Source of the DNA: Mobula hypostoma
Taxonomy: Eukaryota
Assembly: GCF_963921235.1 (NCBI RefSeq)
Contig: NW_026948140.1
Coordinates: 62,001-126,000 of the forward strand
DNA length: 64,000 nucleotides
Reading direction: 5' to 3'
Shown: positions 1 to 64,000 of the stretch, piece after piece
How positions within the stretch are numbered: the stretch's first letter is position 1
Layout: each line of letters begins with the position of its first letter
The notes under the pieces: model-generated
Databases searched by the model: none
Seen by the model: only the letters and a program-made list of their open reading frames with translations
What the model was told of the DNA's origin: nothing
Program-made: the position numbers and the translations under genes

Positions 1-1502
1 GGAAATTGCTGAGCCTCTGGCAATGATCTTTGCATCATCAATGGGGATAGGAGAGGTTCCGGAGGACTGGACGGTTACAGATGTTGTTCCCTTATTCAAG
101 AAAGGGAATAAAGATAGCCCAGGAAATTATAGACCAGTGAGTCTTCAGTGATTGGTAAGTTGATGGAGAAGATCCTGACAGGCAGGACTTATGAACATTT
201 GGAGAGACATAATATGATTAGGAATAGTCAGCATGGCTTTGTAAAAGGCAGGTTGTGCCTTACGAGCCTGATTGAATTTTTTGAGGATGCGACTAAACAC
301 ATTGATGAAAGTAGAGCAGCAGATGCAGTGTATATGGATTTCAGCAAGGCATTTGATAAGGTACCCCATGCAAGGCTTATTGAGAAAGTAAGGAGGCATG
401 GGATCCAAGGGGACCTTGCTTTGTGGATCCAGAATTGGTTTACGCACAGAAGGCAAAGAGTGGTTGTAGATGGGTCATATTCTGGATGGAGGATGGTGAC
501 CAGTGGTGTGCCTCAGGGATCAGTTCTGGAACCCCTTCTCGTGGTGATTTTAATAAAAGTCCTGGATGAGGAAGTGAAGCGATGAGTTAGTAAATTTGCT
601 GATGGCACAAATGATGGGGGTGTTGTGGGTAGTGTGGAGGGCTGTCAGAGATTACAGTGGAATATTGGTAGGATGCAAAACTGAGCTGAGAAGTGGCAGA
701 TGTAGTTCAACCCAGATAGGTGTGAGGTGGTTCATTTTGGTAGGTCAAATATGATGGCAGAATATAGTATTAATGATAAGACTTTTGGCAGTGTGGAGGA
801 TCAGAGGGATCTTGGGGTCTGAGCACAAAGGACACTCAAAGCTGCTGCGCAGGTTGACTCTGTGCTTAAGAAGGCGTACAGTGCATTGGCCTTCATCAAC
901 CACGGGATTGAGTTTAAGAGCTGAGTGGTAATGTTACAGCTGTATAGGACCCTAGTCAGACTCCACCTGGAGTACTGTGCTCAGTTCTGATCACCTCACT
1001 ATAGGAAGGATGTGGAAACTATAGAAAGGGTGCAGAGGAGATTTACAAGGATGTTGCCTGAATTGGGGAGCATGTCTCATGAGAATAGGTTGAGTGAACT
1101 TGGACTTTTCCCTTTGTGCGGCGGAGGTGAGAGGTGACCTGATAGGTGTATAAGATGATGACAGGCATTGATTGTGTGGATAGTTAGAGGCTTTTTCCCA
1201 GGGCTGAATTGGCTAACAGGAGAGGGCACAGTTTTAAGGTGCTTGGAAGTAGGTACAGAGGCGATGTCAGGGATAAGTTTTTTTACGCAGAGAGTGGTGA
1301 GTGTATGGAACGGGCTGTCATAAATGGTGGTGGAGGCAGATACAATAGGGTCTTTTAAGAAACTCTTGGATATGTACATGGAGTTTAGAAAAATAGAGGG
1401 TTATGGGTAACCCTAGGTAATTTCTAAAGTAAGGGCATGTTTGGCACAGCATTGTGGGCTGAATGACCTTTATTGTGCTGTAGTTTTTCTATCTATGTTT
1501 CT
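1..1502 (+). mobile_element. CR1 LINE, 3' part of ORF2 (RT), decayed
   Basis: ORF 148-585 has [22 protein letters not shown] and SGVPQGSVL motifs; later stops; ends in a TTTCTATGTTTCT-type tail. Confidence 0.92.
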
Positions 1503-2363
1503 AAAATTGCAAATGTCACTCCATTTTCAAGAAGAGAGAGAGCCAGAAGAAAGGGAACTTCTGCCAGTCAGTCTGACCTCAATGGTTGAGAAAATATTCG
1601 TCAATGATTAAGGATAAGGTCTCAGGGTACTTCGAGGTTCATGATAAAATACGTCATGGTCAGCATATTTAGCAGACAAGGAGAGTCCTAACGGATTCTA
1701 CAGATAAGTTTAGAGCAAAAGGATTGCAAAGGACAACATTGGTCCTCTGGAAGATCAGAATTGTAATCCACATGTGGAGCCAAAATAGATGGGAGAGATC
1801 ACATAAATACATTTTTTTGCATCAGTATTTACTCAGGAGATAGACACAGAGTCTATAGAAGTGAGGTAAACCAGCATCAACTTACCAGATACTTCCTGCA
1901 TCCAGGCCTGATGAGCCAAAGCCTCCTACCCTAACACTGGTCCACTCACACAACGGCCACTCCACTTATCCCTACCATTGTTGGCAAATGCAGTGACCAA
2001 CATTGCGCATGCCTCCTTTACTGCAGGTTCAACCTGTAAATTATCCTTCTGGGAGTCTTGCACGAGGACTCCCAAGACCCTCTGCACCTTTTATGTTTGA
2101 ACCTTCTCCCTATTTAGGTAATAGTTCACACTATTGTTCTTTTTACCAAAATGCATTATCATTCATTTCCTAACATTGTATTCCATCTGCCACTTTTTTG
2201 CCCATTCTTCCAATTTGTCTATGTCCTGTTGCAATCACATTGCTTCCTCAGAACCACCTACCCGTCCATCTATCTTTGTATGATCCACAAACTTTGCCAC
2301 AAGGCCATCAATTCCACTATCTAAATCATTGACAATGTAAAAAGTAGCAGTCCCAATACTGAC

Positions 2364-4199
2364 AACATGCTGGAGGAACTCAGCAGGTTGGGCAGCATCC
2401 GTGGAAAAGATTGGTCGACGTTTCAGGCCGGAACCCTTCGTCAGGACTGTTGAGGGAAAGGGCAGAGGCCCTATAAAGAAAGTGTGGGGAGGGTGGGAAG
2501 GAGAAGGCTGGTAGATTCCAGGTGAAAAACCAGTAAGGGGAAAGATAAAGGGCTGGGGGAGGGGAAGCAGGGAGGTGATAGGCAGGAAAGGTGAAGGAAG
2601 AATAGGGGAAAACACAATGGATAGTAGAAGGAGGCGGAACCATGAGGGAGGTGATAGGCAGCTGGGGGAGGGGGCAGAGTGACATAGTAATAGGGGAAGG
2701 GAGGGGGAGGGAATTACCAGAAGTTGGAGAATTCTATGTTCACACCAAGGGGCTGGAGACTACCTAGACGGTATATGAGATGTTGCTCCTCCAACCTGAG
2801 TTTAGCCTCATCATAGCAGTAGAGGAGGCCATGTATGGACATATCTGAATGGGAGTGGGAATCAGAGTTGAAGTGGATGACTTCTGGGAGATCCTGTCCA
2901 TTGTGGCGGACAGAGCGGAGGTGCTCGACAAAGCGGTCCCCCAATCTGTGCCGGGTTTCACCAATGTGGAAGAGGCCGCACCGGGAGCACCGGATGCAAT
3001 AGATGACTTGAACAGTCTCACAAGTGAAGTGTTGCCTCACTTGGAAGGACTGTTTGGGGCCCTGAATGGTGGCAAGAGAGGAGGTGTAGGGACAGGTGTA
3101 GCACTTGCGCTTACAGGGATAAGTGCCAAGTGGGAGATCCGTGGGGAGGGACGTGTGGACAAGGGAGTCGCGTAGGAACCGATCCCTGCGGAAAGCGGAG
3201 AGGGGTGGAGAGGGAAGATGTGCTTAGTGGTGGGGTCCTGTTGAAGGTGGCGGAAGTTGCGGAGGATAATGTGCTGGATCCGAAGGGTGGTGGGGTGGTA
3301 GGTGAGGACAAGGGGAACTCTGTCCCTGTTGTGGTGGCAGGAGGATGGGGTGAGAGCGGAAGTGCAGGAAATGGAGGAGATGCGGGTGAGGGCATCATTG
3401 ATGACAGCAGAAAGGAACCACGATCCTTAACGAAAGAGGACATTTGAGATGTCCTGGAACGGAAAACTTCATCCTCGGAGCAGATGCGGTGGAGACGGAG
3501 GAACTGGGAATAGGGAATGGCATTTTTGCATGTCGCGGGGTGGGAAGAGGTATAGTTGAGGTAGTTGAGGTAGTCAGTGGGCTTGTAGAAGATGTCAGTG
3601 GACAGTCTGTCTCCAGAGATGGAGACCGAGAGATTGAGAAAGGGGAGAGAAGGGTCCGAGATAGGCCAAGTGAATTTGAGGGCTGGATGGAAGTTTGAAG
3701 TAAAGTCGATGAAATTGACGAGCTCAGCATGGGTGCAGGAAGCAGCACCAATGTAGTCGTCAGTGTACCAAAGGAAAAGTTGGGGAGCAGTACCAGAATA
3801 GGTTTGGAGCACAGACTGTTCCACAAAACCAACAAAGAAGCAGGCATAGCTAGGGCCCATGCGAGTTCCCATAGCTACACCCTTAGTCTGAAGAAAGTGG
3901 GAAGAGCCAAAGGAGAAGTTATTGAGTGTGAGAACCAGTTCCACCAACCAGAGGAGGGTAGTGGTGGTGGGGAACTAGTGAAGTCTATTATCCAGAAAGT
4001 AGCAAAAGGCCTTGGGAACTTCTTGATGGGGAATGGAGGTGTATAGGGATTGGACATCCATAGTGAAAATGAACTGGTTGGGACCAGGGAACTGGAAGTT
4101 ATTGAAGCGGTGGAGGGCATGGGATGTATCTCGGATGTAGGTGGGGAGGGACTGAACTATGGGTGACATAATGGAGTCCAGGTAGGCAGATACAAGTTC
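2364..4199 (-). mobile_element. Penelope-like element, 5'-truncated (RT + GIY-YIG endonuclease + 3' terminal region)
   Basis: RT motif QTKGVAMGTRMGPSYA...YTDDY (3111-3947); GIY-YIG VIYCIRCSRCGLFHIGET...RFVEH (2714-3040); flanked by 14-bp TSD gtcccaatactgac (2350-2363) / gtcccactactgac (4200-4213). Confidence 0.93.
2414..2447 (-). ncRNA. Minimal type I hammerhead ribozyme motif in PLE terminal repeat
   Basis: Minus strand gtc-CTGACGA-agggttccggcct-GAAA-cGTC-gac: full core, stem II AGG/CCT, stem I GTC/GAC, palindromic ACGT in place of stem III. Confidence 0.75.
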
Positions 4200-4989
4200 G
4201 TCCCACTACTGACCGCTGAGGAACACCACTAGAGACAGCCTATCAGAAAAGGGCCCCTTTTTTAACATCACTCACTGCCTCCTGCCTGTCAGCCATTCCG
4301 CTATCCATGCCAATATCTTTCTTGTAACACCATAGGAATTTTTCTTGTTAAGGTGCCAGACGAGGCTGCTTATCAAACGCCCTCTGAAAATCCAAGTAAA
4401 TGACATCTACTGCCTCTCCTTTGTCCACCTTGCATGTTACTTCCTCGAAGAGCTCTAGCAGATCGTCAGGCAAGATTTCCCTTGACATAAACCATTCTGT
4501 ATCTACCTCTACCGCAAATCCATGCACCAACCACTTAGCATAAAAATTTACCTCAGATTATCAACACCGCCCCCCCCCCCGCCACATACTTTCATTCAAA
4601 CTTGCTAGAATTATCTAGTTTGAGTCTGGAAATAAACACACTTTCAATCTCTTTTCATACAGTGTTCACCAATCACTGTGTAAAGAGTTTCCTCATCTCA
4701 CCTTGCCCCCTCCCCCAATATATCATTCAGTTTTGCCAAGTTCTTGATACCCTCTGTCAAAAGGAACATTCTAAACAATGGATTCATCGGCTGTGTGGTG
4801 TACTGGGCAGTGTTAGATGTGGAGCAAGTATGGCCCATACTCTGTTCCACCACCATGGTAGTTACCCAAGCTATCATACGTTCCACCCAAAGATTCAAGA
4901 TGGAGCTCATCCAGTAGGTTGAGATTTACAGAGTTTAAGGAGAAGTATACTCCACTTGCCCTTGTCCCATTATCACCTGTATTAAATGA

Positions 4990-5298
4990 TCATCTCTATT
5001 GAGTGGGACTACAACCAGAGGTCATGGATTAAGAGTGAAAGGTGAAAAGTTTAAGGGAAACTTTAGGAGAAACTTCTTCACTCAGGGTCGCATGAGTGTG
5101 GAACGAGCTGCCAGCACAAGTGGTGCACGAGAGCTCAAGTTCAACATTTAAAATAAGTTTGGATAGGTACGTGGATGGTAGGAGTATGGAAGACAATGAT
5201 CCTGGCGCAGGATAGGAGTAGCAATTTAAATGGTTCAGCAGACCAGATGGGCTGAAGGGCCTGTTTCAGTGCTGTACTTTTCTATGACTCTGACTCTA
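4990..5298 (+). mobile_element. CR1 3' end fragment
   Basis: TRGHGLRVKGEKFKG-type coding remnant, gggctgaagggcctgttt 3' UTR and tctatgactc tail. Confidence 0.75.
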
Positions 5299-5499
5299 AA
5301 CTATGCGTGTGATTGACACTGGCAAGCACCAAGTGTTTCCAGGTACTGAGGTTCCACTTGTCCCCAGTGCAGCACAGGATGAACCTGGCTCATGACCATA
5401 TAATGTTCTGTTTAATTGGACACTGCTGGACAAACTGTCCTTTGCAGGAAGTATTCTTTTGAGCACACACCCATCAGGCGGCAGTCAATATGAAACTGC

Positions 5500-5800
5500 C
5501 TGACACCTTGTCATGATTTGGAGGCCTGTGTTCCTCAATGACTTGGAGAGCTATGCTGGGTGGAGTCAGGGCTTCATGCTTTGAACCTTGGTGGGGTCAC
5601 ACCTGTCAAACAGGTCTAAGAGTAGTGGCCAGACCGAGAGTGATCCACCAGACCTCCAGGTTTGGGGATTCAGTTCAGGGTTAACAACCTGAACTAGTCA
5701 AATAACTGTTACAGAAATAGCGATGAAAAGCCCTTATATGTCTGAGTGGCCAAGGACAGACAGTGATGGAGAATCTTCATTACTGCCCTAAATGGCAGCA
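5500..5800 (+). mobile_element. RTE-clade LINE 5' UTR-like remnant
   Basis: ccttgtc...ctcaatgac...gagagctatgc and cctccaggtttgggg...gggttaacaacc resemble RTE/BovB 5' UTRs (recognised from memory). Confidence 0.5.
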
Positions 5801-6200
5801 GTGTAACAGACAGCAAATTTTGTGGAGCAGGACACCAGGGATCCTATGGAGTTTCCCCAAACAGATTATGGAGACCAGCTGGCAGAATGTCATCACTTGA
5901 CTATACCGGATAGGTGGTTCTCCATCAGTTCCCCCTGTAGGCTTGCTGGCGGGTGAGATACCAGTTTTTCTGCACATTCACCACGCACACGACCACCCGT
6001 CCCTCACAGAGCGACAACATCCCACAGAGAATGATAATCCTCTCACAGAACGCCACCCCGAACCCCAGCAGACACAGGAACACTCATTCTGCCCCTCAGC
6101 CGCTTTCAGCTTCCATGGCTGTAAAAGGCGCGGCCCAGCAGTCACCCGCGCCGGAGGTTCGAGGGGCTTTTCCAGCTGCTCACCCAACTCCCGCACTCAC

Positions 6201-6293
6201 TTTGACCGAGAAGATGACGGCGATGAACCCGAGGCAGCAGAGGTTCATGTAGGAGAGGTTGAAGAGGGACCAGGGCAGATAATCGTGGGGCAT
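6201..6293 (-). CDS. IFITM/CD225 (dispanin) N-half exon B: MPHDYLPWSLFNLSYMNLCCLGFIAVIFSVK; 5' boundary uncertain (ATG 6293, acceptor giving 6302, or ATG 6509)
   Basis: DYLPWSLFN..YMN.CCLG...FSVK matches the IFITM amphipathic/IM1 segment with the paired Cys; followed directly by GTGAGT donor (6200-6195) at the canonical IFITM intron position, phase 0. Confidence 0.88.
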
Positions 6294-6559
6294 AGCTAAA
6301 ACCTGCGCGTTCGGGCAGCGGCGGGCTTCGTGCAGGGGGCGGGGCGTGTGGTGGCGGGAGCGGGAGAGGGCCCTGGCCGGGGACTGGGGATGGGAGGGCC
6401 TGGGCGTGATGAGGGGTGGGTGTTGGTTAGTAGCGTTTGGGCTGGGACCAGGCTGTGGCTGGTGGGTGGGAGGGGGTTGGGGATGAGAGGAGATGGGGAG
6501 GGGACACATTGGGTTCTGGGATGGGGAAGTGCAGTGGTTGAGGGAGAAGTGAGTCGAGT

Positions 6560-6800
6560 GAGTGGTTGAAGGAGAGAGAAAGGGGCGGAGGGAGGGGGGA
6601 TACAGAGAGAGGGGGTCGGAGAGGGAGGGAGGAGGAGAGGGGTGGAGAGGGAGGGAGGAGGAGAGGGGCGTAGAAGGGGAGGGGGAGAGGGGAGAGGGGT
6701 CGCGGAGGGAGGGGGAGAGGGTCGCACAGGGAGGGAGGGGAAGGGGGAGAGGGTCGCAGAGAGAGGGAGGGGGAGAGGGTTGCAGAAGGAGGGAGGGGGA
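6560..6800. repeat. Polypurine G/A-rich low-complexity tract with gagaggg(g)tcgc units
   Basis: About 240 bp almost entirely G/A on the + strand with many GGG runs. Confidence 0.9.
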
Positions 6801-6811
6801 CAGGGTTGGAT

Positions 6812-7030
6812 AAGTAGCTGGTGCATATCACAAATCCTGGTTATGCAACTACTGACGCCAGGCAGACAATCTCTGAAGAATATTGATATGGCTGGGGTCA
6901 CCCGTCTTAAAAAAGATACTACCTAGAAGAAGGCAATGGCAATCCATTTCTGTAGAAAAATTTGTTACGAACAATCATGGACATGGAAAAGACCTAGATT
7001 GCCTATGGCATGGCATAGAAGAAACGAACG
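6812..7030 (+). mobile_element. Short RTE-related SINE-like element
   Basis: agaagaaggcaatggcaatccatttctg resembles the BovB/RTE GGAGAAGG(G/C)AATGGCAAACCAC motif. Confidence 0.45.
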
Positions 7031-7054
7031 GATCTCTGGGCGTGTAATCCTACC

Positions 7055-7365
7055 CGCGGCTACGGAGCCCGGGGGTTTATACCCTTGCCTAGGGTATGCA
7101 GACCGGGAGAGAGCGAGTTTTTCATTTCCTAGGTTACGAAACCCCGGGGTTTATCCTTCCCTTATGTACGGAGCTGGGCGTTTATTCACTTCTCAAGATA
7201 CGGAGGTAGGAGGTTATTTACCTCTTTACTGTAAGGAGCCCAGGGGTCATATATCCCCCAGGAGTTTATTTCCCTTTAGAACAGAGCCGGATGTTTATCC
7301 TCCCCAAGTACGAATCTGGAGTAATCCCGAGGTATGAGCCCGGGGTTTAATTCCCGCGTATCCCG
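7055..7365. repeat. Degenerate ~33-bp minisatellite, about 9 units
   Basis: Recurrent tacggagcc(c)gggg-tttat-ccct core, e.g. near 7061, 7135, 7167, 7199, 7233 and 7333. Confidence 0.75.
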
Positions 7366-7604
7366 ATACCGGGTAAAGATCCCAGGAATTTCGGCATCCG
7401 GTGGATTTGGCAGCGAACTTTTCATCGGCACTTCATTCCCAGCGGTGAAAATAAGGTCATTTGGCGAAGAGTCACCTCTTCCCACCCGACATTCTCCCTG
7501 CATCTCTGCGTCTCTTCTTTCTCAGCCCGACTGCTGACTCGCTCCTCCCCGGCTATTGTCACCCATCCCCGTCTCTTTCCCTCCTATCACCGATCCCTAC
7601 TCAC

Positions 7605-7763
7605 CTTAATCGAAAACACCATGGCAGTTAAGCCCAAGCAGCAGAAATTCATGTAGAACAGGTTGAAGATGGACCAGGGCAGGTGATCGCGGACGGGGAG
7701 CACGCCAGGCACCACCTGAACCGTGCGAGGAGTCATTGGGGTCTGGTCAGTTCTGTACTCCAT
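7605..7763 (-). CDS. IFITM/CD225 family first coding exon [54 protein letters not shown]
   Basis: ATG in strong context (agaATGG); 53 codons with [16 protein letters not shown]...FSIK; AAG|GTGAGT donor at 7604-7599; too short to appear in the ORF track; exact IFITM paralog not assignable. Confidence 0.93.
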
Positions 7764-7870
7764 TCTGGACTGGTGCGGGACAGCGGAGAGTTCAGGCGTT
7801 AGTTACTGGTCAGAGTTTGATGTGAAAGGCGGGGTTTCTCAAAACCAAATATGGGGCAGCGGAGGTACGT
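7764..7870 (-). promoter_or_regulatory. Putative proximal promoter of IFITM exon A
   Basis: CpG-rich unique DNA; GC box ggcgggg (7828-7834), near-NF-kB ggggtttctc (7831-7840), perfect CArG ccaaatatgg (7845-7854). Confidence 0.45.
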
Positions 7871-8137
7871 GTGCTGGCTCTCGAAATTTAGGAGGGAGTG
7901 GCAAAACATTAAAAGGGTGGTATGTGACGATTGAAATAATTTCTCCCCATTCCTTGAGAACTCAAGTGAAATTAAGTGATGGTAACGTACTGGTATTGGA
8001 GGGGTGCCGGGTGCGTCTGGTAAGCACTAACATTTAAAAGCAAACGGAGAATATTTCACCACACTTTTTAATAAACGTTTTTGTAATAATATACAGTATA
8101 TAAAGCGAAAAGAAAAACAGCGCAAAACTCTTTATGT

Positions 8138-8367
8138 TCTTGGCCATGTCAATGCATTCAGTCAGGGTAACTCTCGTTTTAAAATAGCACCATTAGCATT
8201 TATTCTCCCTCTCTCCCCGAGAAAGAGCCTCGGCTGTTGTGTGTGAATTAATGGCAGGGGTGCCATTTGATACAAGAAGAAAATGTTAACAAATTGTTGA
8301 CAAATTGGTAAACTTGCCCCAAGATAAATATCAGATGATAACCTGTCCAATCCAAATGAAAAAAAGT
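8138..8367 (+). repeat. 230-bp segment duplicated at 10791-10822 + 13071-13267
   Basis: ttcttggccatgtcaatgcattcagtcagggt|aactctcg...aaatgaaaaaaagt occurs twice; the second copy is split by Tx1. Confidence 0.92.
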
Positions 8368-10790
8368 GAAAAAGGCACACCCAACAACTTCATGCCAAAG
8401 AAAACAACTTTATCTCGAACTTCAAAACCGTTATGTATATACAGAGGCTTTCTTACAACCGGTACCGCATGGCAGGAACGCTATACAAAGCCCACCGGAA
8501 GTGAAAAGAATTGAAGTCGAACCCCCCCCCCCCCCATTATGAGAAGCATGAGAGCGGACTGTGTGTCTACGTCAGAATGTCCATCCTCCTCAGGGGACCC
8601 CGACCCCTCTGCCAATGTCTCTGTTGGACATACTTCCACCGTAGACTGTCTCACTTTTGCCTTCATGTCCGGGCGCAGCAGGTCCAATCTTGACTTGGGC
8701 CTACGCCCCATCAGCATCTCTGCTGGAGTTCGGGCAGTCGAGGTCAGGAAGAAACTTGCCATAATAATTCACCATGCCCAAAAATGATCTGAGTTCTGTG
8801 ACGGTCTTAGGGCTTGGGGCTTCCTTAATAGCTCTCAGTTTGTCCTCCACAGGGCAAAGCCCCTCAGCTGTGATCTTGTGTCCCAGATAAGTCACACTCG
8901 ATGCCAGGAACACACATTTTCCGCTTTTCAACCGCAGCCCTGCGTCTGAGAGCTTCTTCAGTGCCCGTTCTAAATTAGCCAGATGCTCCCCCTCCGTAGC
9001 CCCCGTGATCAAAATATAACATAGAACATAGAATAGTACAGCACAATACAGGCCCTTCGGCCCACAATGTTGTGCCGACCCTCAAACCCTGCCTCCCATA
9101 TAAGCCCCCACCTTAGATTCCTCCATATACCTGTCTAGTAGTCTCTTAAACTTCACTAGTGTATCTGCCTCCACCACTGACTCAGGCAGCGCATTCCACG
9201 CACCAACCACTCTCTGAGTTAAAAAAAAACTTCCTCTAATATCCCCCTTGAACTTCCCACCCCTTACCTTAAAGCCATGTCCTCTTGTATTGAGCAGTGG
9301 TGCCCTGGGGAAGAGGCGCTGGCTGTCCACTCTATCTATTCCTCTTATTATCTTGTACACCTCTATCATGTCTCCTCTCATCCTCCTTCTCTCCAAAGAG
9401 TAAAGCCCTAGCTCCCTTAATCTCTGATCATAATGCATTCTTTCTAAACCAGGCAGCATCCTGGTAAATCCCCTCTGTACCCTTTCCAATGCTTCCACAT
9501 CCTTCCTATAGTGAGGTGACCAGAACTAGACACAGTACTCCAAGTGTGGCCTAACCAGAATTTTATAGAGGTATCATCAAGGTACACTGCTACGTGCGGA
9601 ATCCCCCGCAGCAAAGTGTCCATTGTCCTTTGGAAAACGGCAGGGCTGGATGCCTCTCCAAACACCAGGCGATTGTACTTGAATAATCCCTTGTGTGTAT
9701 TAATTGTGACGTATTCCAGGTCCTCCTGTAGGTCTCCTCACTGATGACCGATGTAGTGGCCCCTGAATCAATCTCAAACTTAATGGCCTTTCCCCTGACA
9801 GTGACTGTGGCATAATATGGTTCCGGTGGTTCCTCATCTGTTTCCACTGCAATCATGTGGTAGGCATACGCTGCCTCTTCATCTGCTTCTTCCAGACGGT
9901 GTGTGGCTGCCTGAGGCTATTGAGCTTTCCCCTGCCCAGGCCTAATCTCACCCTTTGAACTCCTGCACTTTTTAGCTAAATGTCCCTTTTTGCTACAAGC
10001 ATGGCAGACAGTGTCTTTGAATTTGCAGTCATTTGCATAGTGCGTCCGTCCACACCAGAAACATTCCACCCGCTTTGCCTGTTTACCAGTGTCCCTCCCG
10101 ACGCGGTGCACCGCCGCCGACTGCGACCCCCATGGCCTTTCTGGATATCCTTGACATTATTAGCTGCCATTTCCATGCCTTGGGCAATGTCTAAGGCTTT
10201 CTTGAAAGTCAACGGCGGGGTTTCCCCTAACAGGCGGCGTTGTATGTCGTCACTATTAATGCCGCATACCAATCGATCACGGAGCATGTCATTCAACACC
10301 ACTCCGAAATCACAATGCTCCGACAGATGCGAAAGCTTGGCCACGAAATTGGCCACAGACTGACCTGGCTTCCTGAAACGGCTGTGAAACTTACACCGTT
10401 GGACTATCACAGAAGGTTCTGGATTGTAGTGGTTCCCCACGAGCTTGACCAGTTCGTTATATGGAATGTCCCCCGGTTTCCGCCGTGTGGCTAAATTCCT
10501 TATTAGCTTGTAATTCTTCGCCCCACACACACTCAGGAGAATAGAGCGCTTCTCAGCCTCCTCAGTAATTCCATTAGCATAGAAAAAATGTCCCAACCTT
10601 TCCTCATTCTCCGGCCAGTCATCCATTACCCCCACAAAATCAACCATAGTTCCAAACGTAGCCATCTGAAAGGCGAAACTCCCGTTCGAAAAACGTGCTG
10701 ATACGTTCACAAAACCAGTTCACCTCGTGGCAAAAAATACGTGGTAACATCTACTTTGAAAAAGGCACACTCGACAACTTCATGACAAAG
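8368..10790 (-). mobile_element. Ty3/Gypsy LTR retrotransposon, internally deleted
   Basis: gag (9976-10710), CCHC knuckle CFWCGRTHYANDC, protease FEIDSGA, RT VAVYLDD, integrase tail TPAEMLMGR; PBS-like ttgccacgag near 10730; poly-G tract 8522-8535; partial LTRs share gaaaaaggcacac..caacttcatg.caaag. Confidence 0.9.
9019..9570 (-). mobile_element. CR1 3' fragment inserted into Gypsy RT
   Basis: ERVQRGFTRMLPGL...; (ttctatg)n tail at 9019-9036. Confidence 0.93.
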
Positions 10791-10822
10791 TTCTTGGCCA
10801 TGTCAATGCATTCAGTCAGGGT

Positions 10823-13070
10823 CGGGTAAGACTCCCGGAAGCGACGGTTTACCGGCTGAGTTGTACTCGGCTCTGTGGAACTGGATGGGCCCAGACCTGC
10901 TGGAAGTGTACAACGCTATGCTTCTGGCCGGCAGTACGTCTGAGTCCATGAGGAAGGGCATCATCACCCTCATCTACAAGCAGAAGGGGGAAAGGGAGGA
11001 CATTAGAAATTGGAGACCCATCTCTCTCCTGAATGTGGACTACAAGATCCTGTCCAAGGCTATCGCCAACAGGGTCAAGTCTGCTCTAGGTCAGGTGATC
11101 CACCCGGACCAAACCTGTGCTGTACCGGGCAGGAAGATCTCAGACAGCCTCGCGCTGCTGAGGGACACCATCGCCTACGTGCAGGACAGCGGGGTGGACG
11201 CCTGCCTGGTCAGCTTGGACCAGGAGAAAGCCTTCGACAGGATATCGCACACGTACATGGCGGACGTGCTCTCCAAAATGGGATTTGGGGAGGGAATCCG
11301 GAATTGGATCAGACTGCTCTACACAGACATCCGTAGTGCAGTCCAGGTTAACGGGTGGGAAACAGACAGCTTCTCCATCAGGTCTGGAGTCAGGCAGGGC
11401 TGTCCCCTCTCCCCTGTCTTGTTTGTCTGCTGCATAGAACCCTTTGCGGAAGCCATCAGGAGGGATGAGGGCATAAGAGGGGTGACGCTGCCAGGCAGTG
11501 GAGGGACCCAAGTGAAAACCTCCCTGTACAGGGACGACGTCACCGTCTTCTGCTCTGATCCGAGGTCAGTTCGCAGGTTGATTGGCACCTGCGAACAGTT
11601 CGAGCTAGCGTCGGGGCCAGGGTCAACCGCACGAAGAGCGAAGCCATGCTCTTCGGCAACTGGCCTGACCGATCCAGCGTCCCCTTCACCATCAGGTCTG
11701 ACCACGTGAAGGTGTTGGGGATCTGGTTCGGAGGGGCGGAGGCGTGCAACAAGAACTGGCAGGAGCGGACTGCCAAGGTGAAACAGAAACTGGGACTGTG
11801 GGGAGGGCGCTCCCTGTCGATAACGGGCAAGAACCTGGTCATCAGGTGTGAGGTGCTCTCAGGGCTGCTGTACTTGGCGCAGGTCTGGCCCGTCCCCCGC
11901 TCCTACAGCTCGGAAATCACCCGGGCTGTCTTCAGATTCGTCTGGGGATCCAAGATGGAGCGGGTGAGACGGACCGCCATGCACGAGTCCCTGGACAACG
12001 GGGGCAAGAACGTCCCCAATGTCGCCCTCACCCTGATGGCCAGCTTCGTATGTGGCTGCATCAGGTTGTGTGTAGAACCCAGGTATGTGGGCACCAAGTA
12101 CCACTATGTGCCCAGGTTCTACTTGTCGCCCTGGCTACGAAGGATGGATCTGGCCCCACTCCCGCGCAACGCCCCAGTCAGCTGGTCGTTGCCGGCATAC
12201 CTGTCCTACGTAGCAAAGTTCTTCCAGGAGAACGCCTTTGACCACAGGGCCATCAGGCAGTGGTCGGCACGTAGTGTCCTGCAGGCACTGCAGGAGAAGG
12301 ACGTGATGGACACAGTGGGGTGGTTCCCTGAGCAGACTGTCCAGTTCATCTGGCAAAATGCCTCATCGCCAGATCTAACCAACAGGCACCAAGACCTCGC
12401 CTGGCTGGCGGTGAGAGGGGCCCTCCCAGTCAGAGCCCTCCTGTACGCCCGGAACGTCATCTCCGCACCCCACTGCCCACGGGAGGACTGCAGTGAGGAA
12501 GAGTCTGTGACCCACCTCTTTACACACTGCCAGATCGCAAAGAGGGTGTGCAGGAGGACGGACGGGCTAGTGTCACGGTTTATCCCCAGCAGCTGCGTAA
12601 CAGAGGACTCTCTGATCTACGGGCTGTTCCCGGGGACGCACACGGAGATCAACATCCGGTGCTGCTGGCAGATCATCAGCTCGGTGAAAGACGCTCTTTG
12701 GTCGGCCCGAAACTTGATGATCTACCAGCACATGGAGATGTCCGTGGGAGAATGCTGCCGACTGGCACATTCTCGGCTGCAGGAGTACGTGCTAAGGGAC
12801 GCACTGAAACTTGGTGCAGCTACCGCAAAGGCCCGGTGGGGAAGGACCACAGTATAGGTTTCTCCACCCGTGGGAGTGGGAGGGGTCGGAGGGCGGGGAG
12901 TATACACCTCAACAATGATATGGTAAGCTGAACTACTGGAGTGCCACGTGGGTGGCTATAAATACGGATATGTACTGTGTATAATGGAAACGTATGTAAA
13001 GGATGAAAAGTTATTGAATGGTTTATTGTATATATTTATTTTTGAATAAAGTATATTTTGAAATAAAAAA
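10823..13070 (+). mobile_element. Tx1-type (L1 clade) LINE, 5'-truncated ORF2 with one frameshift
   Basis: RT NWRPISLLNVDYKI, SLDQEKAFDR, GVRQGCPLSP, YRDD (10861-11709); C-terminal CPREDC..HLFTHC (11646-12857); AATAAA and A tail at ~13045-13070. Confidence 0.9.
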
Positions 13071-13486
13071 AACTCTCGTTTTAAAATAGCACCATTAGCA
13101 TTTATTCTCCCTCTCCCCCCGAGAAAGAGCCTCGGCTGTTGTGTGTGAATTAATGGCAGGGGTGCCATTTGATACAGGAAGAAAATGTCAGCAAATTGTT
13201 AACAATTGGTAAACTTGCCCCAAGATAAATCAAATGATAACCTGTCCCATCCAAATGAAAAAAAGTGTAGGAAAATGCCGAAACACAGAAAAATGTGGCA
13301 TCAAGTATTTCCCAAAACAATGTGGATATTTACACAATTGATTAAACCACAAGCTCTGTCCAAGTGGAAGTGGGTGTAAATGAAAAGAGGGGAATGAAAT
13401 GGTGTTATTAATGATTGGTTGACGAATTATTTCCAAGTCATGAGGACATGGCTATTTGTGGTGGGGGAGAGTAATGCCCTGGTTCA

Positions 13487-14960
13487 CATAGAAACATAGA
13501 AACATAGAAAATAGGTGCAGGAGTAGGCCATTAGGCCCTTCAAGCCTACACCGCCATTTATTATGATCATGGCTGATCATCCAACTCAGAACCCCGCCCC
13601 AGCCTTCCCTCCATACCCCCTGACCCCCGTAGCCACAAGGGCCATATCTAACTCCCTCTTAAATATAGCCAATGAACTGGCCTCAACTGTTTCCTGTGGC
13701 AGAGAATTCCACAGATTCACCACTCTCTGTGTGAAGAAGTTTTTCCTAATCTCGGTCCTAAAAGGCTTCCCCTCTATCCTCAAACTGTAGCCCCTCGTTC
13801 TGGACTTCCCCAACATCGGGAACAATCTCCCTGCATCTAGCCTGTCCAATCCCTTTAGGATCTTATACGTTTCAATCAGATTCCCCCTCAATCTTCTAAA
13901 TTCCAACGAGTACAAGCCCAGTTCATCCAGTCTTTCTTCATATAAAAGTCCTGCCATCCCAGGAATCAATCTGATGAACTTTCTTTGTACTCCCTCTATG
14001 GCAAGGATGTCTTTCCTCAGATTAGGGGACCAAAACTGCACACAATACTCCAGGTGTGGTCTCACCAAGGCCTTGTACAACTGCAGTAGTACCTCCCTGC
14101 TCCTGTACTCGAATCCTCTTGCTATAAATGCCAGCATACCATTCGCCTTTTTCACCGCCTGCTGTACCTGCATGCCCACTTTCAATGACTGGTGTATAAT
14201 GACACCCAGGTCTCGTTGCACCTCCCTTTTTCCTAATCGGCCACCATTCAGATAATAATCTGTTTTCCTATTTTTGCCACCAAAGTGGATAACTTCACAT
14301 TTATCCACATTAAATTGCATCTGCCATGAATTTGCCCACTCACCCAACCTATCCAAGTCACCCTGCATCCTCTTAGCATCCTCCTCACAGCTAACACTGC
14401 CACCCAGCTTCGTGTCATCCGCAAACTTGGAGATGCTGCATTTAATTCCCTCATCCAAGTCATTAATATATATTGTAAACAACTGGGGTCCCAGCACTGA
14501 GCCTTGCGGTACCCCACTAGTCACTGCCTGCCATTCTGAAAAGGTCCCGTTTATTCCCACTCTTTGCTTCCTGTCTGCTAACCAATTCTCCACCCACACC
14601 AATACCTTACCCCCAATACCGTGTGTTTTAAGTTTGCACACTAATCTCCTGTGTGGGACCTTGTCAAAAGCCTTTTGAAAATCGAAATATACCACATCCA
14701 CTGGTTCTCCCCTATCCACTCTACTAGTTACATCCTCAAAAAATTCTATGAGATTCGTCAGACATGATTTTCCTTTCACAAATCCATGCTGACTTTGTTT
14801 GATGATTTCACCGCTTTCCAAATGTGCTGTTATCAAACCCTTGATAACTGACTCCAGCAGTTTCCCCACCACCGACGTTAGGCTAACCGGTCTATAATTC
14901 CCCAGTTTCTCTCTCCCTCCTTTTTTAAAAAGTGGGTTACATTTGCCACCCTCCAATCCA
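13487..14960 (-). mobile_element. Young CR1 (family A), 5'-truncated, open RT frame
   Basis: 467-aa ORF with FADD; (tttctatg)n tail. Confidence 0.95.
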
Positions 14961-14964
14961 TCTT

Positions 14965-16306
14965 TACTGTTGTGCTGTAGGTATTTCATTTTGCTGTTCT
15001 GTAAGAGCAGTCTGTTCTGCTTTCAGTCTGTTTGGGTTATTGTTGAAGATAAGGGATGATGTGGAATGTGTGCCACCTGCAGCCCCCTGATAAGCCTCAG
15101 GCTCGCTCAGCTCACTTTCGTCTAGGGGGAGCAGCCTTCGGCCCCAACAAACTGGGTCATCAAGTTTTAGTGGATGCTGTGTGATGTACCCCATCTCGCC
15201 AAAAAAAAGACAATACACCATATGTGATTAAATGATTACATTTTATAGATCTTACTAGAACTATGTAATTAATAGAGATAAAATATAAAAGGAAAATAAA
15301 AGGCGCCAAAATTATCAAAGTTCAACCACTTCGGGCACAACAGTTGGAGCTTAAGTAACAGGGTATTCTTTCCACTATGCGATCCCCTCCGACCCCCTCG
15401 ACCCGCCGCCTGGGACCAACCACGGTGGTCGACCGGACGCTCCACACGAGTCTGTCCTCGTCTCCTCTCCTCGCCGAAGACCCTGGGCCTCGGACTCCCG
15501 CTCAGGGTCAGTCCCTCCGCCCAGGGTCACAGCATCGCATCTCCTCTCTCTGTCCCCATCGCGCATTTTCCCTCCAAAACCGCGAACAATAGCTTACAGA
15601 CACACAAGAAAGAATAACATCTATCCCAATTGGTTAACAAATGATTACAATACTCTTTATAACCCAAACAAGCTGCTAGAGAGAAAACTTTCTCAGCATT
15701 TGTTATCACATAAAAGCTATTTTAATTACGGTATAACATAACAAAGAAGCCATTTTGTTAGCCTTCGCAGTAACATAAAAGAAGAAACCCCTTACACATC
15801 TAATTAGGAGGCGTTTTCTTAGAGATGGACACTAAGGTTGGTCTTGGGTTTTTTTTTGGTTCGGCGGGAGATGAAGAGAGAAGATGCTGAGGAGAACCGG
15901 TCGTGGGATACGACCCGGTGGGAGAGCCGTTTGTTCGTTTGTTGCGAGCGACATTCGGAAGGTGGTGTGGACGTTCACACTGACCGAGGGCCCAGTGCGT
16001 GAGCGACAGAGGAGTTCAAGATGAGCTTCAACTTGTGCACATTTGACTGTTGAATTAAAATGGGCCATTTTCTTTTTGTTTTTCTTTATTAACCCCTTAG
16101 TGAAGATTCATAAATATAATTCTTTTAATCGTATGCAGTGCACTGTCTGTTATTTCGTGGTACTAATTCATAATATGGTAGGAAAATACGCAGTATCCGC
16201 AGAAACCGGGTTTTGGAGCTGGAGAGCTGTCTCACTCTCACGGGTTTGGCGGGACTGGGGTGTGTTTTCCCTAGACTTACGCTGTCAAGGAAACCAGGGG
16301 TTTTCA
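14965..16306. mobile_element. Probable solo LTR with a second LTR (about 15069-15796, tgtgccac...ccttaca) nested in it
   Basis: TG...CA ends, non-coding LTR-like composition; no clean TSD found. Confidence 0.5.
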
Positions 16307-16409
16307 ATATGTTCAGAGCATTTCTGACTGGTTTCAGGATGGTGACGAGCTCAACCTCTGTTAAATTGCAGTTTAGACTTAGTTGTTTCTTTAATTGTTT
16401 AAATCAGTT

Positions 16410-17260
16410 TGGATTCGCAACAACATCTCCTCCATGATCTCCACACAGATGCACCACAAGGCTATGTGCTCATTTCCCTGCTCTACTCGTTTTTCACTTG
16501 TGGCTAAGCACAGCTCTAAGGCCATATTCAAGTTTGCTGATGACATCACTGTCAAAGGTGGTGGTGAATCAGTTTACAAGAGAGACTAAAAATCTGGTTG
16601 AGCGGTGCTATCACAACAATATCAGCAAGATCAAAGAGCTGATTATTAACTTCAGGAGAAGGAAATCAGAGGTCCAAGAGCCAGCCCTAACCGGCGGATC
16701 AGAGGTAGAGAGGGTTAGCAACTTTAAATCAGAGGACCTATCGTGGAGCCAGCATGAAAGTGCAATTATGAAGAAAGCACTCTACTTTCTTAGGAGTTTG
16801 CGGAGATCTGGCATGACATTTGAAACTTTGACAAACTTCCATAGATGTGGTGGGGTGTATATTGTCCGGCTGCATCAAAGCCTGGTATGGAAACACCAAT
16901 ACCCTTGAACAGAAAATCTGACAAAAAGTAATGGATAGAGCCCAGTCCTTCACGGGTAAAGTCCTTCCCACCATTGAGCACATCTACAGGAAACGCTGTC
17001 ACAGGAAATCATCATCCATCATCAGGGTTCCCCACCACCCAGGACATGCTGCCTTCTTGCGGCTGCTATCAGAAAGAAGATACAGGAGCCTTAGGTCTCA
17101 CACCACCATGTTAAGGAACAGTTACCTCTGTTCAACCATCAGGCTATTGAATCACTCACCCTTCATTTGCCATATCTTTGAAATGATCCCAAAATCAATG
17201 GATTCGCCTTCAAGGACATGTCATGTTCTCGATATTTATTCTCATTTATTTATTATTATT
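16410..17260 (+). mobile_element. Rex1/Babar LINE remnant
   Basis: IFKFADD, KIKELIINFRR, LYFLRSLRRSG and RRYRSLRSHTT motifs across frames. Confidence 0.8.
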
Positions 17261-17907
17261 TATTAGGTGTGCAAGATAATGAGAGGCATTGATCATGTGG
17301 ATAGTCGAGGCTTTTCCCCAGGGTTAATTAGCTAGCACAAGAGGGCATAGTTTTAAGTGCTTGGAGGTAGGTACAGAGGAGATGTCAGGGTAAGTTTTTT
17401 ACACAGTGAGTGGTGAGTGCGTAGAATGGGCTGCTGGTGGCAGCAGCGGAGGCAGAAACATAGAAACATAGAAAATCGGTGCAGGAGTAGGCCATTCGGC
17501 CCTTCGAGCCTGCACCGCCATTTATTATGATCATGGCTGATCATCCAACTCAGAAACCCGCTGGGCCCAGCCTTCCCTCCATACCCCCTGACCCCCGTAG
17601 CCACAAGGGCCATATCTAACTCCCTCTTAAATATAGCCAATGAACTGGCCTCAACTGTTTCCTGTGGCAGAGAATTCCACAGATTCACCACTCTCTGTGT
17701 GAAGAAGTTTTTCCTAATCTCGGTCCTAAAAGGTTTCCCCTCTATCCTCAAACTGTAACCCCTTGTTCTGGACTTCCCCAACATCGGGAACAATCTTCCT
17801 GCATCTAGCCTGTCCAATCCCTTTAGGATCTTATACGTTTCAATCAGATCCCCCCTCAATCTTCTAAATTCCAACGAGTACAAGCCCAGTTCATCCAGTC
17901 TTTCTTC

Positions 17908-20586
17908 CTATGAAAGTCCTGCCATCCCAGGAATCAATCTGGTGAACCTTCTTTGTACTCCCTCTATGGCAAAGATGTCTTTCCTCAGATTAGGGGACCA
18001 AAACTGCACACAATACTCCAGGTGTGGTCTCACCAAGGTCTTGTACAACTGCAGTAGTACCTTCTTGCTCCTGTACTCGAAGCCTCTCGCTATAAATGCC
18101 AGCATACCATTCGCCTTTTTCACCGCCTGCTGTACCTGCATGCCCACTTTCAATGACTGGTGTATAATAACACCCAGGTCTCGTTGCACCTCCCCTTTTC
18201 CTAATCGGCCACCATTCAGATAATAATCTGTTTTCCTATTTTTGCCACCAAAGTGGATAACTTCACATTTATCCACATTAAATTGCATCTGCCATGAGTT
18301 TGCCCACTCACCCAACCTATCCAAGTCACCCTGCATCCTCTTAGCATCCTCCTCACAGCTAACACTGCCACCCAGCTTCGTGTCATCCGCAAACTTGGAG
18401 ATGCTGCATTTAATTCCCTCATCCAAGTCATTAATATATATTGTAAACAACTGGGGTCCCAGCACTGAGCCTTGCGGTACCCCACTAGTCACTGCCTGCC
18501 ATTCTGAAAAGGTCCCGTTTATTCCCACTCTTTGCTTCCTGTCTGCTAACCAATTCTCCACCCACACCAATACATTACCCCCAATACCGTGTGCTTTAAG
18601 TTTGCACACTAATCTCCTGTGTGGGACCTTGTCAAAAGCCTTTTGAAAATCCAAATATACCACATCCACTGGTTCTCCCCTATCCACTCTACTAGTTACA
18701 TCCTCAAAAAATTCTATGAGATTCGTCAGACATGATTTTCCTTTCACAAATCCATGCTGACTTTGTCCGATCATTCCTCCGCTTTCCAAATGTGCTGTTA
18801 TCACATCCTTGATAACTGACTCCAGCAGTTTCCCCACCACCGACGTTAGGCTAACCGGTCTATAATTCCCCAGTTTCTCTCTCCCTCCTTTTTTAAAAAT
18901 TGGGGTTACATTAGCCACCCTCCAATCCTCAGGAACTAGTCCAGAATCTAACGAGTTTTGAAAAATTATCACTAATGCATCCACTATTTCTTGGGCTACT
19001 TCCTTAAGCACTCTAGGATGCAGACCATCTGGCCCTGGGGATTTATCTGCCTTCAATCCCTTCAATTTAACTAACACCACTTCCCTACTAACATGTATTT
19101 CGCTCAGTTCCTCCATCCCACTGGACCCTCTGTCCCCTACTATTTCTGGAAGATTATTTATGTCCTCCTTAGTGAAGACAGAACCAAAGTAATTATTCAA
19201 TTGGTCTGCCATGTCCTTGCTCCCCATAATCAATTCACCTGTTTCTGTCTGCAGGGGACCTACATTTGTCTTTACCAGTCTTTTCCTTTTTACATATCTA
19301 TAAAAGCTTTTACAGTCCGTTTTTATGTTCCCTGCCAGTTTTCTCTCATAATCTTTTTTCCCCTTCCTAATTAAGCCCTTTGTCCTCCTCTGCTGAACTC
19401 TGAATTTCTCCCAGTCCTCAGGTGAGCCACTTTCTCTTGCTAATTTGTATGCTTCTTCTTTGGAATTGATACTATCCCTAATTTCTCTTGTCAGCCACGG
19501 GTGCACTACCTTCCTTGATTTATTCTTTTGCCAAACTGGGATGAACAATTGTTGTAGTTCATCCATGCAACCTATAAATGCTTGCCATTGCATATCCACC
19601 GTCAATCCTTTAAGTGTCATTTGCCAGTCTATCTTAGCTAATTCATGTCTCATACCTTCAAAGTTCCCCTTCTTTAAGTTCAGAACCTTCGTTTCTGAAT
19701 TAACTATGTCACTCTCCATATTAATGAAGAATTCCACCATATTATGGTCACTCTTACCCAAGGGGCCTCTCACGACAAGATCGCTAATTAACCCTTCCTC
19801 ATTGCTCAAAACCCAGTCCAGAATAGCCTGCTCTCTGGTTGGTTCCTCGACATGTTGGTTCAAAAAACCATCCCGCATACATTCCAAGAAATCCTCTTCC
19901 TCAGCACCTTTACCAATTTGGTTCACCCAGTCTACATGTAGATTGAAGTCACCCATTATAACTGCTGTTCCTTTATTGCACACATTTCTAATTTCCTGTT
20001 TAATACCATCTCCGACCTCACTAATACTGTTAGGTGGCTTGTACACAACTCCCACCAGCGTCTTCTGCCCCTTAGTGCTACGCAGCTCTACCCATATCGA
20101 TTCCACATCTTCCCGGCTTATGTCCTTCCTTTCTATTGCGTTAATCTCTTCTTTAACCAGCAACGCCACCCCACCTCCCCTTCCTTCATGTCTATCCCTC
20201 CTGAATATTGAATATCCCTGAACGTTGAGCTCCCATCCCTGGTCACCCTGGAGCCATGTCTCTGTGATCCCAACTATATCATAATCATTAATAAAAATCT
20301 GCACTTTCAATTCATCCACCTTATTACGAATGCTCCTTGCATTGACACATAAAGCCTTCAGGCGCTCTTTTACAACTCTCTTAGCCCTTGTACAATTATG
20401 TTGAAAAGTGGCCCTTTTTAATGCTTGCCCTGGATTTGTCGGCCTGCCATTTTTACTTTTCTCCTTTGTACTTTTTGCTTCTATGCTCACTTTACACCCC
20501 TCTGTCTCTCTGCACTGATTCCCATCCCTCTGTTGTGAACTAACCTCCTCACGCCTAGCCTCTTTAATTTGATTCCCACCCTCCAA
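17908..20586 (-). CDS. CR1 ORF2: APE endonuclease + RT; single premature TAG at 17908-17910; no AUG before the endonuclease
   Basis: NARSIRNK, ITETW, GDFN, SDHN, FADD; the frame continues (17353-17883) after the stop; sister copies have TAT at this codon. Confidence 0.92.
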   Translation of the reverse strand: MEGGNQIKEARREEVSSQQRDGNQCRETEGCKVSIEAKSTKEKSKNGRPTNPGQALKRATFQHNCTRAKRVVKERLKALCVNARSIRNKVDELKVQIFINDYDIVGITETWLQGDQGWELNVQGYSIFRRDRHEGRGGGVALLVKEEINAIERKDISREDVESIWVELRSTKGQKTLVGVVYKPPNSISEVGDGIKQEIRNVCNKGTAVIMGDFNLHVDWVNQIGKGAEEEDFLECMRDGFLNQHVEEPTREQAILDWVLSNEEGLISDLVVRGPLGKSDHNMVEFFINMESDIVNSETKVLNLKKGNFEGMRHELAKIDWQMTLKGLTVDMQWQAFIGCMDELQQLFIPVWQKNKSRKVVHPWLTREIRDSINSKEEAYKLARESGSPEDWEKFRVQQRRTKGLIRKGKKDYERKLAGNIKTDCKSFYRYVKRKRLVKTNVGPLQTETGELIMGSKDMADQLNNYFGSVFTKEDINNLPEIVGDRGSSGMEELSEIHVSREVVLVKLKGLKADKSPGPDGLHPRVLKEVAQEIVDALVIIFQNSLDSGLVPEDWRVANVTPIFKKGGREKLGNYRPVSLTSVVGKLLESVIKDVITAHLESGGMIGQSQHGFVKGKSCLTNLIEFFEDVTSRVDRGEPVDVVYLDFQKAFDKVPHRRLVCKLKAHGIGGNVLVWVENWLADRKQRVGINGTFSEWQAVTSGVPQGSVLGPQLFTIYINDLDEGIKCSISKFADDTKLGGSVSCEEDAKRMQGDLDRLGEWANSWQMQFNVDKCEVIHFGGKNRKTDYYLNGGRLGKGEVQRDLGVIIHQSLKVGMQVQQAVKKANGMLAFIARGFEYRSKKVLLQLYKTLVRPHLEYCVQFWSPNLRKDIFAIEGVQRRFTRLIPGMAGLS

Positions 20587-20591
20587 CCATT

Positions 20592-21257
20592 CTAGTTTAA
20601 AGTCACCTCAGTAGCCCCCGCTAATCTCCCCGCCAGGATATTGGTCCCCCTAGGATTCAAGTGTAACCCGTCCTTTTTGTACAGATCACGCCTGCGCCAA
20701 AAGAGGTCCCAATGATCCAAAAACTTGAATCCCTGCCCCCTGCTCCAATCCCTCAGCCACGCATTTATCCTCCACCTCATCGCATTCCTACTCTCACTGT
20801 CGCGTGGCGCAGGCAGTAATCCCGAGATTACTACCTTTGCGGTCCTTTTTCTCAACTCCCTTCCTAGCTCCCTATATTCTCCTTTCAGGACCTCGTCCCT
20901 TTTCCTACCTATGTCATTGGTACCTATATGTACCACGACCTCTGGCTCCTCACCCTCCCACTTCAGGATATCTTGGACACGATCAGAAATATCCCGGACC
21001 CTGGCACCAGGGAGGCAAACTACCATCCGGGTCTCTGGACTGCGTCCACAGAATCGCCTATCTGACCCCCTTACTATCGAGTCCCCTATCACAACTGCCC
21101 TCCTCTTCCTTGCCCTACCCTTCTGAGCTACAGGGCCAGACTCTGTGCCGGAGGCACGGCCACTGTCGCTTCCCCCGGGTAAGCTGTCCCCCCCAACAGT
21201 ACTCAAACAGGAGTACCTGTTGTTAAGGGGCACAGCCACCGGGGTACTCCCCATCAC
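20592..21257 (-). CDS. CR1 ORF1 SGNH esterase domain (5'-truncated)
   Basis: VIGDSIVR, HIGTND and DGLHLN: blocks I, III and V of the SGNH fold. Confidence 0.92.
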   Translation of the reverse strand: MMGSTPVAVPLNNRYSCLSTVGGDSLPGGSDSGRASGTESGPVAQKGRARKRRAVVIGDSIVRGSDRRFCGRSPETRMVVCLPGARVRDISDRVQDILKWEGEEPEVVVHIGTNDIGRKRDEVLKGEYRELGRELRKRTAKVVISGLLPAPRDSESRNAMRWRINAWLRDWSRGQGFKFLDHWDLFWRRRDLYKKDGLHLNPRGTNILAGRLAGATEVTLN

Positions 21258-21839
21258 CTGACTTACGATAGGGTCTTTTTAGAGACTCCTGCATGGCTAG
21301 ATGGAGCTTAGGAAAATAGAGGGCTATGGGTAAAGCCTAGGTGGTTCTAAGGTAGGGGCATGTTTGGTACAGCTTTGTGGGCCAAAGTGCTTGTATTGTG
21401 CTGTTTGTTTTCTATGTATCAATGTTTCTCTGTTTCTTTTTCCATTTATCGTTTGTTGTCTTCAGGTAGAACTTTGAACTTGTTTTAGGAACAGAGAAGG
21501 GAGTTAGATGTCAGGTTAGAGTTTAGGAACAGAAATGTAGGGGAATTAGAGATTGGAATGGAGCCTAAGACCAGCATTCAAAGACCAGCAACGTGGACTT
21601 GGGGCATCTGTGATCGGATGTTGGACTGGCAGAGGGTGGTCAAAAGCCCCTCAGGGTCATGAGATTGTTGACAGATTCCAGAGACTGAGTTACACACTAG
21701 TAGGAATTCCATGCAACCCGGAGGAATGAGTTTCATGCGGGATGGAGGAACAAGTTCCAATCATCCTCTGGTTATCACGAAAAGGCAGGTTTGGATTTCC
21801 TGGCTTGGTGTTCAATGTTCAGTGAGACCTGGAAGTCTT

Positions 21840-24720
21840 TTTGCAGGATTCCCTGAAGGTTAACTTGCATGTTAAGTGGGTAGAAAGGAAGACAAATGCA
21901 ATGTTAGCATTTATTTAGAGAGGATTAGAATAAAAGAGCAAGAATGTATAAGATGATGAGAGGCATTGATTGTGTGGAAGGTCAGAGGCTTTTTCCCATT
22001 CCTGAAATGGCTAACATGAGGAGGCATAGTTTTAAGGTGCTTGCAAGTAGGTACAAGGGGGATATCAAAGGTAAGTTCTTCACACAGAGAGTGGTGGGTG
22101 TGTGGAATGCACTGCCAGCAACAGTGGTAGAGGTGGATACAATAGGATCTTTTAAAAGATTCTTAAATAGGTACATGGAGCTTAGAAAAATAGAGGGCTT
22201 TGTGGTAGGGAACTTCTGGGCAGTTTCTAGAGTAAGTTGCATGGTCGGTAAAACATTGTGGGCCGAAGGGCCTGTATTGTGCTGTAGATTTCTATGTTCT
22301 ATGTAATGCTGAGGCTTTATGAGGCATTGGTAGGGCACACATAGAACATGTTGAGAAGTTTTGGGCTCCTCATCTAAGAAACGATGTGCTGACATTGCAG
22401 AGGGTTCAAGGAGCTTCAGGAAAATGCTTCCAGGATTGAAAGGCTTGTCATATAAAGAGTATTTGATGATTCTGGGCCTCTACTCACTGGAATTCAGAAG
22501 AATGTGGTGTGCCTCAGGGATCTGTACTGGGTCCAATGTTGTTTGTCATATATATTAATGATCCGGATGATGGGGTGATAAATTGGATTAGTAAGTATGC
22601 AGATGATACTAAAACAGTTGGATTAGTGAATAATGAAGTAGGTTTTCAAAGCTTGCAGAAAGATTTAGGCCAGTTAGAAGAGTGGTCTGAAAGATGGCAG
22701 ATGGAATTTAATACTGATAAATATGAGGTGCTGCATTTTGGTAGGACTCATCAAAATAGGACATACATGTTAAATGGCAGGGCATTGAAGAATGAAGTAG
22801 AACAGAGGGATCTAGGAATAATGGTGTATAGTTCCCTGAAGGTGGAATCTCATGTGGATAGGGTGGTGAAGAAAGCTTTTGGTATGCTGGCCTTTATAAA
22901 TCAGAGCATTGAGTATAGGAGTTGGGATGTAATGTTGAAATTGTACAAGGCATTGGTAAGGCCAAATGTGGAGTACTGTGTAGAGTTTTGGTCACCGAAT
23001 TATAGGAAAGATGTCAACAAAATTGAGAGTACAGAGAAGATTTACTGGAATGTTACCTGGGTTTCATCTCCTAAATTACAGAGAAAAATTGAACAAGTTG
23101 TGTCTTTATTCTTTGGAGCGTAGAAGGTAGAGGGGGGACTTGATAGAGGTATTTAAAATTATGAGGGGGATAGATAGAGTTGACGTGGTTAGGCTATTTC
23201 TATTGAGAATGGGGGAGATTCAAACAAGAGGACATGAGTTGAGAGTTGAAGGGCAAAAGTTTAGGGGTAACATGAGGGGGAAATTCTTTACTCAGAGAGT
23301 GGTAGCTCTGTTAACGAGCTTCCAGCAGAAGTGGTTGAGGCAGGTTCAATGTTGTCATTTAAAGTTAAATTGGACAGCTATATGGACAGGAAAGGAATGG
23401 AGGGTGTTACGTACCCCGTAACTGGGTTGCCAAACCAGCAGAAATGGACCACTTAGTTGGAGTCTGGATTACTGGAGCTAAGAAAGTTTTATTAAAGAAA
23501 TAAGCAACACAGTACTCTAATCAAAAGGATATAAATGCAACAGTTTAGCAATGATAAAACACACATGTACACAGAACTAGGATAATAGGATCAATCAAGC
23601 TCTATCGCAGTCTAGGGGTAAATGATCAGTTTCAAGTGACGCAAAGTTCAGTTCAATTTAGTTCAGTTCAGTTCGCAGTAATCGCTGTTGTGCCGTTGGG
23701 GCGGGGAGAAGAGAGAGAGCGAAAGCGAATGAATATTCAAAACGGATTCCAAACAGACCTTCGATATTCCTCGCAGTTAGCTTTCGAGCGAGCCCTTTGT
23801 AATGTCTTCTGAGGTCACCGACTGTGACCTCTCCGTTCCAGATACGATCGTTCTTCTACGGTGAACCCGGCACCCAGGCAAGGGCGGACACACACACCAG
23901 GTTCCCGCCCGACTGTATCTTTCCACCCTGTGCGTCTATGGCTGGTCCCGCGACCAGACCTCCAAAACACACACCAACTTGTGGGGGCACACCGCTTCCA
24001 GGGTCTCGTTACCTCGTAGTGTCGTGTGTCTGTTGCCTTAGCGAACCTGTCCCTTCTTATCAGACTTCAAACAGTTCAGGTTTCAAAGCCACCGGTCTCT
24101 GACAATACTCGGAACTGTGTCTCCTTTTCGTTAATCCCTCTCGTCTCTCATTAACATTTCTGAATGTTCCCCATTGTCTTCTTTTCGGCATCAATCTTCC
24201 GATAATTTGGTCTGTCGTCACAAGGGTTAAGGGCTGAGTGAAGGTCGGAAGGACTAGGCGAGAGTAAGAGTTCGGTATGGACTAGAAGGGCTGAGATGGC
24301 CTGTTTCTGTGCTGTAATTGTTATATGGTTACATGGAATGAGGGTGACCTCATTGAAACCTATCAAATCTTGAAAGACCTTGATGGAGTGGATGTAGAGG
24401 GGATGTTTCCTGTCATGGGAGAGTCTAAGACCAGAACACACAACCTCAGAATAGAAGGACATCCTTTCAAAACAGAGATGAGGAGGAATCTTCCAAGCCA
24501 GAAAGTGGTGAATCTGTGGAATTTGGTGCCACAGGCAGCTGTGGAAGCCAAGTCTTTGGATATATTTCAGGCAGTGGTTGATATAATTTTCATTAGTCAG
24601 GGCATGAAGGAATACGGGGAGAAGGCAGGTTATTGGCACTGAGAGGGAAAATGGATGAGCCCCCATAAAATGACAGAGGAAACAAGAGGGGCAATACGGC
24701 CAAATTTAGCTCCTATACCT
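21840..24720 (+). mobile_element. Mosaic of decayed CR1 3' fragments
   Basis: ORFs 21944-22306, 22509-23123, 23140-23421 and 24325-24642 are all CR1 RT/C-terminal pieces. Confidence 0.85.
23405..24222 (-). mobile_element. Solo LTR
   Basis: tgttac...gtcaca with 4-bp TSD AGGG on both sides; interrupts a CR1 3' end; strand inferred from the related LTR at 34283. Confidence 0.88.
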
Positions 24721-24834
24721 TATGAAAATACGCGCAATTCTCCAAGTGAGGCCGCATCAGTGCAATGTAAAGCCTTAATGTTACACTCTTGCATTTATAT
24801 TTTAATTCACTTGAAATTATTGCTAACATTACAT

Positions 24835-27800
24835 ACACCCACCCTTCTATCCCAACATCCAGGTCGTTAATAAAAATTACGAAAAGTAGAGGTCCCGGAA
24901 CAGATCCTTGTGGGACACCACTAGTCACAATCCTCCAATCTGAATGTACTTCCTCCACCATGACCCTCTGCCTTCTGCAGGCCAGCCAATTCTGAATCCA
25001 CCTGGCCAAACTTCCCTGGATCCCATGCCTTCTAACTTTCTGAATAAGCCTACCGTGTGGAACCTTGTCAAATGCCTTACTAAAATCCATGTAGATCACA
25101 TCCACTGCACTACCCTCATCTATATGCCTGGCCACCTCCTCAAAGAACTCTATCAGGCTTGTTAGACACGATCTGCCCTTCACAAAGCCATGCTGACTGT
25201 CCCTGATCAGACCATGATTCTCTAAATGCCTATAGATCCTATCTCTAAGAATCCTTTCCAACAGCTTTCCCACCAGAGACGTAAGACTCACTGGTCTATA
25301 ATTACCTGGACTAGCCCTACTACCTTTTTTGAACAAGGGGACAACATTCGCCTCCCTCCAGTCCTCCGGTACCATTCCCGTGGACAATGAGGACATAAAG
25401 ATCCTAGCCAGAGGCTCAGCAATCTCTTCCCTCGCCTCGTGGAGCAGCCTGGGGAATACTCCGTCATGCCCTGGGGACTTATTTGTCCTAATGTATTTTA
25501 ACAACTCCAACACCTCCTCTCCCTTAATATCAACATGCTCCAGTACATCAACCTCACTCATATTGTCCTCACCTTCATCAAGTTCCCTCTTAAACTCAAA
25601 TTCTGCTCCTATACCTTATGTAAACTATGCGCAAGTCTCCAAGTGAGGCCGAAGAGAAGTATTCATTGAGGACCTCGCTCACTTCCACAGCCTCCAGGCA
25701 CATCTTCCCATCTTTATCTCTAATCGGTCCTACCTTCACTCTTGTCATCCTTTTTTCCTTCACATAATTGAAGAATGCCTTGGGGTTTTCCTTTACCCTA
25801 CTCGCCAAGGCCTTCTCATGCCCCCTTCTTGCTCTTCTCAGCCCCTTCTTAAGCTCCTTTCTTGCTTCCCTATATTCCTCAATAGACCCATCTGATCTTT
25901 GCTTCCTAAACCTCATGTATGCTGCCGTCTTCCACCTGACTAGATTTTACACCTCACTTGTCACCCATGGTTCCCTCACCCTACCATTCTTTATCTTCCT
26001 CACCAGGACAAATTTATAGAAACATAGAAAATAGGTGCAGGAGTAGGCCATTCGGCCCTTCGAGCCTGCACCGCTATTTATTATGATCATGGCTGATCAT
26101 CCAACTCAGAAACCCGCCCCAGCCTTCCCTCCATACCCCCTGACCCCCGTAGCCACAAGGGCCATATCTAACTCCCTCTTAAATATAGCCAATGAACTGG
26201 CCTCAACTGTTTCCTGTGGCAGAGAATTCCACAGATTCACCACTCTCTGTGTGAAGAAGTTTTTCCTAATCTCGGTCCTAAAAGGCTTCCCCTCTATCCT
26301 CAAACTGTGGCCCCTCGTTCTGGACTTCCCCAACATTGGGAACAATCTCCCTGCATCTAACCTGTCCAATCCCTTTAGGATCTTATACGTTTCAATCAGA
26401 TCCCCCCTCAATCTTCTAAATTCCAACGAGTACAAGCCCAGTTCATCCAGTCTTTCTTCATATGAAAGTCCTGCCATCCCAGGAATCTATCTGGTGAACC
26501 TTCTTTGTACTCCCTCTATGGCAAGGGTGTCTTTCCTCAGATTAGGGGACCAAAACTGCACACAATACTCCAGGTGTGGTCTCACCAAGGCCTTGTACAA
26601 CTGCAGTAGTACCTCCCTGCTCCTGTACTCGAATCCTCTCGCTATAAATGCCAGCATACCATTCACCTTTTTCACCGCCTGCTGTATCTGCATGCCCACT
26701 TTCAATGACTGGTGTATAATGACACCCAGGTCTCGTTGCACCTTCCCTTTTCCTAATCGGCCACCATTCAGATAATAATCTGTTTTCCTATTCTTGCCAC
26801 CAAAGTGGATAACTTCACATTTATCCACATTCAATTGCATCTGCCATGAATTTGCCCACTCACCCAACCTATCCAAGTCACCCTGCATCCTCTTAGCATC
26901 CTCCTCACACCTAACACTGCTACCCAGCTTCGTGTCATCCGCAAACTTGGAGATGCTGCATTTAATTCCCTCATCCAAGTCATTAATATATATTGTAAAC
27001 AACTGGGGTCCCAGCACTGAGCCTTGCGGTACCCCACTAGTCACCGCCTGCCATTCTGAAAAGGTCCCGTTTATTCCCACTCTTTGCTTCCTGTCTGCTA
27101 ACCAATTCTCCACCCACACCAATACCTTACCCCCAATACTGTGTGCTTTAAGTTTGCACACTAATCTCCTGTGTGGGACCTTGTCAAAAGCCTTTTGAAA
27201 ATCCAAATATACCACATCCACTGGTTCTCCCCTATCCACTCTACTAGTTACATCCTCAAAAAATTCTATGAGATTCGTCAGACATGATTTTCCTTTCACA
27301 AATCCATGCTGACTTTGTCCGATCATTTCACCGCTTTCCAAATGTGCTGTTATCACATCCTTGATAACTGACTCCAGCAGTTTCCCCACCACCGACGTTA
27401 GGCTAACCGGTCTATAATTCCCCGGTTTCTCTCTCCCTCCTTTTTTAAAAAAGTGGGGTTACATTAGCCACCCTCCAATCCTCAGGAACTGGTCCAGAAT
27501 CTAACGAGTTTTGAAAAATTATCACTAATGCATCCACTATTTCTTGGGCTACTTCCTTAAGCACTCTAGGATGCAGACCATCTGGCCCTGGGGATTTATC
27601 TGCCTTCAATCCCTTCAATTTAACTAACACCACTTCCCTACTAACATGTATTTCGCTCAGTTCCTCCATCCCACTGGACCCTCTGTCCCCTACTATTTCT
27701 GGAAGATTATTTATGTCCTCCTTAGTGAAGACAGAACCAAAGTAATTATTCAATTGGTCTGCCATGTCCTTGCTCCCCATAATCAATTCACCTGTTTCTG

Positions 27801-28680
27801 TCTGCAGGGGACCAACACTTGTCTTTACCAACCTTTTCCTTTTTACATATCTAGAAAAGCTTTTACAGTCCGTTTTTATGTGCCCTGCCAGTTTTCTCTC
27901 ATAATCTTTTTTCCCCTTCCTAATTAAGCCCTTCGTCTTCCTCTGCTGAACTCTGAATTTCTCCCAGTCCTCAGGTGAGCCACTTTCTCTGGTTAATTTG
28001 TATGCTTCTTCTTTGGAATTGATACTATCCCTAATTTCTCTTTGTCAGCCACGGGTGCACTACCTTCCTTGATTTATTTTTTTGCCAAACTGGGATGAAC
28101 AATTGTTATCCCTAACATCCCGGAAGAGATCTCTAAACATCGAACACATATCAGTAGTACATTTCCCTGAAAAAACATCATCCCAGTTCACACCTGCAAG
28201 TTCTAGCCTTATAGCATCATAATTTGCCTTTCACCAATTAAAAATTTTCCTGTCCTCTCTGATTCTATCCTTTTCTATGATAATGCTAAAGGCCAGGGAG
28301 CGGTGGTCGCTGTCCCCCAGATGCTCACCCACTGAGAGATCTCTGACCTGACCCAGTTCATTACCTAGTATTAGATCTAGTATGGCATTCCCCCTAGTCG
28401 GCCTGTCAACATACTGTGACAGGAATCCATCCTGGACACACTTAACAAATTCTGCCCCATCTAAACCCTTGGAACTATTCAGGTGCCAATCATTATCAGG
28501 GAAGTTAAAGTCATCCATGTTAACAACCCTGTTATTTCTGCACCTTTCCAAAATCTGCCTCCCAATCTGCTCCTCTGTATCTCTGCTGCTACCAGGGGGC
28601 CTATAGAATACCCCCAGTAGGGTAACTGCTCCCTTCCTGTTCCTGACTTCCACCCATATTGACTCAAAAGAGGATCCTGT
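24835..28680 (-). mobile_element. CR1 family B ORF2, interrupted by a family A copy
   Basis: ORFs 28231-28686, 25596-25916 and 24713-25561; collinear with 56447-59228. Confidence 0.9.
26017..28105 (-). mobile_element. Young CR1 family A copy
   Basis: Nearly identical to 17455-19550; tail at 26017-26030; short ttat duplication at the junctions. Confidence 0.94.
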
Positions 28681-28895
28681 TAGCACAATGCTTTACATAC
28701 CAGTGATCCAGGATGCATTACTTCCACTGTCTGTAAGGAGTTTGTACATTCTCCCTGTGACGGCATCGGTTTTCTTCAGGTTCTCCGGTTTCCATTGTAA
28801 ATTCTCCTGTGATCAGGGTTAAATTGGCAGAGTTGCTGGTCGGAGTGGCTCGAAGGGACTGAAGGCCTATTCTTTGCAGTATCGCAATAAAATAA
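28681..28895 (+). mobile_element. V-SINE-like SINE remnant
   Basis: gtaaggagtttgtacattctccctgtgac...ctccggtttcc resembles the V-SINE central domain. Confidence 0.6.
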
Positions 28896-29049
28896 ACCTG
28901 CAAATTAACCTTTTCGGAAGTGTTTAAACTGATTTGGCGGGGGATGGGAACTGGAGTAATAGTGCTGAGGATGAGGGAGTTTGCAACTCTCATACTCAAT
29001 GCTATCAAACAACAAATAAAATAAAAAGAACAATAAATAAAATCAAGTA

Positions 29050-29430
29050 ACCAGCCAGTACAAGCAACGTCCAGCAGTACAAAAGCACAACTCAGATGCA
29101 TGACAGCCATAAAACCAGTATTAAAGTAACAACATAACAAATTTATGGATGATGCTTGATCGATTGGTTCAGAGCAATTATAGCTCTGGGGAAAAGCTAT
29201 TTTTCAGTCTGGAAGTGCGGGCATAGAAAATCTTATAATGTCTGCCAGATGGAAGAAGTTCAAACAGATGATTGCATGGGTGTGTATTGCCCTTATAGAT
29301 GCTTGTAGCTTTCCTCAGGCAGCAAGAGCTGTCGGTGTCCGCCAGGACTGGGAGCTGTGTCCCGATGATCTTCTGTGCGCTAGAGATGACCCACTGAAGT
29401 GCTTTCCTATCAGCTGTATTTGTATCAAAT
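29050..29430 (-). mobile_element. Rex1/Babar 3' remnant
   Basis: DRKALQWVISSAQKIIG...FELLPSGR...RLKNSF. Confidence 0.75.
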
Positions 29431-29939
29431 ACAGGACTGAAGGTGTTGCATTTGAATGTATGCAGTGTATGGAATAAGGTAGATGAACTTGAAGAACTTT
29501 TACAAATGGGCATGTATGATGTTGTAGACATCACTGAATCATGGCTGAAAGAAAATAATATCCAGGAGCTTAACATCCAAGGATACACATTGTATTGAAA
29601 AGACAGGCAGGTAGGCAGAGGGGGTTACGTGGCTTTGTTAGAGAAAAATGAAGTCAAATCGTCAGGAAGAGGTGACACAGCATCAGAAGGTATTGAATCA
29701 CTGTGGGTAGAGCTAAGGAACTGCAGGGGTAAAAAGACCCTGATAGGAGTATTATACAGGCCCCAAACAGCAGTAAGGATGTGGTCTACAAATTACAATG
29801 AGACACGGATTGCCAAAAGGGCAATCTTACAATAGTCATTGGAGACTTTAATATGCAGGTACATTGGGAAAATCAGATTGGTGCTGGAACCCAAGAGGGG
29901 GAATTTCTAGAGTAGGTATGAGATGGCTTTTCAGAGCCA

Positions 29940-30170
29940 TCCGCAGTACCACTGATGCGGCAGAGAGGGCCTCAAGATGGCTGTGGCTTAAAAGAGGGGA
30001 GCCATGGAGTCATAAGTAGCTAGCCATTTGGACACAAACTGGGGTCTGATCAGCCCTGGCTGGGTCACTTGGAGGAGGTTGTATGATGTTGAAAGACCCG
30101 AAACACCCGATGATTCCAGGAACATCGCTGAAGATGTGTCCAGAAGCATCAGTAGATGTATGTACACAGA
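29940..30170 (+). mobile_element. 3' end of HERO-like (restriction-like endonuclease) non-LTR element
   Basis: Translates DAAERASRWLWLKRGEPW, followed by a gacccgaaacacc...gatgtgtcc 3' UTR. Confidence 0.6.
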
Positions 30171-30309
30171 ACAGTCCTGGTTAAGCCCACTAGGGAATCA
30201 ACTATTCTCGATAAGGTGCTGTGCAATGAACCAGAATTTATAAGATAGCTCAAGGTAAAAGAACCCTTGGGACAAGTGATCTTAATATGATAGAATTCAC
30301 CCTGAAATT

Positions 30310-31075
30310 TGAGAAGGCGACACTTCACCTGTCAGTCGGCTGGGGTGATATACTGCGTCTGGTGCTCCAGGTATGGCCTTCCATATATTGGCAACGCCCG
30401 ATGCAGGCTGGGGGACCATTTTGCTGAACACCTATGCTCTGTCCTCCAGAGAATGCAAGATCTCTCAGTGGCCACAAATTTTAATTCCACGTCCCATTCC
30501 CATTCTGATATGTCTATCCACGGCCTCCTCTACTGTCAAGATGAAGCCACACTCAGGTTGGAGGAACAACACCTTATCTTCCCTCTGGGTTGCCTCCAAC
30601 CTGATGGCATGAACATTGACTTCTCTAACTTCCATTAGTATCCCTCCTCCCCTTCACACCCTATCACTTATTTATTTATTTAATTTATTTTTATATATTT
30701 ATATTTTTCCCCCCTTTTTCTCGCTCTCTCTTTTTTCTCCCTTTGTCCCTCCTATAATTCCTTGCCTGCTCTCCACCCTCCGGGCTCCCCTCCCCACTTC
30801 TCTCTATCCTCAGGCTTCCCGTCCATTGATCCTCTTCCTTAGGTCTTAGATCCACCCCTCCCCTCCTGTCTTCTCCTATCATTTCGGATCTCCCCCTCCC
30901 ACTCCCACTTTCAAATCTCTTACTATCTCTTCTTTCAGTTAGTCCTGACGAGGGGTCACGGCCCAAAATGTCGACTGTACCTCTTCCTGTCGATGCTGCC
31001 TGGCCTGCTGCGTTCACCAATATTTTTTGTGTGTATTGCTTGAATTTCCAGCATCTGCAGATTTCCTTGTGTCTG
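30310..31075 (+). mobile_element. Penelope-like 3' fragment (GIY-YIG + terminal region, degenerate hammerhead ~30941-30977)
   Basis: VIYCVWCSRYGLPYIG; agtcCTGACGAggggtcacggcccAAAAtgtcgact. Confidence 0.85.
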
Positions 31076-31767
31076 CGTAAGTAAATAATTAAGAAGGTAA
31101 AGATGGAATTCTATAAAAGCTAGCCAATAATATTAAAGAGGATACCAAAAGTTTCTTCAGATAAATAATGTGTAAAAGAGAGGTGACAGTGAATATCGGA
31201 CTGCTGGAAAACATTGTTGGAGAGGTAGTAATGGGAGACAACAAAATGACAGACGAACTGAATAAGATTTTACATCAGTCTTCACTGTGGAAGATAGTAG
31301 CAGTATGGTGGAAATCCAGATGTCGGGGCATAAAGTGTGTGAAGTTACCATAACTAAAGAGAAAGTTCTTGGGAAATTGAAAAATCAGAATGTAGGTAAG
31401 TCATATGGACCAGACGGTGTACACCCCAGAGATCTGAGAGGTAGCTGAAGAGATCATGGAGGCATTAGTAATGATCTTTCAAGAATCACTAGATTCTGGA
31501 AAGGCTCTGAAAGACTGGAAAAGTGCAAATAACACTCCACTCTGATGGAATTGTTTGAAGAAATAACAGAGAATTGGTTGAGGTTGTATATTTGGATTTT
31601 CAGAAGGTCTTTGACAAGCTGCCACACACAAGGCTGTTTAACAAGCTATGAGCCCATGGTATTACAGGAAAGATTCTAGAATGGATAAAGCAGTGGCTAC
31701 AGAAGGAATTAGACAGATTAAGAAAGTGGTGCAGCCAATTGGTTTTAGAAGTCACAGGATAAATAAA

Positions 31768-32415
31768 ATGGTGATCACCATGTGGAGTCAAGGTGTTTCA
31801 ATTGATTATAGTAAAAATACACCTAAGCCTAATCCTTTGACTGCCCTATTTGGTGTTGTTGGAGGGAAAGATATCATTTTGAAGACATCTGATTTACACA
31901 TTCTGGCTTTTATCTCTCTTATGGCGAGGAGGATGCTTTTGTTGAAATGGAAGGATGCTGTTCCGCATAACCATGCTCAGTGGTTACAGGATGTTATGGC
32001 ATGCTTAAATTTAGAAAAGATTAGTTGTTCAATTTTTGAATTTAACCAAGGTTTTCAAAATTTTTGGGGCCCGTTTTTAAATTATTTTCATAATCTTTGA
32101 TTTCTCATTAAAGTACAGAAGCTGGTTAATAGCGTATTTTATTATCTGATGAAGTTTCTTTCCCTTTTTTTACTTTACCAAACATCTTCGACTTTGGTAG
32201 TGGGTATAGATTTTTTAGATAAAATTGTTTATATTCTAACATATGGATTAATCTAATCTATACGAATATAGGGTAAGGAGTTCATTAATGTGATTTATTA
32301 TAATATATCTGGTATTATTATATTTTTTCTTTTGTTTTATAATATGTATTTTCTTGGACTCTGTATTCTTCTATGTAGAAATTAATAAAAATATTGAAAA
32401 GAAAGAAAAAAAGAA
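31768..32415 (+). mobile_element. L1-clade LINE 3' end
   Basis: PNPLTALFG..LMARRMLLLKWK..F...WGPFLNYF; AT-rich UTR, AATAAA and A-rich tail. Confidence 0.8.
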
Positions 32416-33698
32416 ATTGCACCTGTATCTGGAAGGTCCAACTGCTGGTGAGTCAGTATCCTGGCAAAAACTACACCATGAAGACAAAAGAGCACTCCAA
32501 GCAACTCCGCGTCGAGGTTATTGAAAAGCATGAGTCAGGAGATGGATACAAGAACATTTCCAAGTCACTGAATATCCATTGGAGAACAGTTGTCAATCAT
32601 CAAGAAATGGAAAGAACGTGGCACAGGTGTAAATCTGCCTGGAGCAGTACGTCCTCAAAAACAGAATGACTGTGCAAGAAGGGGACTAGTGGGGGAGGCC
32701 ACCAAGAGACCTGTGACAACTGGAGGAGTCACAAGCTTCAGTGGCTGAAGTGGAAGAGATTGCACATACAACAACCATTGCCTGGGTGCTTCAATCAGTC
32801 ACAGCTTTATGGGAGAGTGGCAAAAAGAAAATCACTGTTGAAAGAAAACTCACATGAAATCTCAGTTTGCCAGAAGGCATGTGGGAGACTCTGAAGTCAG
32901 CTGATAGAAGGTTCTCTGATCTGATGAAACCAAAATTAAGTTTTTCAGCCATCAGAATAAACGCTGTGTTTGGCGAAACGAAACACCGCACATTATCAGA
33001 AACACACCATCCCTACTGTGAAGCATGGTGGTGTCTGCATCATGCAGTGGGGATGATTCACTGCAGCAGGCCCTGGGAGGCTTGTGAAGGTAGAGGGTAA
33101 AACGAATGCAGCAAAATACAGGAAACTCTGGAGGAAACCTGATGCAGTCTGCAAGAGAACTGCGACTTGGGAGAAGATTTGTTTCACATCTAGACAATGA
33201 GGCCAAGCATAAAGCCAAAACCACACAGGAATGGCTTAAAGAAAACACAGTTAACATACTGAAGTGGCCAAGTCAGAGTACAGACCTCATTCCAACTGAG
33301 AATTTGTGGCTACACTTGTAAAAGGTTACTCACTCATGATCCCTATGCAATCTAACAGTCCTTGAGCAGTTTTGTAAAGAAGAATGGGGGAGAAATTGCA
33401 GTCCAAATGTGCAAAACTGATAGAGACCTATCCACACGGACTCGAGGCTCTAATTGTTCCCAAAGGTGCATCTAGTAAATACTGACTTGAAGGGGGTGAG
33501 TAATTAAGCAACAAATTATTTTGTGTCTAATAATTGTTATGTATTTAGACCAATTTGTAGTATTTTTTCACTTTGACACAAGAGTCATTTCTGTTGATCA
33601 GTGTCAAAAAACCCAAATTAAATCCACTGTGATTCAATGCTGTAAAGCAATAATACACAAAAGCTTCCAAGGGGGGTGAATACTTTTTATAGGCACTG
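32416..33698 (+). mobile_element. Tc1/mariner DNA transposon, decayed, left end missing
   Basis: MKTKEHSKQLR..GYKNISKSL HTH; DNEAKH and WPSQSTDLIPTENLW catalytic motifs; ends ...cactg followed by TA. Confidence 0.9.
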
Positions 33699-34133
33699 TA
33701 TATTTAAGGCAGAGATTGATAGATTCTTGATTGGTCAAGGTATGGAGGGGTATGCGGAGAAGGCAAGAGATTGGGGCTGACAGGAAAATTGGATCAGCCA
33801 TAATGAAATGGCAGAGCAGACTCGATGGCCTAAATGGCCTAACTCTGCTCCTATATCTCATGATCTTATGCATGAAGACATCCAAGTCCATTTGTACCTC
33901 TGATCTTTGAATTTTCTTTTGATTTAGAAAATAGTCTACCCTTTTATTTCTTCTACCAAAGTGCAAGACCATACACTTCTTGACACTGTATTCCATCTGC
34001 CATTTCTTTGCCCATTCTCCTAATCTGTCTAAGACCATCTGTATCTTCTCTACTTCATCAAAACTTCCATCCCCTCCACCTATCTTCATATCATCCATAA
34101 ACTTTGCACAAAGTCATCAATTCCATCATCAAA

Positions 34134-34256
34134 CAACAGGAATTCTGCAGATGCTGGAAATTCAAGCAACACACATCAAAGTTGCTGGTGAACGCAGCAG
34201 GCCAGGCAGCATCTATAGGAAGAGGCGCAGTCGACGTTTCAGGCCGAGACCTTCGT
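34134..34256 (-). mobile_element. 123-bp Penelope terminal fragment
   Basis: Homologous to 30946-31070; 10-bp TSD catcatcaaa (34124-34133 / 34257-34266). Confidence 0.8.
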
Positions 34257-34282
34257 CATCATCAAAGTCATTGGCAAACAAG

Positions 34283-36782
34283 TGTCACATACCCCATGAC
34301 GGGTTAAAGAACCAGCAGAAATGGAAAATACCTTAGAGTCTGGTATTGCTATGAACTAATGGTATTTATTAGTAACTACACAATACAGTAATAGAAGTGC
34401 AGATATATCAGACAGGTTAGCAATATATATATATATGTGTGTGTGTGTGGAAATATAGAAACCAAGCTTCTTCAAGCCCAGGGATAAATGGATACAGTCT
34501 TACGGAGATCACTGAAGTTCAGTTCAATTTGTGGTATCGAGTTGAGTAGAAATGGAGAGAGAGAGAGGTGTTTGGTTCTTTAGGTGAGCTGATGCTTTCG
34601 ATCTTCACGTTGTCCTTCAAAATCCTTTAAAAGTCACCGAATGTGACCACAACAAAGGGGACTGTCCTTCTGTGGTGGAATTATCAACCCAGGCGAGGGT
34701 TGGGTAAACGAATAACTCCCCACCGGTCACACCTTTTCCACACTGCGAAAGCCACTGATCAATTCTCCTGATCGATCCTCCAAAAAGCCACCCTTTCTGT
34801 GGGCACAACAAAGCTCATCCAGTGTCCAAAATCATGTGTCTGTGAGTCTATCATCTGAACTTCTATTTATCTCACCATGCTGAACACTATCTGTCCATCA
34901 AGTAGCTCCTCCCTTCTCTCTCTGTATGAACTTTGAAGCTGCCAGTGTCCTTGCAGAAGTGTAAACTGTAGATTACAAAGTTCAAAACAATACATGTATA
35001 ATCATCAGATAACAGAGCAAAAATGTGTATAATTTCTAACTTAACATCTGGAGAAACAATTAGCTATAATGTTGTCAGTACATTTCACATGTTTTATTTT
35101 CAGGTCATATTCTTGCAATATCAGACTCCAGTTTAATAACCTTCTATTCTTATCCTTCATCTTAGTTAGAAACACTAACGGATTATGGTCCGTGTAAACC
35201 ACAAGTGGTTTCTGGGCAGGACACACATAGATTTCAAAAAGTTGTAAAGCCAGAATAAGTGATAGCAACTCCTTTTCAACAGTGGAATAATTTTTCTGGT
35301 GAACATTATATTTCTTTGAGAAATAAGCTACTGGGTGTTCAATGTCATCCACACCCTTCTGTAACAGTACTGCTCCAGCAGCTTCGTCACTAGCGTCTGT
35401 CGCTATAGAAAATGGCTTGGTAAAATCAGGTGCTTTGAACACAGGATGGTTTTCAGACCATAGAAACCATAGAAACTACAGCACAGAAACAGGCCTTTTG
35501 GCCCTTCTTGGCTGTGCCGAACCATTTTCTGCCTAGTCCCACTGACCTGCACACGGACCATATCCCTCCATACACCTCCCATCCATGTATCTGTCCAATT
35601 TATTCTTAAATGTTAAAAAAGAACCCGCATTTACCACCTCGTCTGGCAGCTCATTCCATACTCCCACCACTCTCTGTGTGAAGAAGCCCCCCTTAATGTT
35701 CCCTTTAAACTTTTCCCCCTTCACCCTTAACCCATGTCCTCTGGTTTTTTCTCCCCTTGCCTCAGTGGAAAAAGCCTGCTCGCATTCACTCTGTCTATAC
35801 CCATCAAAATTTTATATACCTCTATCAAATCTCCCCTCATTCTTCTACGCTCCAGGGAATAAAGTCCTAACCTATTCAATCTTTCTCTGTAACTGAGTTT
35901 CTCAAGTCCTGGCAACATCCTTGTAAACCTTCTCTGCACTCTTTCAACCTTATTTATATCCTTCCTGTAATTTGGTGACCAAAACTGAACACAATACTCT
36001 AGATTCGATCTCACCAATGCCTTATACAACCTCATCATAACATTCCAACTCTTATACTCAATACTTTGATTAATAAAGGCCAATGTACCAAAAGCTCTCT
36101 TTACGACCCTATCTACCTGTGACGACACTTTTAGGGAATTTTGTATCTGTATTCCCAGATCCCTCTGTTCCACTGCACTCCTCAGTGCCTTACCATTAAC
36201 CCTGTATGTTCTATGTTGGTTTGTCCTTCCAACGTGCAATACCTCACACTTGTCTGTATTAAACTCCATCTGCCATTTTTCAGCCCATTTTTCCAGCTGG
36301 TCCAAGTCCTTCTGCAGGCTCTGAAAACCTTCCTCACTGTCTACTACACCTCCAATGTTTGTATCATCAGCAAACTTGCTGATCCAATTTACCACATTAT
36401 CATCCAGATCATTGATATAGATGACAAATAACAATGGACCCAGCACTGATCCCTGTGGCACACCACTCGTCACAGGCCTCCACTCAGAGAAGCAATTCTC
36501 TACCACCACTCTTTGGCTTCTTCCATCGAACCAATGTCTAATCCAATTTACCACCTGTCCATGTATACCTAGCGACTGAATTTTCCTAACTAACCTCCCA
36601 TGCGGGACCTTGTCAAAGGCCTTAGTGAAGTCCATGTAGACAATATCCACTGCCTTCCCTTCATCCACTTTCCTGGTAACCTCCTCGAAAAACTCCAATA
36701 GATTGGTCAAACATGACCTACCACGCACAAAGCCATGTTGACGCTCCCTAATAAGTCCCTGTCTATCCAAATGCTTGTAGAT
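34283..36782 (-). mobile_element. Composite CR1 3' part (35458-36782) + Gypsy RNase H (35041-35455) + LTR (34283-~34965); inverted copy of 62091-64000
   Basis: ATDASDEAAGAVL..NYSTVEKEL..YTDHNPL; the same 133-aa ORF occurs on opposite strands at 35041 and 63431. Confidence 0.93.
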
Positions 36783-37285
36783 AGATAGTAGAGAGCAGCC
36801 CCTCAGTATTTGTTACCTCATTTTAGATGCTATTAAGGGTGGTGACCTGACAGAGGACGACTACGGCGATCTGGTCTCTGGCACTGAGCCTGGTTCCGTG
36901 GTGCAGAAGGGAAAGGGGAAGACGAGGAATGCAGTAGCCATAGGGAATTCCATAGTGAGGGGAACAGACAGGAGGTTCTGTCAGCCTGATAGAGATACTC
37001 GCATGGTGTGTTGCCTCCTAGGTGCCAGGGTTTGGGATGTCTTGGATTGAGTGCACAGTATTCTGAAGAAAGAGGGTGAACAGCCAGAAGTCTTGGTACA
37101 TTTTGGTACCAATGACATGGGTAGAAAAATGGAGGAGGTCCTGAAGAGAGAATTCGGGGAGTTAGGTAGGAAGCTGAAAAGCAGAAACTCCAGGCTAGTA
37201 ATCTCAGGATTGTTGCCTGTGCCACATGCTAATAAGTGCAAGAATAACATGATCAGGCATATTAATGCATGGCTGAGAGACTGGT

Positions 37286-38490
37286 ATAGTCATAGTCATA
37301 CTTTATTGATCCCGGGGGAAATTGGTTTTTGTTACAGTTGCACCATAAATAATAAATAGTAATAGAATCATAAGTAGTTAAAAAGTAATATGTAAATTAT
37401 GCCAGTAAATTATGAAATAAGTCCAGGACCAGCCTATTGGCTCAGGGTGTCTGACCCTCCAAGGGAGGAGTTGTAAAGTTTGATGGCCACAGGCAGGAAT
37501 GACTTCCTATGACGCTCTGTGCTGCATCTCGGTGGAATGAGTCTCTGGCTGAATGTACTCCTGTGCCCACCCAGTACATTATGTAGTGGATGGGAGACAT
37601 TAACTAAGATGGCTTGCAACTTGGAAAGCATCCTCTCTTCAGACACCACCGTCAGAGAGTCCAGTTCCATCCCCACAACATCACTGGCCTTATGAATGAG
37701 TTTGTTGATTCTTTTGGTGTCTGCTACCCTCAGCTTGCTGCCCCAGCACACAACAGCAAACATGATAGCACTGGCCACCACAGACTCGTAGAACATCCTC
37801 AGCATCATCCAGCAGATGTTAAAGGACCTCACTCTCCTCAGGAAATAGAGACGGCTCTGACCCTTCTTGTAGACAGCCTCAGTGTTCTTTGACCAGTCTA
37901 GTTTATTGTCAATTCATATCCCCAGGTATTTGTAATCCTCCACCATGTGCACACTGACCCCCTGAATGGAAACAGGGGTCACCGGTACCTTAGCTCTCCT
38001 CAGGTCTACCTCCAGCTCCTTAGTCTTTTTCACATTAAGCTGCAGATCATTCTGCTCACACCATGTGACAAAGTTTCCTACCGTAGCCCTGCACTCAACC
38101 TCATCTCCCTTGCTGATGTATCCAACTATGGCAGAGTCATCCGAAAACTTCTCAAGATGACAAGACTCTGAGCAGTAGTTGAAGTCTGAGGTGCAAGTGG
38201 TGAAGAGAAAGGGAGACAAGACAGTCCCCTGTAGAGCCCCAGTGCTGCTGATCACTCTGTCGGACACACAGTGTTGCAAGCACACGTACTGTGGTCGGCC
38301 AGTCAGGTAATCAAGAATCCATGATACCAGGGAAGCATCCACCTGCATCACTGTCAGCTTCTCCCCCAGCAGAGCAGGGTGGATGGTGTTGAACGCACTG
38401 GAGAAGTCAAAAAACATGACCCTCACAGTGCTCGCTGGCTTGTCCAGGTGAGCGTAGACATGATTTAGCAGCTAGATGATGGCATAGCTT
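37286..38490 (-). mobile_element. Rex1/Babar LINE 3' part
   Basis: FFDFSSAFNTI, QGTVLSPFLF, KFSDDS; AATAAA and (tatgac)n tail. Confidence 0.9.
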
Positions 38491-40535
38491 CAGGGGCATA
38501 GCTAGGGGGCAGAGCTTCAGATTCCTGGATCATTTGGGCCTCTTCTAGGGGAGGTACAACCTGTACAAAAAGGATGGGTTACACCTTAAGCCAAAGGGTT
38601 CCAATATCCAAGCAGACAGGTTTAATAGACCTGTTCAGGAGGGTTTGAACTAATTTGGCAGGGGGATTGGAAATTGAGTGATAGGGCTGAGGAAGGGGAT
38701 AACAGAAATGAATCAAAGATAGTGTGCAACAGAGGTGATAGAGAGGGCAAGCAGGAGATGAGGCATAATCACAGCCAGTGGGCTCAGTTACAGGGCAATA
38801 GAGGTGTGATGTGGTTAAAATAGAAAACAACAAATACTGGACTGAAAGTGTTATATTTGAATGCACACAGCATAAGAAATGAAATGGACTATCTTGAAAT
38901 TCAGCTACAGATTGGCCAGTATGACGTTGTGGCCATCTCTGAAACTTGGCTAAAGAATGGCTGCCATTGGGAGCTGAACGTCCAAGGATATAGGGTGTAT
39001 CGGAAAGATAGGTTAGCAGGCAGAAGGGGAGGCATGGCCCTGTGTGTAAGAAATAATATTAAATCATTAGAAAGGGATAACATAGGATTGGAAGGAGTTG
39101 AGTCTCTATGAGTTGAGTTAAGAAATTGGCAAGGGTAAAAGGACTCTAATGGCAGTTGTATACAGGCCTCCAAACAGCAGCCAGGATGTGGATTACAAAT
39201 TACAGCAGGAGACAGAAAAGACGTGTCAGAAGGGTAATGTCATGATAATTGTCGGGGATTTTAACATGAAAGTGGATTGGGAAAACAAGACCGGTACTGG
39301 ACCTCAAGAGAGAGAATTTGTAGAATGTCTAAGGGATGGCTTTTTAGAACAACTTGCTGTTGAGCCCACTAGGGGATCAACTGTGCTGGATTGGATGTTG
39401 TGCAATGATCTGGAGGTGATAATAGAGTTTAAGGTTAAGGAGCCCTAAGGGAACAGTGATCACAATATGATCGAGTTCACTTTGAAATTTGAGAAGGAGA
39501 AACTAAATTCCAATGTGTCGGTATTTCAGTGGAATAAAGGAAATTACAATGGCATGAGAGGGGAACTGGTCAAAGTTGACTGGAAAGGGACACTTGCAGG
39601 AAAGACAGCAGAGCAGCAATGGCTGGAGTTTCTGTGAAAAATGAGGGAAGTGCAAGACAGATATATTCCAAATAAGAAGAAATTTTTGAATGAAGAAGGC
39701 CACTACTGTGGCTGACAAGTGAAGTCAGAGCCAAAGTAAAAGCAAAAGAGAGGGCATACAAAGAAGCCAAAGCCAGTGGGAAAATAGAAGATTGGGAAGC
39801 TTTTAAAAACTTGCAGAAGGAAACTAAGAAGGTCATTAGGAAGGAAAATATGAATTATGAAAGGAAGCTGGCGACTAATATCAAAGAAGATACTAAAAGC
39901 TTCTTTAAGTATATAAAGGGTATAAAGAGAGTTGAGGGTAGCTATAGGACCAATAGAAAATGATACTGGTGATATTGTAATGAGAGATGCAGAGATGCCA
40001 GAGGAACTGAATACATAATTTGCATCAGTCTTCACAGTGAAAGACATCTGCACAATACCAGACATTCAAGAGTGTCAGGGAAGTGAATTTTGTACAATGA
40101 AAATTATGACTGAGAAGGTGCTCAGGAAGCTTAATGGTCTGAGGGTGGATAAATCTTCTGGACCTGATGGAATGCACTCTCAGGTTCTGAAGGAAGTAGC
40201 TGGAGAGATTGCAGAGGCATTAACAATGATCTTTCAAGAATCGATAGATTCTGCCATTGTACCGGATGACTGGAAAATTGTAAATGTTACTCCACTATTT
40301 AAGAAGGGTGGGAGGCTGCAGAAAGGAAACTATAGACCTGCTAGCCTTACATCAGTGGTTGGGAAGTTGTTGGAATCGATTATTAGGAATGAGATTACAG
40401 AGTACCTGGAGGCACATAACAAAATAGGCCAATGCCAGCATGATTTCCTGAAAGGAAAATCCTGCCTGACTAACCCACTGCAATTTTTTGAAGAAATTGC
40501 AAGCAGGGTAGACAAAGGAAATATAGTGGATGTGA

Positions 40536-43107
40536 TAACACTCACAACACGCTGGAGGAACTCAGCAGGTCGGGCAGCATCAGTGGAAAAGATCGGTCGA
40601 CGTTTTGAGCCGGAACCCTTCGTCAGGACTGTAGAGAGAAGGGGCAGAGGCCCTATAGAGAAGGTGGGGGGAGGGTGGGAAGGAGAAGGCTGGTAGGTTC
40701 CAGGTGAAAAACCAGTAAGGGGAAAGATAAAGTGGTGGGGGAAGGGAAGCAGGGAGGTGATAGGCAGGAAAGGTGAAGAAGGAATAGGGGAAAACACAAT
40801 GGGTAGTAGAAGGAGGCGGAACCATGAGGGAGGTGATAGGCAGCTGGAGGAGGGGGCAGAGTGACATAGGGATAGGGGAAGGGAGGGGGAGGGAACTACC
40901 GGAAGTTGGAGAATTCTACGTTCATACCAAGGGGCTGGAGACTACCTAGACGGTATATGAGGTGTTGCTCCTCCATACTGAGTTTAGCCTCATCATGGCA
41001 GTAGAGGAGGCCATGTATGGACATATCTGAAAGGGAGTGGGAAGCAGAGTTGAAGTGGGTGGCTACTGGGAGATCCTGTCTGTTGTGGCGGACAGAGCGG
41101 AGGTGCTCAAAGAAGCGGTCTCCCAATCTGCGTCGGGTTTCACCGATATAGAGGAGGCCGCACCGGGAGCACCGGAAGCCTGACTGTCCCGGTAGACCCG
41201 TAGTTTCTGCCTGCTCCTGTCCCACCAGACTTGTATCTGCCTACCTGGACTCCATTTTGTCACCCATAGTTCAGTCCCTCCCCACCTACATCCGGGATAC
41301 ATCCCATGCCCTCCACCTCTTCAATAACTTCCAGTTCCCCGGTCCCAACCACTTCATTTTCACTATGGATGTCCAATCCCTATACACCTCCATTCCCCAT
41401 CAAGAAGTTCTCAAGGCCTTCCGCTACTTTCTGGATAATAGACTTCACTAGTTCCCCACCACCACCACCCTCCTCTGGTTGGTGGAACTGGTTCTCACAC
41501 TCAATAATTTCTCCTTTGGCTCTTCCTACTTTCTTCAGACTAGGGGTGTAGCTATGGGAACTCGCATGGGACTCAGCTATGCCTGACTGTTCGTTGGTTA
41601 TGTGGAACAGTCTATGCTCCAAACCTATACTGGTACTGCTCCCCAACTTTTCGTTCGGTACATTGACGACTACATTGGTGCTGCTTCCTGCACCCATGCT
41701 GAGCTCGTCAATTTCATCGACTTTACTTCAAACTTCCACCCAGCCCTCAAATTCACTTGGTCTACCTCTAACACTTCTCTCCCATTTCCCGATCTCTCGG
41801 TCTCCATCTCTGGAGACAGACTGTCCACTGACATCTTCTATAAGGCCACTGACTCTCATAACTTCCTCGACTGTACCTCTTCCCACCCTGCCATATGCAA
41901 AAATGCCATTCCCTATTCCCAGTTCCTCCGTCTCTGCCGCATCTGCTCCAAGGATGAGGTTTTCTGTTCCAGGACACCTCAAATGTCCTCTTTCTTTAAG
42001 GATTGTGGTTTCCTTTCTGCCGTCATCAATGATGCCCTCACTCGCATCTCCTCCATTTCTTGCACTTCGGCTCTCACCCCATCCTCCTGCCACCATAACA
42101 GGGACAGAGTTCCCCTTGTTCTCACCTACCACCCCACCAGCCTCCGGATCCAGCACATTATCCTCCGCAACTTCCGCCACCTTCAACAGGACCCCACCAC
42201 TAAGCACATCTTTCCCTCTCCACCTCTCTCTGTCTTCCGCAGGGATCGGTCCCTCCGCGACTCCCTGGTCCACACGTCCCTCCCCACGGATCTTCCAACT
42301 GGCACTTATCCCTGTAAGTGCCAGTGCTACACCTGTCCCTACACCTCCTCTCTTGCCACCATTCAGGGCCCCAAATAGTCCTTCCAAGTGAGGCAACACT
42401 TCACTTGTGAGTCTGTTTGGGGTCATCTATTGCATCCGGTGCTCCTGGTGTGGCCTCCTCTACATCGGTGAAACCCGACGCAGATCGGGGGACCGCTTTG
42501 TCGAGCACTTCCACTCTGTCCACCAAGACAGACAGGATCTCCCAGTAGCCACCCACTTCAACTCTGCTTCCCACTCCCATTCAGATATGTCCATACATGG
42601 CCTCCTCTACTGCCATGATGAGGCTAAACTCAGGTTGGAGGAGAAACACCTCATATACCGTCTAGGTAGTCTCCAGCCCCTTGGTATGAACATAGAATTC
42701 TCCAACTTCCAGTAATTCCCTCCCCCTCCCTTCCCCTATCCCTATGTCACTATGCCCCCTCCCCCAGCTGCCTATCACCTCCCTCATGTTTCTGCCTCCT
42801 TCTACTACCCATTGTGTTTTCCCCTATTCCTTCTTCACTTTTCCTGCCTATCACCTCCCTGCCTCCCCTCCCCCACCCCTTTATCTTTCCCCTTACTGAT
42901 TTTTCACCTGGAACCTACCAGCCTTCTCCTTCCCACCCTCCCTCCACCTTCTTTATAGGGCCTCTGCCCCTTCCCTCTACAGTCCTGACGAAGGGGTCCA
43001 GCCCGAAACGTCGACGAATCTTTTCCATGGATGCTGCCTGACCTGCTGAGTTCCTCCAGCGTGTTGTGAGTGTTGCTTTTACCCCAGCATTTGCAGAGTA
43101 TTTTGTG
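40536..43107 (+). mobile_element. Penelope-like element with inverted 5' copy of its own 3' end (40536-41176 minus; 41177-43107 plus)
   Basis: RT YIDDY (41602-42378), GIY-YIG on both strands; 11-bp TSD tagtggatgtg (40524-40534) / tagtgaatgtg (43108-43118). Confidence 0.92.
42982..43015 (+). ncRNA. Minimal hammerhead ribozyme motif
   Basis: gtc-CTGACGA-aggggtccagccc-GAAA-cGTC-gac; predicted cut after 43012. Confidence 0.72.
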
Positions 43108-44269
43108 TAGTGAATGTGGTGTACATGGAATTTCAGAAGGCCTTTGACAAGGTGCCACACATGTGGCTGCCTAGCAATGTAACAGCCCATGGAATTACGT
43201 GAAGTTACTAGCATGGGTGGAGCATTGGTTGATCGGCCGAAAACAGAGTGGGAGTAAAGGGATCCTATTCTGGCTGGTTACCGGTTACCAGTGGACTTTC
43301 ACAAAGGTTGGTTTTGGGACCGCTGCTTTTTATGATGTACAGTATGTCATTGATTTGGACTATGGGATTATGTGGCTAAATTTACTGGTGATACACAGAT
43401 AGGTGGAGGAATGGGTTGTGTTGAGGAAACAGAGAGACTTAGGTTAGAGGAATGAGCAAAGAAGTGGCAAATGAAATACAATGTTGGAAAGTGTATGGTC
43501 ATGCACTTTGCTGGAAGAAATAAATGGACAGGATATTATTTAAATTGGGTTTGAATTCAAAATGCAGAGATGCAAAGGGACTTGGGAGTGCTTGTTCAGG
43601 ATACCCTAAAGTTTGAGTCCGTGGTGAAGAAGGCGATTGCAATGTTGGAATTCATTTCTAGAGGTATAGAATATAAAAGCAGGGATGTGATGTTGAGGCT
43701 CTGTAAGGCACTTGTGAGAGCATTTTTGGAGTACTGTGTGCTCTTTATTTTGGAAAGGATATACTGACATTGGGGAGGGTTCAGAGAAGATTCATGAAAA
43801 TGATTGCAGGAACAGAAGGGTTACTGTGTGAGGAATGTCTGGCAGCCCTTGAGCTGGTATCCCTGGAGAATGAGAGTGGATCTCTTTGAAACATTCCGAA
43901 TGTTAAAAGGCCTGAACAGATTAAATATGGCAAAGTTATTTCCCATGGTAGGGGAATCTAGGACAAGAGGGCACAACTTCAGGATTGAAGGAAGTCCATT
44001 AGGATAGATTATGTGGAGAAATTACTTTAGTTAGAGAGTGGTAAATCTGTGGAATTTGTTGCCATGAGCAGCTGTGGAGGCCAAGTCATTGGGTGTATCT
44101 AAGGCAGAGATAGATAGGTTCTTGATTAGCCAGGGCATCAAAGGGTATAGGGAGAAGGCAGGGGTGTGGGAATGACTGGAAGAATTGGATCAGCCCATGA
44201 TTGAATGGCGGAGCAGACTTGATGGGCCAAATAGCCTACTTCTGCTTCTATATCTTATAGACTTATGGC

Positions 44270-44950
44270 CTTATCTGTGCAGATTGGAAATAACATTTCC
44301 ACCTCACTAACAGTCAACACTGGCACACCTCAGGGATGTTTGCTTAGCCACTACTCTACTCTCTCTACTCCCATGCTCAGCTCAAATGACATCTATAAAT
44401 TTGCTGTTGATTCAACCATTGTTGGCAGAATTTCAGATGGTGATGAGAGGGCGTACAGAAGTGAGATACTGCATATCAGCAAGTCAAGTGGTGTCACAGC
44501 AACAACCTTGCCCTCATTATCAGTAAGACCAAAGAACGGATTATGGAGTTCAGAAAGGGTAAGATGAGTAACACACAATCAGTCCTCACGGAGGGGTTAG
44601 AAGGGGAAAGAATGAAGAATTTCAACTTTCTGGGTGTTAATATCCCTGAGGATCTAACGTGGACACAACATATTGATGCAGCTACAAAGAAGGCATGACA
44701 GTGGCTATATTCCTTTAGGAGTCTGAGGAGATTTGGAATGTCACCTGAAACACTCACAAATTTTCTGCAGATGTTTTGTGGAGAGTATTCTAACTAGCTG
44801 CATCATCATCTGGTATGGGGACAAGGGGCCACTGCACAGCATTGGAGTAAGCTGCAGAGTTGTAAACAGTCATCTCCATCATGGACACTAGCCTCCATAG
44901 TATCCAGGATATCTTCAAGGAGCGATACCTCAACAAAGGTGGTGTCCATC
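44270..44950 (+). mobile_element. Rex1/Babar remnant
   Basis: VNTGTPQGC, IYKFAVDSTIVGRIS. Confidence 0.8.
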
Positions 44951-44954
44951 CTTA

Positions 44955-45965
44955 ATGGCCTTTATCAATGTGCTTAGTCACATCCTCAAAAAATTCAATC
45001 AGACTCATAAGGTACGACCTGCCTTTGACAAAGCCATGCTGACTATTCCTAATCATATTATGCCTCTCCAAATGTTCATCAATCCTTTCCCTCAGGATCT
45101 TCTCCATCAACTTACCAACCACTGAAGTAAGACTCTCTGGTCTATAATTTCCTGGGCTATCTCTACTCCCTTTCTTGAATAAAGGAACAACATCCGCAAC
45201 CCTCCAATCCTCTGGAACCTCTCCCATCCCCACTGGTGATGCAAAGATCATCGCCAGAGGCTCAGCAATCCCCTCCCTCGCTTTCCACAGTAGCTTGGGG
45301 TACATTCCGTCCGGTCCCGGTGACTTATCCAACTTGATGCTTTCCAAATGCTCCAGCACATCCTCTTTCTTAATATCTACATGCTCAAGCTTTTCAGTCT
45401 GCTGTAAGTCATCACTACAATCACTAAGATCCTTTTCTGTAGTGAATACTGAAGCAAAGTATTCATTAACTACCTCCCCTATTTCCTCTGGTTCCATACA
45501 CACTTTTCCATTATCACACTTATTTGGTCTTATTCTCTCACTTCTTATCCTCTTGCTCTTCACATACTTGTAGAATGCCTTGGGGTTTTCCTTAATCCTG
45601 TCCGCCAAGGCCTTCTCATGGCCCCTTCTGGTTCTCCTAATTCCATTCTTAAGCTCCTTCCTGCTAGCCTTATAATCTTCTAGATTCGTATCATTACCTA
45701 GATTTTTGAACCTTTCATTAGCCCTTCTTTTCTTCTTCACTAGATTTACAACAGCCTTTGTGCACCACAGATAATTTACCCTACCATCCTTTCCATGTCT
45801 CAGAACCCCACGCAAATATCCCCTGAACATTTGCCACATTTCTTCTGTACATTTCCCTGAGAACATCTGTTTCCAATTTATGCTTCCAAGTTCCTGCCTG
45901 ATAGCCTCATAGTTCCCCTTACTCCAATTAAACATTTCCTTATCTTGTCTGTTCCTATTCCTCTT
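44955..45965 (-). mobile_element. CR1 ORF2 internal fragment
   Basis: 327-aa ORF with KSPGPDG, NYRPESLTS and SQHGF. Confidence 0.9.
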
Positions 45966-46149
45966 TTTTGTATCCCTTTTGTACAGGACATACTGTTCCT
46001 AGAAGGATCCCAATAATCCACAATCCACAACTCAGCTCCCTGCATCATTTCTTCAGCCACATGTTCACCTGCCATACCAAGTTCAAAGTACATTTATTAT
46101 CAAAGTACATACACATTATAGAATCTGGAAATTCATCTCAAGACAGCAA

Positions 46150-49120
46150 CTTGGAAGTATAAATTAGGGAACAGATGTTCTCAGGGAAATGTACTGCAGA
46201 ATATGGCAAATGTTCAGGGGATATTCGCATGGTGTTCTGCACAGGTACATTCCAAAGAGACAGGGAAAGGATGGTAGGGTACAGGAACCGTGGTGTACAA
46301 AGACAGTTGAAAATCTAGTCAAGAAGAAAAGAAAAGCTTACAAAAAAAACTAGGTAATGATAGAGATCCAGAAAATTATAAGGCTAGCAGGAAGAAGTTT
46401 AAGAATGAAATTAGGAGAGCGAGAAGGGGCTATGAGAAGGCCTTGGCGAACAGGATGAAGGAAACCCCCAAGGCATTCTACAAGTATGTGAAGAATGAGG
46501 ATAAGACATGAGAGAATAGGACTAATCAAGTGTGACAATGGAAAAGTGTGTATGGAGATAGTGGATGATACTTAACGAATACTTAGTTTCAGTATTCACT
46601 ACGGAAAAGGATCTTGGCAATTGTAGGGCAAGTTGTGCCTTACCAGCATGACTGAAGTTTTGGAGGTTGTGACTGAACACATTGATGAAGGTAGAGCAGT
46701 AAATGGATTTCAGCAAGACATTTGATAAGGTACCCCATACAAGGCTTATTGAGAAAGTAAGGAGGCATGGGATTCAAGGTGACCTTGCTTTGTGGATCCA
46801 GAACTGGCTTACACACAGAAGGCAAAGAGTGGTTGAACATAGAACATAGAACATAGAATAGTACAGCACAGTACAGGCCCTTCGGCCCACAATGTTGTGC
46901 CGACCCTCAAACCCTGCCTCCCATATAAGCCCCCACCTTAGATTCTTCCATATACCTGTCTAGTAGTCTCTTAAACTTCACTAGTGTATTTGCCTCCACC
47001 ACTGACTCAGGCAGTGCATTCCATGCACCAACCACTCTCTGAGTAAAAAAACCTTCCTCTAATATCCCCCTTGAACTTCCCACCCCTTACCTTAAAGCCA
47101 CGTCCTCTTGTATTGAGCAGTGGTGCCCTGGGGAAGAGGCGCTGGCTATCCACTCTATCTATTCCTCTTATTATCTTGTACACCTCTATCATTTCTCCTC
47201 TCATCCTCCTTCTCTCCAAAGAGTAAAGCCCTAGTTCCCTTAATCTCTGATCATAATGCATTCTTTCTAAACCAGGCAGCATCCTGGTAAATCTCCTCTG
47301 TACCCTTTCCAATGCTTCCACATCCTTCCTATAGTGAGGTGACCAGAACTGGACACAATACTCCAAGTGTGGCTAAACCAGAGTTTTATAGAGCTGCATC
47401 ATTACATCGCGACTCTTAAACTCTATCCCTCGACTTATGAAAGCTAACACCCCATAAGCTTTCTTAACTACCTTATCCACCTGTGAGGCAACTTTCAGGG
47501 ATCTGTGGACATGTACCCCGAGCACCCTCTGCTCCTCTACACTACCAAGTATCCTGCCATTTACTTTGTACTCTGCCTTGGAGTTTGTCCTTCCAAAGTG
47601 TACCACCTCACACTTCTCCGGGTTGAACTCCATCTGCCACTTCTCAGCCCACTTCTGCATCCTATCAATGTCTCTCTGCAATCTTTGACAATCCTCTACA
47701 CTATCTACAACACCACCAACCTTTGTGTCGTCTGCAAACTTGCCAACCCACCCTTCAACCCCCACATCCAGGTCGTTAATAAAAATCACGAAAAGTAGAG
47801 GTCCCAGAACAGATCCTTGTGGGACACCACTAGTCACAATCCTCCAATCTGAATGTACTCCCTCCACCACCACCCTCTGCCTTCTGCAGGCAAGCCAATT
47901 CTGAATCCACCTGGCCAAACTTCCCTGGATCCCATGCCTTCTAACTTTCTGAATAAGCCTACTGTGTGGAACCTTGTCAAATGCCTTACTAAAATCCATA
48001 TAGATCACATCCACTGCACTACCGTCATCTATATGCCTGGTCACCTCCTCAAAGACCTCTATCAGGCTTGTTAGACACGATCTGCCCTTCACAAAGCCAT
48101 GCTGACTGTCCCTGATCAGACCATGATTCTCTAAATGCCTATAGATCCTATCTCTAAGAATATTTTCCAACAACTTTCCCACCACAGACGGGTTGTAGAT
48201 GGATCATAATCTAAATGGAGGTTGGTGACCAGTGGTGTGCCTCAAGGATCGGTTCTGGAACCAATGCTCTTTGTGATTTTTATAAATGACCTGGATGAAG
48301 AAGTGGAGGGATGGATTAGTAAATTTGCTGATGACACAAAGGTTGGGGGTGTTGTGGATAGTGTGGAGGGCTGTCCGATGTTACAGCGGGACATCAATAG
48401 GATGCAAAACTGGGCAGAGAAGTAGAAGATGGAGCTCAACCCAGATAAGTGTGAGGTGGTTCATTTGGGTAGGTCAAATATAATGGCAGAATATAGTATT
48501 GATGGTAAGACTCTTGGAAGTGTAGAAGATCAGAGGGATCTTGGGGTCTAAGTCCATAGGACACTCAAAGCTGTTGCGCAGGTTGACTCTGTGGTTAAGA
48601 AGGCGTACGGTGTATTGGCCTTTATCAACCGTGGGATTGAGTTTAAGAGTCGAGAGGTGATGTTGCAGCTATATAGGACCCTGGTCAGACCCCTCTTGGA
48701 GTACCGTGCTAAGTTCTGGTCACCTCACTACAGGAAGGATGCGGGAACTATAGAAAGGGTGTAGAGGAGATTTACAAGGATGTTTCCTGGATTGGGGAGC
48801 ATGCCATATGAGAATAGGTTGAGTGAACTTGGCCTATTCTCCTTGGAGCGACAGAGGATGAGAGGTGACCTGATAGAGGTGTATAAGATGATGAGAGGCA
48901 TTGACCATGTGAATAGTCAGAGGCTTTTTCACAGGGCTGAAATGACTAGCACGAGAGGGCACGGTTTTAAGGTGCTTGAAAGTAGGTACAGAGGAGATAT
49001 CAGAGCTAAGATTTTTACGCAAAGAGTGGTGAGTGCGTGGAACGGGCTGCCAGCCATGGTGGTGAAGGCAGATACAATAGGGACTTTTAAGGGACTCCTG
49101 GACAGGTACGTGGAGCTTAG
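46150..49120 (+). mobile_element. CR1 fragment split by a family B CR1 (46836-48190, minus, TSD ggttg)
   Basis: RQRVVV|DG coding continuity across the insertion; ggttg at 46831-46835 and 48191-48195. Confidence 0.88.
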
Positions 49121-49439
49121 GTTTAATATGCTCTGGGCCTGGCGCATAGATCGATTAAACCTCAGGTCTTTCCTCACTCTAGGTTTTGGTGGACGAGTCT
49201 CTCCTCTGTTTGGCTCTCCGTTGCTTGTGGTGATTGTTTACCAGAAAAAGTGATATTAATAAAGTATTTCATTGTATTCTTTGGTTTGTTTGCCATCACT
49301 AAGTAGTCGCTCAGCTTCACCAGTTCCATCTTAAATTTGGAAGACTATCATCCAATTTTTACCCCCACTACCACATAGCACGGGCAGTGATCCAGAGATT
49401 CTTAGCTTCTTTCACAAGTTCCTTCTCTATGGTTAAGAA

Positions 49440-52400
49440 TATTCTCCATTAATATCAAGAAGGCAAATGGAATGTTGGCCTTCATTGCTCGAGGGATTGA
49501 ATTTAAGAGCAGGGAGGTTATGCTGCAACTGTACAGGGTACTGGTGAGGCTGCACCTGGAGTACTGTGTGCAGTTCTGGTCTCCTTACTTTAGGAAGAAT
49601 ATACTGGCTTTGAAGGCAGTGCAGAGGAGGTTTCAGGTTCATTCCAGAGATGAGGGAGTGATACTATGAGCAAACATTGAGTCGCCTGGGATTGTACTCG
49701 CTGGAATTCAGAAGAATGAGAGGAGATCTTATAGAAACATATAAAATTGTGAAGGGGATAGATAAGACAGAGGCAGGAAAGTTTTTTCCACTGGTAGGTG
49801 AGACTAGAACTAGGGGACATAGCCTCAAGATTCAGGGGAGTAGATTTAGAACAGAGATGAGGAACTGCTTTTCCCAGAGAATGGTGAATCTGTGGAATTC
49901 TCTGCCCAGAGAGGCTACCTCAGTAAATATATTTAAGACAAGGTTGGATAGAATTTTGCATAGTAGGGGAATTAAGGGTTCTGGGGAAAAGGCAGGTAGA
50001 TGGAGATGAGTCCAAGGCCAGATCAGCCATGATCTTATTGAATGGCGGCGCATTCTCAACTGGCCAAATGGCCTACTCCTACTCCTGTTTCTTATGTTCT
50101 TATATTCTAATTTCCAATGGAACTTATGTCCACAGTTGCATATATTTCAATGCAACAAGTCGTCGTGGCTATCCCTCGAGGTCGAGGATGATGGCTTTCA
50201 TTCTGTAGATCTACTTATGGGGCTCTCAAGAGGCTTATGAACCCAATCTTGGCTTTGAAAGTTCTTCCGCGCTCAGGGCAGGTGGTTCCAGATGGCAGAT
50301 CAGGCTTTGGTTGTTGCTGCCTCTCTTTCTATTTTCTTCTTCTTTCTTCTAATTCTGCACATCTGCTGCCAACAAAGTATCATTGGAAAGGCAGATGAGC
50401 TCAGGGCATGGATCAACAACTGGAGTTATGATATTGTAGCCATTAGTGAGATTTGTTTGCAGGAAGGGCAGGTCTTGCAGCTCAATATTCCAGGGTCCCA
50501 CTGTTCTAGATGCAACAGAGTGGGAGGGATTAAAGCATTACTAGTCAGGAAAAATGTCAGTGTTTCAGTCAACCGCACAATTTCACTGGTGAATACTGAA
50601 GGAAATTATTTATTAAGTACTTCCGCTACCTCCTCCGGCTCCATGCATGTTTCCACTCTCCCTCCTGATTGGTCCTATTTTCACATAGCTCATCACGTAC
50701 TTGTGGAATGCCTTGGGGTTTTCCTTAATCCGGCTCAGCAAGGCCTTCTCATTGCCCCTTCCTAGCTCTCCTAATTTCATTCTTGAACTCCTTCCGAGCA
50801 ACCTTGTAATTTTCTAGAGCTCTAACAGTACCCAGTTTCTTGAACCTTTAGTAGGCTCTTCTTTTCTTCTTAACTAGATTTTCTATGTTCTTTGTACACC
50901 ATGGCTCATTTATACTACCATCCTTTCACTACCTCAATGAAACATACCTATGCAGAACTCCATGCAAATGTTCCCTGAACATTTGCCGTATTTCTTCCAA
51001 GCATTTCCCTGAGAAAATCTGCTCCTAATTTATGTTCCCTAATAGCGTCATATATCCCCCTACCCCAATTAAATGTTTTCCCAAATCGTCTGCTCCTAAC
51101 CCTCTCCAACACTATGGTAAAGGAGATAGAGTTGTGATCACTACCTCCAAAATGCTCTTCCACCAGGAGATCTGACACCTGAGCTGGTTCATTTCCCAAT
51201 ACCAGATCAAGTACAGCCTCTCCTTGTCACAATGGGGGCGCTGAGAGTGGCCCCAAATGCAAGGCACAGACACATCTTGTGAGGTTAACGTAAATTAAGT
51301 TTATTGCTTGTTACAAGGAGAGCAAAGCAGAAGCAGGAATAGCATACTGGATAAGGACTCAGTCCTTGTACTAGGCTGGGACTAAGGGTCTGGGCTAGGA
51401 CTCAGAATCACGGACCTCCAGGGCCAGGACGTGATACTTGAAGCCCCCAATCCCCCCCCCCCCCAGAGTCAGGACTCGATATTTGGGCGCCCCCGGAGTC
51501 AGGACTTGAAACGCAGGAGTCCCCAGAGCCAGGACTCGATACTTGGGAGCAAATGAGGTACTTAAGGAGTATAGGAAATGCAAGGGAACACTTCAGAAAT
51601 CAGGAGGGCAAAAAGAAGACATGCAGTTGCTCTAGCAGACAAGGTGAAGGAGAATCCTAACAGCTTCCACAGATATATTAAGAGCAGAATTGTTCCGATG
51701 GAAGATCAGAGGGATAATCTATGTGCGGAGCCAAAGAGATGGGGGAGATCTTGAAAGGATTCTTTTGCATCTGTGTTCACTTGAGAGATGGACAGTTTAC
51801 AGATGTGAGCAAATGCAGCATTCAATTCATGGACCCTATAGTGATTACAAAGGAAGAGTTTTTTGCTATTTTGAGGCAATTAGGGTAGATAAATCCTCAG
51901 GGCCTAACGAGGTGTTCCATTGGACCCTGTGGAAGCCCAGTGCAGAAATTGCAGGGGCCCTACCAAAGATATTTAAAACATCCTTAGCCATGGGTGAGAT
52001 GCCAGAGAATTGAAGGACAGCTAATGTTCTACTGTTTAAGAAAGACTCTAAGAATAAGCTACAAAATTATAGACCACTGAGCCTGAAATCAGTGATGGGA
52101 AAGTTATTGGATGGTATACTAAGGAAGCAGGTATTTAAGTATTGGGATAGACAGGGACTAATTAGGGATAGGCATCATTGCTTTGTGCCTGGTAGGTTGT
52201 GTCTATCCATCCTTATTGAACTTTTGAGGAAGTTACCAGGAAAGTGATGAAGGCAAGGCAGTGGATGTTGTCTACAAGGACTTTAGTAAGCCCTTTGACA
52301 AAGTGCCATATGGAAGGTTGGTCCAGAAGTTTCAATTGCCTGGCATTCAAGATGAGGTGGACAACTGGATTTGATAATGGCTTCATGGGAGCATCCAAAG

Positions 52401-53440
52401 AGTGATAGTACTGTAGGGATTGGTGTTGGGTCCGTTGTTATTTGCCATCTACATCAATGATCTGGATAAGCATTTAGTTAACTGGAAAATGACTTGGATA
52501 ATGGAATTGAAGGCTTTGTGGCAAAGTTTGCAAATGATACAAATATAGGTGGAGAGGTAGGTAGTGCTGAGGAAGCAATGCGATTGCAGCAGGACTTAGA
52601 CAAATTGGAAGAATGGGCAAAAAGTGGCAGATGGAATACAATGTTTGGAAATGTATGATAATGCATTTTGGTAAAAGGAGTCCTCATGCAAGACTCGCAG
52701 AAGATTAATTTACAGGTTGAGTCTGTGATAAAGAAGGCAAATGCAATGTTGGCATTTATTCCAAGGGAAATAGAATATAAAAGCAAAGAGATAATGCTGA
52801 GGCTTAATAAGACACTAATCAGGCCACACTTGTCAACAGTTTAGAGCCCCAAATCTTAGGAAGGATGTGTTGTCCTTGGAGATTCCAGGGGAGGTTCATG
52901 AAGATGATTCTGGGAATTAAGTGATTATCATATGAGTAGCATTTGGCAGCTTTGGGCCTGAACTCACTCGAAGTTAGAAGATTGCGGGGAGATCTCATTG
53001 AAACATACCAAATGTTGAAAGGACTAGATAGGGTGGATGTGGAGAGGATGTTTCCTCTGGTGGGGTATTCGGAATTAGAGGACACAGCCTCAAAATTGAG
53101 GATTGGCCTTTTAAAACAGAGGTGAGGAGGGACTTTTTTCATCAGAGAGTAGTGAATCTGTGGAATGCTCTGCCACACTCTGTGTTGGAGGCCAAGACTG
53201 TGGGTATATTTAAAGCAGAATTTGATCGCTTCCTGATCGGTCAGGGCATCAAAGGATATGGCAGGAAGGCAGGTGTGTGGGATTGAGTGGGATCCAGGAT
53301 CAGCCATTATGGAATAGCAGAGCAGACTTGATAGGCTGAATGGCCTAAATCTGCTTTTATATCTTATGGTCCTATGGTCTAACTGGATTAGCAAACTTGC
53401 GGATGAGATCGAGATTGGGAGTACGGTGCATAGTGAGAAA
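49440..53440. mobile_element. Mosaic of decayed CR1 fragments on both strands, with an LTR-like piece and ~30-bp tandem repeats at 51226-51550
   Basis: CR1 motifs in ORFs 49472-50009, 50948-51199 and 52943-53125; repeated caggactcgatacttg. Confidence 0.75.
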
Positions 53441-53444
53441 GACT

Positions 53445-54238
53445 TGTCACGTACCCCATGACGAGTTAAAGAACCAGCAGAAAAGGAAAACACCTTGGAG
53501 TCTGGTATTGCTGTTAACTAATGCTATTTATTAGTAACTATGCAATACAGTAATAAAATTCAGAAATATCAAACAGGTTAGCAATGATTATATATATATG
53601 TATAAAACTGTGGAAATATAGAAACCAAGCTTCTTCAAGCCTAGGGGTGAATGGATACAGTTTTACGGTGATGAGTAAAAGGAATCAGTTCAGTTCAGTT
53701 CATGGTATTGAACTGAGTAGTGATGGAGAGCGAGAGGTGTTGTGGTTGTTCGAGTAAGCAGACGCTGTCGATTCTTCCTGTTGTCCTCCGAAATCCTTTA
53801 GAAGTCATTGAATGTGACCACAACAAGGGGACTTTTTCCTGTGGTGGAGTTATCAGCCCAGGTGAGCATTGGACACACTAATAACTTCACAGCGGTCACA
53901 CCTTTTCCACACCGTGAGAGCCACTGATCGATTCTCCAAAAATCCACCTTTCTGTCGGCACAGCAAAGCTCATCCAGTGTCCAAAATCATGTGTCTGTCT
54001 GTCTACCAGCTGACCTTCTATTTACCTCACCATGCTGAACACCAGCTGTCCATCAAGTAGCTCCTCCCTTCTCTCTCTGTAGGAACTCAGAAGCTGGCAG
54101 TGTCCTTGCAGAAATTCCAAACAAACTGTGAGCAGTCTTCACCTCTCTCTCTCTTAATAACAAGGTGTTTTTGCTGTACACTCTCTCTCTGTTTTTAAAA
54201 GTCACAGTGCATAAGAGATCGTTCAGGATCCAGTCACA
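53445..54238 (-). mobile_element. Solo LTR, same family as the LTR at 34283 and 63915+
   Basis: tgtcac...gtcaca with 4-bp TSD GACT. Confidence 0.9.
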
Positions 54239-55050
54239 GACTATCAAAAATTGCAGTGGGATGTGGACCAGCTGGAAAAATGGGCTGAAAAATGGCAGAT
54301 GGAATTTATTATAGACAAGTCTGAGGTGTTGAACTTTGGAAGGACCAGCCAGGGTAGGTCTTACACGATGAGTGAAAGAACACTAAGGAGTGAGGTAGAA
54401 TAGAGATATCTGGGAATACGGATCCATAATTCCTTGAAAGTGCCCTAACAAGTAATTTCTCTGCATCTCTGTTCTAAATGGATGTCCTTCAATCCTGAAG
54501 TTGTGCCCTCTTGTCCTAGACTCCCGTACCATGGGAAATAACTTTGCCATATCTAAACTTTTCAGGGCTTTTAACATTCGGAATGTTTCTATGAGATCTC
54601 CCTCTCATTCTCCTGAACTCCAGGGAATACAGCCCAAGAGCTGCCAGATGTTCCTCATACGGTAACCCTTTCATTCCTGGAATAATTCTCATGAATCTTC
54701 TCTGAACCCTCTCCAATGTCAGTATATCCTTTCTAAAATAAGGAGCCCACAACTGCACACAGTACTCCAGTGTAGTCTCACAAGTGCCTGAGAGAGTGTC
54801 AACATCACATCCCTGCTCTTATATTCTATACCGCTAGAAATGAATGCCAACATTACATTTTCCTTATTCACCATCGACTCACCCTGGAGGTTAACCTTTA
54901 GGGTATCCTGCCCAAGGACTTCCAAGTCCCTTTGAATCTCTGAATTTTGAATTCTCTCCCCATCTAAATAATATTCTGCCTTTTTATTTCTTCCACCAAA
55001 GTGTATGACCATACACTTTCCAACATTATATTTCATTTGCCACTTCTTTG

Positions 55051-55222
55051 CCACTACTACTACTACATCGACTCAGGCCTAGGGGCCTGGTGTCGGGCAT
55101 GATGACAGACTCTCCACTTCTCCCTCTCCCTCATCAGTGTGTTCACTTCATCTACATTAGCTGCACCGCTGTCTTCTCGGAGTGTGTTGAGCATAGTCTT
55201 GAGAGGGGCCGTTCACCCGAAC
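55051..55222 (-). mobile_element. RTE-like 3' end with (TAG)n tail, inserted in a CR1 fragment (54445-55475)
   Basis: RPLKTMLNTLRED...LMREREKWR followed by gtagtagtagtagt. Confidence 0.55.
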
Positions 55223-56038
55223 TATCTATGTCTCTCTGCAGGCTCTCTGTTTCCTCAACACATCGCACTCCTCCACTTATCTTTGTATCATCAGCAAATT
55301 TAGCCGCAATTCCATTAATCCCATAGTCCAAATCATTGACAAACATTGTAAAAAGCAGCAGTCCCAACACCGACCCCTGTGGAACCCCATTGGTAACCGG
55401 CAGCCAGCCAGAATAGGATCCCTTTATTCTCAATTCTCTACTTTCTGCCGATCAACCAATGCTCCACCCATGCTTTGATGTTATGGTCATTACAGAGACG
55501 TGGGTGGTTCAGGGGCAAGAATGGTTATCTTGAGTGCGAGGCTTCAGATGTTTCTGAAAGGACAGGGAGGGAGGCAAAAGAGGTGGGGGCATGGCATGGC
55601 TGATCAGATATAGAGTCAAGGCTGCAGAAAAGGAGGAAGTCATGGAGGAATTGTCTACTGAGTCTCTGTGGGTGGAAGTTCGGAACAGGAAGGAGTCAAT
55701 AACTCTACTGGGTGTTTTTTATAGACCACCCAATAGTAACAGGAACATCGAGGAGCAGAGAGGGAAACGGATTCTGGAAAGGTGTAATAATTATGGGGTT
55801 GTCGTCGTGGGAGATTTTAATTTCCCAAATATTGACTGGCATCTCCCTAGAGCAAGTGGTTTAGATGGGGTGGAGTTTGTGAGATGTGTTCAGGATGGTT
55901 TCCAGACACAATATGTAGATAAGCCTTCAAGAGGAGAGGATGTACTTGTTCTGGTATTAGGAAATGAACCTGGTCAGGTGTCAGGTCTCTCAGTGGGAGA
56001 ACATTTTGGAGATAGTGATCGTAATTCTATTTCCTTTA

Positions 56039-56446
56039 CCATGATGGGTTACAGAACCAGCAGAAATGGAAAACACTTTGAAGTCCGGTATTGCTATTAA
56101 CTAATGGTATTTATTAGTAACTATGCCATACAGTAATATAAATGCAGATAAATCAAACAGGTTAACAATGGTTTTATATATATGTAAGTCTGGAAATATA
56201 TGAAAACCAAGCTTCTTCAAGTCGAGGGGTAAATAGATAGTCTTACGATGATGAGTAAAGTTCAGTTCAGTTTGTGGTATTGAGTTGAGTAGTGATGGAG
56301 AGAGAGAGAGAGAGAGGTTGAGTCTTCAAGATGAGCTAACGACATCAATCGTCCTGTTGTCCTCTGAAATCCTTCAGAAGTCACCGAGTCTGACCACAAC
56401 AAAGGGGACCGTTCTTCTCTGATGGAATTATCAACGCAGGTGAGGG
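56039..56446 (-). mobile_element. LTR fragment of the 53445 family
   Basis: aaccagcagaaatggaaaacac...accaagcttcttcaag shared with that family. Confidence 0.85.
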
Positions 56447-59228
56447 ATGTTGTGCCGATGTTGTGCCGACCCTCAAACCCTGCCTCCCATATAATCCCCC
56501 ACCTTAAATTCCTCCATATACATGTCTAGTAGTCTTTTAAACTTCACTAGTGTATCTGCCTCCACCAATGACTCAGGCAGTGCATTCCACGCATCAACCA
56601 CTCTCTGAGAAAAAAAACTTCCTCTAATATCCCCCTTGAACTTCCCACTCCCTACCTTAAAACCATGTCCTCTTGTATTGAGCAGTGGTGTCCTGGGGAA
56701 GAGGGGCTGGCTATTCACTCTGTCTATTCCTCTTATTATCTTGTATACCTCTATCATCTCTCCTCTCATCCTCCTTCTCTCCAAAGAGTAAAGCCCGAGC
56801 TCCCTTAATCTCTGATCATAATGCATATGCTCTAAACCAGGCAGCATCCTGGTAAATCTCCTCTGTACCCTTTCCAATGCTTCCACATCCTTCCTATAGT
56901 GAGGCAACCAGAACTGGACACAGTAATCCAAGTGTGGCCTAACCAGAGTTTTACAGAGCTGCATCATTACATTGCGACTCTTAAACTCTATCCCTCGACT
57001 TATGAAAGCTAACACCCCATAAGCTTTCTTAACTTCCCTATCCACCTGTGACGCAATTTTCAGGGATCTATGGACATGTACCCCCAGATCACTCTGCTCC
57101 TCCACACTACTGAGTATCCTGCCATTTACTTTGTACTCTGCCTTGGAGTTTGTCTTTCCAAAGTGTACCACCTCACACTTCTCCGGATTGAACTCCATCT
57201 GCCACTTCTCAGCCCACTTCTGCATCCTATCAATGTCTCTCTGCAATCTTCAACAATTCTCGACAACACCACCAACCTTTGTGTCGTCTACAAACTTGCC
57301 AACCCACCCTTCTAGCCCCACATCCAGGTCATTAATAAAAATCACGAAAAGTAGAGGTCCCAGAACAGATCCTTGTGGGACACCACTAGTCACAATCCTC
57401 CAATCAGAATGTACTCCCTCCACCACCACCCTCTGCCTTCTGCAGGCAAGCCAATTCTGAATCCACCTGGCCAATCTTCCCTGGATCCCCTGCCTTCTGA
57501 CTTTCTGAATAAGACTACCTTGTGGAACCTTGTCAAATGCCTTACTAAAATCCATATAGATCACATCCACTGCACTACCCTCATCTATATGCCTGGTCAC
57601 CTCCTCAAAGAACTCTATCAGGCTTGTTAGACACTATCTGCCCTTCACAAAGCCATGCTGACTGTCCCTGATCAAACCATGATTCTCTAAATGCCCAGAG
57701 ATCCTATCTCTAAGAATCTTTTCCAATAGTTTTCCCACCACAGACGTGAGGCTCACTGGTCTATAATTACCCGGACTATCCCTACTACCTTTTTTGAACA
57801 AGGGGACAACATTCGCCTCCCTCCAATCCTCCGGTACCATTCCCATGGACAACGAGGACATAAAGATCCTAGCCAGAGGCTCAGCAATCTCTTCTCTCGC
57901 CTCGTGGAGCAGCCTGGGGAATAGTCCTTCAGGCCCCGGGGACTTATCCATCCTAATGTACTTTAACAACTCCAACACCTCCTCTCCCTTAATATCAACA
58001 TGCTCCCGAACATCAACCTCACTCATATTGTCCTCACCATCATCAAGTTCCCTCTCATTGGTGAATACCAAAGAGAAGTATTCATTGAGGACCTCGCTCA
58101 CTTCCACAGCCTCCAGGCACATCTTCCCACCTTTATCTCTAATCGGTCCTACCTTCACTCTTGTCATCCTTTTTTCCTTCACATAATTGAAGAATGCCTT
58201 GGGGTTTTCCTTTACCCTACTCGCCAAGGCCTTCTCATGCCCCCTTCTTGCTCTTCTCAGCCCCTTCTTAAGCTCCTTTCTTGCTTCCCTATATTCCTCA
58301 ATAGACCCATCAGATCCTTGCTTCCTAAACCTCATGTATGCTGCCTTCTTCTACCTGACTAGATTTTCCACTTCACTTGTCACCCATGGTTCCTTCACCC
58401 TACCATTCTTTATCTTCCTCACCAGGACAAATTTATCCCTAACATCCTGCAAGAGATCTCTAAACATCGAACACATGTCCATAGTACATTTCCCTGCAAA
58501 AATATCATCCCAATTCACACCCGCAAGTTCTAGCCTTATAGCCTCATAATTTGCCCTTCTGCAATTAAAAATTTTCCTGTCCTTTCTGATTCTATCCTTT
58601 TCCATGATAATGCTAAAGGCCAGGGAGCGGTGGTCACTGTCCCCCAGATGCTCACCCACTGAGAGATCTCTGACCTGACCTGGTTCATTACCAAGTACTA
58701 GATCTAGTATGGCATTCGTCCTACTCAGCCTGTCCACATACTGTGACAGGAATCCATCCTGGACACACTTAACAAATTCTGCTCCATCTAACCCTTGGAA
58801 CTAATCAAGTCCCAATCAATATTCGGGAAGTTAAAGTCACCCATGATAACAACCCTGTTATTTTTGCACCTTTCCAAAATCTGCCTCCCAATCTGCTCCT
58901 CTGTATCTCTGCTGCTACCAGGGGGCCTATAGAATACCCCCAGTAGAGTAACTGCTCCCTTCCTGTTCCTGACTTCCACCCATATTGACTCAAAAGAGGA
59001 TCCTGCTACATTACCCACCCTTTCTGTAGCTGTAATAGTATCCCTGACCAGTAATGCCACCACTCCTCTCCTTTTTCCGCCCTCTCTATCCCTTTTAAAA
59101 CCCTGAAATCCAGGAATATTGAGAATCCATTTCTGCCCTGGTGCCAGACAAGTCTCTGTAATGGCCACAACATCATAATTCCATGTATGTATCCAAGCTC
59201 TCAGTTCATCACCTTTGGTCTTGATGCT
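56447..59228 (-). mobile_element. CR1 family B ORF2 (APE + RT) with several stops and frameshifts
   Basis: ORFs 58788-59168, 58351-58737, 57634-58335, 57250-57600 and 56473-57246. Confidence 0.93.
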
Positions 59229-62200
59229 TCAGTCAGCAAAATTAAAGATGGAGCATGAATTGCAATTAAAACAGCTCAAGTCTGAGAAAGCAGAAATGCA
59301 GAGAGTGCATGAGGCTAGAGAGGCAGACAAACAGAGAGAGGAGGCAGAATAGACAATAGTCTATAGGTGCAGAAGTAGACCATTTGGCCCTTCGAGCCCG
59401 CTCCGCCATTCTGAGATCATGGCTGATCATCTACTATCAATACCCGGTTCCTGCCTTGTCCCCATAACCCTTGATTCCCCTATCCATAAGATACCTATCT
59501 AGCTCCTTCTTGAAAGCATCCAGAGAATTGGCCTCCACTGCCTTCTGAGGCAGCACGTTCCACACCTCCACAACTCTCTGGGAGAAGAAGTTCCTCCTCA
59601 ACTCTGTCCTAAATGACCTACCCCTTATTCTTAAACCATGCCCTCTGGTACTGGACTCTCCCAGCATCTGGAACATATTTCCTGCCTCTATCTTGTCCAA
59701 TCCCTTAATAATCTTATATGTCTCAATCAGATCCCCCCTCAATCTCCTTAATTCCAGCGTGTACAAGCCCAGTCTCTAACCTCTCTGCCTAAGACAGTCC
59801 AGACATCCCAGGAATTAACCTAGTGAACCTACGCTGCACCTCCTCCACAGCCAGGATGTCCTTCCTTTACCCTGGAGACCAAAACTGCACACAATACTCC
59901 AGGTGTGGTCTCACCAGGGCCCTGTACAAATGCAAAAGGATTTCCTTGCTCTTGTACTCAATTCCCTTTGTAATAAAGGCCAACATTCTATTAGCCTTCT
60001 TCACTGCCTGCTGCACTTGCTCATTCACCTTCAGAGACTGATGAACAAGTACCCCTAGATCTCTTTGTATTTCTCCCTTACCTAACTCCACACTGTTCAG
60101 ATAATAATCTGCCTTCCTGTTCTTGCTCCCAAAGTGAATAACCTCACACTTATTCACATTAAACGCCATCTGCGAATGAGGGAGAGTGTTTGAGAGGGAG
60201 ATATTGCAGCAAGGAGGTCAAGTGTCATGCCGAGGTAATGAACAGGCATCACTGTTTAATATTAGTCAACAAATTAAGTTGGTATCTCCATTTGAGGAAT
60301 CAGAAGTCGATAGGTATTTCCTACATTTTGAAAAAGTGGCCATAAATCGGAAGTGGCCGTGAGATCAGTGGGCTGTTCTGTTACAAAATGTGATTAAGGG
60401 AAAGGCTCAATGAGCGTATTTGGCGTTGTCTGTTGCGGATGCAAATGATCATGATAGAGTGAAAGGTGCTGTACTTAAGGTTTACGAGTTGGGTCCGGAG
60501 GTGTACAGGCAAAGTTTCTGAAATTTGAGGACGCCTTGGGACCGTTTTCTTATGATATCATTCTGGAGGAACGTTGTATCATTTTTTAATGCATGCATTT
60601 CTAAATGACAATAAATGAAACTTGCTACTTAGTACTTAAAGTCTGTCATCTGTAGCCTGCACAGAGAAAACAACTGAAAGAATTAATTAGCAGGCATAAA
60701 GACTTATTTCCGGACGTTCCAAGAGGGTGCACAGCATGACGTCATTGTAAATTCAGCCCAACCCATTAAACAGCATCCTTACAGAATGAACTTAGAGAGA
60801 AGAAAAATGTTTGAAAAAGAAATTGGCTACATGCTAGCAACCGATATCATTAGGCAATCTACCTCAGACTGGGCAGCGCCCTGCGTTCTTGTGCGTAAAC
60901 CGGACAGTAACATGAGATTCTGTACTGTCTACAGGAAAATCAATGCGATAACCAAGGCAGATGCTTATCCTATCCCGAGAGTGGATGACTGTATTGATAA
61001 AGTGGGAAAGTCTAAGTACCTCACAAAAATTGATTTGCTAAAAGGATTTTGGTCTGTTCCTTTGACTGAAAGGGCCAGAGAAATCTCTGCATTTGTCACA
61101 CCTTCTGGGCTGTGCTTCAGGGACATTTCAAAGAATGATCAATTCTGTGATTACAGGTTTAGAAAATACAGGGGCTTATATTGATGATCTGGTTGTATGG
61201 AGTGACACGTGGGAAGAGCATATTGTGGCTGTAGAAAAACTGTTTGAAAGGCTATCCAAGGCCAATCTTACTGTGAACCTCGCTAAAAGTGAGTTTGGCC
61301 AGGCTACAGTTACATATCTGGGCTATGTAATAGGCCAGGGCCAACGGGCTCCTGTACAGGCCAAGGTTCAAGCTATTGCTGAGGTTCCCGTTCCGACTGG
61401 CAGGAAAGCTTTAAGAAGGTTTTTAGGAATGGTGGGTTATTACCGAAAGTGTTGTATGAACTTTGCAGATATCGTTCTTCCCCGTAACAAAATTCCTAGG
61501 GAAGAGTGAAAGATTTGTATGGAATGACCTTTGCCAGGAGGCATTTGAACGTCAGGAGGGCTAAAAGAAGAGTCAAAGTGAAGGATAATCCAAAGAGCTT
61601 TTACAAGTATATTAAGAGTAAAAGGATTGTACGGGATAAAATTGGTCCTTTTGAAGATCAGAGTGGTCGGCTATGTGCGGAACCAAAGGAAATGGGGGAG
61701 ATCTTAAATAGGTTTTTTGCGTCTGTATTTACTAAGGAAACTAGCATGAAGTCTATGGAATTGAGGGAATCAAGTAGTGAGATCATGGAAACTGTACAGA
61801 TTGAAAAGGAGGAGGTGCTTGCTGTATTGAGGAAAATTAAAGTGGATAAATCCCCGGGACCTGACAGGGTGTTCCCTCGGACCTTGAAGGAGACTAGTGT
61901 TGAAATTGCGGGGGCCCTGGCAGAAATATTTAAAATGTCGCTGTCTATGGGTGAAGTGCCGGAGGATTGGAGAGTGGCTCATGTTGTTCCGTTGCTTAAA
62001 AAAGGATCGAAAAGTAATCCGGGAAATTATAGGCCGGTGAGTTTAACGTCAGTAGTAAGTAAGTTATTGGAGGGAGTACTAAGAGACAGAATCTACAAGC
62101 ATTTGGATAGACAGGGACTTATTAGGGAGAGTCAACATGGCTTTGTGCATGGTAGGTCATGTTTGACCAATCTATTGGAGTTTTTCGAGGAGGTTACCAG

Positions 62201-64000
62201 GAAAGTGGATGAAGGGAAGGCAGTGGATATTGTCTACATGGACTTCACTAAGGCCTTTGACAAGGTCCCGCATGGCAGGTTAGTTAGGCAAATTCAGTCG
62301 CTAGGTATACATGGACAGGTGGTAAATTGGATTAGACATTGGTTCGATGGAAGAAGCCAGAGAGTGGTAGTAGAGAATTGCTTCTCTGAGTGGAGGCCTG
62401 TGACGAGTGGTGTGCCACAGGGATCAGTGCTGGGTCCATTGTTATTTGTCATCTATATCAATGATCTGGATGATAATGTGGTAAATTGGATCAGCAAGTT
62501 TGCTGATGATACAAACATTGGAGGTGTAGTAGACAGTGAGGAAGGTTTTCAGAGCCTGCAGAAGGACTTGGACCAGCTGGAAAAATGGGCTGAAAAATGG
62601 CAGATGGAGTTTAATACAGACAAGTGTGAGGTATTGCACGTTGGAAGGACAAACCAACATAGAACATACAGGGTTAATGGTAAGGCACTGAGGAGTGCAG
62701 TGGAACAGAGGGATCTGGGAATACAGATACAAAATTCCCTAAAAGGGTCGTCACAGGTAGATAGGGTCGTAAAGAGAGCTTTTGGTACATTGGCCTTTAT
62801 TAATCAAAGTATTGAGTATAAGAGTTGGACTGTTATGATGAGGTTGTATAAGGCATTGGTGAGGCCGAATCTAGAGTATTGTGTTCAGTTTTGGTCACCA
62901 AATTACAGGAAGGATATAAATAAGGTTGAAAGAGTGCAGAGAAGGTTTACAAGGATGTTGCCAGGACTTGAGAAACTCAGTTACAGAGAAAGATTGAATA
63001 GGTTAGGACTTTATTCCCTGGAGCGTAGAAGAATGAGGGGAGATTTGATAGAGGTATATAAAATTTTGATGGGTATAGACAGAGTGAATGCGAGCAGGCT
63101 TTTTCCACTGAGGCAAGGGGAGAAAAAACCAGAGGACATGGGTTAAGGGTGAAGGGGGAAAAGTTTAAAGGGAACATTAAGGGGGGCTTCTTCACACAGA
63201 GAGTGGTAGGAGTATGGAATGAGCTGCCAGACGAGGTGGTAAATGCGGGTTCTTTTTTAACATTTAAGAATAAATTGGACAGATACATGGATGGGAGGTG
63301 TATGGAGGGATATGGTCCGTGTGCAGGTCAGTGGGACTAGGCAGAAAATGGTTCGGCACAGCCAAGAAGGGCCAAAAGGCCTATTTCTGTGCTGTAGTTT
63401 CTATGGTTTCTATGGTCTGAAAACCATCCTGTGTTCAAAGCACCTGATTTTACCAAGCCATTTTCTATAGCGACAGATGCTAGTGACGAAGCTGCTGGAG
63501 CAGTACTGTTACAGAAGGGTGTGGATGACATTGAACACCCAGTAGCTTATTTCTCAAAGAAATATAATGTTCACCAGAAAAATTATTCCACTGTTGAAAA
63601 GGAGTTGCTATCACTTATTCTGGCTTTACAACTTTTTGAAATCTATGTGTGTCCTGCCCAGAAACCACTTGTGGTTTACACGGACCATAATCCGTTAGTG
63701 TTTCTAACTAAGATGAAGGATAAGAATAGAAGGTTATTAAACTGGAGTCTGATATTGCAAGAATATGACCTGAAAATAAAACATGTGAAATGTACTGACA
63801 ACATTATAGCTAATTGTTTCTCCAGATGTTAAGTTAGAAATTATACACATTTTTGCTCTGTTATCTGATGATTATACATGTATTGTTTTGAACTTTGTAA
63901 TCTACAGTTTACACTTCTGCAAGGACACTGGCAGCTTCAAAGTTCATACAGAGAGAGAAGGGAGGAGCTACTTGATGGACAGATAGTGTTCAGCATGGTG
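59229..64000 (+). mobile_element. Gmr1-like Gypsy element, decayed, with two CR1 insertions (59351-60173 minus; ~61550-63414 plus)
   Basis: gag-like KLVSPFEESEVDRYFLHFEKVA (~60277); RT KIDLLKGFW, AYIDD (60786-61545); RNase H 63431-63832 ending in a stop, then LTR sequence. Confidence 0.85.
61550..63414 (+). mobile_element. Young CR1 (third family), long open RT frame
   Basis: 546-aa ORF with FADD; (tttctatgg)n tail. Confidence 0.94.

Follow-up and report, generated by a model that had tools for sequence, protein, structure and literature searches.

A candidate programmed −1 ribosomal frameshift signal at the ORF1/ORF2 junction of a CR1-group LINE

How ORF2 is translated from the bicistronic RNA of a LINE is a long-standing question. 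In most non-mammalian vertebrates the predominant LINEs belong to the CR1 group, and the window (the whole 64,000-nt stretch of DNA that was analysed) carries on its minus strand a copy in which ORF2 overlaps the end of ORF1 in the −1 frame, with a slippery heptamer inside the overlap. The initial annotation proposed that a −1 frameshift joins the esterase ORF1 of this element to its APE-RT ORF2. Every comparative test that we ran supports this proposal, and in our judgement programmed −1 ribosomal frameshifting at the junction probably gives rise to an ORF1-ORF2 fusion in this CR1-group LINE. The features on which the argument draws are as follows:

17454..21260, minus strand: CR1-group LINE copy (young ‘W family’), 5'-truncated and inactive
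20595..21260, minus strand: ORF1 remnant with SGNH/GDSL esterase domain (Pfam, homologue, 4c1b), C-terminus ...ATEVTLN
20595..20601, minus strand: slippery heptamer T_TTA_AAC in the X_XXY_YYZ phase of ORF1, proposed −1 shift site
20592..20594, minus strand: ORF1 stop TAG, directly adjoining the heptamer
20608..20610, minus strand: TGA closing the −1 (ORF2) frame upstream and confining entry into ORF2 to a 16-nt overlap
20575..20588, minus strand: G-rich tract GGTTGGAGGGTGGG, candidate stimulator, starting 6 nt after the heptamer
17911..20607, minus strand: ORF2 frame, 899 codons open, −1 relative to ORF1 (linker of ~80 codons, APE and RT)
19954..19956, minus strand: first ORF2-frame ATG, the Met of ...AVIMGDFN..., inside the endonuclease domain
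about 19744-20304, minus strand: APE endonuclease of ORF2 (Pfam match, residues 95-281)
about 18232-18894, minus strand: reverse transcriptase of ORF2 (Pfam RVT_1)
17908..17910, minus strand: premature in-frame ORF2 stop of the window copy, beyond which recognisable ORF2 C-terminal sequence continues in the same frame
38644..38653, plus strand: second, older CR1 ORF1/ORF2 junction, GGT TTG AAC TAA, heptamer decayed A>G

From its ORF1 esterase and its ORF2 APE-RT domains, the element is a CR1-group LINE with an esterase-type ORF1, ‘CR1-group’ being meant in the broad sense (CR1 proper, L2 or another CR1-group clade). ORF1 matches Lipase_GDSL_2 in Pfam (E 1.5e-17) and the solved esterase of ZfL2-1 ORF1p (4c1b, E 9e-28), and the remnant is 96% identical to a 311-aa homologue; ORF2 contains Exo_endo_phos (1.8e-11) and RVT_1 (1e-32), in that order. 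The 3' limit of the copy was placed where blastn similarity to sister copies within the window stops, at 17445-17460, and the ORF1 remnant starts at about codon 90, as tblastn with a full-length ORF1 homologue aligns from residue 90, at 21260. With its ORF1 5'-truncated and one in-frame stop within ORF2, the window copy is dead. The W family itself is very young and abundant: its junction has at least 1282 candidate matches in the genome, and all 40 of the 40 that were scored are 98-100% identical.

The anatomy of the junction is seen directly on the minus strand. ORF1 ends ACT (20603-20601) TTA (20600-20598) AAC (20597-20595) TAG (20594-20592), which places T_TTA_AAC (20601-20595) in the phase that the initial annotation had assigned to it. 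The −1 frame is closed by a TGA (20610-20608), then reads GGT GAC TTT AAA CTA GAA TGG TTG GAG GGT GGG, and stays open as ORF2 for 899 codons (20607-17911); the ORFs thus share 16 nt, and the short overlap holding the heptamer is as first described. The same holds for the start codons. The listed ORF2 start is a TTG at 20586, and the ATG at 20590-20588, the only one nearby, belongs to the third frame and runs into a TAA after 8 codons, so that the window copy has no ORF2 start codon next to or overlapping the ORF1 stop. The first Met of the ORF2 frame does lie deep in the endonuclease, its ATG (19956-19954) falling inside the Pfam match, 638 nt past the first base of the ORF1 stop in the W family. 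The G-rich tract GGTTGGAGGGTGGG was likewise correctly placed, six nt after the heptamer (20588-20575); within it the A at 20582 is private to the window copy, and GGTTGGGGGGTGGG is the reading in 28 of 30 sister copies.

All 30 sister copies of the W family that were compared retain TTTAAACTAG, but they are 98-100% identical and their agreement alone carries no weight. Such near-identity is what would be expected if a heptamer had arisen by chance at the ORF1 end of one recently amplified family and been passively copied. We find this explanation scarcely credible: five further lineages with ORF1s 45-70% identical have the same arrangement, and the pattern also appears in protein termini across vertebrate classes. 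A chance origin is contradicted by this six-lineage comparison and by the vertebrate ORF1 C-termini, both of which are set out below.

We collected 58 distinct junctions by ORF1 protein queries or by coordinates, without using the motif. TTTAAAC followed by TAA or TAG is present in 43 of them (TAA in 31, TAG in 12, TGA in none); seven more are one base off, two of these reading TTTAAAT, still a canonical heptamer, and in the remaining eight the ORF1 end is disrupted. At the older junction within the window (38644..38653, plus strand), tttggcaGGGGGattgg comes next and the downstream ORF2 homology is in the −1 frame. Six divergent CR1 lineages of the same genome, with ORF1 proteins ~45-70% identical, all have TTTAAAC plus TAA/TAG, and all in the form xxT TTA AAC. 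Judged by ORF1 codon usage (TTA in 13 of 148 Leu codons, 8.8%; AAC in 22 of 53 Asn codons; NNT ~25%), TTTAAAC at an x-Leu-Asn end is expected with a frequency of ~0.009 (0.9%) per lineage and was observed in six of six, lineages that, like the database proteins considered below, are related to one another and are not independent samples. The longest invariant block in the six-lineage alignment is the 9-nt TTTAAACTA; on its 5' side ORF1 differs between lineages at third positions, and beyond the G-run the linker can barely be aligned. In the six lineages, then, the heptamer is kept beyond coding need, i.e. under synonymous-site constraint. Contigs from four runs, representing four organisms, were also aligned to the junction: the flanks hold many variants, and none of the 40 variant rows listed falls at 20583-20616. 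The loose ends of two contigs of other lineages likewise read ...TTTAAACTA....

The −1 phase of ORF2 and its stop-free linker are equally a matter of direct observation. Between heptamer and endonuclease (143-320 nt) the −1 frame contains no stop in any of the six lineages, as compared to 0-12 stops in the 0 frame and 6-10 in the +1 frame, and the phase that the initial annotation gave to ORF2 thus recurs throughout. Among the 43 intact junctions, 31 place the endonuclease in the −1 frame, and the others are decayed copies with indels; in 22 of those 31 the −1 frame is open back to the heptamer, and 21 of these 22 open junctions, from other lineages, have an upstream −1-frame stop 13-25 nt before the ORF1 stop. 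An in-frame ATG ahead of the endonuclease, regarded in the initial annotation as evidence against frameshifting, is absent in the W family and in the IGEALN lineage, where the first one (+638 and +305, respectively) lies inside the endonuclease; it is present in some sister lineages, at +107, +47 and +14 nt after the stop. Across the lineages compared there is no conserved AUG for ORF2, and no conserved near-cognate start codon was found. At least two young and very abundant lineages lack a usable AUG, and, because the W family is both very young and abundant, a non-AUG route into ORF2 must work.

The protein ends of ORF1 extend the comparison beyond this genome; codons are known from this genome, and database homologues are available as protein ends. 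Among 254 ORF1 homologues, 181 have complete C-termini, the criterion being an esterase DGxHx motif that lies 15-70 residues before the C-terminus; among the named sources are rays, sharks, coelacanth, frogs, turtles, lizards and snakes. The C-terminal residue is Asn in 138 of the 181 and another in 43. Leu-Asn-stop accounts for 118 of the 181, Gly-Asn for 10 and Lys-Asn for three. The residue before Leu-Asn is NNU-capable in 116 of 118 cases (the two exceptions have Glu), while the background share of E+K+Q+M+W is 0.20. Before Gly-Asn stands Q (nine) or S (one), all NNG-capable, and before Lys-Asn S, G or A, all NNA-capable. The Gly-Asn and Lys-Asn ends fit the putative heptamers G_GGA_AAC and A_AAA_AAC, as read from the protein ends alone.

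Leu-Asn is also invariant in a 16-sequence alignment (33-74% identity), and terminal motifs can act at the protein level. Leu-Asn-stop might accordingly be kept for the C-terminus of ORF1p, or for a non-translational role of the RNA such as packaging, with ORF2 made from another RNA, for instance one truncated at its 5' end or initiated internally, and the resemblance to a slippery site coincidental; 5' truncation is usual in LINE copies, the window copy included. Nonetheless, the stretch of ORF1 leading up to Leu-Asn differs greatly between sequences and falls outside the region alignable to the solved esterase structure, and protein constraint would neither fix TTA, AAC and the preceding NNT nor yield Leu-Asn, Gly-Asn and Lys-Asn as alternatives, each with a fitting residue before it. 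An RNA of its own would not give ORF2 the AUG that the W and IGEALN lineages lack ahead of the endonuclease, and would have no need for the linker that is stop-free back to the heptamer in six of six lineages. We therefore give this explanation little credence.

A G5-N2-G3 core lies 9-10 nt after the heptamer in all six lineages, a spacer at the long end of the typical range, and 39 of the 43 intact junctions have a G4-6 N1-2 G3-4 run no more than 30 nt from the stop; as with the heptamer and the stop, this conservation is directly visible at the nucleotide level. Of the stimulator suggested in the initial annotation, a possible two-tier G-quadruplex, the G-rich core stands, while the quadruplex is predicted in only two of the six lineages, the W family and one other. 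The conservation of the G-run could also reflect a Gly-x-Gly conserved in the −1-frame peptide. The predicted fold of the 120 nt 3' of the heptamer is no more stable than that of shuffled sequence (MFE −13.1 kcal/mol, z 0.00), and local hairpins within 40-45 nt are weak (−1.4 to −7.5 kcal/mol). We found no Rfam match for the junction and no C-rich partner for the G-run within ~1.5 kb; no canonical frameshift stimulator was found by folding of the sequence 3' of the heptamer.

This last result is one of several that would suit entry into ORF2 by termination-reinitiation, or by another AUG-independent initiation after ORF1, which would yield separate ORF1p and ORF2p and leave the heptamer and G-run to be kept for another reason, e.g. 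as a post-termination ribosome-retention site. UGGGA, the 18S-complementary core of calicivirus reinitiation motifs, is present in the G-run of three lineages, although here it stands 3' of the stop and known reinitiation motifs lie upstream of it. An ORF2-frame AUG follows soon after the stop in some lineages (+14, +47 and +107 nt), and a contig from another organism has AAC TAA TG at the stop, which gives UAAUG and puts that AUG in the ORF2 frame; yet no start codon, AUG or near-cognate, is common to the lineages. Reinitiation further leaves unexplained the synonymous fixation of the last 7 nt as an in-phase slippery heptamer, the constant −1 phase of ORF2 and the match of the residue before Leu-Asn, Gly-Asn and Lys-Asn to the required third base. 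We consider it unlikely, but the in-frame ATGs at +107, +47 and +14 in some sister lineages keep it in contention for part of the group. Precedents for such routes, L1 ORF2 and SART1, are described in reviews.

Frameshifting is supported by the invariant heptamer, the stop-free −1 frame, the lack of a conserved AUG and the Leu-Asn-stop ends in jawed vertebrates, and from this comparison of sequences we infer both the slippage and a function for the fusion protein. At U_UUA_AAC, ribosomes translating ORF1 would carry tRNA-Leu in the P site and tRNA-Asn in the A site; the ORF1 stop UAG/UAA follows directly, and the G5-N2-G3 tract lies 9-10 nt downstream, on the mRNA entry side. The majority would terminate and release ORF1p. 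A minority would slip back by one base (UUA to UUU, AAC to AAA), continue with CUA GAA UGG... and read through the variable linker into the endonuclease and then the reverse transcriptase. The product, an ORF1p-linker-APE-RT fusion, would be made in a low and constant proportion, as Gag-Pol is. Esterase-type CR1-group elements as a whole probably work in this way; their ORF1 ends, Leu-Asn, Gly-Asn or Lys-Asn, match X_XXA_AAC with X = U, G or A.

U_UUA_AAC is the −1 frameshift heptamer of coronaviruses and arteriviruses and of deltaretrovirus pro-pol junctions. The CR1 junction shares with these the identical heptamer and phase, the short overlap, a polymerase ORF in the −1 frame and, if read correctly, the logic of a fixed minority of polymerase-bearing fusion. 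It differs in that folding predicts neither a pseudoknot nor a stable hairpin, the heptamer runs directly into the 0-frame stop, the conserved feature on the 3' side is a G5-N2-G3 run and the host is a non-LTR retrotransposon. In plant luteoviruses and dianthoviruses the 0-frame stop immediately follows the shifty heptamer and a −1 shift leads into the polymerase ORF, an adjacency and access that recur in CR1; those sites depend on hairpins and long-range pairing, whereas the CR1 heptamer is a different one and no long-range counterpart was found. G-quadruplexes stimulate −1 frameshifting in reporter systems, and in CR1 a G-rich tract similarly lies a few nt 3' of the slippery site, although four G-tracts close enough for a two-tier quadruplex occur in only two of the six lineages.

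Retroviruses and LTR retrotransposons are described as joining gag to pol by frameshifting (−1 in ALV; +1 in Ty1/Ty3), and the CR1 arrangement is similar in having a first structural or accessory ORF and a second, RT-bearing ORF, with the ratio set by frameshifting. LINEs, however, have no capsid or protease, so an ORF1p-ORF2p fusion would act unprocessed or need some cleaving agent. Among non-LTR elements, L1 ORF2 is attributed to AUG-independent initiation of unknown kind (Atkins et al. 2016), and in SART1 UAAUG and a downstream structure couple the ORFs (Luke et al. 2013). Human L1, SART1 and CR1 have in common that ribosomes pass from ORF1 into ORF2 on one RNA and make little ORF2p; L1 and SART1 have no ORF overlap centred on a slippery heptamer and make separate proteins, whereas the CR1 anatomy points to a fusion. 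The gag of Drosophila HeT-A is said to require frameshifting, and HeT-A is thus another non-LTR element with a proposed frameshift, but there the shift lies within gag and there is no RT ORF, while in CR1 it would join ORF1 to the RT ORF. The reviews consulted call the route by which L1 ORF2 is translated unknown, one of them making no mention of non-LTR frameshifting, and in the literature searched we found no report of −1 frameshifting for this CR1 ORF1-ORF2 junction.

A broader reading, which we advance tentatively and rate at somewhat below an even chance, is that X_XXA_AAC, an abutting UAA/UAG and G5-N2-G3 form an ancient compact cassette, common to the esterase-type CR1-group LINEs of jawed vertebrates and their Gly-Asn and Lys-Asn relatives, that works without a hairpin or pseudoknot, fusion by stop-assisted −1 frameshifting being the normal source of RT in the LINE group that dominates in vertebrates. 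The G-run would then be a new kind of stimulator, acting as a quadruplex in some lineages and, in others, by an interaction with the ribosome or with a protein, perhaps ORF1p.

The heptamer-stop-G-run arrangement is a concrete hypothesis that can be tested by mutation. If frameshifting operates here, the fusion protein would keep the RT and the lipid-binding esterase ORF1p tethered in cis, the missing ORF2 start codon in active families would be explained, and there would be one more natural −1 frameshift site without obvious RNA structure. Annotators would also gain a rule for merging ORF1 with ORF2 in the thousands of elements whose gene models are at present cut short or wrongly fused by gene predictors. 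Should the ancient-cassette reading hold, non-LTR elements would be using a Gag-Pol strategy, the opposite of the two-protein L1 paradigm.

The junction lies in a CR1-group LINE copy on the minus strand (hereafter the window copy), and an older junction of another CR1 lineage lies on the plus strand:

~21260 to ~17454, minus strand: CR1-group LINE copy, recognised by the domain content of ORF1 and ORF2
20601-20595, minus strand: heptamer T_TTA_AAC, in exact X_XXY_YYZ phase with ORF1
20594-20592, minus strand: stop codon TAG; the ORF1 sequence ends ACT TTA AAC TAG
20588-20575, minus strand: G-rich tract GGTTGGAGGGTGGG, starting six nucleotides 3' of the heptamer
38644-38653 (within 38489-39135), plus strand: second, older CR1 junction from another lineage, GGT TTG AAC TAA then tttggcaGGGGGattgg

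ORF1 of the window copy encodes an SGNH/GDSL esterase (Pfam Lipase_GDSL_2, E 1.5e-17), and ORF2 an APE-type endonuclease and a reverse transcriptase (Exo_endo_phos 1.8e-11, RVT_1 1e-32). The copy is dead, with a 5' truncation at about ORF1 codon 90 and one in-frame ORF2 stop at 17910-17908. The initial annotation had ORF1 ending in an in-phase slippery heptamer and ORF2 lying in the -1 frame with a short overlap that holds the heptamer, and the minus-strand sequence at 20601-20595 agrees: the -1 frame reads TGA GGT GAC TTT AAA CTA GAA TGG TTG..., is open for 899 codons from 20607 and overlaps ORF1 by 16 nt, with the heptamer inside. The same annotation was right that the sole ATG near the junction (20590-20588) is out of the ORF2 frame, being in the third frame, that the first ORF2 methionine falls within the endonuclease (+638 nt past the ORF1 stop), and that a G-rich tract starts six nucleotides beyond the heptamer. 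At its other end, the ORF2 frame (17353-17460, minus strand) meets no stop past the end of sister-copy similarity (17445-17460) and runs into the flank.

For the junction of the window copy, the 3.5-Gb genome contains at least 1282 candidate matches; the 40 that were scored are all 98-100% identical. All 30 sister copies fetched keep TTTAAACTAG, and in 28 of them the sequence is GGTTGGGGGGTGGG, which marks the A at 20582 as peculiar to the window copy. Agreement among copies this young is not evidence in itself. CR1 debris is dense throughout the window: with the ORF2 of the window copy as query, tblastn returned more than 40 matches on both strands, two of them 3' fragments of the window copy's own family (the W family) with 95% identity, at 13946-14935 and 26463-27452. 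The heptamer of the older junction at 38644-38653 is decayed, with a single A>G change, and the downstream ORF2 homology is again in the -1 frame.

Since the young sister copies are uninformative, we searched the genome with divergent ORF1 proteins from other species, not with the motif; the query lacked the terminal eight ORF1 residues, and the ORF1 ends of the matches were then read. Each query yielded tens of thousands of ORF1 candidates, among which there are at least six CR1 lineages with ORF1 proteins ~45-70% identical to one another. A search of this genome for a lineage whose ORF1 ends in Gly-Asn returned, as its best matches, these Leu-Asn lineages again (33-44% identity to such a protein). 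Some ORF1 copies lie within open frames that, at 474-707 codons, far exceed ORF1 in length (e.g. C18:184806011-184806937, C52:78983362-78984285 and C68:4336496-4337419), and these may be ORF1 fused in frame to ORF2 via an indel. In all six lineages ORF1 ends xxT TTA AAC, with TAA or TAG directly after and a G5-N2-G3 tract (the G-run) 9-10 nt past the heptamer.

ORF1/ORF2 junctions of the six CR1 lineages
W family (that of the window copy): ACT TTA AAC TAG aatggttGGGGGGTGGGAATC
Lineage: GGT TTA AAC TAA tttggcaGGGGGATGGGAACC
Lineage: GCT TTA AAC TAG atttgcaGGGGGATGGGAACC
Lineage: GGT TTA AAC TAG atttgcaGGGGGAGGGGAACC
Lineage: GGT TTA AAC TAA atttgcaGGGGGCAGGGATCC
Old, decayed family: GCT TTA AAC TAA atagtaGGGGGGTGGGTTCAAC

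TTTAAAC followed by TAA or TAG is present in 43 of the 58 distinct junctions in this set, which was collected without the motif; seven others depart from the heptamer by one base (TTTAAAT, TTTGAAC and TTTAAGC twice each, CTTAAAC once), and in eight the ORF1 end is disrupted. The G-run is no more than 30 nt away in 39 of the 43 intact junctions. The stop in these 43 is TAA in 31 and TAG in 12, never TGA, which makes TTTAAACTA invariant: nine columns of the six-lineage alignment. GGGGG..GGG is invariant too, while ORF1 upstream varies at third positions in the usual way and the sequence beyond is barely alignable. The absence of TGA may mean that the two bases past the heptamer, or the -1-frame CUA codon, belong to the signal. 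In the ORF1s of six representatives TTA accounts for 13 of 148 Leu codons, AAC for 22 of 53 Asn codons, and T-ending codons for about one quarter of Thr, Gly and Ala codons; an x-Leu-Asn end is therefore expected to be written TTTAAAC ~0.9% of the time, whereas it is so written in six lineages out of six. A chance origin of the motif fares worse than termination-reinitiation, the main rival to frameshifting.

A wider set comprised 254 ORF1 homologues: a word-indexed search supplied 120, and a profile search run against 1.84 billion representatives the other 134. C-termini were counted for the 181 in which the esterase DGxHx motif lies 15-70 residues from the end. Asn is the last residue in 138, with Leu-Asn in 118 (named sources: rays, sharks, sawfish, coelacanth, frogs, turtles, lizards and snakes), Gly-Asn in 10 and Lys-Asn in 3; for the latter two classes the sources gave no taxon names, bar one irrelevant label. 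In 116 of the 118 Leu-Asn proteins the residue ahead of the dipeptide (T, S, G, A, Y, C, D, N, H, F, I or V) is one with a U-ending codon; in the other two it is Glu. Residues that lack such codons (E, K, Q, M and W) amount to 20% of the overall composition of these proteins. Gly-Asn is preceded by Gln (9) or Ser (1), both of which can be encoded with a final G, and Lys-Asn by Ser, Gly or Ala, all of which can be encoded with a final A. As read from the protein ends alone, this is the pattern expected from an X_XXA_AAC constraint (X = U, G or A) and not from a protein motif. The ORF1 tail ahead of Leu-Asn is variable and lies outside the part that aligns to the solved esterase: the alignment to 4c1b, the ZfL2-1 ORF1p esterase structure, reaches only residue 302 of 311, short of the terminal Leu-Asn. 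Readings in which the motif acts purely at the protein level, or outside translation, likewise fare worse than reinitiation.

Contigs from four runs and four organisms, their molecule type uncertain, were compared over 20300-20900. Among the 40 best-supported of 82 variant rows, many are in the flanks and none lies between 20583 and 20616; at 20582 these contigs read G, as the W family does. Two loose contig ends from other lineages read ...GAGGGTTTAAACTAC... and ...GAGGATTTAAACTAATG.... No related loci were found in viral contigs, and two scans of metagenome contigs gave pattern matches, of which none was confirmed. Three bacterial GDSL loci from the genome-contig scan are unrelated and were excluded from every count. 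Public databases assign two ORF1 homologues 63-65% identical to that of the window copy (P0015 and P0099) to Pseudomonas aeruginosa and Proteus mirabilis, as 'SGNH/GDSL hydrolase family protein'. Both are on short contigs, and their DNA looks like cartilaginous-fish contamination of the bacterial assemblies. P0099 continues across a frame change into the -1-frame peptide ...FKLIWQGDG.... Three further homologues (P0014, P0052 and P0053) are automated ray and sawfish gene models that fuse CR1 ORF1 to host genes, under names that include '40S ribosomal protein S24 isoform X2' and 'transmembrane protein 204 isoform X3/X5'.

The linker, from the ORF1 stop to the first conserved endonuclease motif, is 143-320 nt long and differs greatly in length and sequence between lineages. 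Within it the -1 frame has no stop in any of the six lineages, against 0-12 stops in the ORF1 frame and 6-10 in the +1 frame. Among the intact junctions, 31 of 43 place the endonuclease in the -1 frame, and the remaining 12 belong to older copies with indels. The -1 frame is open from the endonuclease back to the heptamer in 22 of the 31. All but one of those (21 of 22) have an upstream -1-frame stop just 13-25 nt ahead of the ORF1 stop, and ribosomes translating the linker must therefore enter its frame within a few codons around the heptamer. No start codon for ORF2 is conserved across the lineages compared. The first ORF2-frame ATG is at +638 in the W family and +305 in the IGEALN lineage (another of the six), in both cases within the endonuclease, so these two abundant, intact-looking lineages cannot make a complete endonuclease from an AUG; it is at +107, +47 and +14 in three other lineages. 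Termination-reinitiation or AUG-independent initiation, discussed for L1 (Atkins et al. 2016) and SART1 (Luke et al. 2013), could instead yield ORF2. While the stop-proximal ORF2-frame AUGs of some lineages, the TAATG read in a single foreign contig and the failure to find a canonical stimulator speak for reinitiation, it leaves unexplained the synonymous-site fixation of a canonical in-phase heptamer, the constant -1 relation of ORF2 to ORF1 and the codon-compatible residue ahead of the terminal dipeptide. The comparative sequence evidence for the frameshift interpretation is strong, and we consider -1 frameshifting at the CR1 ORF1/ORF2 junction probable.

The stimulator is the weak point of the frameshift reading. 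As far as MFE folding can tell, a hairpin or pseudoknot is rejected: the 120 nt past the heptamer are no more stably folded than shuffled sequence (MFE -13.1 kcal/mol, z 0.00), and local hairpins are weak in all lineages. There was no Rfam match in 20350-20750 at E <= 1, and no C-rich long-range partner for the G-run within ~1.5 kb. The two-tier G-quadruplex proposed in the initial annotation is, with quadruplex energies on, predicted 6 nt past the stop in the W family and one other lineage, but not in the remaining four, which have only three usable G-tracts; as a universal feature it is rejected. Common to the lineages is G5-N2-G3 at a nearly fixed distance. The G-run encodes Gly-x-Gly in the -1 frame (x = G, D, E, A, V or M), and so may be a signal at the RNA level, a motif in the peptide, or the two together. 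The abutting stop, which is conserved as strongly as the G-run, may slow the ribosome and promote slippage; such heptamer-stop adjacency is known in some plant RNA viruses. A LINE can do with very little ORF2p, so even a low efficiency from heptamer and stop alone might suffice.

A -1 ORF1/ORF2 overlap was noted decades ago for Drosophila jockey. Full-text literature searches returned no report of frameshifting at the CR1 ORF1/ORF2 junction; an early remark is possible in the papers that first described CR1 (Kajikawa 1997; Kapitonov and Jurka 2003) or in Haas 1997. Term searches found none in the passages returned from PMC13343379, PMC4120745, PMC5009743, PMC4316615, PMC3894237, PMC3905857, PMC4255032, PMC1947958, PMC11835228 and PMC5911963; the literature covered included a 2026 CR1-group survey, a 2014 Jockey-superfamily ORF1 study, the 2013 esterase structure paper and a 2016 frameshifting review. 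The word 'frameshift' has zero occurrences in a 2013 review of non-LTR protein biogenesis. The mechanism itself is already known, and the unusual part of its context here is the stop and G-run 3' of the heptamer. If the frameshift reading is true, what would be new is the conserved use of the mechanism for ORF2 expression in the main vertebrate LINE group.
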